63,150 bases of DNA, filler included, from Globobulimina sp. (GCA_003354225.1; 44 parts of 44 records of this genome joined end to end with filler, not necessarily neighbours in it), one strand, 5' to 3'. Numbered from the whole stretch's first letter, positions 1 through 63,150 are shown. Notes: generated by a model from the sequence alone, not told the origin. Program-made: numbers and translations.

Positions 1-183
1 TTATTTGTTGAGCATGAGTCTCATGACTTTGACATTGACAAAAAAGTATTACATGGTGACGGTGTTATTATTGGTACAGGTACTGTTTATGGTGCACCAA
101 TAGCTATCTATGCTCAGGACTTTACAGTTGCCGGAGGTTCTCTTGGATTAAAACATGCTCGTAAAATTACAAAGATAATGGAT
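1..183 (+). CDS. Bacterial-type acyl-CoA carboxylase carboxyltransferase (beta) subunit, internal fragment
   Basis: Frame 1 reads LFVEHESHDFDIDKKVLHGDGVIIGTGTVYGAPIAIYAQDFTVAGGSLGLKHARKITKIMD, with the GDGV and QDFTV.GGSLG motifs. It is not in the ORF track and ends abruptly at a probable chimeric junction. Confidence 0.85.
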
Positions 184-999
184 TGGAGCATGTAAGCTAT
201 CAAAGTGCCGAGGTTTAGAACTAAACATATTGTAATTACGCAGATAATGTCCATTATATACAACAACAAAATAAAATATCGCATAAATGTAAATGAGCCG
301 AATTTATGTCGATTATTTATCCAAAATTGCAATGGATTTGTTAGCGTAGATTCCATTTTAATGATATCTTTGGCGGAGGTCGTTGTGAGTGCACTTTGTA
401 AAAATGAACCATTGCTAACAGCATCGAGTTGGGATAAATTTACATCATCAAAGGATGGCTGCGGTTGCGTTGATTTTGGGGTCGACACAAATGGTGATAC
501 ACTTTGTCTATTTTTTGTTGCGCCATTCGAATTGTTGATTAATTCTAACTTTTTTTCAAGTTGTAAGTGAATCCGCCGCTCTTTAAATATCGCATCTGTA
601 TATTTATGAGCATAGTAAAATAGCCATAATCTGAGAGCAGTGCCAATTAATGGAATAATACTTAATATAATCACTAAAATATGAACAATGGCGTCGATGG
701 TTTGATTTATTGACCACAGTTTTAAACATAATAAAATGGGATGAATACCTGTGAAAAATAGATGTTTTTGTTTTTGTTTTGTAAAAAATAGATTCCATTT
801 AACTGATAATAGTCAGCAATGAAAATGCACAGATTAGTGATATGTGCAATTGACGAGATTTCATATAGGTTTCATCTCGAATGGACCAGGCTGATCTCAT
901 AAAACGTAATGATGAGGGCAATAATATGAGATAATTTACAAGAAGTATAATGATTGTGACCGGTGTTAGCCACATTGGATTTACAACTGACTTTGACAT
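184..999 (-). CDS. Eukaryotic multi-pass (7TM-like) membrane protein, partial, one intron (749-803)
   Basis: Removing the 55-bp GTTAAA...CACAG intron joins ORFs 799..1104 and 114..674 in frame (TIIS|IHPILL). It has several hydrophobic helices and resembles ORF 22070 in layout. Confidence 0.65.
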
Positions 1000-1339
1000 G
1001 TTACGACTTACGAAAGGGTTTTCACTATTAAAAGATTTTTCACTAAATTCAAATCCATTGAAATTAAGGAACAATGAACCATGCTGCCAGGAAAAGACGG
1101 TCACAATTATTAGTGAGTGGATACGTTAGAAAATATAGGGCCAATACATCCATACAGATATTATTAGTATCATTCATGCGTTCCATTATTATATTTTATT
1201 GCTATTATATTCTATTGGTAGCAACGGAAATGGACAGCAAGGAAACGGAGGAAACGAAGATAGTAAAAAAATAACAAAAATAAAAACATTTGATAAAAAA
1301 ATAAAAAATATTCTTACTTGTTCTAAAGCAGTAAGCAGT

Positions 1340-1439
1340 NNNNNNNNNNNNNNNNNNNNNNNNNNNNNNNNNNNNNNNNNNNNTTAATTAATTAANNNNN
1401 NNNNNNNNNNNNNNNNNNNNNNNNNNNNNNNNNNNNNNN
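1340..1439. other. Artificial 100-bp contig spacer (N44-TTAATTAATTAA-N44); first of 43 copies, spaced about every 1436-1439 bp
   Basis: An identical spacer with stops in all six frames recurs throughout, and contig lengths fall from 1339 to 1336 bp (size-sorted concatenation). Confidence 0.99.
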
Positions 1440-1679
1440 TGCTTTTTTTTGTAAAATAACACATAAATTTCACGAAAAGTATTTGTCACGAAAAGAATAT
1501 CTCCTAATTTTTTCTTCAAAACACTAAGAAATCAATTAAAGATTTCACCTAATACACAAGCAAGAAACACTAATAAATAGTATAACAAAACAAGGATACA
1601 GGCCCTTTTATTTGGGGATGAAGCCAATGAACAAAGGTAAATAAAAATATTTGGAACTAATACAAAGTATATAGTTTCC

Positions 1680-2778
1680 TTAATCCGAAATGATCGGAGA
1701 TATATTCATCAGGTCCACTTGGTATAGGTAATTGAATCTTTTTGTTTCTCTCGTGAAACGAAGAAGGTTTTTCCAAATTTCTACTTGAGTCTTTATATCT
1801 AGCTCCTCGTCAATGTCTGGAGGCCGACGGATCGTATAAGGATAGAATAGTTCATTAATGCTGAATCTAGTTCCATTCTTGAATCCATTCCAGATATCAT
1901 GGAATGCGTTTATCATTCGTTTTCTTTGGTGGATATAGGCCGGGCACTTTATAAAGAAATGGAATATCGATTCCTCAGCATTTAGATTACATTGGTTGCA
2001 ATTTGGGGACGTTACATCAGTTTTATCTGTATTTTTATATTTATGTTTAAATAAGAATTGGTTTATTTCAATATGTCCCGAGATGAATCTATTGTCCATT
2101 AATATATTGAAGGAGCGGTAGATTGTCTATGTAGATTTGGTAATGTATTTGGGAGTTATTGGGGGAATTTATTATATAGTTTAATATCATATGAACTGCT
2201 TCAATCTCAGCAGTTGTTATTGTAACAGGGATTTTAAAATAATAAACTTCTTTGTATGGCGAAAGATGAGAGGGTTGGGGTGGAATATATATCGCAGCTC
2301 CTCCTTTTCCAGGGTTCGGGTCGCAGGAACCATCCGTGAATGCTATGGTAATGTTGGTATTTGATGGCGTCGTTGGCTCAGTCGGTGCTAGGTTTATATC
2401 AAAGTTTGTTGGTAATTTTTTGAGGTTATATGCTGGCGAAGAGGTTATCTGTGTTTTAATCATATTATTTTGATTCTGTGTAAGTGCCTTTATGTCATTA
2501 TTATTATGACAATAATCTATGGCGATCATTAGGGAGTTTTTATTGAGGTTCGTAAATGTGTTTGATCTGTTTTTATTTTTATTTTTTCTACGATAATTGT
2601 GTGATTTTATGGTTTGTTTATATTTAATTAGCGCATTATATGTTTTATTCAATGGATGGTAGCTGTCGTTATAGTAAGCTCTGGCTAGTTGTCTCATGGT
2701 TAGGTAGTGGGCTCTATTCGTTATTGGTTCAATTTTTAGGCAGAATTGGAGGATATCCATTGGCGAGTCTAATCTGCA
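1680..2778 (-). mobile_element. Non-LTR retrotransposon 3' part: RNase H plus C-terminal zinc knuckle, internally disrupted
   Basis: RNase H motifs FTDGSCDPNPGKGGAA, TTAEIEAV and YIDN; then, in another frame, RFISGH..NQFL...SPNCNQC..EESIFHFFIKCPAY (CCHC-type). The RNase H C-terminal half is missing at about 2095. Confidence 0.85.
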
Positions 2779-2878
2779 NNNNNNNNNNNNNNNNNNNNNN
2801 NNNNNNNNNNNNNNNNNNNNNNTTAATTAATTAANNNNNNNNNNNNNNNNNNNNNNNNNNNNNNNNNNNNNNNNNNNN

Positions 2879-4206
2879 TAACAATTATAAATGTGTTTAT
2901 CGCATTTGCAATTATTAGTATTTACATTTAACACAATTTGTTCATGAATATCATCTGTTGTATCGGTGCAATTTGCCACTAATTGATAATTCCAATCAGT
3001 TTGAAGGTCAAAGTCATTCACATCGTATGACATTTGAACTCCTTCTGATGGCCATACAGCTTCGTCTGAGAGAACCAATGAAAATGTAATTGCCACTAAA
3101 TCAGTAATCATATAATATATAAATATTGAATTGTATTTAATGTATTTAGAGAAAGTTGAGGAACCATCATAGTCAAAAGCATGAACACCAAGCAATACAT
3201 TAACATCATACCAAACTGGTCGTAGTCGTTTATAATAAGACATATATTCAGATTTCGGATTATCTATATTCACTGTGTTTGCTTCAAATCTCTCTGTTTC
3301 TAGGTCAAATATTTGCGTTTGCAATGATGATATACCACATCCGCTCATATATACTTTATCATTGCCTGCGGTTACACTGATTGCCAAAGCATCGCAAATC
3401 GATGGTTTCTCCAATTGTGTGACAACGTGTGTTTTTGTGTCGAATTTGTAGATAGGATTGGCGATATCCGATATATCACCGAATGTGTAAATATATCTGT
3501 AATCATTGGTTATTGCGCATGCTTCTGGCACCATATTAGCGAAATTGACTGTATTCCAGTCATAATTATTAATGTCAAAAATTATAATGAATTGCGGACG
3601 AAATATATAAACACTTTTATCATCCACTACCATGCAGAATTCACCTCTTTGCCAGAAATTCCACCAATTATCACCCCAATCAGACCAATAATATTCCGAA
3701 GGCACATCATGTAAAGTTATCTGCAGTGTGTCCAAATCAATGTGCATCAACACATAGGAGTAGTCACTGTATTTTTCACGTAGTAGATACAAAGATGATT
3801 GATACTGTGCAAATTTTTGTGAAATCATATATTCGCCACCAATGCCATCAGCATCATATAATAGTTGTTTCCATTCGAATGTATTTGCAAACAAATCAAT
3901 TTTAGTATAAACAACAGAGGAATGACCCAATAAAAATAAGGTTCCGTTCCACAAAGCAATGGGTGGCTGCCATACATCTTGCATTTCGTGAGGGGCAATC
4001 GATGAAACCCTAGAACTTGAGGTGTTGCAACAATCCATCTGGATCCAGCAATGCGCGCTTTCTGAGCAGTTTGCCACTGTATGTCTTCCATCAGCATTGT
4101 TAGAAAGTGCCATGGAGAAATCGTTAAATTGAGTTGTAAAGGCTGTGAAACATATGCTAACGGACTCTATTGTTCCGCTATAATTAGAATTCATGACAAT
4201 ATACAA
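2879..4206 (-). CDS. Hypothetical protein with Kelch/beta-propeller-like repeats, partial
   Basis: Long ORF with repeated beta-rich units (YIYTFG, IYKFDTKT, QIFDLETE). Confidence 0.5.
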
Positions 4207-4317
4207 AGAGGCACCAANNNNNNNNNNNNNNNNNNNNNNNNNNNNNNNNNNNNNNNNNNNNTTAATTAATTAANNNNNNNNNNNNNNNNNNNNNNNNNNN
4301 NNNNNNNNNNNNNNNNN

Positions 4318-4886
4318 GGCAAGGCGGTGACTTCAGTTTTTAGCGCAGATAAAGATTTGTTGCAATTTAATTTATCATTGGATAGGATGTCATCATAATG
4401 GTTTTTATAATGATATTTTAAATAAGTTTTAAAGTTATTTTCCGTTTCTGTCTTGCGCGCATTGAATGGTTTCAGGCCACGTTGAGAGAGCGTAAAACGT
4501 AGAATGATATCGGATGGGAAGAATTTTAATTTATAGATTTCATTTTGATACTTTGTTTTTAAATATTCATGCAATATACGGTCTTCTTGGTCGTATTGTT
4601 GCTGTCCCCAAGACTCTGCGGGTGGCACTATGGTCACTGTCGGGAATTTGTAATCTGATAATTTTAATTTTGGTAAACGTGGCTTTTCTTTTTTCTTTTT
4701 TTTTAGAAGGTTTTTTTTCTTTTTTGTATGTAAATCGTTATCATTGCTAATGCTGTTTTGTTTCGTCCCGGTGAAATGTTGGAGCGTGTCGTTTTTTTTC
4801 ACTTTTTTTTTGAATTTTTTTAGTCCATTTTTGAATTTAAACTTTGATTTCTTTTTGCCTACGTTATTTGTGGACGGCGTTGCCAT
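4318..4886 (-). CDS. Hypothetical protein with Lys-rich N-terminus, possibly a CRAL-TRIO/Sec14 N-domain, partial
   Basis: DIILRF motif after a basic region; weak family signal. Confidence 0.35.
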
Positions 4887-4942
4887 TTAATCACAGCTAG
4901 TGAAAAATCTCTAAGATTAAAAACTTCCTAAATAAACATTTT

Positions 4943-5656
4943 TTAACTGTTTTTAAGATAAAAACTTAAACCAGCAGTAATAACACTGATTATCAAAGAC
5001 AAAGTAATGCGTACAAATGCTTGATTCATTGCAATCCCAGCAATCTTCGGACTTAATCCATTCATTTCCATTTTCTTCATCAAATCATCCATTAATTTAA
5101 CACATTGTTTCAAACGAACAACATCCATTCCATCAATATCCTGTTTGTTACCAATTGTGAATATAGTTTCTTGTATTAATATTTTTTGATTTATTAACGC
5201 TGTTTTTTGTTTTTTCTCCAATTTTGAAAATTTAAAAGATATCATCAACAGTTCAATCCAAACAAGAAAGACAGTGAAACATCCAATGCTGCTCACCAAT
5301 AAATTATCATTTAATATCTCCCTTTTTCCAGCTTGAAAAAAAATAAAATTATAAATAATCACAGCAACTGATGTTACAATGGCTGCTATGATAGAATAGA
5401 AAATATATTCATAGCGAATAAAATATTTATTGGCTTCTGTGTAGAGCATAAACCAATTATTAAACCAAATATTTACATTATCGCCTTCACTCAATCTAAT
5501 AACATCCACGCAATGCGGAGCTTCTTTGACCAAAAAATCCATTTTTTCCCTTCTTTTCCTTGTATTCAACAGAGATAAATAATGAGAACGTTTCACTTTG
5601 GTTCTAACTTTTTTATCCATTGCATCCAAATATAACAATTGCTCAAACTGTCTCAT
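4943..5656 (-). CDS. Multi-pass membrane protein C-terminus, PHTF/7TMIC-like
   Basis: RLSEGDNVNIWF, two TM helices, a long helical loop and a terminal PKIAGIAMNQAFVRITLSLIISVITAG resemble the PHTF C-terminal layout. Confidence 0.5.
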   Translation of the reverse strand: MRQFEQLLYLDAMDKKVRTKVKRSHYLSLLNTRKRREKMDFLVKEAPHCVDVIRLSEGDNVNIWFNNWFMLYTEANKYFIRYEYIFYSIIAAIVTSVAVIIYNFIFFQAGKREILNDNLLVSSIGCFTVFLVWIELLMISFKFSKLEKKQKTALINQKILIQETIFTIGNKQDIDGMDVVRLKQCVKLMDDLMKKMEMNGLSPKIAGIAMNQAFVRITLSLIISVITAGLSFYLKNS

Positions 5657-5756
5657 NNNNNNNNNNNNNNNNNNNNNNNNNNNNNNNNNNNNNNNNNNNN
5701 TTAATTAATTAANNNNNNNNNNNNNNNNNNNNNNNNNNNNNNNNNNNNNNNNNNNN

Positions 5757-5960
5757 GGTGATGTGATTACACTGAAAGAGAAAAGCAGAAAAAATGAATT
5801 GATTGTTGATAACCTTGAGGGTGTAGCCCGCCGAGGTTTCCCCGTATGGCTCGAGCTTGATGCGACAAATTTTCAGGCAACTGTTAAAGCGCTTCCAACT
5901 CGTGATGAAATAACGACACCCGTTCAGGAACAGCTGATCGTTGAGCTGTACTCTAAGTAA
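5757..5960 (+). CDS. rpsD: Bacterial 30S ribosomal protein S4, C-terminal fragment
   Basis: GDVITLKEKSRK...WLELD...LPTRDEI..VQEQLIVELYSK* is the canonical S4 C-terminus, directly followed by rpoA. Confidence 0.93.
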   Translation, partial: GDVITLKEKSRKNELIVDNLEGVARRGFPVWLELDATNFQATVKALPTRDEITTPVQEQLIVELYSK

Positions 5961-5981
5961 TTCTAAGTAATCAGGTAGAGC

Positions 5982-6101
5982 ATGACACAGGAAATTCGGG
6001 AGGAAATCCCCTTTTACAAAAACTGGCATGAACTCATTCAGCCCGAACGGCTGGAAGTTAATAAACAAACTCGCACTGACCAATATGGCAAGTTTGTATG
6101 C
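5982..6101 (+). CDS. rpoA: Bacterial RNA polymerase alpha subunit, N-terminal 40 aa, truncated by a junction
   Basis: MTQEIREEIPFYKNWHELIQPERLEVNKQTRTDQYGKFVC; rpsD-rpoA gene order. Not in the ORF track. Confidence 0.85.
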
Positions 6102-6294
6102 CATACAGGCCTTAGGTTATAACGTAGCTTACCCAATATTTCAATCATCATTAATCATTGCTAATTTATGGGGCATATTTGTATGGAAAGAATTTAAGGA
6201 TGAAAAAGTCATTGCAGCCATATTGACATTTTCTTTTGTGGTTTTGATTGGATGTGCTGCTCTCACTATTGGTGTAAATGGGGTGTCATTATGA
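6095..6294 (+). CDS. DMT-superfamily (TMEM144/sugar transporter-like) membrane protein C-terminus
   Basis: YAIQALGYNVAYPI..SLIIANLWGIFVWKEFK motif. The N-terminal part of ORF 6028 is an artefact of the fusion. Confidence 0.65.
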
Positions 6295-6334
6295 ATTCAC
6301 TTTTCTTTACAACGTTTTTTGTGATTGCACAACC

Positions 6335-7095
6335 ATGGCACTCCCTGTTCATATTTTCAAAGATCTAAATCTTCAACGTGAGTTCCAATGTCTTATATGC
6401 ATGTATTGTATATCACAATGTTATTCTACACAATGTGGTCATTTATTCTGCAGTCAATGCATAATGGGTGTCTTATCTCCATCGTCTGATTCAGCAGCAG
6501 ATGAAGAAAATGCACATCTATCAATTGGGCAATGTCCGGTCTGCAAACGCATATTGCAGGTCGGTGATATATTCCCCGCACCCTATGTGGACCAAAAAAT
6601 CAAGCAGCAAATCATAAGATGTTTATATTTCCATAAAGGGTGTGTTTGGACGGGTTCCCTCTCTGATTTAAAACGCAAAGATGGCCATTTAAAACACTGT
6701 GGCTATGCGCTATATACTTGTAAATATTGCAAAGAGAAAATTGTCCGAAACCAAATGGTTCGACATCAAAATGAAGAATGCAAATCTCAATACATGCTCT
6801 GTCCATATTATATCTATGGCTGTTCGCTTGAATGCCGCATCCGTGAAATGGAGAAACACTGCAAAGTAAACGAATTAAAACATATGAAGTTAAAATTAGA
6901 TTATTTAGAGAATCAATTATTTGTTCCGGAGATCGTTCGCGTAAAAGGAATGAGTGGTTATCACAATCAATATATCGAAGCAAATGGTAAATATTATTTA
7001 AATAACAAACAAAAAACACAAAAACAATATAACGAGTTGCTACCACCAATAACGTATAAAAAAAATGGTGGATATTCGTTGGAATTTAATCAAAA
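6335..7095 (+). CDS. TRAF-type RING finger protein (C3HC4 RING plus TRAF zinc fingers), partial
   Basis: CLIC..CGHLFCSQC..CPVC RING; C.YFHKGCVWTG.L..HLKHC, CKYC..HQNEEC and CPYYIYGC..H fingers. Confidence 0.9.
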
Positions 7096-7371
7096 NNNNN
7101 NNNNNNNNNNNNNNNNNNNNNNNNNNNNNNNNNNNNNNNTTAATTAATTAANNNNNNNNNNNNNNNNNNNNNNNNNNNNNNNNNNNNNNNNNNNNCAATG
7201 ATCCATTACAAATATTTTAAATTGGTCAAGGGTGTAACCATAAAACTATGCGAGTCCAATGCTGGCAAGAATTTAGTGCCCTTTTCATCTGTTTTGGCCT
7301 GAAAGTTAAATCAAACATAAAATTATGAATAATTGTGTGCTGTGCATGCACGTGTTATGTGGACTACTTTT

Positions 7372-8295
7372 TTAGCCGTACTTAACTGGATAGATACGTT
7401 TGATCCAATCGATGGGGTTTTGTAATTTGGAGGTTGAGTCTTTGACAATTTGTATCAACAAAGTCAGTGCTTTCATGCAATGTACATTGTTGGAGAAATC
7501 ATTTTGATTCATAAATAATTCAAATAAGAATTTGCCGGATTGTTCAATGCTGTGGTTGTTGTTTGAGGATTGTCGCATCCTTTTATGTAACTGCTGTCTG
7601 TATGCTTTGTGTCTTTGTCTGACAGAGGAAATGCGTGGAATTAAAAGACTTTCGTATAAATGGAAGGCGACAGATTCGTTCTCTTTGTAGACACAATGCT
7701 GTAGCATACGCACAATGTATTGCGTTTGTATCAAGCTCTTATATTTGGAGTGCATCATCCACTGCAATACTTGCAATTTGATATCGGTGGTGTTGCTGCT
7801 GTTGCTGTTGTCATTTTTATTGTCATTTTCTAGGTTACTTTTATTAAGATTTCGATATCCGAAATTTGGAGGTATGGTATCACAAATTAATTCCGTGAAC
7901 AATGGGGATAACCCCTTTTCCCATTCCTTTAATAACTGGTCGTTTGGGGATGAAAATAGTGTTTTTATGGTGTCAATTATTTTAGAAAATGGTTTTAAAT
8001 ACGAATTGTGATCAAAATTGGCTTGGTTTTTGCATGATTTGTAGGATTGGATAAATTTTGATAATTTACCAACCACTTCTTTGTAGGATGGAGTGGCTGT
8101 TGGTGGCGTGTGTTGTTGTTGTTGTTGTTGTTGTTGTGTTAGTGGTGGACGATGAGACGTGTTGTAAGTGGATGGTAAGGTTGAACGTTGTTGATTGTAA
8201 TGAGATGACACATGAGTCCGATTTGTGTTAGATATGATTGGGATTTGCGGGATATTATTATGGGTGTTGTTTGAGTGATTATTTTGTTGCGACAT
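7372..8295 (-). CDS. Hypothetical protein with a Gln/Asn/His low-complexity N-terminus and a polyQ tract
   Basis: ORF of about 300 aa; (CAA)n tract at about 8111-8136. Confidence 0.55.
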   Translation of the reverse strand: MSQQNNHSNNTHNNIPQIPIISNTNRTHVSSHYNQQRSTLPSTYNTSHRPPLTQQQQQQQQHTPPTATPSYKEVVGKLSKFIQSYKSCKNQANFDHNSYLKPFSKIIDTIKTLFSSPNDQLLKEWEKGLSPLFTELICDTIPPNFGYRNLNKSNLENDNKNDNSNSSNTTDIKLQVLQWMMHSKYKSLIQTQYIVRMLQHCVYKENESVAFHLYESLLIPRISSVRQRHKAYRQQLHKRMRQSSNNNHSIEQSGKFLFELFMNQNDFSNNVHCMKALTLLIQIVKDSTSKLQNPIDWIKRIYPVKYG

Positions 8296-8634
8296 TATTT
8301 GTCTTTTTGATTGTTTAAGACAAAACAAGATTCACTTGGAATGGCGAAAGGATGATCGATAATTAAGAGTTTTGAACTCTAGTTAAGTTGAATAAACAAT
8401 GCCTTTCTTATATGGGTATCTACAATTTAATCCCGTGTTGACAAAGGGGTTTTGTTGGTCATTCATTACACTCAACGTATCACTTTTTATTGTTTTGTAT
8501 GTGGCGCAAATACATAAGATTAAAACCATTATAANNNNNNNNNNNNNNNNNNNNNNNNNNNNNNNNNNNNNNNNNNNNTTAATTAATTAANNNNNNNNNN
8601 NNNNNNNNNNNNNNNNNNNNNNNNNNNNNNNNNN

Positions 8635-8740
8635 CTTTGTTCAAATGTTCTACGTTCTTGCGGATTAAAATGATCTAATCTTTGGGTAAACCAATATTCT
8701 GAGGCTGGTGGGATATCAACACAAAATAATTCAAATATCT
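8635..8740 (-). CDS. Serine carboxypeptidase S28 family, N-terminal fragment
   Basis: EYWFTQRLDHFNPQERRTFEQ is the S28 N-terminal signature. Confidence 0.8.
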
Positions 8741-9101
8741 GCACGAAATACAATAAATACAACGTTAAAACTGGAGACGTCATTCTCAGCAAAGTTAGTA
8801 TTTTACCAAATGTCAGAGTCAGACACGCAAGGTATTCAGTTTGCAAGCAACATTATTCAGTACTCTTAAATCAAGTCGAAAACGGTCTCAATATAATCCT
8901 TGAATGAAACAAAGCCAAAAACTCTGTTAATGGGAAGGTATATGATCTTCTATATCGTGTGCAACAATTGGAGTACCTCAAAAATGAAATTTCTAGAAAT
9001 TGTCGAAAATATTTTTTAAATTACGAATTTTACCCAACTGCTGTGAGGATATGATCAAAAATACTATATTTACACAGAGATTGATTCTCAGTGCTGTAAT
9101 A

Positions 9102-9972
9102 ATGGGTAATTATGAAAGTCAATCAAAAGAAAATGAAGAGGTCAAACTTACATTGGCTATATCAGCCTCATTCGCTGAACTTGACCTTAATAATAATAAT
9201 AAACAGTCACTTGATAGGACTTTATTTCGTACTCTCGATGGACGGATATTTTATCAAAATGATGGAAAGGAATCAAGCTGGAATAGATCGGTGGTTCATA
9301 ATTATATGCAACAGGAAACAAAAAATGATATTAATATACATTTATTCAAACAAATAGAAATGAATTGTAATCAAACAACAACCAACAATAATAATAATAT
9401 CATCCATAACTGTCAACATTTACAACGACTATCATTTGCCTTAAAATATTATAATAATAAGAACAAATCAGTCAAAGAATGGAGCAATTTTTGTTTACAT
9501 ATGTACGGTGTTAAAGTATTGGATGATTATTATCATTTATTAGCAATACATTCAAATGAATTGGATGAAATTAAAACAGAATTAATAGAAAAATATGAAT
9601 TTGCTAATTGTTTAATAAAAGACTGTAAATTTAGTCATCGACATTTTAATGATAATAAATATAAATCAGATAACGAGAAAGCAATTGCAATTTACCAATC
9701 AAAGGTTTATGGCAATAATGCTTTACTTTTATCACAAAATAACACCTTAAATGTCAATCCAATTGCAATCAAACCATCAATGTCATTGAATTTCTATGAA
9801 CAGGAATATGACTCATTACATTTTAATTTATTCCATTTATTTGAGATTGGATATCGATTTAAAAAAAAAGAAAATGAAAATAATAATAATAATAATAATA
9901 ATGATGAGGATGAGGATGATTATATCGATTGTTTTGATAATGGATTTTCTGAAATGATAACAAAAATCAATT
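9102..9972 (+). CDS. Member of an expanded lineage-specific protein family, partial; paralog of 18266
   Basis: NCQHLQRL.FALKYY..NKSV.EWSNFCL..YGVK.LDDY.HLL is shared nearly identically with ORF 18266. Confidence 0.7.
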
Positions 9973-10309
9973 NNNNNNNNNNNNNNNNNNNNNNNNNNNN
10001 NNNNNNNNNNNNNNNNTTAATTAATTAANNNNNNNNNNNNNNNNNNNNNNNNNNNNNNNNNNNNNNNNNNNNAATAATCTGTAAAAAACTGTAAATTCAA
10101 AGAGTTTACAGTAAAAACAGTAATTTCAAACTGAAAAGCAAAAAGTTAAATGTTACCTTTAACATTTTATTATTAACCTATTTTCCTTCCGGATATTTAA
10201 TAGGAATAACAATTTATTTTTTGTACAGTTGTGACAGTTACAAACACAGTCAATTAAGAAAACAACGACTAACAAAAAATGTTTCAGCTATGATTGCATT
10301 AACAATTAA

Positions 10310-11410
10310 TTATACAGTATCTGAATATCTTGTGAAACATCTATGCATCCAAAATGTTTGCCATCCAGACAGGATACACTCACTATTTGTGATTACAAAC
10401 CATAACCCGTTTTGATCTACGTGTACTTTTATATTTGATGAAATAGCATTTAATTCAGCTACAATGCCCTCTGCATCCAACTCTTGTTCAAATGAGCCAT
10501 CAATATATTGCATATTACAAATAAACACAAAATCATTTACTTTCGACTCCAACCACAGTATTATTCGACCAATATTCAACATCATACTCTTTAAATTAAT
10601 CTGTGAATTGTTTGCTCCAATCACCCTGATTTTAATTCGTTGTCTTTTTAATTTTTTTGTCTCATATAAACCAGCCTCAATTCCATCTAATACGGATATA
10701 TAAGTTTCATTATTTAATACAATTTCAAAATATTGCAATGATTTACATTTAAATATTTGAGGAATTATTGTTTTTAATTCTTGCGGTGATGGAGACGTTA
10801 CATTATTTGTATGCGGATCAACACTAAATTGTGTTATATTTTGTCCGGATTTTAATATTTCATTTATTATTCTAACTGATGGTGTTACCAATATAACTTG
10901 TTGTAATTTGCCAAAATCAATATTACTAAAATCAAATCTTAATGGACGTGGAGTATAGTTCAGTTTTAAAATTTGTAAATTGTTTCCAAAAATATTTATT
11001 AAATTATTATTCAATGATACATATCCTCCAGAAACACATAATCCTTTCAATTTTGGGGATAAATGATATAATTCCTCTAATTTTTCTCTTTTAATCGTCG
11101 ATGTCAAAATAACGGCAAATAATTCAACATATTCAATATTTTTAAAGTGTGTTAATAATCTCCAAAATTTGTCTTTATTATAAAGCCCGCCATTCAATTT
11201 ACCAAATTCAATAAAATGCACACTTTTAATATTTTTAATATTTACACACTTTTGATTCATAAATGGTTCAATATCAAAATCTTTCATTCTATTTCCATAC
11301 AAATATAAATCATCTAATTGATTCAAAATAAATTCACCATTTTGTGGTAATGCGAACTGATGAAATTTACTGAGATTTATTAGAAGTTTCTTTAATGATT
11401 TAAATTGAGA
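10310..11410 (-). CDS. Hypothetical LRR-like (F-box/LRR-type) protein, partial
   Basis: Repeated L..L.L units (LKGLCV, LQILKL, LQQVIL, LQYFEI). Confidence 0.5.
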   Translation of the reverse strand, partial: SQFKSLKKLLINLSKFHQFALPQNGEFILNQLDDLYLYGNRMKDFDIEPFMNQKCVNIKNIKSVHFIEFGKLNGGLYNKDKFWRLLTHFKNIEYVELFAVILTSTIKREKLEELYHLSPKLKGLCVSGGYVSLNNNLINIFGNNLQILKLNYTPRPLRFDFSNIDFGKLQQVILVTPSVRIINEILKSGQNITQFSVDPHTNNVTSPSPQELKTIIPQIFKCKSLQYFEIVLNNETYISVLDGIEAGLYETKKLKRQRIKIRVIGANNSQINLKSMMLNIGRIILWLESKVNDFVFICNMQYIDGSFEQELDAEGIVAELNAISSNIKVHVDQNGLWFVITNSECILSGWQTFWMHRCFTRYSDTV

Positions 11411-11510
11411 NNNNNNNNNNNNNNNNNNNNNNNNNNNNNNNNNNNNNNNNNNNNTTAATTAATTAANNNNNNNNNNNNNNNNNNNNNNNNNNNNNNNNNN
11501 NNNNNNNNNN

Positions 11511-11900
11511 GATATTGGAATAATTAAAAAAGTAAACATCTTAATTGGAAATTCAATTACATTGTATAATGTATTTGTAGATTACGCAGAAAAATGTGAT
11601 CGGAGAAGAAAAACGAAATTTTGTATGCTTTTTAAAAAGATGATATCGATGGAAAATGAAGAAGTCGATCTTGTAATGGATGTTGATTCGGATTTCAAGC
11701 ATGTTGATTCGGAAAAGTATTTTCCATATTATTGGAATCACAAATCTCAATGTGAATGGTTTTTATGCTATAAACCAAAAAGTGAGTTTGAGAGAAAAAA
11801 TATATGCAGTGGGTGCAGATTAGTGCAATATTGCTGTAGAAATCATCAGAAAAAGCACTGGAAATATATTCATTCTCAACAATGTTCAAAACTTTACTGA
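11511..11900 (+). CDS. MYND zinc finger protein, C-terminal part
   Basis: CEWFLC...CSGCRLVQYCCRNHQKKHWKYIHSQQC. Confidence 0.88.
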   Translation, partial: DIGIIKKVNILIGNSITLYNVFVDYAEKCDRRRKTKFCMLFKKMISMENEEVDLVMDVDSDFKHVDSEKYFPYYWNHKSQCEWFLCYKPKSEFERKNICSGCRLVQYCCRNHQKKHWKYIHSQQCSKLY

Positions 11901-12097
11901 ATTATGTTTTTTTCATAATATTTTTTATTTTAGTCAATTTATTTTTTTTTCACTGCATTCATTTACATCTTTTACAACAAACAATGCAATATATATATAT
12001 CGTTTATAATTTGTCTAAAAATATATCTCCCCATGAAAGTTTCAAATCTCACTTGCATACACCGTGTCCAAAATCAGTGTTAGAAAACACTCTAATC

Positions 12098-12848
12098 ATG
12101 TCAACAACAGCCTTATCCATTCAATTGCCTTTATGCTGCACTCATTTGAATCACACATTTGATATAAAAGATAAAAATGACAGAGAATTAGCCTGTCAAT
12201 ACGTGTTATCACTTTTATGCAGTAAAGCAATTGCAGCAAATATTTCTATTAGTTATCTTGATTCTATTTCACGACGAACTCGAAATATTATTTTTTGTCA
12301 CATTTTGAGCATTGAATTCCTAAATAATGAGAATAAATTGCAATCATCATTGTTAGCACTGATTGGAAGATTCAATAAGCTCAGAAATGATAAAAAACGT
12401 TATCAATTGCTTCGGAATTTATCGTGGTTAGTCGATATATTGACTTCCAATCACTTAATGGTTAAATCTATATTTAATTCTGATGCATACAAATCCGAAT
12501 TGTCAAAATTATTAATCAACGCATTAATAACTGGATTACGTACAAATATGTCAACTTTCTATAAAACAATAAGATTGAATGGAGTGCAGCTAAACACTTT
12601 GGAATGTCAATGGACTGAATGTTATTCACAATTATCAATGATAGTAAAATATTGCAAACCAATACATTTTACATTCCTGTTTGACAATGGTTTATGTGAA
12701 CTACTTGCTGGGCTTTATATTATTGGAAGAAATCACAGAGCAAAAATATTAGTCACATATTCAATTATGCTGTATCGTCAATGCATAGATTATGTGGAAA
12801 GATGTGATCGGAAAAGGAATACGCGATTTAGTATGCATTTAAAAAAGA
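12098..12848 (+). CDS. Tandem paralog of the upstream MYND protein, N-terminal part
   Basis: Its end (LYRQCIDYVERCDRKRNTRFSMHLKK) matches LYNVFVDYAEKCDRRRKTKFCMLFKK of the previous gene. Confidence 0.7.
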
Positions 12849-12948
12849 NNNNNNNNNNNNNNNNNNNNNNNNNNNNNNNNNNNNNNNNNNNNTTAATTAA
12901 TTAANNNNNNNNNNNNNNNNNNNNNNNNNNNNNNNNNNNNNNNNNNNN

Positions 12949-13501
12949 TTATGTTGCTGATGAGGCAAAGTTTGAAGTGTTTTTAAATGGATATATTGAT
13001 CATAATTATGGTGCGATTATAGATTGTTATGGACGCAAATTAGGAAAACATAAAGGATTATCATATTATACATTTGGGCAAAGATTAAAATATGATGATG
13101 AATATGATGCATTTAATAACTTATGTTTTAAATATTATATTCAGCAAAATATTAATTTGTATGTACTGGATAAAGATATTCAAAATAATGAATTGATTGT
13201 AGCGACATTCTGTCATGGAAAGTTTTATAATGATTATATTATCGGATATGAATGGAACTGGTTAATCCATCGGAATTTGAGGAAACGTTATGATGATAAC
13301 ATGTATGGTAAGTTTAGATTTCGTGATAAAGATCAGTTGTTTGCTGGTTATGTGATATTTGATAGTGATGCTTATGAATATGGACATATCCATTTGATTA
13401 ACTGTACAGTGCGGGCGGCAACGCCTGGACAGATTGTGGTAATGTACGATGACAATCATACTTGCGTAGCATCTGCCATTATTTATAGCGTTAAACACTG
13501 A
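12949..13501 (+). CDS. mnmA: tRNA-specific 2-thiouridylase MnmA/TRMU, C-terminal part
   Basis: LGKHKGLSYYTFGQR, YVLDKDIQNNELIV and RAATPGQIVVMYD motifs. Confidence 0.85.
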
Positions 13502-13541
13502 AAAATCACTGAAAAACTATATATTTTCGTGTTTTTGAACC

Positions 13542-14048
13542 ATGTCACAACTTTTCACGCTGAGTAGAAGTGCATATAAACGATTATCGTACTTTGTAGC
13601 AAAACGATATTATTCACACGATTTATCAAAATTCAGCGGAATTGGGAGATTGAATCATGTTGCCATTGCTTGTCCAGATTTGGCAGCAACATCGTCAATG
13701 TATAGGGACGTATTAAATGCAAAAGTATCGGATAGAGTGGATTTGCCTGAACATGGTGTGACCACTGTTTTTATTGAATTGGGCAATACGAAAATTGAAT
13801 TGTTACATCCATTGGGTGATAACTCGCCAATTGAGGCATATTTGAATAAGAATCCATCGGGAGGATTACATCATATTTGCTTAGAGGTTGAGGATATAAA
13901 TGAAGCCGTCAAACAATTGCAATCAAACAGTAAAAGAGTATTAAATGAACCTAAAATAGGTGCACATGGATTACCCGTTGTTTTTGTACACCCAAAAGAT
14001 ATGGGAGGAGTATTAGTGGAATTGGAGGAAATCAAACCAAACAAATAA
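13542..14048 (+). CDS. MCEE: Methylmalonyl-CoA epimerase, mitochondrial precursor
   Basis: RLNHVAIA, EHGVTTVF, KIELLHPLG.NSPI, GGLHHICLEV, GAHG.PVVF.HPKD.GGVLVELEE; Arg/Ser-rich transit-like N-terminus. Confidence 0.95.
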   Translation: MSQLFTLSRSAYKRLSYFVAKRYYSHDLSKFSGIGRLNHVAIACPDLAATSSMYRDVLNAKVSDRVDLPEHGVTTVFIELGNTKIELLHPLGDNSPIEAYLNKNPSGGLHHICLEVEDINEAVKQLQSNSKRVLNEPKIGAHGLPVVFVHPKDMGGVLVELEEIKPNK

Positions 14049-14613
14049 AACCTTCACATAATGTAAATCCGTAATCTTGATTGAAAAACTCAAAAACCTC
14101 ATGTTACACTTCCGTTTGCAAATATAAGAGATAATGTAAGTGGACAACAGCCTCCTATTCATCACACATTACATAAACACACCAATGAACCAAACAAGCT
14201 CAACCTCACATGAAGCACAAGGTTGGTGGATTGGATTAAAATTAAAATTAAAAAAAGAATCATTAAAATGCAACACAGCTAACAATNNNNNNNNNNNNNN
14301 NNNNNNNNNNNNNNNNNNNNNNNNNNNNNNTTAATTAATTAANNNNNNNNNNNNNNNNNNNNNNNNNNNNNNNNNNNNNNNNNNNNTTTTTTTGCATGGA
14401 GATGGTGATTCTGGATGGTGAAGTTTCGAAAGTACATGTTCCCGGTCGTTTGAGACAGTCTAGTGGGTACCACGTGGTTTGCCAACGAATATTAGGGTTT
14501 GTCTCAGCGGTCAGATCTGCCATAGCTCCTATACAGGAGGCCATAGAAACTGATTCTAGTATTCCTGCAACTAAAACGATTTATATATATATTATGTATG
14601 TATGTGTCTGCAA

Positions 14614-15087
14614 GTTCCAATGAGTGTGATTTTGAGGAATTTTTTTTGGGCAATTTCATCGGTGAATAAGTTATTGAAATTGAACGACAATGAGAAGGAG
14701 AAAGAGGCAGAAAGACGACAACGGAGAGATGGAATAATGGAAAGATTTAGTTTGACACCAAGAAAAACAAGGAATTCTATGTTGACATTCCAACAGGAGC
14801 TTAAATTGGATATTATCAATGATGAGGAATCTGGAAATGATGTAATTGGATATGATTATAAAGAAAATGTGATAGCAGAAGATATGGCATCTGACGGACA
14901 ATATGTTGATCAATTAACCATTACACCGAGGTCGGAGCATAGGATTATGACAATTAATGATGAAATTGATATGCAATCAGATGGACTGATGGGACTGAGA
15001 ACTTTTAACAAATTGCCATCGTTTATAAATATGAAGCATTTACCGTCTGTGCAATCGTTGGAGGTAATGCTTGACGATATGCAATGA
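14614..15087 (+). CDS. Hypothetical protein, C-terminal exon
   Basis: Open frame with acidic composition; no recognised motif. Confidence 0.4.
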   Translation, partial: VPMSVILRNFFWAISSVNKLLKLNDNEKEKEAERRQRRDGIMERFSLTPRKTRNSMLTFQQELKLDIINDEESGNDVIGYDYKENVIAEDMASDGQYVDQLTITPRSEHRIMTINDEIDMQSDGLMGLRTFNKLPSFINMKHLPSVQSLEVMLDDMQ

Positions 15088-15183
15088 GTACAAGCAAAGC
15101 AATAAATTATTTATTTAAGAAATTTTTAATCTTAATCTCACAATTATTTCCGTAGCAACTTGAACATTGTAAGTTTATAACAC

Positions 15184-15678
15184 TTATTTATTCCCATTTG
15201 GTATAAAACTCACCACACTTTCGTCACCATCATCATCGTCCTCATCCATCTCACTGTCACTTCTCTCATATTCTGCTATTTTATTTTTCAACTCATCCAT
15301 TTCTCGCGCCATCGTAGCAACGGTCTGCGTCATCGTAGCAATGGTCTCCGACAATGAACTTTCTCTTTTTGCAAACTGAGCTTTCTCTGCAAGCAACTCT
15401 CCATTTTTTTTCCTTTCCTTTTTATTTTCTTGATGATATTCCTTTGACTGTCTTTTATATTTATCCACTTTCTCGCGCTCTCTCTGCCATTTCATTTGCA
15501 ATTCTGTTATTTTATTCTCTTGCTCTCTCTCTCGCTCTCTCTCAAATAATTTACATTCATTCTCCAATTTCTCATCGTTTTCTATCTCAGCCATCAATTC
15601 TCTCTTTTTAGCATCATGTAATTCCAAATCTAAATCCATACTTTCATTCTCTTTCTCAAATATATCATATGTATTCAT
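15184..15678 (-). CDS. Hypothetical coiled-coil protein, C-terminal part
   Basis: E/K/R-rich heptad pattern and an acidic tail. Confidence 0.5.
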   Translation of the reverse strand: MNTYDIFEKENESMDLDLELHDAKKRELMAEIENDEKLENECKLFEREREREQENKITELQMKWQREREKVDKYKRQSKEYHQENKKERKKNGELLAEKAQFAKRESSLSETIATMTQTVATMAREMDELKNKIAEYERSDSEMDEDDDDGDESVVSFIPNGNK

Positions 15679-15995
15679 GTTATCATCCTCATTATTTATT
15701 GCTATATATATATATTTGTATCCANNNNNNNNNNNNNNNNNNNNNNNNNNNNNNNNNNNNNNNNNNNNTTAATTAATTAANNNNNNNNNNNNNNNNNNNN
15801 NNNNNNNNNNNNNNNNNNNNNNNNATTGTTTATTTCCTAAATCTTTACCATTGCTTGACCACAACGATAAAAATGTCTTAATTTCTGTTGATGTTAATAT
15901 TGATGATGTAATTATTGATCTCTCTTTTTGTTAATATTACATACACACAAATATTGCTCTTATTATTAATAATTTGCAAACAAAACAGAAAAAAA

Positions 15996-17162
15996 TTAAC
16001 TTGTTTTGAAAGAAATCGGACAACAAAATTTACCAAAGCCTCGACTATCTTTATATTTTGCACGTATTATATGATAAGTACAACTGTCAAGATTTGTAAT
16101 TTTATAATGATCTTTGTTTTGCACTGAACATATTTGCTTCCAATTTGATTTTTTCTCATCATATTCCTCATTATTTCCAACTTGGTAATTTTTATCTAAC
16201 TCAACCACACATTCGTATGTTTTTATATTATTAAAAAGAACCTGAATATATCCAATATATTACAGTCCAATGCACAGTTTATACAAATAATACAATCTTA
16301 ACTGTGGCGGATGTTGCTTTGATATCTGTCATGGATATTTTTGGTGTATCAGGAAACGTAAAATTATTAATTGTTCCAATGTTATTTAAATAATTTAATA
16401 CCTCATTTTTATTCACTTCCACTTCAACTTTATGCAAAATATCAATGTCTTCAAATTCAGTGTTTAATGCTTGATTGGATATGGTGATAAGTTTGGTTTT
16501 TCGCTTTATTTTATCCATATTGCTATCATTCAGCAATGCGGTTATCTGCGAATTTGCGGAGCTTAACATTTGTTCATATTTTTGTAAGGTTTCAATATGA
16601 TTCGATAATAAATCATGTTTTTTATGAATTTCATCATTTGATTGTTTAATTAATTTATCCATGGATTCATTTAATTTGTCAATAAATTCTTTTCTGAGGT
16701 TATTTATTGCGTTTTCATTGAATTCTGCAGCTTTTTTTAATATTTTAATGTCGTTTAATCTGTTGTTTATATTTTCATTTATTTCTCGTTTTTGAATAAT
16801 TAATTTATTTATGGCCTCATCCTCCAACTCACTCAATACAACGCGCACAATATGCGATGGAGAAGTTGTTGGTATGTTTTGTTTGATATTTGGGGAATTT
16901 GATAATGATTTGACGGCTTTAACAAATCGAATTGATTCAATCGCATTTAATCCTAATACATTTTTTGCATATTCTCTATGTATTATATATTTGTATAATG
17001 AATACTAAAAAGTTAATATATATGATTGAGATACTTTGCATCAACAGGATCGAGTTCAGCTAATTCTTCCAACTCTACGTTATTTTCAATTAATTTCAGT
17101 TTTGCTGATGATAACTTATGTTTACTAATCCATTTTTTTAACTCAGTATCCTCGCCGGAACC
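15996..17162 (-). CDS. Coiled-coil plus fibronectin type III domain protein, multi-exon, partial
   Basis: Intron 16242-16293 joins the ORFs in frame (VKI|VLFNN); FN3 motif YKITNLDSCTYHIIRAKY..GFG.F. Confidence 0.65.
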
Positions 17163-17305
17163 NNNNNNNNNNNNNNNNNNNNNNNNNNNNNNNNNNNNNN
17201 NNNNNNTTAATTAATTAANNNNNNNNNNNNNNNNNNNNNNNNNNNNNNNNNNNNNNNNNNNNGCTTTCAGTGCTATACTGCTCTCATTAGTCGATTCACG
17301 ACAAC

Positions 17306-17749
17306 ATGTTCCCAACAACATCGATATCAAAACAAGAAGCAGTTAATTATGGTTTATACAGTGTCTGTGTTGGAACAATCAATTCTTTATTGGCAATAAT
17401 TTTATTGCTTTGCATCTTTGCAGATGGCGGATTAAAGAGTAGTTTTCAAGCATTTGCATCATTGGCGGGATTTGGTTTATTATGCGGTATCACAGGAACA
17501 GTAATGCCATTTATTCCAGATTTAAAATCTAAACTTAAAAATACTAAAACAATTATTATTGCTGCATTGACGACTGCCAGTATACAATATTTGATAACCG
17601 CAATAGCGTGGATTTTCATTGAGCCTCATCAATATTGCTATAGTTTGATCGCATTATGTATCGCTGCATTGTATACAGTAGCAATTGGCTGCAGATTAAA
17701 AGCCGATGTTAATCAAAATGCTGACTTAGAAGAATCCAGTACAATCTAA
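17306..17749 (+). CDS. Small four-TM hypothetical membrane protein
   Basis: Complete 147-aa ORF with four hydrophobic segments. Confidence 0.6.
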   Translation: MFPTTSISKQEAVNYGLYSVCVGTINSLLAIILLLCIFADGGLKSSFQAFASLAGFGLLCGITGTVMPFIPDLKSKLKNTKTIIIAALTTASIQYLITAIAWIFIEPHQYCYSLIALCIAALYTVAIGCRLKADVNQNADLEESSTI

Positions 17750-18265
17750 TTTGATTTGATTCTGATTGTATTTTGTGTTGTAAATTATTTTGTGTTGTAA
17801 ATTCCGCGGAATAATTCTGTTATTTACGTGAATAACCTACGATATACATCTTGACAACAAGTGGTTTTATATACTCGCCCCATTATTGAGAAAATAAACT
17901 GATTGGTAGATTTTAGGGGTTTGTATTTTTGAAAAGGCGATTTTGTCCGGATCCAACCAATACAAATAATGTTCAAATATGAATTTATCCCCTTGGGAAA
18001 AGCGAATTTTTTGAGCTTCCCATGGGTTTTGTTTACTTAATATGGAACTAGTTGGATTTAAAACTATCTATCGGCCCATTCTGTGTTGTAACTATCTATC
18101 CATGTCGAATGAACAATGCTTATTAATAATAAGTCAATGGAAAATACTATATTTACAAAGGACATGGCGGTATTACAGGTTTTTAAATTAATTAATTAAC
18201 AAAAACTTTATTCAAAACTAGAAACACACAAATCTCGATAAAAAGTTGTTATTGTCGTTGGAACT

Positions 18266-18600
18266 GTGCACAATATGGCTTGTGTTAATGAGATATTTCT
18301 TGAAAATGATAACAAACAAAACGAGCAAGACCATATCGGTTGTGTTGACTCAAAAGCAGTTGATACAACAGATAATCCACATTATAAACAAGACGAAATT
18401 AATATAAATTTACTCAAACAAAATGAAATGAATTGTAATCATACAACAACTGATATTATCAATAACTGTCAACATTTACAACGATTAGCATTTGCCTTAA
18501 AATATTATACTAAGTCGAACAAATCAGTGGTGGAATGGAGTAATTTTTGTTTGACTGTGTATGGTGTCAAATTATTGGATGACTATTGTCACTTATTAGC
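18266..18600 (+). CDS. Paralog of the 9102 family protein, partial
   Basis: Near-identical block shared with ORF 9000..10028. Confidence 0.7.
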
Positions 18601-18910
18601 NNNNNNNNNNNNNNNNNNNNNNNNNNNNNNNNNNNNNNNNNNNNTTAATTAATTAANNNNNNNNNNNNNNNNNNNNNNNNNNNNNNNNNNNNNNNNNNNN
18701 CCTTTTGCAAATTTTTGATTTAAAAAGCAAAGAACAGTCAAAAACAGTGAAATTAAAATTTTGTTCGGCAAAAGATTATGGCCGGGAAAAGATACATTAA
18801 CAGTCGTCGGAACTGGTATATTGACATTGACAAAATGTTGTAGACTGACTGTTTATCGATGATTTATTTTAATTATTGAATTATTATACTATATACTGTA
18901 CAGAAAAAGC

Positions 18911-20038
18911 TTATAAGTTCTTAAAATTTAGATATGTTTGATACCCATTAAGAGCGTGTATTACACCGCCAGGGTCTCCAGGCGCTCCCGAGTCGCACCA
19001 CGCTCTGGAACGGTTATTATAACATTCCACATTTGGCTCAATTGGTGTGCCCCCACACTGATCAATGACATTCCCACTCGTTGCGTCAATCACACTCAAT
19101 AAGCCTTTATAACCTAATTCAATGATATTATCCCACTCCGCTGCCTTAAAAATATCAAATGACAAATAATTATGAACTCTGCCAAATATGATTGCATATA
19201 AAAACCCCGATGCCGCTGAAGTGTCCAAAAAAGTGCTGCTATCATTTATAATTTGATGCCATCGGCCATTGGATGCATTTTGATAATAACCAATCACATT
19301 AATATGATTTTGATAGATCTTAACAATATCTTGCTTATCTTCATCATACTTACTATCACCAATAACATCATACATCTTAATCGCTTCCACATTGCCCAAA
19401 ATCACCCAAACTCCGCCACGTCCCCAGGAGCAACAGCTACGATGACCACTGTAAGCGTTATAGCCATGAGCATAAAATCCGTCATATAAACTGTTGGGAT
19501 ACAACAAATGTTTGCTAAATTGCATATTTTGCTGGTAGACAAAATCAACATAGGTGGATATGTTGCTGTCGACATTAATATTATTCATACTGGAAGCTAA
19601 CGGCAAAACGGATGCTAATCGGGCAAGCAATGCGGTCCCCATATACTGTCAAATAATAAGTATAGAATATATGTACATGTACGTACATATACATACGTTG
19701 TCATCAGCCCATACAAATGATGCATTGTCATCGGTTTCCGCCTTCCATTGGCCCTGATCATCTCTACTAAGCGTACCATCATATATTCGCCGCGGATATT
19801 GCAAAACATAATAATCAGAAGTTATAAATGTCGCATTCCAAATCGGTGCGGAAAAGTTAAAAACCTGTCTGGCTGCTTGCGCTGTGAAGTTATATTGATA
19901 TAATAATTGTGATACATAATTAATTGCTAATAATCCAGTAACGTCTCCGGGAGTATGTTCTAAATAGTCCGTCCATGCAATTACTTGTCCGTTTGTGATT
20001 TTATATGCGATGGATTGAGTTGTGTCATTATAGAGCCA
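18911..20038 (-). CDS. Glycoside hydrolase family 105 (unsaturated uronyl hydrolase, YteR-like), one intron (19646-19696), partial
   Basis: Splicing gives VWADDN|YMG; also WGRGGVW, YQNASNGRWHQII and LDTSAASGFLYAI motifs. Confidence 0.85.
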
Positions 20039-20138
20039 NNNNNNNNNNNNNNNNNNNNNNNNNNNNNNNNNNNNNNNNNNNNTTAATTAATTAANNNNNN
20101 NNNNNNNNNNNNNNNNNNNNNNNNNNNNNNNNNNNNNN

Positions 20139-21476
20139 ATCGCGACCACCAAACAACACAGGTACCAACTACTAGCTTGCCACTTGCATCAATTTAATAT
20201 ATAAAACCAAATTATTAACAAGAATACCACTTCGTTTTGCACACCATCAACAATTATACGCTCGCCCAAATCCCATCGATGTATGCTCTGGAATATTATA
20301 TTGCAAATTCATTCATTTTAACCTTATCCAAAGCCTTTAATTTGGAGAGAAGCGCATTCGATGTTGATCTCAACGATAACCTTAATATCAATACATCGGT
20401 ACTTGATGCTGATTATTCTTTTTATGTAGCACCATATCTACAAAAAGCAAATCACAATCTGACTCAAACAGCGATACGCATTGTATTCGAGGCATACATC
20501 GATATCAGCCATTGGTACTTTGATGAATATATTTATTACAATTTCCTTTCACAATATTTATCCATGGCACTGCTTGATGTCGATGACAGTGATAATGACA
20601 AATATGAGATAAGGCTCCGCAATGTAACCTGGATCGAAGGCAGCGAGTTCATTGCAGGCCATGTCCAATGTGGCGATGATGAGCCAGAGCCAGAGCCAGA
20701 GCCTGATGGCCCGCATGGAAACCATTGGGAAGATGTAACAAACGCATTATTTGGTGATATTTATAATTTTTTGCGTTGGATATTTATTGCCACATTAGGT
20801 TGTACTTCGATTATTGTCATGATGGGGTACAGCCATTCTTGGATAGTATGGAATTATGATATTTATGTCGGGAATGGCGTATTTTTTTGTTTTGCAATGT
20901 TTGATTGGTACAGTGACATATTATTTACTTTTACGATTCCTGTGCAATATATATATTTGTGGCTACTCTCATTTTGTTTGTTATTGTTGCCATTAATTTG
21001 CAACGTTGGTTGGTTGATATCGCAGCAGAAAATATGGGAACAAGACGCGGCGATCGGTGCGCGGGTCAAAGAGTGGCTGATGCGATGGAGGCCTTTTTTA
21101 TTTTCCTTGACCATAATCTCAGGCTCCTCCTTTGGTGGCATCAATATGTGCAACAGCAACATGTTCGGCTATCCCTTGTTTCGTATGGGACTACGCACCA
21201 TACATTTGGAGAAATTTGATAGCAAACGTTTGTTTATCACTGTTTTGGGCGAAAACGTTCCTCAGTTAATTTTGCAGGCTTATTATTGGTTTGTTTTAGA
21301 TTTCAATTTCTTGAAAGACGAATTTAATGAAAATAAGTTGACCTTAAGCATGGCAATGATATCCGGCATAATATCAATATTATATGCATTTGGTGTCATA
21401 TATTCATCAAAAATCACCTTATCCAAATTTAACGATAACGAGGAAGAATTATTTGAATTTAATATCCTTTCGGCGC
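20139..21476 (+). CDS. Membrane protein with an XK-related-like TM block, partial
   Basis: FDWYSDILF and ENVPQLILQ motifs, multiple TM helices and an EPEPEP linker. Confidence 0.55.
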
Positions 21477-22069
21477 NNNNNNNNNNNNNNNNNNNNNNNN
21501 NNNNNNNNNNNNNNNNNNNNTTAATTAATTAANNNNNNNNNNNNNNNNNNNNNNNNNNNNNNNNNNNNNNNNNNNNACAAAAGAAAACTGGAAGACACCG
21601 ATATTGCAGTTGATGGTAATGACGAACCTCCACTCAAACAAACAAAACTAATGAACACAGACACGGACACCACACAAAAATCAACCAACGATGCAAAAAA
21701 TGTGCAAACAACATTCAAAACTGAACAAAACGATAACATTGATAAGGATGTCAATGAAATGAAAATAGAAAAAGATTTTTCAAATGATGCATATGGCAAC
21801 GATGAGTTGGAAAATATTGTTGATAATAAAACAGAAATTACTGTGCTTGATGGTTTTATCAACAGAAAATGAAGAAAATATCACCTGATGAGATTTTGTT
21901 GTGTTGGTTGTAAATTATTTATAGCTCTGTTGCTTATTTAACTAAACGATATATTCAAAAAGATTCTGGATTTGCACAGCGTTTCTCAGATACAACTTAT
22001 CGACCAGGGGGAGGGTTAAATCGTAATACTGCACTGGAGTTGATTTAAATTGTCGGTAACACAGAAAGA

Positions 22070-22914
22070 ATGTCAGCTATACAAATAACGTACTTTACAT
22101 GTGTTGCAATTAATGCCTTGATAGTTGCTCCACTATGTTCTTTTTATTGGTATAAATTCTGGATGCTACGTCACCAGCCTTTATTATCCAAAAGATATCC
22201 AAAATTAGCAAGTTGGATTGTAATTAGCTGCCTCATCTATTCAATTTTCCTTCGCACAATAGCTGATTTGCCAAGAATAGTTCCATCTGTTACTTATGGA
22301 TCAGCTACAATACATATCAGATTATTATTTTATAATTCATGTCATATAATCTATACTATTGTTGGTTATCGCGCATTTTTGTTGTATTATGATTACATGC
22401 GAGGTTTGTACTTAATTTCAAAACAATGGCAATCCAAAATAACGGCTGAAAATGATGATGATACCGATGATACCGATATATACAATGCGACACAAGAAAC
22501 GCATTGGACCATGAAATACAAATGTTTGGCTGATAGATCTGGTGTATTATACTGGGTTGGTTTATGCTGGATTTTATTGGTTGAAATAAGTATACTATGC
22601 AGCACTGCCATCAATGCAGAAAATATAGTTCAACCACTATTTTTAGTAATATTTATTGCGTGTTTCGCAATTTTATTGTCCAAAGTCAGACGTTGCAGAG
22701 ATGAATGTTTCTTTTCTACAGAAACAAAGATTTTGACTGTGATTGGGAGCATATTTGTGATCAGCAATACGTTGATTGTATTTATGTTTGATAATCAGTC
22801 TCAAATCAAGGCGTTATTGACTTATATATGTACGATGATTTCAATCTGTTCCTTTGTGTTGGTGTTAACAAAATGGACAGTAAAGCAATATAACAAACGG
22901 ATGTTGCGAATGAA
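22070..22914 (+). CDS. 7TM membrane protein (possibly 7TM-RGS type), partial
   Basis: Seven hydrophobic helices and KRYP after TM1. Any RGS domain would lie beyond the contig end. Confidence 0.6.
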
Positions 22915-23077
22915 NNNNNNNNNNNNNNNNNNNNNNNNNNNNNNNNNNNNNNNNNNNNTTAATTAATTAANNNNNNNNNNNNNNNNNNNNNNNNNNNNNN
23001 NNNNNNNNNNNNNNAATCTATAAATGGATTAATTATGTTATAATTTCCAAATTTAACCTCCACACTTCCAACTTTTT

Positions 23078-23149
23078 ACTACAACAACAGTACAGCAACA
23101 CTACAACAACACAACAACACTACAACAACACAACAACACTACAACAACA
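23078..23149 (+). repeat. (ACAAC/CTACAAC)n low-complexity repeat immediately upstream of an ATG
   Basis: Visible directly in the sequence. Confidence 0.8.
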
Positions 23150-23152
23150 TTA

Positions 23153-23755
23153 ATGATGTTAGTGCAATGTATTTTAATCACAGGATTAATGCTTTCAACT
23201 AAAGCCCAATTACCTCCGCTAGCAGAGGCAAATTGTACACTTCAAGATTCGTCCAAATGTGATGCTTTACACGTTATGTTTGGAGACTTAGTAAATGCAT
23301 TTTTAGAGAACGATGTTGTAGAGTTTCAATGTTCAGTGGATATGGGACTTTGTTCCAGTTAAGTCGTTTTACCTTACATTTTTGTATAGAATACAATTAA
23401 AATTCAATTCTTTGTTACAGTAACATGTAAAGATAACTCGACGTGCACAGAGATCAATAAATCTGTTTTTCCAATCAAAGAAACATGGTGCGATGATACT
23501 GCACATGTATGCATTGCAGATTTATCATGCACGCAATCACAAGATTGCACTGCGATTGATACGTTAAATTATTGTGACAATGGTGCATGCGCAGAAGATC
23601 CAGAAGGCACAGTAACAACACCATCGCCAACACCATCGCCAACCACAGCAACAACACCATCGCCAACCGTTGAACAAAATGATTTGACAGATTCGTCGTC
23701 TGCACATTATGTGTTTTTACCTCAAATATTATTTTTCATCTGGTTGACACTGTAA
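23153..23755 (+). CDS. Secreted Cys-rich, Thr/Pro-stalk, probably GPI-anchored surface protein; intron 23358-23420
   Basis: Splicing gives CS|ITCKDNSTC...TTPSPTPSPT...SSSAHYVFLPQILFFIWLTL*, with a signal peptide and a hydrophobic C-tail. Confidence 0.75.
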
Positions 23756-24007
23756 TGTAACATTTTAATTGTAGTAATATTATATTATTTATGTATCGTA
23801 ACAAAATTAAATATCTTTTTCGCCAACAAACACTACCATTTTTACTTGAGTAATGAATCCCAACTTGCATCTACAAAAACGAAATTACGCCGACTGACTA
23901 TTGTAATACGGTATCTCAGCAAATGCAGCCAAACAAAAACAAAAAACAAAAGGCACGTTCTTTTCAAATAAACGTTTTTGAGTTTGGTGGGTGAGTTTTT
24001 TGAAAAC

Positions 24008-24352
24008 AATGGCTAAACCTTTAGCAGAGAACGAAGAAAAATTAGATGAAGTCCATTCCGATATAGATGTAAAAGCACCACATATTGGTTTTGAATATTT
24101 TGAAAGCAGAGAGTATCTAAATATGATACCAGATGATAATCCAAATTGGATGTACTCAGAATTAGATATAAAAGCAGATAAATATGATCCAACTGTCTTA
24201 GACAATTTCAGTCCGCCAAAATGTGACACACAGCATCCATATTATCATGATATCATATCCGCATTGGATATATTTAAAGAATGGACAAATTTGAAAGAAT
24301 CGAAGAATAAAACGGAGCAAAACAGTTGGAAATATTCGAACCCTGTGAGTGA
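24008..24352 (+). CDS. Hypothetical protein, N-terminal part
   Basis: Open frame to the contig end; no confident motif. Confidence 0.4.
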
Positions 24353-24452
24353 NNNNNNNNNNNNNNNNNNNNNNNNNNNNNNNNNNNNNNNNNNNNTTAA
24401 TTAATTAANNNNNNNNNNNNNNNNNNNNNNNNNNNNNNNNNNNNNNNNNNNN

Positions 24453-25259
24453 GGATATCATAATTTAAACCGAGTGCCACTTGATACACTTTGGGCCACT
24501 AAGGATTCTAAACAAGCTAGTATGCAGTGCGAATCACCATTAGCCGATGTACTTGACATTACTAGAGATGTCGTTAATAAGCTCTCTGAGCTTGATGAAA
24601 CTGAACGAACACAGAGTTTTGCTTTGCTGTGGATTGGAGAAATGGATTCCGGCTCAATTGGCACCATTGATATATCTCAATGGTCCGCTATTACGGGCCC
24701 CGCCGAAGCCGGCAGTCCGCGTTATGTTTCGTCTGACTCATCTTTAGCCATGGGCAAGTGGCAACGCATTCAAGAGAAGTTAAATACTATTAGGCAACTT
24801 GTTGGAGCATCACGGGGGAAAAGCGAATATTCCAAAGAGGAGAGGTCCGCAGCTAGCCTTGAGATTGAGAATTCAGATAAAACCACGCAGATGGCAGCAA
24901 TGGCCTCTGCGACAGAAGAGTTTGACCATGCATTGCATAAAACAGTATTAGCCTGGACCGGTGAATCAAAGGATGATTATCCTAAACCAAGTTACCCAAA
25001 AAATTTCGATGCAAAGGGAACTTTTACCCGAATCGCAGAAATTGTTCAGCTTAAGGCTACCGATATATTATCACCGCAAGCCATTGCCCAATTATCTAAG
25101 CCTATTGTTGGAAGCATACTCAAGGAGAACGGGATATCCAGCGAAGGAGTTAAGAAGCTTGAAGCTGAACTTGACGCCCAAGCTTTACGGTTGCCACAGT
25201 CTGGAATAGAAAAGAAAACATTTCCAAAGAAAGAGGAGACCCCTGAAATTGGTACTTAA
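24453..25259 (+). CDS. Putative phage portal protein, C-terminal part
   Basis: HNLNRVP motif at the start, YPKNFD near the end, prokaryotic gene packing, and position upstream of a scaffold-like gene. Confidence 0.55.
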   Translation, partial: GYHNLNRVPLDTLWATKDSKQASMQCESPLADVLDITRDVVNKLSELDETERTQSFALLWIGEMDSGSIGTIDISQWSAITGPAEAGSPRYVSSDSSLAMGKWQRIQEKLNTIRQLVGASRGKSEYSKEERSAASLEIENSDKTTQMAAMASATEEFDHALHKTVLAWTGESKDDYPKPSYPKNFDAKGTFTRIAEIVQLKATDILSPQAIAQLSKPIVGSILKENGISSEGVKKLEAELDAQALRLPQSGIEKKTFPKKEETPEIGT

Positions 25260-25620
25260 AGATTTTAAGTGTGAATATTGCACTACGATACAAGAAAGCC
25301 CAGCTAAGATTGATGAACGCACACAGGAATTATTCTGTGACCATTGCGGAGAATCTACTAAGCACAAATCACTATGCAATGGAGGAACTGGGGTTAGATA
25401 TAGATTCTGTGATTTTTCAGAAGACCCTAGAGATTATAGGGGGCAAGTAAAAGCTAGTCCTCCACTGGCCACGGTAGATGGTGAAGCATCAAAGAACAAA
25501 CATACAGGGTTAGCAATGCACGATGACCCAAGATTTTCAGAAGATTCGCAAAACGAAAAGAGAGATAAAATACAACATGAAACCGACCGCGAACGCGGTT
25601 ACAACACAATTTACTTTTAG
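25249..25620 (+). CDS. Phage FmdB-like zinc-ribbon protein
   Basis: DFKCEYC...CDHCG (two CxxC); overlaps the upstream stop; AGGAG upstream. Confidence 0.6.
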   Translation: MVLKDFKCEYCTTIQESPAKIDERTQELFCDHCGESTKHKSLCNGGTGVRYRFCDFSEDPRDYRGQVKASPPLATVDGEASKNKHTGLAMHDDPRFSEDSQNEKRDKIQHETDRERGYNTIYF

Positions 25621-25628
25621 GAGAAATA

Positions 25629-25790
25629 ATGTTTGTAAAACATTTTTCGGCATTCCCTAGACCGATGGTATTTTATTCACCAGACGATTTAGGCGGTGCA
25701 CAGGGTACGGACCCGACAAATCCGGATGGTACGCCACCTGGGAACCCCCCGAATGCGGACTCAAGATTTACTCAATCAGATGTAGATGCA
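25629..25790 (+). CDS. Putative phage capsid scaffolding protein, N-terminus
   Basis: AGGAG Shine-Dalgarno; G/P/D-rich linker followed by FTQSDVDA. Confidence 0.6.
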
Positions 25791-26401
25791 NNNNNNNNNN
25801 NNNNNNNNNNNNNNNNNNNNNNNNNNNNNNNNNNTTAATTAATTAANNNNNNNNNNNNNNNNNNNNNNNNNNNNNNNNNNNNNNNNNNNNGTAGGCAATG
25901 CATAAAACGATGAGACTAAAAATGGATCGATAAATTGAGACATGCGTACTGTTTTTATTTTGTTTTCATCCATTCATTGCTAGTCAAATGTAAATGAATC
26001 ATATTTTTGTTACAATTATCATAATCAATGTACGTAGTTAATCATCGAATGACTGCGGAAAACAGGGTCTCGAATGACCAATGTTCGCTTGTTATGGAAG
26101 TTTGTGTTGAAAGAATGGTGAGTTGATGTTTGTTTGTTGCAAAAACTGTGGAGTAAGTAAGTAAGTAAATAAATAGAAACATACTTTAGAACATTCTTTT
26201 TTTGAAACTAAAAATGAAGTGATCACAATTGTTTGTGTATGCGAGGATAATGTATACAGTTTCAAATTATTCATGTTCTCATCAAAAGTAGTCAAATATA
26301 TATGGTTTAAATGGTATTATATACACTCAATAAAACGTTCATTGTCTAACGTTTAGAAATATATCAGTCATAGTGGCATATTATTGTTATTCTCAATATA
26401 T

Positions 26402-26950
26402 TCACCACTTAAATTTACTCAAAGCGGCCTTGGCTAAAGTTAAACTTTTGCCAAATCCTGCAATTCCTTCCGATGCTTTGTTTGTTAAAGGTTTAATAGC
26501 TCCTTTTGTTAAGTCACCAAATTTATATTTTTTTTTCTTTTTCTTTTTCTTTCTCTTTTTCTTTGGTTTGGCATTCCCTTTCTTAACATTCTTTTTTTTA
26601 ATACGTTTAATGGCTCCTTTTGTTACGTCCCCAAATTTATACGGCGCTTTGCCTTTTTTCTTTGGTTTTGTATCAATTGCATGATGTGAATAAAATGTGG
26701 CATATGGAATTACGATATTCTTCAATACAGAGCACACTTTGCATTTATATGTTGTAGATGCGTTCTCTTTAAATAGACATGATTTGCATTCCCAACACTT
26801 ATCCAATTCCACTTCAGGCGTTTGTGTCTTCGTTGCATCATTCCCAATATATAATGCTTTCTGTTCTTCGCGACTATCACTGTCATCATCAAACGTTAGC
26901 ACACAATCAAACTCTGGAGAACTCGAACCATCTTCGTAGCTTTCAGCCAT
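26402..26950 (-). CDS. Protein with a RanBP2-like zinc finger and two YKFGD repeats
   Basis: WECKSC....CKVC; YKFGDVTKGAIK and YKFGDLTKGAIK separated by a poly-Lys tract. Confidence 0.65.
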   Translation of the reverse strand: MAESYEDGSSSPEFDCVLTFDDDSDSREEQKALYIGNDATKTQTPEVELDKCWECKSCLFKENASTTYKCKVCSVLKNIVIPYATFYSHHAIDTKPKKKGKAPYKFGDVTKGAIKRIKKKNVKKGNAKPKKKRKKKKKKKKYKFGDLTKGAIKPLTNKASEGIAGFGKSLTLAKAALSKFKW

Positions 26951-27328
26951 GTCTTATATATCTTTCATCTTTTTTTTTGGCCTCAGAAACACCATCAAGA
27001 ACCGCTTGGTTCTCTGTTGAGAGCACAACTCCTTATCTCTTCAAATCATTCCTTGCAACATTAGATCGAAAAAATACATTATCGTTGATTTTCAATTCAT
27101 TGTTACAATCAAAAGATGAGCAGCTCATTTAATACTGCTTTGCATGGAATTGTTTCATCCGTTTTAAATGACAGATTGAAGCCAAACCAATGCAAAACAG
27201 AACAGAAATTATCAGAAAACACGGCAGTNNNNNNNNNNNNNNNNNNNNNNNNNNNNNNNNNNNNNNNNNNNNTTAATTAATTAANNNNNNNNNNNNNNNN
27301 NNNNNNNNNNNNNNNNNNNNNNNNNNNN

Positions 27329-28666
27329 AAAATGGAAACTAAAAATTTTCAAAGCAACTCCTGTGGAAGATATAATTCAAAATATTCGTCAAATTACTAA
27401 AGTCGATAAGTTTATCTGTAAAGACAATGACAATGCTATCATTGTTTTAACCTCATATTTGCCAAATGGTATTGATGTATTTCTTCATCCACAAAGCGAC
27501 ATAAATGATACCTGCAGCGACAACGGCATCGTCCCATTAAATGATGAATTCAAAAAAAACAAAATTATTCAAAAAAAACCATCCTTCACAGACACAGATT
27601 TTAGATCAATGAACTGTTTAAGAGAGGAATTATTGGATTCATGCGACAAACTAAATTTCTTTAACGCTGCCAAAATACAAGCAATTGCCATTCCGCTTTG
27701 TGTTGGAAATTATCCACAATCAGATAACAATTCCAATGACATCAAATACAATGATTTAATCGCTCACACACCGGCTGGATGTGGAACAACTGTTGCTTTT
27801 GCATTGATTATGTTGTCTCGGATGGATGAATACAATGATAAATTGCAGGGATTATGGATTGTGAGCTCGCGTGAATTAGCAATTCAAACATCTGCTACTA
27901 TAATAACATTGGCACAATATATTGGACAGTTGAACGTTGTGAGCGCATCGACATGCATCAAAGCACCAAATCCGTGGAAAGGGCAGATTTGTATTGGTAC
28001 TCCGGGTTGCATAATGTATAAATATTTACCTGTAAATGCAGGTGATTTTCAAATATTTTTGCGTGATTTTAAAGTATTAGTTATTGATGATTTGGATTAT
28101 TTTGTACCAACACCTGTACAGACACAAAATACTCGATGTCGAAAGAAGCGATATGGGGCAAATTTTTTTCTTTCGAGATCATTATTTGATCAATTGAAGG
28201 ATGTAATTGAGGTCATGAGCTTAGTAAAATTAGGTCGATGCCAAACATTCCAAACATTGTTGGCATCCAAAAGCTTCCCAAAGTATATTAAAAAATATGT
28301 TGCAAACTTGACACCCAATGCAAAAATTATACGTTTAGGGCGTACAAAACCAAAATCTTTTGACAATATTATGTTTAATACAATTATTTGCGATGATCCT
28401 GCGCATAAATTAAAGATTTTGTTACGAATTGTGGCGTTTTCGAATGTTGGGCAAATGATAGTTTTTGTGAATACGGTAAAAATGGCCAAGTATTTGATGG
28501 AAGCATTGCAAGGAAATGATTTAATTCATATTGAAAGTGATTGTGGTGTGTTATATGGAGCGTTAGATGTTGCGAAGAGAGATAAGACAGTGCAGGAATT
28601 CAGAGGTGGATACATTCGATGTTTAATTGCGTCGCATGTGATTTTAAGAGGTGTGATGTGCCGAGT
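27329..28666 (+). CDS. DEAD-box helicase-like protein (Dbp5/eIF4A-like) with degenerate catalytic motifs, partial
   Basis: Q motif KIQAIAIP, Ia SRELAIQ, Ib GTPG, IV IVFVNT and V ILRG; but motif I is AGCGTT, II is DDLD and III is SKS. Confidence 0.8.
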
Positions 28667-29504
28667 NNNNNNNNNNNNNNNNNNNNNNNNNNNNNNNNNN
28701 NNNNNNNNNNTTAATTAATTAANNNNNNNNNNNNNNNNNNNNNNNNNNNNNNNNNNNNNNNNNNNNTCTTTTAGGATTCGGAACTGAACCTTTGCGTCCA
28801 TCGGATTCGGAAAGTGATGATCCTGCTGCAGCACTCACTCCGATTACCTTGAAGCGGTCGCTTTCTTCATTGGAGATACAAAGACACACGCCAAATGGAG
28901 ACTCGGATGATGATTCTCCCATGTACGAGTTGCCAGGAAAAGCTTGTGGTGCTTCGAGAAAATTCGGCAAGAAAAGATTATTTTAATCATTGAGTTGTTA
29001 GGTTAGGTTTATAGTCATGTATTCCATTATCATTTACAACAACATAACTCAGTGTAAGATCAGGTCAATCATTTTGCTTGGCCACCTAGTCATTTGAACT
29101 ACATTGTATGTAGTCTGTTATAGGGTAACTCTAATAATATTATAACAAGGTGTTCTTCTGTGCCTATCCACTATTCTATCCACTATTCTAATGTTGTTGT
29201 TTTTACTGTAGTAGCTTACTTACATTACATCCACAATCTATCCAGCCCAGTGATGTAAATTAATACCTGTTTATAACAGGACTATCCAAATACAGGCATG
29301 TGTGTTGTTTATTATTTTAAAAATAATTCAAAAAGTATGTTATGTTGTTTTGTAAATTGATACTGTTGGTTACATTTATTATGTTGAATAAAATTTGCTT
29401 ATTGTTATTTACTATTTGTACTTTTTTGGATGCGTTCCATTACATGCTCGTGGGCATATATTTCTTTATAATATTTATTCTTCACACCTGTGTATATATA
29501 TTTA

Positions 29505-29859
29505 TAGGGCTAGTAGTTTTTCGCGCTAAAAACGGCGAAATTTCGCGATGTTGTCGCGGAAAAAATGCTAAATTTCGCGCTAATTCGCGTTGAAAAAATG
29601 GTAATTTTCGCGCTATTTCGCGTCAAAAATTCAAAATTTCGTGCTAATTCGCGCCAAAAATCATAATTTTACACTGTTTTGTGCTCAAAATGCAATTATT
29701 TTGTGTTATTTAACACTTAAAAATGCCAAATTCAACTTTATTTATCCAAAAAGGTATATTTCTAGCCTAAACAATCAAGCACTGCAAAAAAAACAAGCTG
29801 ATAATATCTTTCGCGCTGCTTGTCGCGGATTTCGCGCCCGCGAAATAATACTAGCCCTA
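29505..29859. mobile_element. hAT-type MITE, 355 bp, TIR TAGGGCTAGTA..TTTCGCG, 8-bp TSD TATATTTA
   Basis: 21-bp TIRs with two mismatches; identical TATATTTA at 29497-29504 and 29860-29867; many internal TTTCGCG motifs. Confidence 0.85.
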
Positions 29860-30304
29860 TATATTTATATCCGTTTATGTTTTTGCCAGTGTTCTGTATT
29901 TTGTTGGCCTTTCTTTGCTACTTTGTCTTTGTGTCTTATTTCATAGCTATATGGCAGTGCTGTGCTGCTATGAATAGATTGTATACATGTAACATATTGT
30001 TTGTTGTCTGTTATTGTCTTGTATCCATCTATTTCATGGCTATATTATGAATAGATTGTTTACATGTTGCTTGTTGTCTGTTATTGTCTTGTTAGTAGGT
30101 TTATNNNNNNNNNNNNNNNNNNNNNNNNNNNNNNNNNNNNNNNNNNNNTTAATTAATTAANNNNNNNNNNNNNNNNNNNNNNNNNNNNNNNNNNNNNNNN
30201 NNNNATTATATAGAAATACAACATCATATTAGGTATATTTGGAAAAGTACACTTATACATAAACAGAAAAATAGTTTAAAATGCAGTTTATGAAATAACA
30301 CTGT

Positions 30305-30460
30305 AAAATAAAAATAAATTTAAAAAAAAATAAAAAAATAAAAAAATAAAAAAATTAAAAAAAATAAAAAAAAATTAAAAAAAAATAAAAAAAATAAAAA
30401 AAAAAAAAAAAAAATAGAAAAAAAATAAAAAAAATAAAAAAAAATAGAAAAAAATAGAAA
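30305..30460 (+). repeat. A-rich (AAAAAAT)n low-complexity tract
   Basis: Visible directly in the sequence. Confidence 0.9.
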
Positions 30461-31392
30461 TTAATTTTAAATTAATTATTTTTAATTTTTTTATAAATTT
30501 GAATTTGTCAATTAAACTAAACTAATATTTTCAAAAATGTCGAAATTTCGAACCAGACCACATCGATACAAAAATTGAGCACATTAATTGTCACTGCCAC
30601 TAAAAACCGGGCAGATTTGTACATTTCTGTTACCATCGTGAAAATTACTTTTGATTAGCCCCTAACCTAATCGGATGTACTCTATGAATGTACTTTAAAT
30701 CCAAAAGTATTTGACTCAACTGGCCTTGGCTAGCCCACAGCTGCCTCACAAAGTTGTCGGGTGATTTCGTCATAATTTGCCCGAAAAATGGTCAACATTC
30801 AAAATGACATAACTCTGCAACTAAATGTGCCAGAGATTTCAACTTACTTGCAATCGATAGAGCGGCCAAGGTTGCGTCTATGATGGAAATTTAGTAATCG
30901 TGGTCCGATTGTCCACGAAATAATACATACTCAAAAAATGGTAGAAATCTGATTTTTTGAATTTTTGAAATATGACCATTTTCGAATTGTCATAAACTCG
31001 GGAGCCTCTTCGATCCCAGGGCTAAACTTCTGTCGCTAGTAGCCACCTAAAAGTACTTCCGAAAACAGGTTTAACTAGGTAGGTATCGGCCTCCACTAAG
31101 GAGCACTACTCTCTCGAATCTGAAAAAAATCCGATTCAGCACCAATGATTTACAAAGGTGCAACTCCGCTAATTTAAATCCGATTTGATTGATTCTTCTT
31201 CCATTCGATTTGTCGCATCAAGGAGATTATTTTCAAAAAATAAATATTCCATTTTGTGCAAAAATTGACCGAGTTGTATCGATTTTCCAATTTTTGCCGA
31301 TTTTGTTGCCAAGGGTGTTTTTAAAAACTCACTCAGTTTTGACATTTATGCTGACTCACAAAGCAGTAAACTGACTGCAAACATTAAGTTTG

Positions 31393-31542
31393 GACTTGTT
31401 TTCAAGTTTTTCAGCAATTAAAATCAATTTTCGGGAAAAAAATTTTTTTTAAATTTTTTGTCAACTGATCCATCAAAAAAATGGAAAAATTTTTTTTTCC
31501 CCGAAAATTGATTTTAATTGCTGAAAAACTTGAAAACAAGTC
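31393..31542. repeat. Perfect 43-bp inverted repeat ending at the contig end
   Basis: 31393-31435 is the exact reverse complement of 31500-31542. Confidence 0.9.
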
Positions 31543-31869
31543 NNNNNNNNNNNNNNNNNNNNNNNNNNNNNNNNNNNNNNNNNNNNTTAATTAATTAANN
31601 NNNNNNNNNNNNNNNNNNNNNNNNNNNNNNNNNNNNNNNNNNTACGTCACAAATTAAAGACAATTCAATACGTTACTGATAACAGATTGATCTGTTTAGA
31701 ATATATCAATATGATCAGAGTGCGAATTGAAAATGGGTTAATAATTAATTCATTAAAAAGTAAAGTCTGGTTTTAAAATGCAACTTTTCATTTCGCACTT
31801 TGATCTAATGATACATTCAACACTCAATTAAAAATAAATATTATTAATTATCATTTTAATATTTAGTAT

Positions 31870-32979
31870 TTACAAACAATTGTACTGTAAAGTTTGTCCT
31901 AAATCATCTAATAAGTCCATGTCATCGTCAACATCACTTTGGACAATAAATTCGTCGTTAAGCATAATCTGATCGGTATGCTCTATTTCCTTTGTTCGAT
32001 ATTGATTATTTTCCACAAAATCATCATCTGTAACATTTGCTTCCTCACTTCCTTCGTCTCCGCAATTTTGCTCATCACCAATACACGCTGCGGGCCCTCC
32101 AATAGTCCCAAATCCACCAATAACACCATCATCGTTATAACTAATCGTGTTTGCAATATTATTTGGCCCACCAACAGTCATTCCGTTAAAGTTAACTGCA
32201 TTATTCACATCAGCAATAACGTCATCCATCAACAATGAATTTGTTCCAACTATGTTTGTCAACGCTGCCCCAAATTGACCACCAAATTCCTCAACCGGTG
32301 ATTCAGGATCTTCAACAACATTCGAATTTGAATTTACTTTTCTCATTTGTAGTTGTATTGTTTTCTCTTTGACGGTATAATTTTCGCTGATTTTTCGTTT
32401 CTTTAGCATGCATATACAAAGAAGGCATAATATTACAGATAGCACAGCAACACAACCAAGCATTATAAACACTACATTGTCTGTAATAAATCTGCCGTTA
32501 TTTGATTCAAAATCTTGTGGTTTACCATCACCAGTTTGCTCGTTTGTGGTTTCTGTATTTTCCGCAACAGCACCGTGTGGATCTGATGGTGATTCTGTTG
32601 GAAAGGTTGAAGGAGAATTAGTTGGCAAAACTGTTGGTGTCGTGGTAGGATTTTTTGTTGGTGACGGACTTGGATCTGTTGTTGGATTATTTGACGGGGC
32701 TTTAGTTGGATTATCTGTGGTTGGATTTAGTGTCGGATTTCGTGTTGGATCTGTTGTTGGATCTCGCGTTGGATCGATTGTTGGATGTTTTGTGGGAATA
32801 ACTGTTGGAACTATTGTTGGATTAACTGTTGGATCCTCACTTGGATCTGCTGTGGATTGTGTTGGTGTGTACGTTGTTGGATTTATTGTTGGTTCGGTTG
32901 TAGACTGTGAAGGACTCATTGATGTTATCGTAGGATCCATGGTATCACTCGTTGGCGATTCTGTTGTTGAAATTGAAAA
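31870..32979 (-). CDS. Type I membrane protein with a Thr/Pro (PTxDPT) mucin-like stalk, partial
   Basis: PT repeats, one TM helix followed by KKRK, and an acidic cytoplasmic tail. Confidence 0.8.
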   Translation of the reverse strand, partial: FSISTTESPTSDTMDPTITSMSPSQSTTEPTINPTTYTPTQSTADPSEDPTVNPTIVPTVIPTKHPTIDPTRDPTTDPTRNPTLNPTTDNPTKAPSNNPTTDPSPSPTKNPTTTPTVLPTNSPSTFPTESPSDPHGAVAENTETTNEQTGDGKPQDFESNNGRFITDNVVFIMLGCVAVLSVILCLLCICMLKKRKISENYTVKEKTIQLQMRKVNSNSNVVEDPESPVEEFGGQFGAALTNIVGTNSLLMDDVIADVNNAVNFNGMTVGGPNNIANTISYNDDGVIGGFGTIGGPAACIGDEQNCGDEGSEEANVTDDDFVENNQYRTKEIEHTDQIMLNDEFIVQSDVDDDMDLLDDLGQTLQYNCL

Positions 32980-33516
32980 NNNNNNNNNNNNNNNNNNNNN
33001 NNNNNNNNNNNNNNNNNNNNNNNTTAATTAATTAANNNNNNNNNNNNNNNNNNNNNNNNNNNNNNNNNNNNNNNNNNNNTATGGAATAAATGAATGTTTA
33101 GTAATGTATAATTTTGATTGTTTTGTCTATGATATTTCACTGATCGCTGCCCTATCGATCAATTTATTGCAGTCAGAGTTGACGAATGGAATAATAGCAA
33201 GTTCAGTGATATTTAAATATCATAGACAAATTAAACAAGAAAGTTTAGTGATCAGTGAATTCATTGTACATGAAAATAAATAACGAAACACACAAATTTT
33301 ATAAAAAAATACAAAAACAATGACACAGTTTGTATACAACTTCGAGCCACCAAACAGCAAATTCTTAGTCGTATTGGCCACTGATCTCCTAATTCCAATT
33401 GGTTCTGTTATGAAAAATATGATAAACATAAACCCATAAATATATTTGTTCGGAATCATCAAATAACGAGAAAATATTATCAAATAACATTACAGCATTT
33501 TATTTTTAGAAACAAA

Positions 33517-34416
33517 GTGTTTTCAAAATATATTAAATATTTACAATATCAGTCTTTTAATAAACTTATTCAGCAATGGACAAAATATCACATTGAAACT
33601 GGTCCAATGAAACAGTTAATAAAATATATTGAAAATAATATTGATTATGCTAACAAATTCGATATATTTGAGATAAATATCAATCAACAAACCATTTGTG
33701 ACTTTATATGCTTATCAATAAAATACTATTTATATGAAAAACAAAATTTGGAACAACACGAAAAAAATATTCTGCTTCATTGCAATGCATATTTTGATGT
33801 ATATGATTATGACGAATGCATTCATTTTGATATGTTATTACCGTCCGCTTTATTTATTAATTATATGCAAGAAGAAATAGTAAATATTTATAAATTAAAA
33901 CAAGAGCTATGTAAATATTTAGAACTGTTTAATTTTAATGTGATAACAGATTATTTTGCTGCCACTTTGTATGAAAATACAGAAACAAATGAATTGACAT
34001 TTTTTTTAAATCAAGTGTTTGCCAAAGAATTATTGGATGACAATAAATATGACATTGACTTCGATAATTTAACGTTTATTCATCAGTCAAAATTTACATT
34101 TGTAGAACGAAACATTTATTCCAATTCGAATAAACATGGCTTAATTCTACAAATCTATGATAACACATTGACAATGGACTGGGCCATGTTTATCAAAAAA
34201 AAGCTGAAATATTTTCAACAAACAAATGGATATTGGAAAATATTAAATAAATATCACACCGATCACGCACGGGTTCAATATAAATATTTGAATGCAATAT
34301 TAATGTTATTGAGACACAAAGGATTGACAAACATAAACAGCACAAAACAAACAATAAAAATAGTGTTTTTAAAAAATAATAATAATAACAATAGTTATAA
34401 AGAAAAGGACATTGAC
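33517..34416 (+). CDS. Hypothetical protein, partial
   Basis: A 300-aa open frame in very AT-rich DNA. Confidence 0.5.
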
Positions 34417-34787
34417 NNNNNNNNNNNNNNNNNNNNNNNNNNNNNNNNNNNNNNNNNNNNTTAATTAATTAANNNNNNNNNNNNNNNNNNNNNNNNNNNN
34501 NNNNNNNNNNNNNNNNTAGAACAGAAAATGTGCTCTGTATCAAACGCAGAAGGCGGGAAGGTGACGAAAGGATGCTTTGGACTTAGTGACTTCAAAAAAA
34601 CTAGTAAGGTTTGGTTTTAAAATGCAAGTCTTCACTTGTATAATAATTAATTAATTTATTAAGTATTATTTCTTTAATAGCATTTACGATTACAATTGCA
34701 AGATCTAGATTTTTTTTCAGCGTCAGACATGTTTTTCAAGAAAAACGCAAATGCTATTAACATTTTTTCAGTATATTCGTAATCAAC

Positions 34788-35681
34788 ATGTCTCTGACAA
34801 CGTTTTGTTGGACATTAGTTTGCATCTTGGTCGCATCAGTAATCATCGACTGTCTTTTAATATGCACAAAGAAACATTCATATTATAATATGGTTGCGTC
34901 CTACGAACTTGATTTAAAAAAGAATATTTATGATGTTGATTCTAAATTGGATTTTGCAATTAGTTCCAAATCACATCAATGTCAAATATATTATACAAAT
35001 AATATATCACAAAATGAAGCCACAATTTTACGACAATGCCCACAATTAATGAAATACCCACAATTATTACATTTGGTTAAATATAGCAGCGATGACAAAT
35101 ACGTTGCGTCTCGATCTCATTATAAACCAATAAAAGCACATGGCACAGCTGACACATTTCATGGTGAATTTTATCGGGTGGCCAGCAATGAAGAAATGTT
35201 TCGTTTTTCTTCGGTAGAACTATGTACAACGACAAACAACACAGAAGCAAAATATGTCAAAAAGATATTGGACGACTATGGCAACGCAATGGCTCGCATT
35301 AACATGAAACCGCCACATTTTGTATCTTGGAGTATTAATCAATTCAAACAACATGGAAGTTGTTTTGTGTTCACGTTATGCATATTCTTGTTGATTGCAT
35401 ATTATATGTTAATAATCTTGTTAATAATATTAATATCTGCTATATATTTAATTACGATTTTATTGGTGTTGCTGTTGATTGGTGCATTTGGTGGAATGGT
35501 TATGATATGGAATATTATCAATGCTGTATTGCCTCATATGATATATTTTATATTAAGTAATATGGATGGCATCATAGTGTGTGGCCTGTTTATTATATTG
35601 ATATATTTGATTTTCATTGCTATCAAATTGTGTGAGCGTTACTATCAAAGAATTTTGGTAATGATGAGCATACTTACTTGA
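34788..35681 (+). CDS. Hypothetical membrane protein
   Basis: N-terminal TM helix and a hydrophobic C-terminal block. Confidence 0.5.
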   Translation: MSLTTFCWTLVCILVASVIIDCLLICTKKHSYYNMVASYELDLKKNIYDVDSKLDFAISSKSHQCQIYYTNNISQNEATILRQCPQLMKYPQLLHLVKYSSDDKYVASRSHYKPIKAHGTADTFHGEFYRVASNEEMFRFSSVELCTTTNNTEAKYVKKILDDYGNAMARINMKPPHFVSWSINQFKQHGSCFVFTLCIFLLIAYYMLIILLIILISAIYLITILLVLLLIGAFGGMVMIWNIINAVLPHMIYFILSNMDGIIVCGLFIILIYLIFIAIKLCERYYQRILVMMSILT

Positions 35682-35953
35682 CTCGTATACATTTGTATGG
35701 ATAAATAATGATTAAAGGCATAAATGGAATGTGATAATATGATACAAGTTACAGGATCCATACATTTATGAATATAATATTAAGTTCCATATGAAATATC
35801 AATTATAATTATGTTAAAAGCCATATATAAAAGTACAATTTTATTTGATCATTNNNNNNNNNNNNNNNNNNNNNNNNNNNNNNNNNNNNNNNNNNNNTTA
35901 ATTAATTAANNNNNNNNNNNNNNNNNNNNNNNNNNNNNNNNNNNNNNNNNNNN

Positions 35954-37285
35954 TCTTATTTGATGATTATTTTTTTTTTTCGTATCATTTAAATCAAGCA
36001 CAACAGACTCATTTTCTCGTTCGGCGATAAAATCATTGTACAATAAGTTCGTGTTTGTACTAAATATATTATTATGCAAAATATTTGTAATTTGATCATT
36101 ATTCACTAATTCACAAATTTTGAATTCAATTTGATTTGATAACAAATCAATTAATGATTGCTGACTATGCATATTGTCATTGAATGCTTGCTGCGTCCAC
36201 CAAACGCAGACCGTATACGCCATTCTCATTTCTGCCTTAATTTCTAACCAATTTCTCCACTCGCACGCAACACAAACATTTTGATTAGTAATTGGATCCA
36301 CTATACACACCACCTTGGCGCATTTTATTTTTTTTACCACTTTTGCCATTGGATATTCTTGAATTATAATCATATCTTGTTGAGGATCGAAAATATAGCC
36401 AAAATACCAAAAAAAGGCAATCAAAATCTCTAAATCGCTGCAACGTTTATCTTTATATAATGAATGTATTAAAATGGTCATCAACAAATAGGCATAGCTC
36501 GATAGATATTTTCGCCAATTCGAGTTAATGTCTCTTTGTTTGGACCAGTGTTTTATGAATGAAATATTTTGTCGGATGGAATAATTATACGTTTCTGTCA
36601 ATTGCTTTAACCATTGCTTAATTATTCCGTTTCTGGTACAAATGGATCCGCTATCAACTGAGATGTCGGCTGAAAACTGAACACTATGATGTGTGATTTC
36701 TAAACATGGATATTTTGTACCTTTTATGCGGCACGAAAATACCGCATATAAATAATGTTGGATATATTGTTGTAAGTTATCTAAAACGTCCTTCTTAAAC
36801 CATTTATTGTTATTATCGATGTCAAATGATTGACACACAATTGCTATATCATAATCTGATGATTTTAACGAAGTGCGGTGTAACATTGAACCATATGCCA
36901 CTAATTTGTATGATAACATCTTTGAAAATGTATACAAGCTAATAACTGAGTGTATACTCATTTCAATAGAATTTAATAATGATTTATCAATCGTTTTTTC
37001 TTGAATGGTTTTACATGAAAAAGTGCAATAAAATTGTTTTAAACTATCGGCAAAATATGAAATGTGTTGCGCACTATCTGATACACACCAACTTGTGTTT
37101 AAATATTCAAATATTATCATTACAATGGATTTAATGTCAGTTTCAGTAAATAATTGGGAGACGCGTATGTTTACCGTTGCAATCCAATAAGAGATAAAAA
37201 GCAACTTTGATTCTGGCTTGAATAACGACTGATTGATTGCGTCATCGCAAACAATCCTGAACTGATCCAAAGAATCTGCTGACAT
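35954..37285 (-). CDS. Cid1/Trf4-family terminal nucleotidyltransferase (TUTase or non-canonical PAP)
   Basis: YGS....SSDYDI, third Asp in ADISV, IKHWSKQRDIN, LSSYAYLLM and IVDP..NQNV. Confidence 0.85.
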
Positions 37286-37390
37286 TTACANNNNNNNNNN
37301 NNNNNNNNNNNNNNNNNNNNNNNNNNNNNNNNNNTTAATTAATTAANNNNNNNNNNNNNNNNNNNNNNNNNNNNNNNNNNNNNNNNNNNN

Positions 37391-38727
37391 GTAAAATTCA
37401 GAAAAAAACAGCTAAAAGTTACATAGTTATTTTTTTGCCAGGGTTAGATTTTCTGTAAATTTGTGGCTTTCTTAGTTATATGTAATTGCCTACTTAGCAT
37501 TGTGTTTGTTGTGAGATTGTATTGTCTAGAAAAGTTAACATGTGTAGAACGATAATTGACATAGGTTTTGTGTAACAATATGTATCGATTTTACCAGAAA
37601 TGATAAATATGGCGTCACTTTGCGTCAGCTGGCGCTAAGGCGTCGACTAGGAATACAAAAATGGTTGTTCTGAGATAGTCAACCTCACTTTTAAGTTTGT
37701 GAAATCGATACGTATACATTTTGGTACCAAATTTTCACAATTGTTTGACGCATTATCAATGTGGCGTCGTCTTGCGCCATATGGCGCAGATTAAATATGC
37801 TTTGATGTTTTTAGAATAAATGTTTCGACTTGAATCGTGTTGAAAAGTACCTAAAAGTATATTTATTGTAGACTTTAAAAGCCTATAATCTTATCATACT
37901 ACAAAAGTTCTGGTGTTTGACCATTGTCTATGTCAAATATTGGACACGTCATCCCTGATTGAGGGGATTGCAAAAGTCGGACAGAGTTAAAAATAGTACA
38001 GTCGTGTTCAGCGTGTCCGAATTAGCCGGAATCGTCTAGTTTTACTGTTTTTTACCGTAACTTTTCTATTCCTACACTTTTTTCAACTGTTACTTCAATA
38101 GTCAAAAATAGTCGAAAAGTGTTCGTTTTCATTCAAAGGGCTAGATCCCCCGCAAAACGCGGTCGAATCGCAAAATTAAAAAAACCAGTACGTAGCTCTT
38201 GTAACGGCGGATAAAACGGCTAGAGCGGATTTTTCATTTAGGTCCTAGATTTTGCGAAAACGAGCCCGAAAAACGTGGTGTCGTGACTTTTTGACCATAC
38301 TAGTCTTGGTTCAACGGAAGCTGGCGGATCAACGGGTGACGGAATTTTACCTATGTTGACACCGTTGGATGCAGCACAGTATGGCGGTTCTAATCGTCAC
38401 CCAAATGACCCAAATCCTGCTTTTAGTGAGCGAGCAGCGTCAAAAAACTTGAAAAAATTCTCGTGAAAAAAGTGAAATTTTTGCCCCGAAAAGTGACCCA
38501 TGTTTGAAAGGTCATAACTTCGGAACCCAAGGTAGTCGAGAGTCCCGGTTTATTTCATTAGATAGATAGTTGCCCAAAGAATGTACACAAGAAATTTCAG
38601 CTTTCTAGCTTAATCGGCCAAGGCTACAAGCTATTTTGAAAAAGTGTGAAAATTCGCTTTTTTTGTTCGATGACGTCATCGTTGGTCACGTGACGTACGA
38701 AAAGCGGCGATTATGGGGTTAGACAGA
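37391..38727. repeat. ORF-free, palindrome-rich non-coding contig, probably a non-autonomous DNA element
   Basis: No ORF of 60 aa or more; CG-rich palindromes (TGACGTCA, GTCACGTGAC, TGCGCCATATGGCGCA); CATAACT motifs as in contig 30205-31542. Confidence 0.4.
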
Positions 38728-38889
38728 NNNNNNNNNNNNNNNNNNNNNNNNNNNNNNNNNNNNNNNNNNNNTTAATTAATTAANNNNNNNNNNNNNNNNN
38801 NNNNNNNNNNNNNNNNNNNNNNNNNNNTACAACAATGTAATTTCATTAATATATAAATATAGCTAATATAGTATAATAAATGATGATCA

Positions 38890-39525
38890 TTAATTTTCTT
38901 CATTTAACCAATCAGGCATTAATCTATTTTTATCAGTCATAGGAACATCCTTTTTTGTATCATCACGGCTCAATCCACCACTTAACATTCCTTTACTTCT
39001 CAACATAATTAATGATGGATGCAGTTCTCGTTTTTTATAACTATTTGCAGCCGCATTGAACATTGGCTTCCATTCCTTCACTCTGCTCGTTTTCCTCACA
39101 ATTTCAGGATTTTTATTCATATAATCGTTATCTGAATAATCTTCCATTTCATTGCAATTGATATCGTTTCTGTTATTTTTATGACCAATTATATCTTGAT
39201 TATATTTATTTTTATGCGGTGAGTTTGAACATTTGTTGACATAGTAAGTAGTTACTGATCGACTCGTTGGTCTTTGTTTTGGTTTTGTAATAGCAATGGT
39301 TTTAATTTTTTTTTCTTTTTTAGTTTCTGTAACTGGTTTATTCTCAATTTCTTCTTCATGTAACCATTCAGGAATCGCTCGATGTTTATCATCGAAATCT
39401 ATTTCATTCCATCTTTGCTTTAATTTGTTCACCTTATTTTTTGATGTAAGTGCTAATAGTGATGGATGTTTCTCGTGAACAAGCTCTGCGTCTGACTTCC
39501 AAACTGGATAGAGTGTATTATCCAT
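38890..39525 (-). CDS. Hypothetical protein with an internal motif repeat
   Basis: HPSL...IPEWLHEEE and HPSL...MPDWLNEEN occur twice. Confidence 0.55.
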   Translation of the reverse strand: MDNTLYPVWKSDAELVHEKHPSLLALTSKNKVNKLKQRWNEIDFDDKHRAIPEWLHEEEIENKPVTETKKEKKIKTIAITKPKQRPTSRSVTTYYVNKCSNSPHKNKYNQDIIGHKNNRNDINCNEMEDYSDNDYMNKNPEIVRKTSRVKEWKPMFNAAANSYKKRELHPSLIMLRSKGMLSGGLSRDDTKKDVPMTDKNRLMPDWLNEEN

Positions 39526-39750
39526 GATTTTAAAAATACGATTTTTGAGTTGATAAAGTTAAACACTGTTTATGCTTCAGCACCGTCGAATTTTTCCAAT
39601 ATGTGATGATTTACCATACCCATTTATATACCATTTATATCTTTTTTTTTTAAATAAAAATCAGTTAGTGTCACATAATGTCGATAAAACTGTCACTGAA
39701 AAAAAAAAACATTTTTAGCTTTGCATTAAACTATCCTTCGTAACACAGTG

Positions 39751-40164
39751 ATGGACGTGCATGATGCGTTATGGCCAGAAGGTGGTAACAAGCAATTATT
39801 TTACGGAATGGTTCATTACATTCAACAAATACTGCAAGATCACGGCACGCATCTTATAAGCAGCGAATTAATAAAACTGTACAAAATCAAAGCAGACATG
39901 ACCTCATTATTAGAAACCATCAATGGCGTTGATTTCAAAATACCTGATTTAAATTTTACGTTACCAGGACTTTATAAATTCTACAATAACACAATCGAAG
40001 AAACCGAAGAAACCGAAGCCGAAGCCGAGCTAATCTCAAATTATAACCCAAACGCAAACCTACTCCCAACAATCCCGATTGTATCCAGTTTGTCTTCCAG
40101 CTGCAGGCGGGCATCGACGCCCATTTTGTCCAACATTTCCTCCGCCTCCTCCTCCCCAAATAAT
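39751..40164 (+). CDS. Hypothetical protein, N-terminal part
   Basis: Open frame to the contig end. Confidence 0.45.
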
Positions 40165-40264
40165 NNNNNNNNNNNNNNNNNNNNNNNNNNNNNNNNNNNN
40201 NNNNNNNNTTAATTAATTAANNNNNNNNNNNNNNNNNNNNNNNNNNNNNNNNNNNNNNNNNNNN

Positions 40265-41299
40265 GAGCCATTTAAAGCTTTCTGGAATGCATAATCTTTG
40301 CCATTTATATGCATCAAACCATGTTTTAACTCTACACTCCATTCATTTTTTTTCCTCACAACCTTTGTGAATTGACATATTATTTTATCCGATGGATCTA
40401 AGTCCTCTCCATCATCGGTATCATCATCCTCTGAATTTAACGGTGCGTACAAATCACGCCCATTCACAAAATGGGTGGTCTTCTCTTTCTCTTTCACTTC
40501 ATCCTCATCATCATTCTCATTCTCCTCTTTATCACTCCTTTTCTTATTGTTGGTGTTATCTTTGATATCTTTTTGTTCCTCATTGTCATCCTCATCCTCG
40601 TCGTCGTCATCATCATCAAATCCCACAGTGGTTGGTTTCATTGGTGGCGGACCATCCATTTGTGGTAAATTATAAGTATTTAAATTCTGTAATAACGTTT
40701 TTATTTTTATTTTTTTGCGCAAGGATATAGGAAAAACGTACTGGCAAAGGATGAGTGAATGGGTTATGAACTTGATCAATTTGAGGCACCCCAAGACCTT
40801 GAATATGTGGATTATTTCTGGGATAATTTGGTTGGATAATATTTGGGGCATTTTGCAGTGGCGGCGGGATGTTATTATTCCTATTGTTGCTGTTTAATTT
40901 TTGTCTTTTTCGTTGTGGAGCCATATCAGTGATATCAATATTGGCATCATCGTCATTTGATAATTGCGTAAATGAGGCTTGCGGCGGTTGGACTGGATTG
41001 AACTCATTGGCATTGTTATTTGGATTATTGTTGGACACAATGTCGGTTTGGTTTGTATTGGTTGGATTTGTAGTGGTTTCTATGAGATTAAAACCCATCA
41101 TATTCTTATTATCAATGCAATGCGATTTATGAAGGTTTTCTTTCCATTTTGCTTGTAATTTATTCACAATTTCTGTGGCTTCTTCCTCATCTTTTCCTTT
41201 CTTTTTCAAGTCTTTTTTTAAATGATCAATCACATAATCTATGACACCAAAATATAAACGGAAGGAGTCTTGCGCCAAAGTTGTATGTAAAGTTGACAT
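40265..41299 (-). CDS. TOA1: Transcription initiation factor IIA large (alpha/beta) subunit; intron 40687-40741
   Basis: N-terminal YFGVIDYVI..LQAKWKENL; C-terminal LNSEDD..IICQFTKVVRKKNEW..LKHGLMHINGKDYAFQKA; the splice HPLP|NLNT restores the frame. Confidence 0.9.
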
Positions 41300-41715
41300 T
41301 ATTTTGCTTATGTTAAGGTTTTGTGTTTGGGTAAAAAACAGTAAAAAAACAATAATCATGGCTGAAATGTCAGACATAATTGGAACCAACGCAACAGAAG
41401 AACCAGAGTTTTGTGCCGAAACACCAAGTAAATTTGATATAACTGTATTTCCAAACGCCAGTCGAATCAATATCTTTGAAAAAGGCATGCATTTAATATA
41501 TTCGATCTTGTTTTTTAATAATAGCAACATTGCACTTTAATATGAAACGTGTAGAATCAGAAAAAAAAACAATAATGGCACCAAATGCTCAGTTACGACC
41601 ANNNNNNNNNNNNNNNNNNNNNNNNNNNNNNNNNNNNNNNNNNNNTTAATTAATTAANNNNNNNNNNNNNNNNNNNNNNNNNNNNNNNNNNNNNNNNNNN
41701 NATTTTAGGGATAAG

Positions 41716-43038
41716 TCGTTTTCGAAATCTATCCTTCGTCTCACAGTTTGACTTCCTTTGATATCGATTTGTGGAGTAAATGGAAACTTTACAATGCCAA
41801 AACAAATGCGCCACTGCCAGATACTTATCCTTGCGCACCCAAAAATCTTGCTCATTTTACCATGTGGGAAGAAGTTATTGTTCAAATCGGTGACAAAATA
41901 GCGTTTCTTACAAATGGTAAAAACTATTAACTAATTATCCGTTCACCAATATTTGAACATTTCAGGAAATTGGCCTTGGTACGCTTACTTCCATTATGTA
42001 TACAATTATGGTTCGAGTCCCAACAATTCTTGGATGGGTGAAGCGTTGTGCTCCGCGAAAGACACAAATTTACAATATAATAATGTGGCACTGGATCCTA
42101 CAAAAACTCATAATTCTGGCTTTATAAAAAGAATGAACTGGCTGTCAAATAACAGAGAAATAGAAACGTTTGGACGCTTTCCCTTTCCCATGGCACAAAG
42201 TTTGAAAATGCTTATTAACAAAGTCGGGATGAGAATAACGCTTCGGCATGCGAAAGACAAGTTTAGGTACTTGCAAATTTTTTTAAATTTTCAATCACTA
42301 ACGTTGTCGATTGCAGACTTATGTATGACAGCACCCAAGAAGATAAAGATCCTAAACTTAAACTGATGGATTGCAAACTAAAGATTGTACGAAAGGATCT
42401 GCAAGAAGGTTTGACTAACGCATATAATTCACAGTTGGCTATGGGAATCCCGATCAAGTACAACTTTAACAGAATAGAAAGTAAATTTTTCATAAAAACT
42501 TATCTCTTGCTTATACTAATATTACATTTTACAGTTCTTGGTCCTATAGAAGTTCAAATCGGTCAAAGCAGACTCGACGCTACAATATGCAATGGACAGA
42601 TGCCCTTGCAAGTATTCATGTTTTCTATAAAAACTCTTGCTGCCGTAGGTTCGGCTACAAACAATCCATTTCTATTTGATCCAGGAACATTAAAGACAGC
42701 TCAATGTAAAACTTTCTTTTTGTTTATTTACAAAAATCATAGCGATATTTTCAGGTGAGTTCGAAGGCACCAGAGTACCGTCGGTGGCTTACAGCCCAAC
42801 ATTTGATGGACCATCTGGGCTAAAATATATCGTGGCCCACGAATACATGGAATTTATGAAAGCTTTGGGTGTGACAAAAGACAGTAACATGGGTCCTCCT
42901 ATAACAATGCAAGATTTTGCTCACAATGACGCAGTGCTGACATTTCCCATGTCCAACGACGTCGTGTCAGAAGCTTACACTCAAGAAGTTCCCCAAGGAA
43001 GAACTTCGATTCATTTGGAACTTGATCCACCTAAACTT
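41716..43038 (+). CDS. Polinton/Maverick/adintovirus-type major capsid protein with four introns (41917-41965, 42267-42316, 42481-42534, 42706-42754), partial
   Basis: The spliced product has collinear MCP motifs: VFEIYP, APKN.AHFTMWEEVIVQIGD, WPWYAYF..YNYG, KDT, NSGFIKR, KMLINKVGMRITL, KYNFNRIE, GQMP, GSATNNPFLF, EGTRVPS..YSPTF, ITMQDF, GRTSIHLE. Confidence 0.8.
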
Positions 43039-43138
43039 NNNNNNNNNNNNNNNNNNNNNNNNNNNNNNNNNNNNNNNNNNNNTTAATTAATTAANNNNNN
43101 NNNNNNNNNNNNNNNNNNNNNNNNNNNNNNNNNNNNNN

Positions 43139-43942
43139 TGACCGTAATTCGCCATCCCCCACTAACACAAGATTTGCATCATATCCTTCATCAAGAACTT
43201 TCTTCAATGAGTCAACAAGAACAAGTTGACCTTTTTGAGGGGCAAGCCTTCCCACACATACAAATGTTTTAGAGTTTACATTAATTGTGTCTAATGTATC
43301 AAAAAATTCATCGCCGACTGTACATCGAACCACATGTATTTTTACCCAATTTTCATAACTAGCCCATCGGCGAAGCTGCGCTGAGCAAAAATCAGTAATT
43401 GCAATTACAAATGATGCGTCTTTAATTTTTCCTTCCAGATCTATTCCTATAGGATCATCAAATTCTGCAGGGCCATGAACTGTAAAACTATAAGTCGGGC
43501 CACCCAAATGCAAAGATAGTCTAGCAACGGAACAGGGATTTGTGCCAAAATGAACATGAAAATGTTGAATGCCAAATTCCGTAGAAATATTAAATATAGT
43601 GCATGCCTCAAAAAAGTAGGCTAAATATTTGTGTATATCGCGTCCTGACTTAAATCCCATTTTTATTGCCAAACAAAAAGTTTTTATAAACTTGGCTGGA
43701 GAATATCGTATTACTTTGATCAAATTTTTTATATGCTCTATAGCTGGAAGAGAAAGGCAATGGATCGTTTTGGATGTTTCTTTTTGATCAGCCGGGTCCA
43801 CACTTTTTACTTTTGATTTACGTATAGCGACCCTTACTACTTTATTACCCCTAGATTCTATCTCTCGTAGTTCGCGCCTTATAAACGTATGACTAACTTC
43901 TGGGTATGTTGTTGTTAGATAACCAATAACCATTTTCGCCAT
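43139..43942 (-). CDS. Bacterial glycosyltransferase family 4 (WcaL-like), partial
   Basis: YPEVSHTFIRRE, HFHVHFG, YSFTVHG, VGRLAPQKG, LVGDGELR. Confidence 0.9.
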
Positions 43943-43982
43943 ATCTTAATCCCTTTTCTGAAAACGCAATGCTTGTTCTATT

Positions 43983-44440
43983 TTAATCCAGATTATATGT
44001 ATAATCATTTCTATTAATAATTCTTTTTAATTGCTCTTCCCTTAAATATTTTACAGCATCTATGGGAAGTTGCTTTTCTGTCTTTTTAATGGCAGCATCC
44101 ATATATCCGATCATCCGATATAAACCGGAAATAAAATATGGCCTTTCATAAACCATTTTATAAATGGCTTTAAAAACCATGAACAAGGGATGGGTACCAA
44201 CACCATAGTCAGTTCTCCCTATATTATATCTGGCGCGTAACAAAGTACCTCCACCACCTGTTCCTACCGGCCTGTTGTGTTTAACAATTACATCTTCAAA
44301 TGACCATGTCTGCCAACCTTTCATCCTAGCCATTATTTCAGTCCCTGTATCTTCTCCACCATATTTAAAAGCTATATATCCCCCAATTTGCTCATAGCAT
44401 TCACGGCGGAACACCTGAATTGCTTTTGGTGTAGACCGTC
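43983..44440 (-). CDS. Bacterial glycosyltransferase family 2, C-terminal part
   Basis: FRRECYEQIGG..GGED..ARMKGW motif; operon-like spacing with the GT4 gene (GGGA RBS). Confidence 0.8.
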
Positions 44441-44575
44441 GATCGATGTCTCAGATTTCCCATATATTATTTTTTNNNNNNNNNNNNNNNNNNNNNNNNN
44501 NNNNNNNNNNNNNNNNNNNTTAATTAATTAANNNNNNNNNNNNNNNNNNNNNNNNNNNNNNNNNNNNNNNNNNNN

Positions 44576-45912
44576 TCGCTAATAATCAAAAAACAATGTT
44601 AACAAAATTGACGCAAATATCCAACTCAAAACAATTGAAAATAACCGCAATTTCGCAACAATTAGAAGCAGAACAAAAAAATACCAAACATGCAATTAAA
44701 AGTTGTAACGAATTTGTGCAGAATATTAATATTGAAAGAAATGTTCGACAAAACAAGATAATGTCAATAGTTGATGCTGTGATAAATGATGAAATACCAC
44801 AAAATATACCTGTTTCAGCTGATATTTTTTTCGAATTTAACAAAGACCGGATATCATCAGTTATGTTCTCATAAATCTTATGTAGTCTCTGTCCGTTAAA
44901 CAGAACAATAATTTCTAAAATAATGATTATATATAATTATATACAGAGTATATCCAACTTTGCAGATGTTTTTGCTGAAACAAATGCTGTTGTAATCATT
45001 GAGGATATTCATTGTAAACCAACGCGAACAAAATGCACAGTTAATATTTGTTAATTGATTAATATCAAAATAATTTTTATGCATTTTAAGATTGAATGGA
45101 AAGCAGGAATTTGTGGACAAGATTTTGATAGAAAAATAAGAGGCAAATTATATATGAAAATTAGAAATATAAATAAAGAAATTGATGAGAAAGAGAAAGA
45201 CCAATTGGATTCAGATTTTATTGTTTTTAATGCAAATAAAACACATTATCAATATAAAATGAGTGATTTACAAAAAGATACATTGTATCAAATGAAAATA
45301 TGTTTATTTGAAGCAACAGCAAATAATAATATTATGGAACGAAATGATGTTAAACCCGTATTATTTCATTTTGAAACATCATCATCTGAGTTTTTGGAAA
45401 AAGCATTTATTTATGAATCAGATTATGATGAAAATGGAATATTATATTTTTTGGGAACAAATTATGGTAAAGAAGTATGGCAAAATCCTGCAAAAAGAGG
45501 TCTAGTCACATTAAATTCATCTAAATGGGGACATGGCTCCATCAATGATATGGGTGGTCGAACTTATACTCTATCATATTCAAGTCATATCGAAGGTGCC
45601 TGGGTTACAATTGATTTTGGTGACAAACTGAAAATAAAAGCAAATGCATATACATTGCAATACAGTAACACTGAGGGTGGGTTGAAATGTTATTTAAGAA
45701 ATTGGAATTTTGAAGGAAGTAATGATGGATCAAAGTGGTCAATAATCAAAAAACACGCAAATGATACAACCTTTACTAAAAACCAAGAATCTCATACGTG
45801 GGTATTAACGGATTGTAATGAATATTATCAATATTTCAGACTTAAAATGACAGGAAAAACTGTAGACGGTCATTGGTATTTTACATATGCGATGTTGGAA
45901 ATGTATGGATAT
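44576..45912 (+). CDS. Coiled-coil/FN3 protein with a HECTD1-like discoidin (F5/8C) domain, multi-exon, partial
   Basis: FIYESDYDENGILYFLGTN..WQNPAKRGLV, WVTIDFG, YLRNWNFEGSNDGSKW, YQYFRL. Confidence 0.75.
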
Positions 45913-46012
45913 NNNNNNNNNNNNNNNNNNNNNNNNNNNNNNNNNNNNNNNNNNNNTTAATTAATTAANNNNNNNNNNNNNNNNNNNNNNNNNNNNNNNN
46001 NNNNNNNNNNNN

Positions 46013-47349
46013 ACAACCCCTCTCTATCACTTATACTCCAAACAACAGCGCGAAATCAAATTATCCGCCGCTTTGATCACGCAAATTGTCATCAAAACGC
46101 ATCCAAACTTCTCCTATTCAGTTGCTCAAATAATCGTTTCCTTCATCGAAATCGATTACGAAATCAAGGAATGCAAAATGTCGCTCAAAATCAACGACGA
46201 TGTGCAGTTATTATTTAGCAAAATGCGGCATAACAAGGACTTTTCCAACACTTTGTATAATATGTTTATCCGCGTCGATCGCAAATTATTTGTGCCCGAG
46301 CACGAGAAGGAAGAATGTAACAGCTACGACCGGCCCATTTCGTTGAATTACGGCGTCAGTTTATCCGCACCGCACATTCACGTCCATGCACTCAAACAAT
46401 TTGAATATTTGCTGTCCATCTCCAACGATGGCGAGTCGTGCGTCACTTTCTTGGACGTCGGCTGTGGAACGGGCTATGTCTGCACGTTGATGGCGGTTGG
46501 CATGGTATTGAATAATACGAACGAAAGTTATTTCAAATCGTATGGATGCATTTATAATCCACATTTATTGAAACAAGCGATCGAAGCTCAAAATAAGTTA
46601 AATTTATTACCGTTTATAGAGTTTAAGCATTCGAGCATCGACATGAACGATATTGGATGGAGTGAGAAGGCGCCGTTTGATGGCATTTATTGTGGTGCTG
46701 CCATCAAAGAGTCTGATGCTGTTTTGTTGAGGTCAGTTGTGTGCTGAGTGTTGATTTTTGTTTTTCTGCAGTTTCTGAGTTATAAATACCATCAAAATGA
46801 AGTAATTTGAATTATTTATAACTCAGAATTTGAAAAGGGAACAGTTGAAAATTGGCGGTTATTTGATGTGCGTTGTAGAGCATCGTGACTCCGCAGCAAA
46901 ACAAGTGATGAAATTGATTAAACGGATAAAAAAAACAGATTTTAGCCATAGCGCTGTTTCTGAAAATGAGAAATGCGAAACGAAGGAACAGAAAGAAGAG
47001 GAAAGCAAAGAAGTTGTGGAAAATGCTAAAACTGCGGGTAAGGCGCCGGTGGATGAGGAGGATACTAAACAGAATGCAGAAAATGATGATTTTCCGGATG
47101 ATTTTGATGGTTTAAAAGAAATACCGACGAGGAAATTGACTGAATATTTACGGTCGAAACAAATTGACCCGAAATCTGCAGAGTTTCATTGTATTGAAAA
47201 AGAGGATATTGTTAATTTGGTGTTGCGTATACAAAATGCGATGAATGTACTTGAAATTGAGGAGGAGGAAAAAAAGGAGGAATTAGATGATGAGGAGGAA
47301 GAATGTGAGAGTGAGAAGGAAAATATTTCAAAAATTAATAGCACTGATT
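46013..47349 (+). CDS. Protein-L-isoaspartate O-methyltransferase-like protein with an acidic C-terminal extension; intron 46732-46837
   Basis: VDRKLF, SAPHIH, LDVGCGTGY, GW.EKAPFDGIYCGAA; the splice gives LLR|EQLKIGG. Confidence 0.8.
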
Positions 47350-47648
47350 NNNNNNNNNNNNNNNNNNNNNNNNNNNNNNNNNNNNNNNNNNNNTTAATTA
47401 ATTAANNNNNNNNNNNNNNNNNNNNNNNNNNNNNNNNNNNNNNNNNNNNAATTGCAATAGACTAGTTTAAAGGAGCGTAGTGGGCGCATGTCTAGGGATC
47501 CTTAATTGCAATATCATGGTACCTAGGTTGTAGGTCTCAATTGTTATTGCGCAATATAAGAACAACCCCTAAACGAGTGAACAAATACAATCGAATAATA
47601 ATAACATATAATAGCACATATAATATTTATATTTTAATAATACTTTTC

Positions 47649-48206
47649 TTACATTTCATGACTTAATGGGTTAACAAATTCAAATTGATACACAAGAAAT
47701 GCTTTGTTTGTAGCATTATACGTAAATGTCATTGAACAATGCAACCACAATAAATAATCAGCATTACGTTCATGAGTATTAAAATACATTTTTATTCTAA
47801 TTTTACTTTTATTTTCCACACATTCGAAATACGGAAATGATTCAACTGCCATTGCACCATTTTCACGATGTTGACCAAATTCTAATGCAGTGTTCATCAA
47901 TTCCTCTTTTGATTCAATAAGAACTCCAATGTTTGGATTTATCATTGTAAAATCATTCGCCATATTTGGATATAATTCATTTTCCCATAAATCTAATCCT
48001 TTTGCTTGTAAATGGATGTTATCACTCGATAACCAATCCATTCCACGTAGAAATACTCCGGTTAACACTTGTAACTCCATATATAGTGCGCCATTACCCA
48101 TGAAATCATCACATCCAATGTCAGAATAATCAGATGATTTATCAGCGTTAAAACAAGATGATGAGACAATCATAAAAATTGATGCAAATAATAAGTGACA
48201 GTTCAT
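47649..48206 (-). CDS. Secreted hypothetical protein
   Basis: Complete ORF with a signal-peptide-like N-terminus. Confidence 0.55.
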   Translation of the reverse strand: MNCHLLFASIFMIVSSSCFNADKSSDYSDIGCDDFMGNGALYMELQVLTGVFLRGMDWLSSDNIHLQAKGLDLWENELYPNMANDFTMINPNIGVLIESKEELMNTALEFGQHRENGAMAVESFPYFECVENKSKIRIKMYFNTHERNADYLLWLHCSMTFTYNATNKAFLVYQFEFVNPLSHEM

Positions 48207-48269
48207 GTTTCACTGGTGTAATGTTTGCCTATTTAAATTACGCGAAAAACTTAATAATTATTAATAAAC

Positions 48270-48435
48270 ATGGGCAATAAATTAAGCACTTTACCAAATA
48301 CAAATACACATGGTTTAACTGTCAAAAAACGTGGATATTTCGCATTATTATTGGTCTCATTACAATTTGGGATCCAGCCATTTTTAAATGAATGGTATCT
48401 GTCTCACAAAAGTATAAAATCATCAGTCGTCATGG
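48270..48435 (+). CDS. Possible nucleotide-sugar transporter, first exon
   Basis: LLLVSLQFGIQPFL...KSSVVM resembles the SLC35A-type first TM. Confidence 0.45.
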
Positions 48436-49273
48436 TGTATTTAGAACCACATTTACTTCCGAGGATAAAGTCTTGTATCAGTTGATAGCAAACACAAGCA
48501 AAATTAATCTGAAGCGGCATGATTTGAGAAGTTTTCCAGGTGCGCGGAGGGAAAACGAATCAAGGCATATAATGAGCATGCCACCAACTACAAGCGCACA
48601 AGATGATTTGAATTTGGGTCCTTTATAAACAACAATTGCAAAATTAAGACTCGAAGATGACAAAATGTTCATAAATAATTTCAAAATGACTCTTCGTAAT
48701 TTCTTTTTTGTTTACAGAGATTTTACAAAATTAACAGGGTTAATCTACGATGGAGACATAAGATTTGATTCTGCATAAAATTGTTTNNNNNNNNNNNNNN
48801 NNNNNNNNNNNNNNNNNNNNNNNNNNNNNNTTAATTAATTAANNNNNNNNNNNNNNNNNNNNNNNNNNNNNNNNNNNNNNNNNNNNTCTGCATTGTGTGT
48901 AATTTTGTTGTGTGAGTTTCAAATTATTGCAACATGTGTCGTTTGGGTTGATTTTATTTATATTATTACTCATTGTGGCATCAGTTGGGTCATATGCAGT
49001 GTTATTGTATTGTTGTTGTGTGTTTATACATTGATTTTGATCTTCGGTGAATATTGTTTGTGGGTTTGAACATGTTGAATCATATGATGTGTCAGCTCTA
49101 GTACCTACGCTTCTGCCTTCTGTTTGTATTGCTTATGTTTTGTGTTGACAATGTATATTCAAAATGGATACTTACGAAAGATTACTAAAATTTGCAATGT
49201 TATTGCAATCTTTAGGAGAGAAGACATCCTTCTCCGGTAAATGTATATTTAACAAAAAACTTTTTTCTAAATA

Positions 49274-50223
49274 ATGTTGGCCAAAAAACAGGTACAACAA
49301 ACGTTGGAATCAATTGGGTTTGGACCAAATTATGTGACAAGAGCATTCAAAATATACGAGAAGAACTATGGTTATTCATATAATGTAGAAGTGATGATAG
49401 AGGTCATTGTGCGATTGCAAAATAAAGATAAAGTAAAGCTAACTTCCATTAATATACCAAAACAATCTGCGAACAGCAATAGTAATAATCATCAACCAGA
49501 GTCATTTGAATTTAATACCTTGAAAATGACATTGAGCGAAGCTAATAATTTAGAAGTTGGCGATAATATCGATCATCGTGATATTTTGGGTAAATTTTAT
49601 GCAGCCACCGTTTGTGAGAGAAAAGATACAAATTGTTTAAAAATCCATTATGTTGGTTGTGTGGGAAAATGTGATGTTTGGAGTGATTATAAAGTAGAAT
49701 TACATCGATTTAGTAAATATAAAAAAATATCAGGCCGAGCAGCTCATAGATTTAAACAGTTAAAAATAGGTGATTTTGTTGATATAAATTCAATAAGACA
49801 TAGAGGATGGACCTGCGGTGAAATTAAAGGAATGTGTGCCAAATCTGGACAAATTAAAGTTATCCTTATAAATCACAATGTGTTTCTATTATATAATTAT
49901 TTTTTAGTGTCAAAATATGCGCACTTTCTGAGTTCTTTCTCATTTGTATGTAATTTATAAGGTTATGTATAAAACGTTGGATATAAATTGGCTGGTTTGG
50001 GCCCATTTAGACGATGGGAATGAAATCGCAGAGTTTACATCGAAAAGTCTCGAGAATGAAATTAATGGAAAAAGTAATAATAAAAAACGAAAGATTATTA
50101 TGAATGATGAGAAGTCTGAGCCACCAAAAAAGAAACCGAAAATATTGCAATTGGCTGATAACGATATACCAAAAATATTGCCATTACCTGATAATGATAT
50201 ACCGCAATGGGTGAACTGTAATG
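49274..50223 (+). CDS. Tudor/MBT/Agenet-like domain protein; intron 49859-49961; partial
   Basis: VGDNIDHRD..GKFYAATV..LKIHYVG and LKIGDFVD..GW..GEI repeats; the splice QIK|VMYK is in frame. Confidence 0.65.
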
Positions 50224-50519
50224 NNNNNNNNNNNNNNNNNNNNNNNNNNNNNNNNNNNNNNNNNNNNTTAATTAATTAANNNNNNNNNNNNNNNNNNNNN
50301 NNNNNNNNNNNNNNNNNNNNNNNATTCATCTTCCTCTTCCTCTAAATCCTCTTGACATTATTAATAATTTGCGATCTATGCTCTCTCGAGCTCCAATTAA
50401 TTATAATGCGTACGTTTGAATACAGTTTAATTTGTGGTCAGTGATATGGGCCGTTGTCGCCTCAAGATTTGAACTTGAATCTTCTGAAGAAATGCAGTGC
50501 TCTTCTTGAGCTAGACGAC

Positions 50520-50730
50520 GATATCCTATAATTTGATTCATCAAATATTATATAATATTGTCTTAAAAAAATATCACCCAAAATATAGGTATCAGCCCCC
50601 ATTGAATCCAATGGTGGCATTCCTAAACAATCATATCCCACATCATTGCTATCAGCATCACCAAAACAGGAATTACTGCCTGATAACATATATTGTGATG
50701 GTGACCAATTTGAAACCATAAATAATGCAA
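50520..50730 (-). CDS. Pepsin-family (A1) aspartic protease, C-terminal fragment
   Basis: SPSQYML...YILGDIFLRQYYIIFD..NYRI; both flanks lose similarity. Confidence 0.8.
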
Positions 50731-51024
50731 ATACCTTTCAATGATACGCTGAATAATTTTGATTCAATATGATTTTTATTATCTTCACTCCAATCTGTTG
50801 CTTCTGCGAATATTTGATTGGATGCAAGTTAGGTCACCGATATTTACATTATCTTTTGATAAATGACCAGAATCACCAGATATTGTGGTTATATGCATTC
50901 ATAATATCTGCAAAAAACAACAACAATCATGGTATCTGCAGAACAGTACCAATAGATATTGGTTAAATTAATAGAGACTGATGATTTCGGTGAAAGTACT
51001 GGAGAAATATGATGTGCTTTGCTG

Positions 51025-51281
51025 CAGTGTTTTTATTTCAATAGTTCGAGCTAGTCCATTTATTTGGTCCACTTTGGTCCACGGGAAATCAGATTTGGTC
51101 CAAATTGGTCCAAACTAGTCCAACTAGTCCAACTAGAAATCATATTTGTCTGCTCAAAACATTATAAATTTGGGTTGGTCCACATAATGTTGGTTTGGTC
51201 CACAAAATTTGGTCCACTTTGGTCCAGACCAAATCAGATTTGGTCCAATGGACCAAATATTTGGTCCAAATAAACACACTG
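51025..51281. mobile_element. MITE-like element with CAGTGT termini and internal TTTGGTCCA/CTAGTCCA repeats
   Basis: CAGTGTTTTTATTT versus the reverse complement of AAATAAACACACTG (13/14 match); many GGTCCA units; no TSD seen. Confidence 0.55.
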
Positions 51282-51891
51282 AATTTCACATATATAATCT
51301 GAATTGTATGCACATATAGGTCATAATTATCAAGCGTCGGAATTTAAAGCAAGTACAAATAATTCATATCAACACGTACCTAAATTCAATGTGCCAATCC
51401 CTTTGAATAAATCCATTAACACTCAACAACCAACAAAAGCAAATACCGCTCCTCTTTATGCGTTCCATCCGCATATACAAAATAACTGGCTCAGTACAAA
51501 CACATCGTCAGATCCGTCAATGAGTGCTGATATTGATCCACATAATAATCAATCAATCATTATTCCCGCAGCGAATTCAGTAAATTTCGCGTCAATATCT
51601 TCTAAACACGATTCGATCGCAAATAAGATGACATCGCCTGACACCGCATCCAGTTCAGATNNNNNNNNNNNNNNNNNNNNNNNNNNNNNNNNNNNNNNNN
51701 NNNNTTAATTAATTAANNNNNNNNNNNNNNNNNNNNNNNNNNNNNNNNNNNNNNNNNNNNACTGCATTCCCTGCAAACACAACAATTGGAACGTTGTTGA
51801 CCTTCGATGGGAGAAACAATGGCAAGTACAACAATTCATATTTAGCACAGTTAACAATGACAATGAGATCCCGACAAAGCAAATAAATCAT

Positions 51892-52590
51892 GTGCATTGC
51901 GAGAATATCACCAAAATATTGACATCGAATGGCATTTTACAGAAAGAGGTCTATATCGATGCACAGAAAACATTTTATCGGAAATTAATGAAAAAAGGAA
52001 TTCCACCACATTCCAATCAGCAAAGCATTCGGAAAAAAAGAAAACGTCTAAGCACGTCGAGTAACAATAAGGCAAAGGACAAAAAAATAATGTTACAACA
52101 CTTAGCAACGTGGTCTTCATCGAATTGTATCAATACTAATAACGACGATAAATATAATAATAATAATAATAATAATATTTATAATAGAAATATGAAATAT
52201 TTGCCACTTGTTTCCAAAGAAGATAACGGCTGTTCGTACATTTCAGGCCAGACATTGATGGCTTTATTGACGGGATCATTAAATTCAGAGTTTGAGCACT
52301 TATTTGATTATTTTGTAATAATTGACTGTCGCTACGAATATGAGTATGTCGGTGGGCACATAAATGGAGCTGTTAATATTTCGGATAAATTGTTGATTGA
52401 ATTGTTGTTCAAAGCGAATATGAAGAATGAAAATGTCAAATCGCAGAGAATTGCGTGTATATTTCATTGCGAATACAGTAAGAATAGAGGGCCGCAGACA
52501 TGCAAATATTTTCGAAAATTAGATAGAGAGATAAACGAATACAGATATCCGTACGTGTCCTACCCGCATGTTTATGTATTGCAAGGAAAT
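51892..52590 (+). CDS. CDC25: Cdc25 (M-phase inducer) phosphatase catalytic domain, partial
   Basis: IIDCRYEYEYVGGHINGAVNI, FHCEYSKNRGP (HCX5R) and DR..NEY.YP.V.YP.VYVLQG. Confidence 0.88.
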
Positions 52591-52794
52591 GATTCATTCG
52601 CAAAGCATCTAATCAGTATATACGACCTGATGTTGTTTGCGTAATTGCGTTGTTGTGTGTTGTTTACAGGCATTCATCAGAGCAGATACGCCCACTATTG
52701 ACCTAATGATACAACTATTAATTGACTATTGATCACAATGAAAAGTAGGTCAATAGTTGTGACTGCAGTGTTGTTTGGGGCTTAAAGAATTTGA

Positions 52795-52856
52795 GTGATG
52801 ATAGCTCAAAGAAAGAGCTTATGAACAAGATTTGGGTTCAAATCCCAATCATCACT
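52795..52856 (+). ncRNA. tRNA-like element lacking an anticodon arm
   Basis: Acceptor stem GTGATGA/TCATCAC, D stem GCTC/GAGC, T arm TTGGG-TTCAAAT-CCCAA; only 13 nt between the D and T stems; followed by a T run. Confidence 0.65.
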
Positions 52857-54199
52857 TTTATTATTTTTATTTTTATTTTATTCTAAAACAGTTGAGAAAA
52901 AAAACCAATTAAAATTCAAATGTCACTTTTTTTTTTCATGTTTATTATTTAAATTTTACAAATTATTATTCGTGTTTCATTAAATCCAGGATACATTTCA
53001 AGAATTCCTTCATCTGTATCAAAATAATTTGAATTAAATAATAAGGGTTTCTTAATATATTTTGGCGGATTGGCATCACGAATATGTAAACATTGATNNN
53101 NNNNNNNNNNNNNNNNNNNNNNNNNNNNNNNNNNNNNNNNNTTAATTAATTAANNNNNNNNNNNNNNNNNNNNNNNNNNNNNNNNNNNNNNNNNNNNGAT
53201 GATGAATAAGGTGATTTATACTCCAATGAAACTCTTCTACGTCTTTGGCCTCAACCAATAATTCTGTAAAACATCTGAACACGACCACAAAATACCGATA
53301 ACAATGCTACTGTGACACACACATAGCGGCCATCATAATACCTACACGTACACACCACATATGACTGCATATAATACGGCAATTGATACGTACCACAATA
53401 CGAGCAAGTATTCCTCCATCAATATAGGGCTCATACAAAGTGATAGCCATATCGGTATAGCGTCCGATGATCATGAAATGGACGAAGAATTATACGAATT
53501 TTATATATTTATCAATGAATTGTGCAGTTAATTTGTATGTAGTATTCACTGTGTTTGTATGTAGTTTGCATTGGGTTTGCAAATGTTAGTATGGTTTGCT
53601 GCAAAGCCAGTAACCATATCTCGGTCATTTAATAAATATACGAAATGCTTATTCACTTCTCATTGCATCGATGCTTATTTGTGATTTGTTTACAGAACAC
53701 AAAGAGAGACGATACCACTCTCGTCATTGTCCATATCATTATTCCAGTGCTCACTGGTATGCGTTGTGTCTATTTAATCATCATCGGGACAAAAACAATA
53801 CTCATCAGTTATCAAACTTTTGTACGCCAAGCCAATCACCACTGGAATGTCTATATTCAATCATAACACAGTGTGAATGACACAAAATTGTATCGTGTTA
53901 TGCTCATCATCTCATGTTGTTGTTAAATACAAAATTAATCCGTACCAACAAGTAACTTGTAATGTTAATAAAGGTGATTGCTGGCTTGTTCTGCGGATAT
54001 AATTACGTAAATTCATGTTTCAATTACGTAATATTAAGTTTCGCTCTTCTGGCGCCAGGATTGTACTCTTTAAAGAAGGAAAGAGAAAAGTTTTTCATTT
54101 CTGATAAATAACTTAAGTAGAGTTAGTTTATAGTTTATCAGAAAAACGTTTCTCGTGCCTGCCGCAATAACCTTGGAAGTCTCAAGTGTTCGACTGCCT

Positions 54200-54534
54200 G
54201 CAAAAGAGAATAAATTATATGGATTTGGGTGGAATAACCGTGGACAATTAGGTGACGGTACATTATCAAATAAATATATATACATTAACAGAGATACCAT
54301 TCAATCATGGCATTATTACAGATATTAAATGTTCTGAGTATTATTCATTATTATTAACAATGTCCGGTGAAGTTTATGCCACTGATTATTCTCTGTATGG
54401 TGGCAATGGACAAAAAGTAAAAAAAAAGAATGGCTCAAAAAGATGGAATTGTATCGAATGGAGAGACGGATGGTTTGCAAAAGAAAAGCATAAACTCACA
54501 AATATTGCAAAAATTGCCACTGGTTATTGGCATT
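54200..54534 (+). CDS. RCC1-repeat protein fragment with a frameshift in a TA run near 54275
   Basis: LYGFGWNNRGQLGDG in one frame; IKCSEYYSLLLT.SGEVY and KIATGYWH in another. Confidence 0.7.
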
Positions 54535-54634
54535 NNNNNNNNNNNNNNNNNNNNNNNNNNNNNNNNNNNNNNNNNNNNTTAATTAATTAANNNNNNNNNN
54601 NNNNNNNNNNNNNNNNNNNNNNNNNNNNNNNNNN

Positions 54635-55886
54635 ACACAAAAAAACCAAATATCACTACAAACCATGAAATGGGCATAAAATAAAACAACGCCAACATTG
54701 AATGAATTTTCTGTTTGTGTTTCTTATTATTATTAGAAGCGTTATTGTATATGTTAGTATTTATTAATTTATATTTTTGTTCCATTTTTTGATGCTGATT
54801 CAATGGAATATCATCTATAAAGTTGGACACTTTTTGTTTTTCTTTTTTAATCAAATTCAATCCATTATTATCAGCGACATTATCTTTCAATTCATCCTCA
54901 TCACATTCAAGAGGATCTGCAGCGGCACGACTCAATTTATCCAATATGGAGTGGAAAAAACTTAATTTATTCATTTTACCATTCTGTTTTTTTGATTTAG
55001 GAGATATTACTTGCACTCGATTTTTTTGTCAGTTTCCACAATTTGTAATTCCACATTTTCTTTATATGTATTTCCATCATAATCCACGTCATAAAAATAT
55101 GATTCTTGGCCGTTACCATCGCTGTCACTGTCGGTCAACATTAGCTCAGCGGGAGAAAAACTGTCAATTCCTATGAATGTATTTCTTTCGCCCTCATTCA
55201 TTATATCCCCATCATTGTAATTGCTATCATTTGTTATTTGTGTTGCTTTTTTATTTTGTTTTAGTAATTTTTCAATTACAAATAATTTAGTTCCGCTGGT
55301 GAATAATGCACAGAGCGAAGTAATAAAACATATATAATTGAACTCGACCTCGTGAATAAAAATCAGTAATTGACCACAAAATAATAATATCACTGCTACG
55401 ATTACCGATGAAGTAATGATTTGTGAGTCGCGTTCAAATAATTTGAAAAATAATACAATTAAAGGGATGGCTGATTTAACCATTTGAACAAAGGCTAAGG
55501 GCCCATTCGCAATGGCAATGTTTGTAAATATAAAATCAGAGCCATAAAGCAAACCGATTGGTAATAGTTTAAAAACATATGTTGAAAATGACAGCTTTGT
55601 CATCCAAAATGGTGTTGCGGATAGTTTTCGTTTTAACAATGTATAAATCAATGCTCCGGACATACAGAATAAGAAAAAAAATTGACACTATGTATTGCAT
55701 TCCAATATTATTATATTTTTTGTTGTTAATTGTATATTTAATATGAATTTAATTAACTGTCAAAAGAAGTAACGGAAATTTGTGCAGCTTTAAGATGTAT
55801 TTATTGTAAACGGACAGCCCAACGGATAGCCAAAGGTAGATATTCATTGCTGAACAAAAGACTGCGCATTGTTTTCTGTCATCCAT
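54635..55886 (-). CDS. Triose-phosphate/nucleotide-sugar transporter (SLC35 TPT family), spliced, partial
   Basis: Exon 1 LSVYNKYIL..FPLLLLT; FTNIAI..LAFVQMVKSAIP. There is a frame break near 55010. Confidence 0.75.
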
Positions 55887-56300
55887 GGTTTGAAGTTTGC
55901 CGAAAGCTTAAAAATTTTAAGCTTAAAAATCAAAAGCATCACTTTGCCGAAACGTCGGTTTCATATATCTNNNNNNNNNNNNNNNNNNNNNNNNNNNNNN
56001 NNNNNNNNNNNNNNTTAATTAATTAANNNNNNNNNNNNNNNNNNNNNNNNNNNNNNNNNNNNNNNNNNNNAACAACTTCAAACTTTTTTTCTTAAAGGAT
56101 TGTAAAGGAGTTGAAGCAGATTTTTCACATTGTAACAAATTGCAACAATGTAGGACCTAGGGTCAAATTTTAATTACGTAATTTAACAACATTCCCTTAC
56201 TGGGAAATGATGAAAGAAGTACACTTGATAAATTAATTAAAACATTTTCTTCAAAAACTTTAAGTTTTATACCATCTCATATATTATATAGTTTTTTGTT

Positions 56301-57406
56301 TTAAACTTTAAGTTTTTTGTTATACCAAACTGGTATGCAGTCTGACTTATTATTATCGTATTTAATTATGTTATTTATCTGCTTCCATGGCATTGTTCCA
56401 TTATTATTAACGTTCCTTAATTCATCCTTAATCCATGCTTTTCTTCCACAGTCACATAGATCATCGCTAATTTTTTTCTTTTCAATCAAAATATGTTTTA
56501 AAAGCTTCTTCTTTCTCTTACTGAATTGTCTGAATCTCTCTTTGTAACAAATGTGATCTTTTATGGCGTCATCCATGGTTTGTCATTGCCAATTCTTTTT
56601 TTTCTTAATCCTAAAATGTCAATGGATATATCGACAATTCTATGTTTAAAGAAATCATTCACAGCGTCCAGTACGTCGTCACGTGACAAACCAATAGAAT
56701 CTAATAAATAATCTCGGTTAATATCACAGTTTCCATTGCCGTACTCCGTCAAATATTTATCTAATAAATTATTTAGTGCTTTTCCATGAATATCATACCA
56801 TTCATCAACGCTTTCTGCCAATTCATTCCTCCATTTATCCCAATTTCTGTCAGACCCAGTTTTTATAACAAACTCTGGGCTGTCTTTCTCGTACAATTTG
56901 CCCTTATTATAAAAGGCGTATATGACTACGTGATCTGAATAATAACTCTTTGTCTCTGAATGTGTAAAATCCTCCGTCCAATACTTCCAATCATCCTCTT
57001 TTGTTTTGTTATTAATAAATACAACGTCAGGCGCTGTCTTCTGTTGTTTCCTTATTCTTGTTGGTTGCCCATCATTTAAAATCATGTATTTATTATCGTA
57101 TATCCATTCTGCTAACATTGTACCATTTTTCTTCGCATCGGAGGGTCGAATAAGTCCTTCAAACCACGCGTTATTTTGCGAATTCATGTCACCCCCAACA
57201 AATATTGGGAATGCGCCGTAGTTCTTTGTTGCGTATAATGTGTCTAAACAATCTAATAATAATCCAATGTGCGAGCCAGGTTTGCCATTTTGCGGTCGAT
57301 AGTAATTATTAATAATGAACGCTTGGCCCATGTCTCTGTCATAGATTTTTAGTGTCAAAATATATAATTTCGACATTAATAAAAGTGTTTTTTGTTCTTT
57401 CTTGGC
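56301..57406 (-). mobile_element. Non-LTR retrotransposon APE endonuclease region, frameshifted
   Basis: NYYRP, GGDMNS..W, ILNDGQPTR, PDVVF, SDHVVI and KPW motifs; frame break at KPWM (about 56570). Confidence 0.85.
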
Positions 57407-57506
57407 NNNNNNNNNNNNNNNNNNNNNNNNNNNNNNNNNNNNNNNNNNNNTTAATTAATTAANNNNNNNNNNNNNNNNNNNNNNNNNNNNNNNNNNNNNN
57501 NNNNNN

Positions 57507-58842
57507 GGATATGCAAAATAAATTACACGCGGCCAATTTGTCCGTGCCCATTGATAATTTGCCCGAGAATTTAGTGCGGAAGTTATCGAATGATATAGTT
57601 TTGTTGGAATCGACCCGATTGGGACTACGGCGCCACGGCAATGCCATATTTCAGCGGCTGGTTACTTTCGTGGATGAATTCTTATGGAAGTCCAGTAACG
57701 ATGTACATGAACACGCGTTGCGAGCGAGAAAGCCACGTAAAAAAAAGGGGAAACGTATGCAGCATAATGAAGATGACGGGAATAGGTTGCAAGGCATTGA
57801 TGATGGCTTTGGTGCACACGAGTCATCGTCGGATGATAATGACGAATTTGCTGATGACTTAGATTTGGATTTACTGCCTGATTCCGAGGATGAGGAGGAT
57901 GAGGATGAGGATGATAAACAAGACGAGGAAGAAGATGAAGATAAGCAGGACGAGAAAAAGGCGGAGGTGGAGGGAAAAAAGGAGGATAACCAAGGAGAGG
58001 AAGAAGACGAAGTGGAGGAAAAAACGGTGCAAATACACGAAGTATACTCGACTTTATGGGCAAATGAGAAGATAATCTTGCAATGCATCGACGTGTTATC
58101 TGTGTTAAAAGCCACGCCGACTCACTTAAACATGATCAATCGCGAATGGATCGCGGATAGGGATTTAGGACAATGTTTAGGCGCCATTATGACCCGCTTA
58201 TTGGACGAGTTGCATGAATTATTGATCAACGCTACGAAAAAGGGCTTGAAAGAGCGAGTGGATTATTTATTGTCCACTTCGTCGTCGTTTGAGTCGTTGT
58301 TGAAGTATTTAGGCACATTGACCACCAAAAACCGAGGCAACGCGAAGACGGTGATCGGATTACGCAAGAAATGGAACATTATCCGGTTATCAATGATCTG
58401 TGTATCCGCGTGTCCCGGCGGTATACCTGGCACTTTTATCAACGATTTGAAAAACAGATTCGGTGATCACCGATTTGATAATGTGCAGAAATTAGGCGCA
58501 TTGATACAGAATATACAGGAAGCATTGCCCCGCGATATCGACGCCAAAGACAAAAACGAAACCATTCAGTGGTTTATACAGAATTATATCCGTTTCTTCG
58601 CCTTTAGCTCGGAAGTAAGTAACCCCTTCGCACAGTCCTTGATCCAGGTCATTGCCGAGGAGAAAGAGAATGCGATCAGCGACGAGCTGCAGATCGAACC
58701 CAACGCATTTACCAAATTCGAGATCGCCTCGCAATTTTTAAACACCATATCGGAGAACAAAAATCCCATTTTGAAGACCATACTGTCCAATGCTGTCAAC
58801 GACAGCGACTTGAAATCGGTGATTGCCACATTGTTCTCACGG
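57507..58842 (+). CDS. Hypothetical protein with an acidic tract, higher GC than neighbouring contigs, partial
   Basis: ORF spans the whole contig; D/E-rich block; no introns. Confidence 0.55.
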
Positions 58843-58942
58843 NNNNNNNNNNNNNNNNNNNNNNNNNNNNNNNNNNNNNNNNNNNNTTAATTAATTAANN
58901 NNNNNNNNNNNNNNNNNNNNNNNNNNNNNNNNNNNNNNNNNN

Positions 58943-60015
58943 CCTACAAAGGAGGATATTTCCTTTGCTTTTGCATTTTGTCTTTTTCTGTGCAATTCCA
59001 ATAAATACTTCCCTTTTATTGTTGTTTTGATGATTTTGGCTCTTGGGATTGCCAAATAATTTTCTATACAATTTATTATAAATCCAATCCATATTAATAT
59101 CCGTGTCGGAGTTATCATCTTTCGTTTCTGGGTTGGGATTCCCAGCCAATTAAACGTCCATTTTATGGCAAAATATTGCTGCCAACATTTATTTTCATCG
59201 TGATGCCCCGCAAAGAAGTCATCTAAATAATTTCTCAAAATACATTTGTCTTCAATATAGAATAAATACTGGAATGTATTTACTATAATCCATGCCACAG
59301 TCGCTGCAAATAATGAATATATATTACAGCTTGAGGCGACTCCCAAAACCAGCGCCGTCCATAAAAATATCCAGTCTCCCACTTTTATTCCAAACCATTT
59401 TATAAAATTCTTCTCAATGGGGACTCGATTGAACGCATTTTGCGCGTCAGCCGCTACCATCCACCGTATGTTACATGTTACAATCAATCGGATAATATGT
59501 AATATGGTGGTATATTTACAACTTTTCTCATCTTCAAATATATTATCATTCGGTGCGAATCCTACGGTGTTTGTTTTGGAGCAATCGACTATGATTCGAT
59601 GTTTCTCCTTTTCTGGCTTATCAATCGGTGTATCATTCTTCATAAATATCGGATTAATATGATATTCTTCATAACCTTCCGGCATATTGTTCTGGTGATG
59701 GGGTCCCCAGATTGCTTTGTCTTTAATGCGTTTCTGGATTATTTCGCATTTTTTTATGTGCTGATCGACAGTTAATGGATATTCGATGTCATTCTTCGTC
59801 TCAATGTTTGGTCTCTGGTTTGCGGTTATTGTGGCACCGTTTTTCAGTAAGGACTCCATCTTTTTTTGTTTGGCTTTGTCGGGAAATCCAATGTTTCCAG
59901 TTTTTCCATCTGGCAATTCATTCATTGCTTGTATGTATCTCTCGGCGGGCAAATCCCAACATGGCGGTATCTCCGGCACGTCCATATTTTTCCATTTCTC
60001 GTATATTGCTTTCAT
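58943..60015 (-). mobile_element. DIRS/Ngaro-like (tyrosine-recombinase retrotransposon) reverse transcriptase, partial
   Basis: INPIFMK, KHRIIVDCS, ADAQNAFNRVPI, LVLGVASSCNIY, YLDDFF, LGIP...K, WIGFIIN. Confidence 0.8.
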
Positions 60016-60380
60016 TTTAGCATTATTTCGGACTTTTGGATGGTTCGACTTATATGTTTGTTCCTGCAGTAAATATTTATTTGTTGTGAGTGAGGGTTAA
60101 TTTTTTTTGAAACAAAATAAATAAAATCAATCTCCAAAAATTGAAAAGCGTTTCTGGCGATGATTATAATTGTATACACTCATTATTTTCAAGATAATAT
60201 GCATAAAAAAGAAAGATTGGATTTGTTTAAATATTTTTGAAATTTGCTTTCCTTTTCCCCCAACTTCTTTGGTGTTTTNNNNNNNNNNNNNNNNNNNNNN
60301 NNNNNNNNNNNNNNNNNNNNNNTTAATTAATTAANNNNNNNNNNNNNNNNNNNNNNNNNNNNNNNNNNNNNNNNNNNNTA

Positions 60381-60670
60381 AGATTAATTGAGGAGTATAA
60401 TTTAGAGGATGTTGACCATAGATTACGTATCGAACACGCACAAATTGTCAATGTATCAGTTGATGTGGCTAAAATGGTGAAATATCGCATAATCCCTTCA
60501 ATGCAGCCAACACATTGTACATCGGATATGGTATTTGCTGGAGACAGAATAAATTGCAGTCAATACGGTGATGGTGACCGGTTATCGGGAGCTTATGCGT
60601 GGCAAACAATGTTAGACGAAGGAGTGGTGGCTATGCCGTTTGGTTCAGATTTCCCGGCGGTTGGTGTTGT
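60381..60670 (+). CDS. Amidohydrolase family 3 (YtcJ-like) fragment
   Basis: RLRIEHAQIV, SMQPTH, AYAWQTML, FGSDFP. Confidence 0.85.
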
Positions 60671-61552
60671 AATGCTGATTTTCTGTAACAATGACAATTA
60701 ATAACGTTTTAAATGTAAATTGTTCCATCTGCATGTCCATGAATTTGATTTATAAAAAAACACAAAGATACTTTTATTGCTCTTACTAACATTAACCAGT
60801 TGTTCTAAGACAACAATGGAGATATATAAAATCACCGCATCAACGGACGTTTCTAAAACAGCAATAAGCGAATTTGTTCAACAGATTGCAATCGATCAAA
60901 TAAATGTAAACCTGAATACTGAATGTAGAGGATTCTTTGGGTGACAGCGAGAGAGCATTGGAGAATGCAATAAATATATCTCAATTATATGATGATTGTT
61001 CAATCAAACACAACTCCGATCTTTTACCTGCAAATAACAACAAAGCCGCATAACATATTTCCAAACAACAACACGGTGCTCCGTGGTCGTCATTCTCCGT
61101 ATTAACATCGATAGTGTTCAACATCTATCACCAACTACAATATCTGCATCCGCCACATCGCCTACATGCTCTCTCAGAAAGTGATAATGTGCAGGGAAAG
61201 GCATTAATACAACTTTGCATTGAATTTGGATGGCAAAAAATCTGTGTCCTTTACCAAAATGCTATTATATTGCATCAGTTATAGTGATATTGCTGTGATG
61301 ATTCAGTCGCAAATAGATGATAAAAATGATGATTCAATTGGATGGCAAATAATGTGTGATCCAATCGCAAATAGATGATATATATATTGGTTCATTGTAT
61401 CCAATCGCAAATAATGTTCATTGTATACGGCACTTTGTTTTTCGCTCCGTTATTGAGCTGCCATTGTTTGCAGTCAAAAAGTGCCATCACAATCTGAAAA
61501 GAATTAACAAGTATGTAATCAACACAGATACACATTATGTAAACAATAAAGA

Positions 61553-61680
61553 AAGTATGCAATCAATGGACATAACATAATCAATAGAAAGTATGCGATC
61601 AATAGAAATTATGACATCAATAAAAAGTATGCGATCAATAGAAATGATGCGATACAAAGTATGCGATCAATAGAAATGCG
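61553..61680 (+). repeat. Imperfect tandem repeat of AAGTATGCGATCAATAGAAAT
   Basis: Three near-exact copies and one degenerate copy with short linkers. Confidence 0.75.
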
Positions 61681-61927
61681 AACACCCAGTATGTATTCAA
61701 TCCATGTTTATTGANNNNNNNNNNNNNNNNNNNNNNNNNNNNNNNNNNNNNNNNNNNNTTAATTAATTAANNNNNNNNNNNNNNNNNNNNNNNNNNNNNN
61801 NNNNNNNNNNNNNNTTGTACGATCAGTTCCCATCAATGACACTAACAGCATTAATAGTTTGTCAAATATCTACATTGCGGGCTATACCTAATTCAAATAT
61901 AAACATATACGAAAGAATAAAAGAGAA

Positions 61928-62521
61928 ATGTTTTGGGAAACTAGAAGTAGTGGTATACGCGAGATATGGTACGGTTTGCGAAGCGCCGCACAATTAATCC
62001 GCGATGGAGATGATGATTCTGCACAAGCCGTTATTTGTGCGATTGGCTGCACTCCGTTAAAACTCGGAAGATCAAAAAAATCCTTTTTTTCTTATGACGA
62101 AAGGGGCGCTAAATATGTTATGCCTTTATATTTATTTGAAGAGCCAAAGACTTTGATAGAAAATATGGGTTTGCTGAATAATGCGAATATTAATTGCGGC
62201 GTCGACCAGAAAGAAGATCTAAACATGACATCGAATGAGGAGATATCATTTCGAGTGCGATTAAATATTGGCAAAGATATATGCGTCAAAATGAAGGAAG
62301 AAAATAGTATCCAAGAACTAAAAGAATATATATCAGTCAAATTGAATAATTTCGATCCAACAAAGATAAGAATAATTAAAAGAGGCAAAATGTATAAGAA
62401 TAATTATAAAATCGGAACACCATTTCCCATTACAAATGGTGACATTATACATGCGAGTTTGCCATCGGCTGCATACAAGCAATCAATGCAACCGATTCAA
62501 TCAAATGAAGGTGTTTGTTAA
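61928..62521 (+). CDS. UBTD1/2 (DC-UbP)-like ubiquitin-domain protein
   Basis: FWETR..G.REIW..LRSAA and YDERGAKY.MPLY, followed by a ubiquitin-like domain. Confidence 0.85.
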   Translation: MFWETRSSGIREIWYGLRSAAQLIRDGDDDSAQAVICAIGCTPLKLGRSKKSFFSYDERGAKYVMPLYLFEEPKTLIENMGLLNNANINCGVDQKEDLNMTSNEEISFRVRLNIGKDICVKMKEENSIQELKEYISVKLNNFDPTKIRIIKRGKMYKNNYKIGTPFPITNGDIIHASLPSAAYKQSMQPIQSNEGVC

Positions 62522-62618
62522 TTTAATTATATTGTAATTTCATATTTAATTATTCCTAGCTTTATTATTGTAACCTAGCTTTAAATTAATATCGAAACAG
62601 TGACTTTCAAGATATTCT

Positions 62619-63150
62619 TTATGACTCAAATCCATGAATGCCGTTTTTGATGGCATCATTCATAATATTCTCAAAAACATCAATACTTACAGCCATATAG
62701 TCAAATAAATGAAGTTTATTAAAGCATGCATTGGTATATGGCATTCGTTTTGTTTTACCATCAGAAGCTGCATGAATAAAAAATTGAGCTTGTCTTGGTA
62801 TTATCCATTTTTTTGCTGTCCAAAACTCAAATAACTGCTGAATCCATTCCAAATCTGCTTTCATCATATTTTTATCAATCAACATAATCAAATATTGTTG
62901 CAACGTTTTCTGTGTTTCATAACAAATATATCCTCCTCGAGCTCTACATTCCCAATTATCATCATCTTCAATCAACGAATAAAGCTGTCGTATCTGTTTT
63001 AATTTAAATTTAAAATCAACATAAAATATTTTTTTAAATTGGTTGTAATTTAACCACAAAGAATTCTCCACATCAACGAAAATACCAAAATACATTAAAT
63101 CTGCTCGAATCACATCGATAATACCTTTAAATTGGTTTTTATAAATAAAA
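62619..63150 (-). CDS. Hypothetical protein, C-terminal part
   Basis: Open frame; no motif recognised. Confidence 0.4.
   Translation of the reverse strand, partial: FIYKNQFKGIIDVIRADLMYFGIFVDVENSLWLNYNQFKKIFYVDFKFKLKQIRQLYSLIEDDDNWECRARGGYICYETQKTLQQYLIMLIDKNMMKADLEWIQQLFEFWTAKKWIIPRQAQFFIHAASDGKTKRMPYTNACFNKLHLFDYMAVSIDVFENIMNDAIKNGIHGFES

Follow-up and report, generated by a model that had tools for sequence, protein, structure and literature searches.

A divergent Maverick/Polinton-type capsid gene, very probably split by four short introns, on a 1.3-kb contig

The window (the whole stretch of DNA analysed here, 63,150 nt) consists of 44 unlinked contigs, each 1336-1339 nt long, ordered by length and joined by N/TTAATTAATTAA spacers; because the contigs are unlinked, the window sequence flanking the gene described here is unlinked DNA with respect to it. 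That gene fills a single contig (41702-43038, 1337 nt, GC 0.376), lies on the plus strand and runs off both contig ends. It covers approximately codons 50-405, out of some 437, of a divergent major capsid protein (MCP) gene of Maverick/Polinton type, whose product is predicted to fold as a double jelly roll (DJR), and the evidence below makes it highly probable that this Polinton-type gene is intron-split. After the contig start (41702-41715) comes exon 1 (41716-41916, 5'-partial, with in-frame codons at 41715-41915), followed by intron 1 (41917-41965; 49 nt, phase 1; GTAAAA...TTTCAG, with a CTAAT), exon 2 (41966-42266), intron 2 (42267-42316; 50 nt, phase 2; GTACTT...TTGCAG, with a CTAAC whose branch A stands 15 nt before the intron end), exon 3 (42317-42480), intron 3 (42481-42534; 54 nt, phase 1; GTAAAT...TTACAG, with a CTAAT 15 nt before the end), exon 4 (42535-42705), intron 4 (42706-42754; 49 nt, phase 1; GTAAAA...TTTCAG, without CTAAY) and exon 5 (42755-43038), which is cut on its 3' side by the contig end.

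This arrangement had been proposed by the first-pass annotation, and the sequence bears it out in every particular: four GT-AG introns of 49, 50, 54 and 49 bp at exactly the positions given, junctions TN/GNWP, KF/RLMY, RIE/ILGP and AQ/CEFEG with split codons for G, R, I and C, CTAAY in three of the four introns (1, 2 and 3), and a stop-free spliced frame of about 370 aa (373 codons free of stops, where the two alternative frames contain 21 and 24). GC content is 0.40 in the exons and 0.25 in the introns taken together (0.20-0.30 in single introns). The intron and open-frame pattern is real, and chance is excluded as its source. The longest open path through the contig, when up to four GT-AG introns of 40-60 nt were allowed and both strands were considered, was 1191 nt on the plus strand and 634 nt on the minus strand, while 60 dinucleotide shuffles, again on both strands, gave a maximum of 807 (mean 523, sd 95). 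When the intron interiors were shuffled 5000 times, CTAAY appeared in at least three of the four introns in 80 cases.

Just 14 nt of contig lie upstream of exon 1, and an in-frame TAA (41712-41714) stands one codon 5' of it. The earlier reading took the TAA to lie probably in a further upstream intron closed by an AG at 41714-41715, with damage to the gene as the alternative; both elements are present, and this candidate acceptor, the sole one upstream, is weak, its AAG (41713-41715) differing from the four CAG acceptors. The capsid copy may thus have a further 5' exon or may be damaged at its 5' end, damage being possible because the TAA is in frame and the AAG is unlike the CAG acceptors. 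The family profile introduced below is ~50-65 N-terminal positions longer than the part encoded on the contig (the match begins at profile position 67 and the envelope at residue 2), and ~45 C-terminal residues are absent from the contig, judged by the relative P0001. The same TAA would speak for a decaying endogenous viral fossil, in which the seeming introns would be inserted DNA and the open frame a remnant; sections of a study of vertebrate Mavericks describe most loci as degraded and note that insertions can resemble introns (PMC8097293). We consider such a fossil very unlikely, since the four inserts are all GT-AG, have 20-30% GC and restore the frame exactly, and since the open path is longer than in 60 of 60 shuffles.

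Searched against 1.84 billion representative proteins (HMMER), exon 2 gave 12 matches at E 0.001 or better. Half of them are capsid relatives (P0002, P0005, P0007, P0009, P0010 and P0013), with P0002 at 66% identity and E 1e-38. The remainder (P0003, P0004, P0006, P0008, P0011 and P0012), all long proteins, were treated as spurious: InlB B-repeat or SRCR repeats occur in four of these six and scattered weak Pfam matches in two, and five were matched in several short stretches, P0008 having no matched stretch. P0013, a Lingula protein of 498 aa that carries the NCBI name "F54H12.2-like", recruited 85 proteins, mainly of 430-445 aa, which come from molluscs, insects and fish and from numerous metagenome contigs; among the papers listed for F54H12, none deals with this protein by title or abstract. 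Profile A1 (437 positions) comprises 25 proteins of this "F54H12.2-like" family.

Among 50 six-frame ORFs of the contig, A1 matched on the plus strand only (the best minus-strand ORF had E 0.34), and the matches are collinear along the contig: exon 1 at profile positions 65-110 (E 0.05, weak by itself), exon 2 at 116-216 (E 4e-16), exons 3 and 4 at 215-267 and 279-319 (E 3e-11) and exon 5 at 323-404 (E 9e-8). Intron 3 contains no in-frame stop and would therefore be translated through by a gene caller; the ORF containing it has 29 residues where the profile has 11 positions between the two matches, and subtracting the 18 intron codons makes the two equal. When the 1282 window ORFs of at least 25 aa were compared with A1, three reached E 2e-6 or better, all of them on the capsid contig, and the next stood at 0.95. 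The joined product, with X placed at each of the four split codons, matched A1 as a single domain (159.5 bits, E 6.4e-51 at Z=1, positions 67-404 of 437). The alignment is gapless at junctions 1, 2 and 4, which again argues against a fossil, and has a one-residue insert relative to the profile at junction 3.

BLASTP of the joined product against 97 proteins gave P0001 at 67% identity, P0002 at 59% and P0013 at E 1e-26, along with dozens more family members at 20-27% identity over 330-370 residues. These comparisons identify the gene as a genuine but divergent member of the F54H12.2-like capsid family, as far as sequence comparison can establish it. General resources were less responsive: PHROGs returned 0 families for the five exon proteins, Pfam gave nothing significant for the five exons (EFCAB10_C at E 0.039 and 14 bits was under the cut-off) and nothing relevant for P0001, P0013 and four other relatives, and a PDB sequence search with P0013 gave chance-level matches only (E 0.15 or worse). 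A tblastn search with a single family MCP, that of metagenome locus L019, did not reach the capsid contig at E 1 or better; it takes a profile, or the joined product, to reveal the capsid relationship.

We modelled the family representative P0022, from Mizuhopecten, with AlphaFold2 and alignment A1 (pLDDT 87.3, pTM 0.87). Foldseek matched this model to capsid proteins in the PDB at TM 0.5-0.67 and E about 1e-13 to 4e-17, namely PBCV-1 Vp54 (6NCL, E 3.6e-17), Sputnik (3J26, 1e-15) and the mavirus MCP (6G44/6G45, 3.5e-14), and the Singapore grouper iridovirus (SGIV) MCP was also among the top PDB matches. At 9-13% sequence identity, these virophage and giant-virus DJR capsids do not belong to the same family as the F54H12.2-like proteins. 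The best BFVD match, a likeness to the P0022 model and not to the window gene directly, was R9XLG5, a Maverick copy protein of Cotesia sesamiae Mombasa bracovirus (37% identity, E 7e-38) and a relative of the main intronless family; further BFVD matches were adomavirus LO7, MELD virus and virophage MCPs. The double jelly roll is accordingly the modelled fold of P0022, the family representative, and a predicted one for the spliced product. For P0001, which corresponds to the C-terminal half of a close relative, the model was of lower confidence (pLDDT 75.9) and matched nothing in the PDB at E 0.001 or better, PBCV-1 matching weakly (E 0.009-0.011, TM 0.44-0.47); in the ESM Atlas its nearest clusters (score 0.97-0.98) contain 17-40% PF21738 DJR-like_dom members, which we treat as a lead only. 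A published model of a Maverick MCP from C. plicata is likewise described, in parts of the source, as a double jelly roll like those of Sputnik, Faustovirus and PBCV-1 (10.1101/2022.07.12.499685).

Gene neighbourhoods agree with the fold. Among JGI metagenome contigs, membership of the family was confirmed for 585 of 591 pattern matches, and in all 80 loci kept (80/80) the capsid protein is one uninterrupted match. Two of these loci, L019 and L059, have Pfam-recognisable neighbours, namely an rve+chromo integrase, an A32/IVa2-like ATPase and a pPolB (PF03175), as well as a 143-aa ORF directly downstream of the capsid gene with a weak Ulp1/C48 match (E 0.004, 17.4 bits; cut-off 20.7). In a tblastn comparison of the 15 loci of at least 8 kb, all 15 had the protease-like ORF, 14 had the integrase, 13 the ATPase and 12 pPolB. 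Because P0022 has a DJR fold and pPolB, integrase, ATPase and a protease-like ORF adjoin the capsid gene, we identify the F54H12.2-like proteins as the MCPs of Maverick/Polinton (adintovirus-like) elements. The earlier assignment of our gene to a spliced Polinton/adintovirus-type double-jelly-roll capsid is supported by the collinear plus-strand profile homology of its exons, the fold of the family representative, the Polinton neighbours of the intronless members and, for junctions 1, 2 and 4, the relatives described next.

Relatives of differing closeness bear on individual junctions. P0001 (188 aa, encoded on a 1005-nt contig, 67-70% identical) starts no more than one residue from the exon 4 boundary, where its alignment begins, crosses junction 4 with zero extra residues and extends 43 residues past the aligned part. 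P0002, encoded on a 3025-nt contig, carries 17 additional in-frame residues (51 nt) precisely at junction 1. This insert is absent from the other six aligned relatives and looks like a 51-nt stop-free intron read through by a gene caller; the P0002 ORF stops one residue past junction 2, as would be expected if a GTAA donor there supplied the stop. Relatives at ~30% identity are uninterrupted, P0005 and P0009 at junctions 1 and 2 and P0007 at junctions 2, 3 and 4, so the introns are a feature of the gene's own sub-lineage. Within that sub-lineage intron 4 appears to vary, being present in the window gene and absent from P0001. The relatives thus give good support, at junctions 1, 2 and 4, for taking the introns as real, and from this we infer splicing itself.

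Further copies occur in the sample run X1, where nine pieces aligned to the gene: none at 99% identity or above, one at 95-99%, one at 90-95% and seven below 90%. As many as three other separate contigs, with identities of about 84-97%, represent the same parts of the gene. Introns 1, 3 and 4 are retained in X1 copies, and the X1 contig matches listed include no joint by which an intron is removed. One copy of 1113 nt aligns at ~97% identity to 41946-42270 and 42344-43038, with no gap in introns 3 and 4. For the stretch between the two parts, 42271-42343, which takes in the bulk of intron 2 and 27 nt at the start of exon 3, this copy has 69 unlike letters instead. In another copy, all five of the indels listed fall within intron 1. 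Of the 72 copy differences, 40 are listed; intron 1 has 8 of these and the exons have the other 32. Together, the exon differences change 27 codons, 20 synonymously and 7 non-synonymously, a partial count with 32 of the 72 differences outside it; the listed replacements are conservative (e.g. L/I, I/V, A/V). This pattern points to purifying selection while the copies diverged, and the ratio of 20 to 7 is a further argument against a fossil.

A TFIIA-like gene (PF03153, E 7e-11) on the adjoining, unlinked contig is split by a 55-nt intron, GTACGT...TTACAG, and the style of this intron is that of the capsid introns, which would fit residence in the same nuclear genome; it does not prove it, because at least one window contig looks bacterial. 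The likeness in size and style to a host gene intron from the same assembly favours the main rival to a mobile lineage, namely domestication: an ordinary intron-bearing gene captured by the host from a Maverick, now serving a host function and no longer mobile. The intact frame with its predominance of synonymous changes fits that account, as does the conservation of intron positions in a relative with 66% protein identity (P0002), and parts of one study read introns in viral-region transcripts as possible domestication (PMC10675990). Domestication explains the host-like introns and the conservation, and fits the several copies less well: up to three further contigs at ~84-97% suggest a repeat family and speak weakly against a single-copy gene, unless several related hosts were sampled together, and the relative P0001, 67-70% identical, is without intron 4. 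We rate domestication as improbable, at about one chance in a handful. The X1 copies could also be orthologues from several co-sampled species instead of paralogues.

A mobile lineage is favoured because several diverged copies that keep their introns, with mostly synonymous differences, occur in one sample. We therefore regard membership of the capsid gene in a mobile lineage as somewhat likelier than domestication, and our leading interpretation, held by a slim balance of probability, is that the gene is one copy of a multi-copy, still-constrained Maverick-like lineage with an intron-bearing capsid gene in eukaryote nuclear DNA. Splicing, expression, capsid assembly, membership in a complete element and mobility are what we infer for the capsid gene, in the following way. 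The gene would be transcribed in the nucleus of an AT-rich eukaryote, the host spliceosome would excise the four introns (GTAA/GTAC ... YAG, with a CTAAY branch-like motif in three), and the spliced mRNA would yield capsid protein able to form trimeric pseudo-hexameric capsomers. Core genes of the Maverick-like lineage would have gained introns, and these would pass into each new element through DNA-level replication or transposition, so that diverged copies would have introns in common.

The purifying pattern and the finding of several variants in a single sample would likewise be consistent with a virus population, and nuclear DNA viruses can use the host spliceosome. The contig might then be viral and not host DNA, belonging to an adintovirus-like DNA virus of the nucleus, exogenous and free, that has a spliced capsid gene. 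This is a rather remote prospect. Pattern-limited scans of IMG/VR viral contigs with A1, exon 2 and P0001 found no close relatives (scans of prokaryote genome contigs with exon 2 and P0001 also found none), the capsid gene is uninterrupted in 80/80 kept family loci, and intact elements are described as intronless in the portions of four sources that bear on them (PMC8097293, 10.1101/2022.07.12.499685, PMC10120064, PMC8547959). In these, intact vertebrate Mavericks are given without introns (PMC8097293), nematode Mavericks have intronless core genes, with introns in cargo genes only (10.1101/2022.07.12.499685), the endogenous virophage-like elements of Cafeteria have zero introns (PMC8547959), and endogenous viruses, according to a large survey that used a prokaryotic gene caller, "do not contain introns" (PMC10120064). 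Nematode and vertebrate Mavericks have, according to these passages, the same kind of capsid gene, but with intronless core genes where we find four introns.

The F54H12.2-like Maverick/Polinton MCPs, such as P0013 of Lingula and P0022 of Mizuhopecten, give the same contrast at closer range: their homology to the window gene is full-length and collinear at 20-27% identity, yet they are uninterrupted in all 80 loci. Uninterrupted core ORFs are typical of intact Polintons (there is no formal criterion), and the four introns depart from this. Introns, exons and splicing are nowhere mentioned by Krupovic et al. (2014), and the passages of the literature covered here contain no account of a Maverick capsid ORF divided by multiple short introns that are conserved. 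An intron-split capsid is therefore unusual, core genes of Maverick/Polinton elements being normally described as intronless.

The closest parallel for the introns comes from dinoflagellates, where maverick-polinton-like proviruses that keep their capsid genes are reported, in parts of two sources, to contain spliceosomal introns that are copies of an introner transposon (PMC11957031, PMC12166617). These likewise are spliceosomal introns inside Maverick-Polinton-like elements, but they form a repeated family, at least as those parts present them, whereas the introns studied here have no repeats in the window and are alike only at their splice sites. Pairs of the four introns align slightly better than shuffles, which the common splice ends can explain, and a search for intron copies elsewhere in the 63-kb window gave no match of at least 15 nt beyond chance-level short matches. 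There is no sign of an introner origin, that is, of copies of one repeated family, in what is a very small genome sample. It is unlikely that the host is the same as that of the introner-bearing dinoflagellate proviruses.

Maverick/Polinton elements stand at the border of viruses and transposons, and the portions of the literature seen here treat their core genes as intronless. A constrained, multi-copy capsid gene with four introns would mean either long nuclear residence with a host gene architecture or takeover by the host, and either case bears on how virus-like elements turn into resident genes and on the diversity lost to current screens. Large element surveys depend on that premise in their use of prokaryotic gene callers, according to sections of two of them (PMC10120064, 10.1101/2025.04.19.649669). 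If an intron-bearing virus lineage is truly represented here, surveys that assume intronless elements and use prokaryotic gene finders would miss or fragment such lineages. Such a new Maverick/Polinton virus lineage, still mobile or infectious, would depend on the spliceosome for capsid expression, with introns conserved across >30% protein divergence and gained or lost between sub-lineages; we put this forward tentatively, as a possibility with the odds against it.

Introns of ~50 nt with CTAAY motifs would suit many fungi and small invertebrates. By tblastn, none of the remaining 43 contigs carries another Polinton core gene, a point against our leading interpretation, and Rfam and tRNA scans of the 63-kb window found zero hits. 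The GC3 of the capsid exons (0.376) falls inside the 0.19-0.55 spread of other window ORFs and so does not discriminate the host. Eukaryotic genes on other contigs include, besides the TFIIA-like gene, a Nop14-like gene, a DEAD-box helicase and PCMT, and a non-LTR retrotransposon reverse transcriptase and endonuclease is also present. In the ESM Atlas, the ORF of the DEAD-box helicase, from another contig of the window, drew matches from mixed eukaryotic taxa.

The 153-aa database protein P0002, a close relative of the window's capsid gene with a source contig of its own of 3025 nt, is a gene-caller read-through across a predicted in-frame 51-nt intron. In protein collections, intron-bearing capsid genes are probably present as exon-sized or chimeric fragments. 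Among the intronless Maverick-like elements, the metagenome-contig locus L019 encodes on its + strand (2094-2807) an ORF combining a PLA2-like domain (PF08398, E 9e-12) with DUF5679; by tblastn, this ORF was found at 5 of the 80 metagenome loci.

The window (1-63150) strings together 44 contigs, each 1336-1339 nt long and unlinked to the others, ordered by length and separated by N spacers containing TTAATTAATTAA; linkage is not deducible from the adjacency of contigs within it. The GC fraction of these contigs ranges from 0.25 to 0.445.

On the - strand at 40267-41536 lies a host-type gene resembling the TFIIA large subunit, in which two ORFs are joined in frame by a 55-nt intron (GTACGT...TTACAG, 40687-40741). 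Its product matches PF03153 in the C-terminal part (E 7e-11) and carries low-complexity tracts, both Asn-rich and acidic. Two non-LTR retrotransposon ORFs, likewise on the - strand, occupy different contigs: one for the endonuclease (PF14529, 56564-57406) and one for the reverse transcriptase (PF00078, 58945-60096).

The contig at 43139-44475 looks bacterial in its layout, with two uninterrupted ORFs on the same (-) strand, and is either a contaminant or a gene of the eukaryote gained by transfer. One of the two ORFs encodes a group-1 glycosyltransferase (PF00534, E 3e-6).
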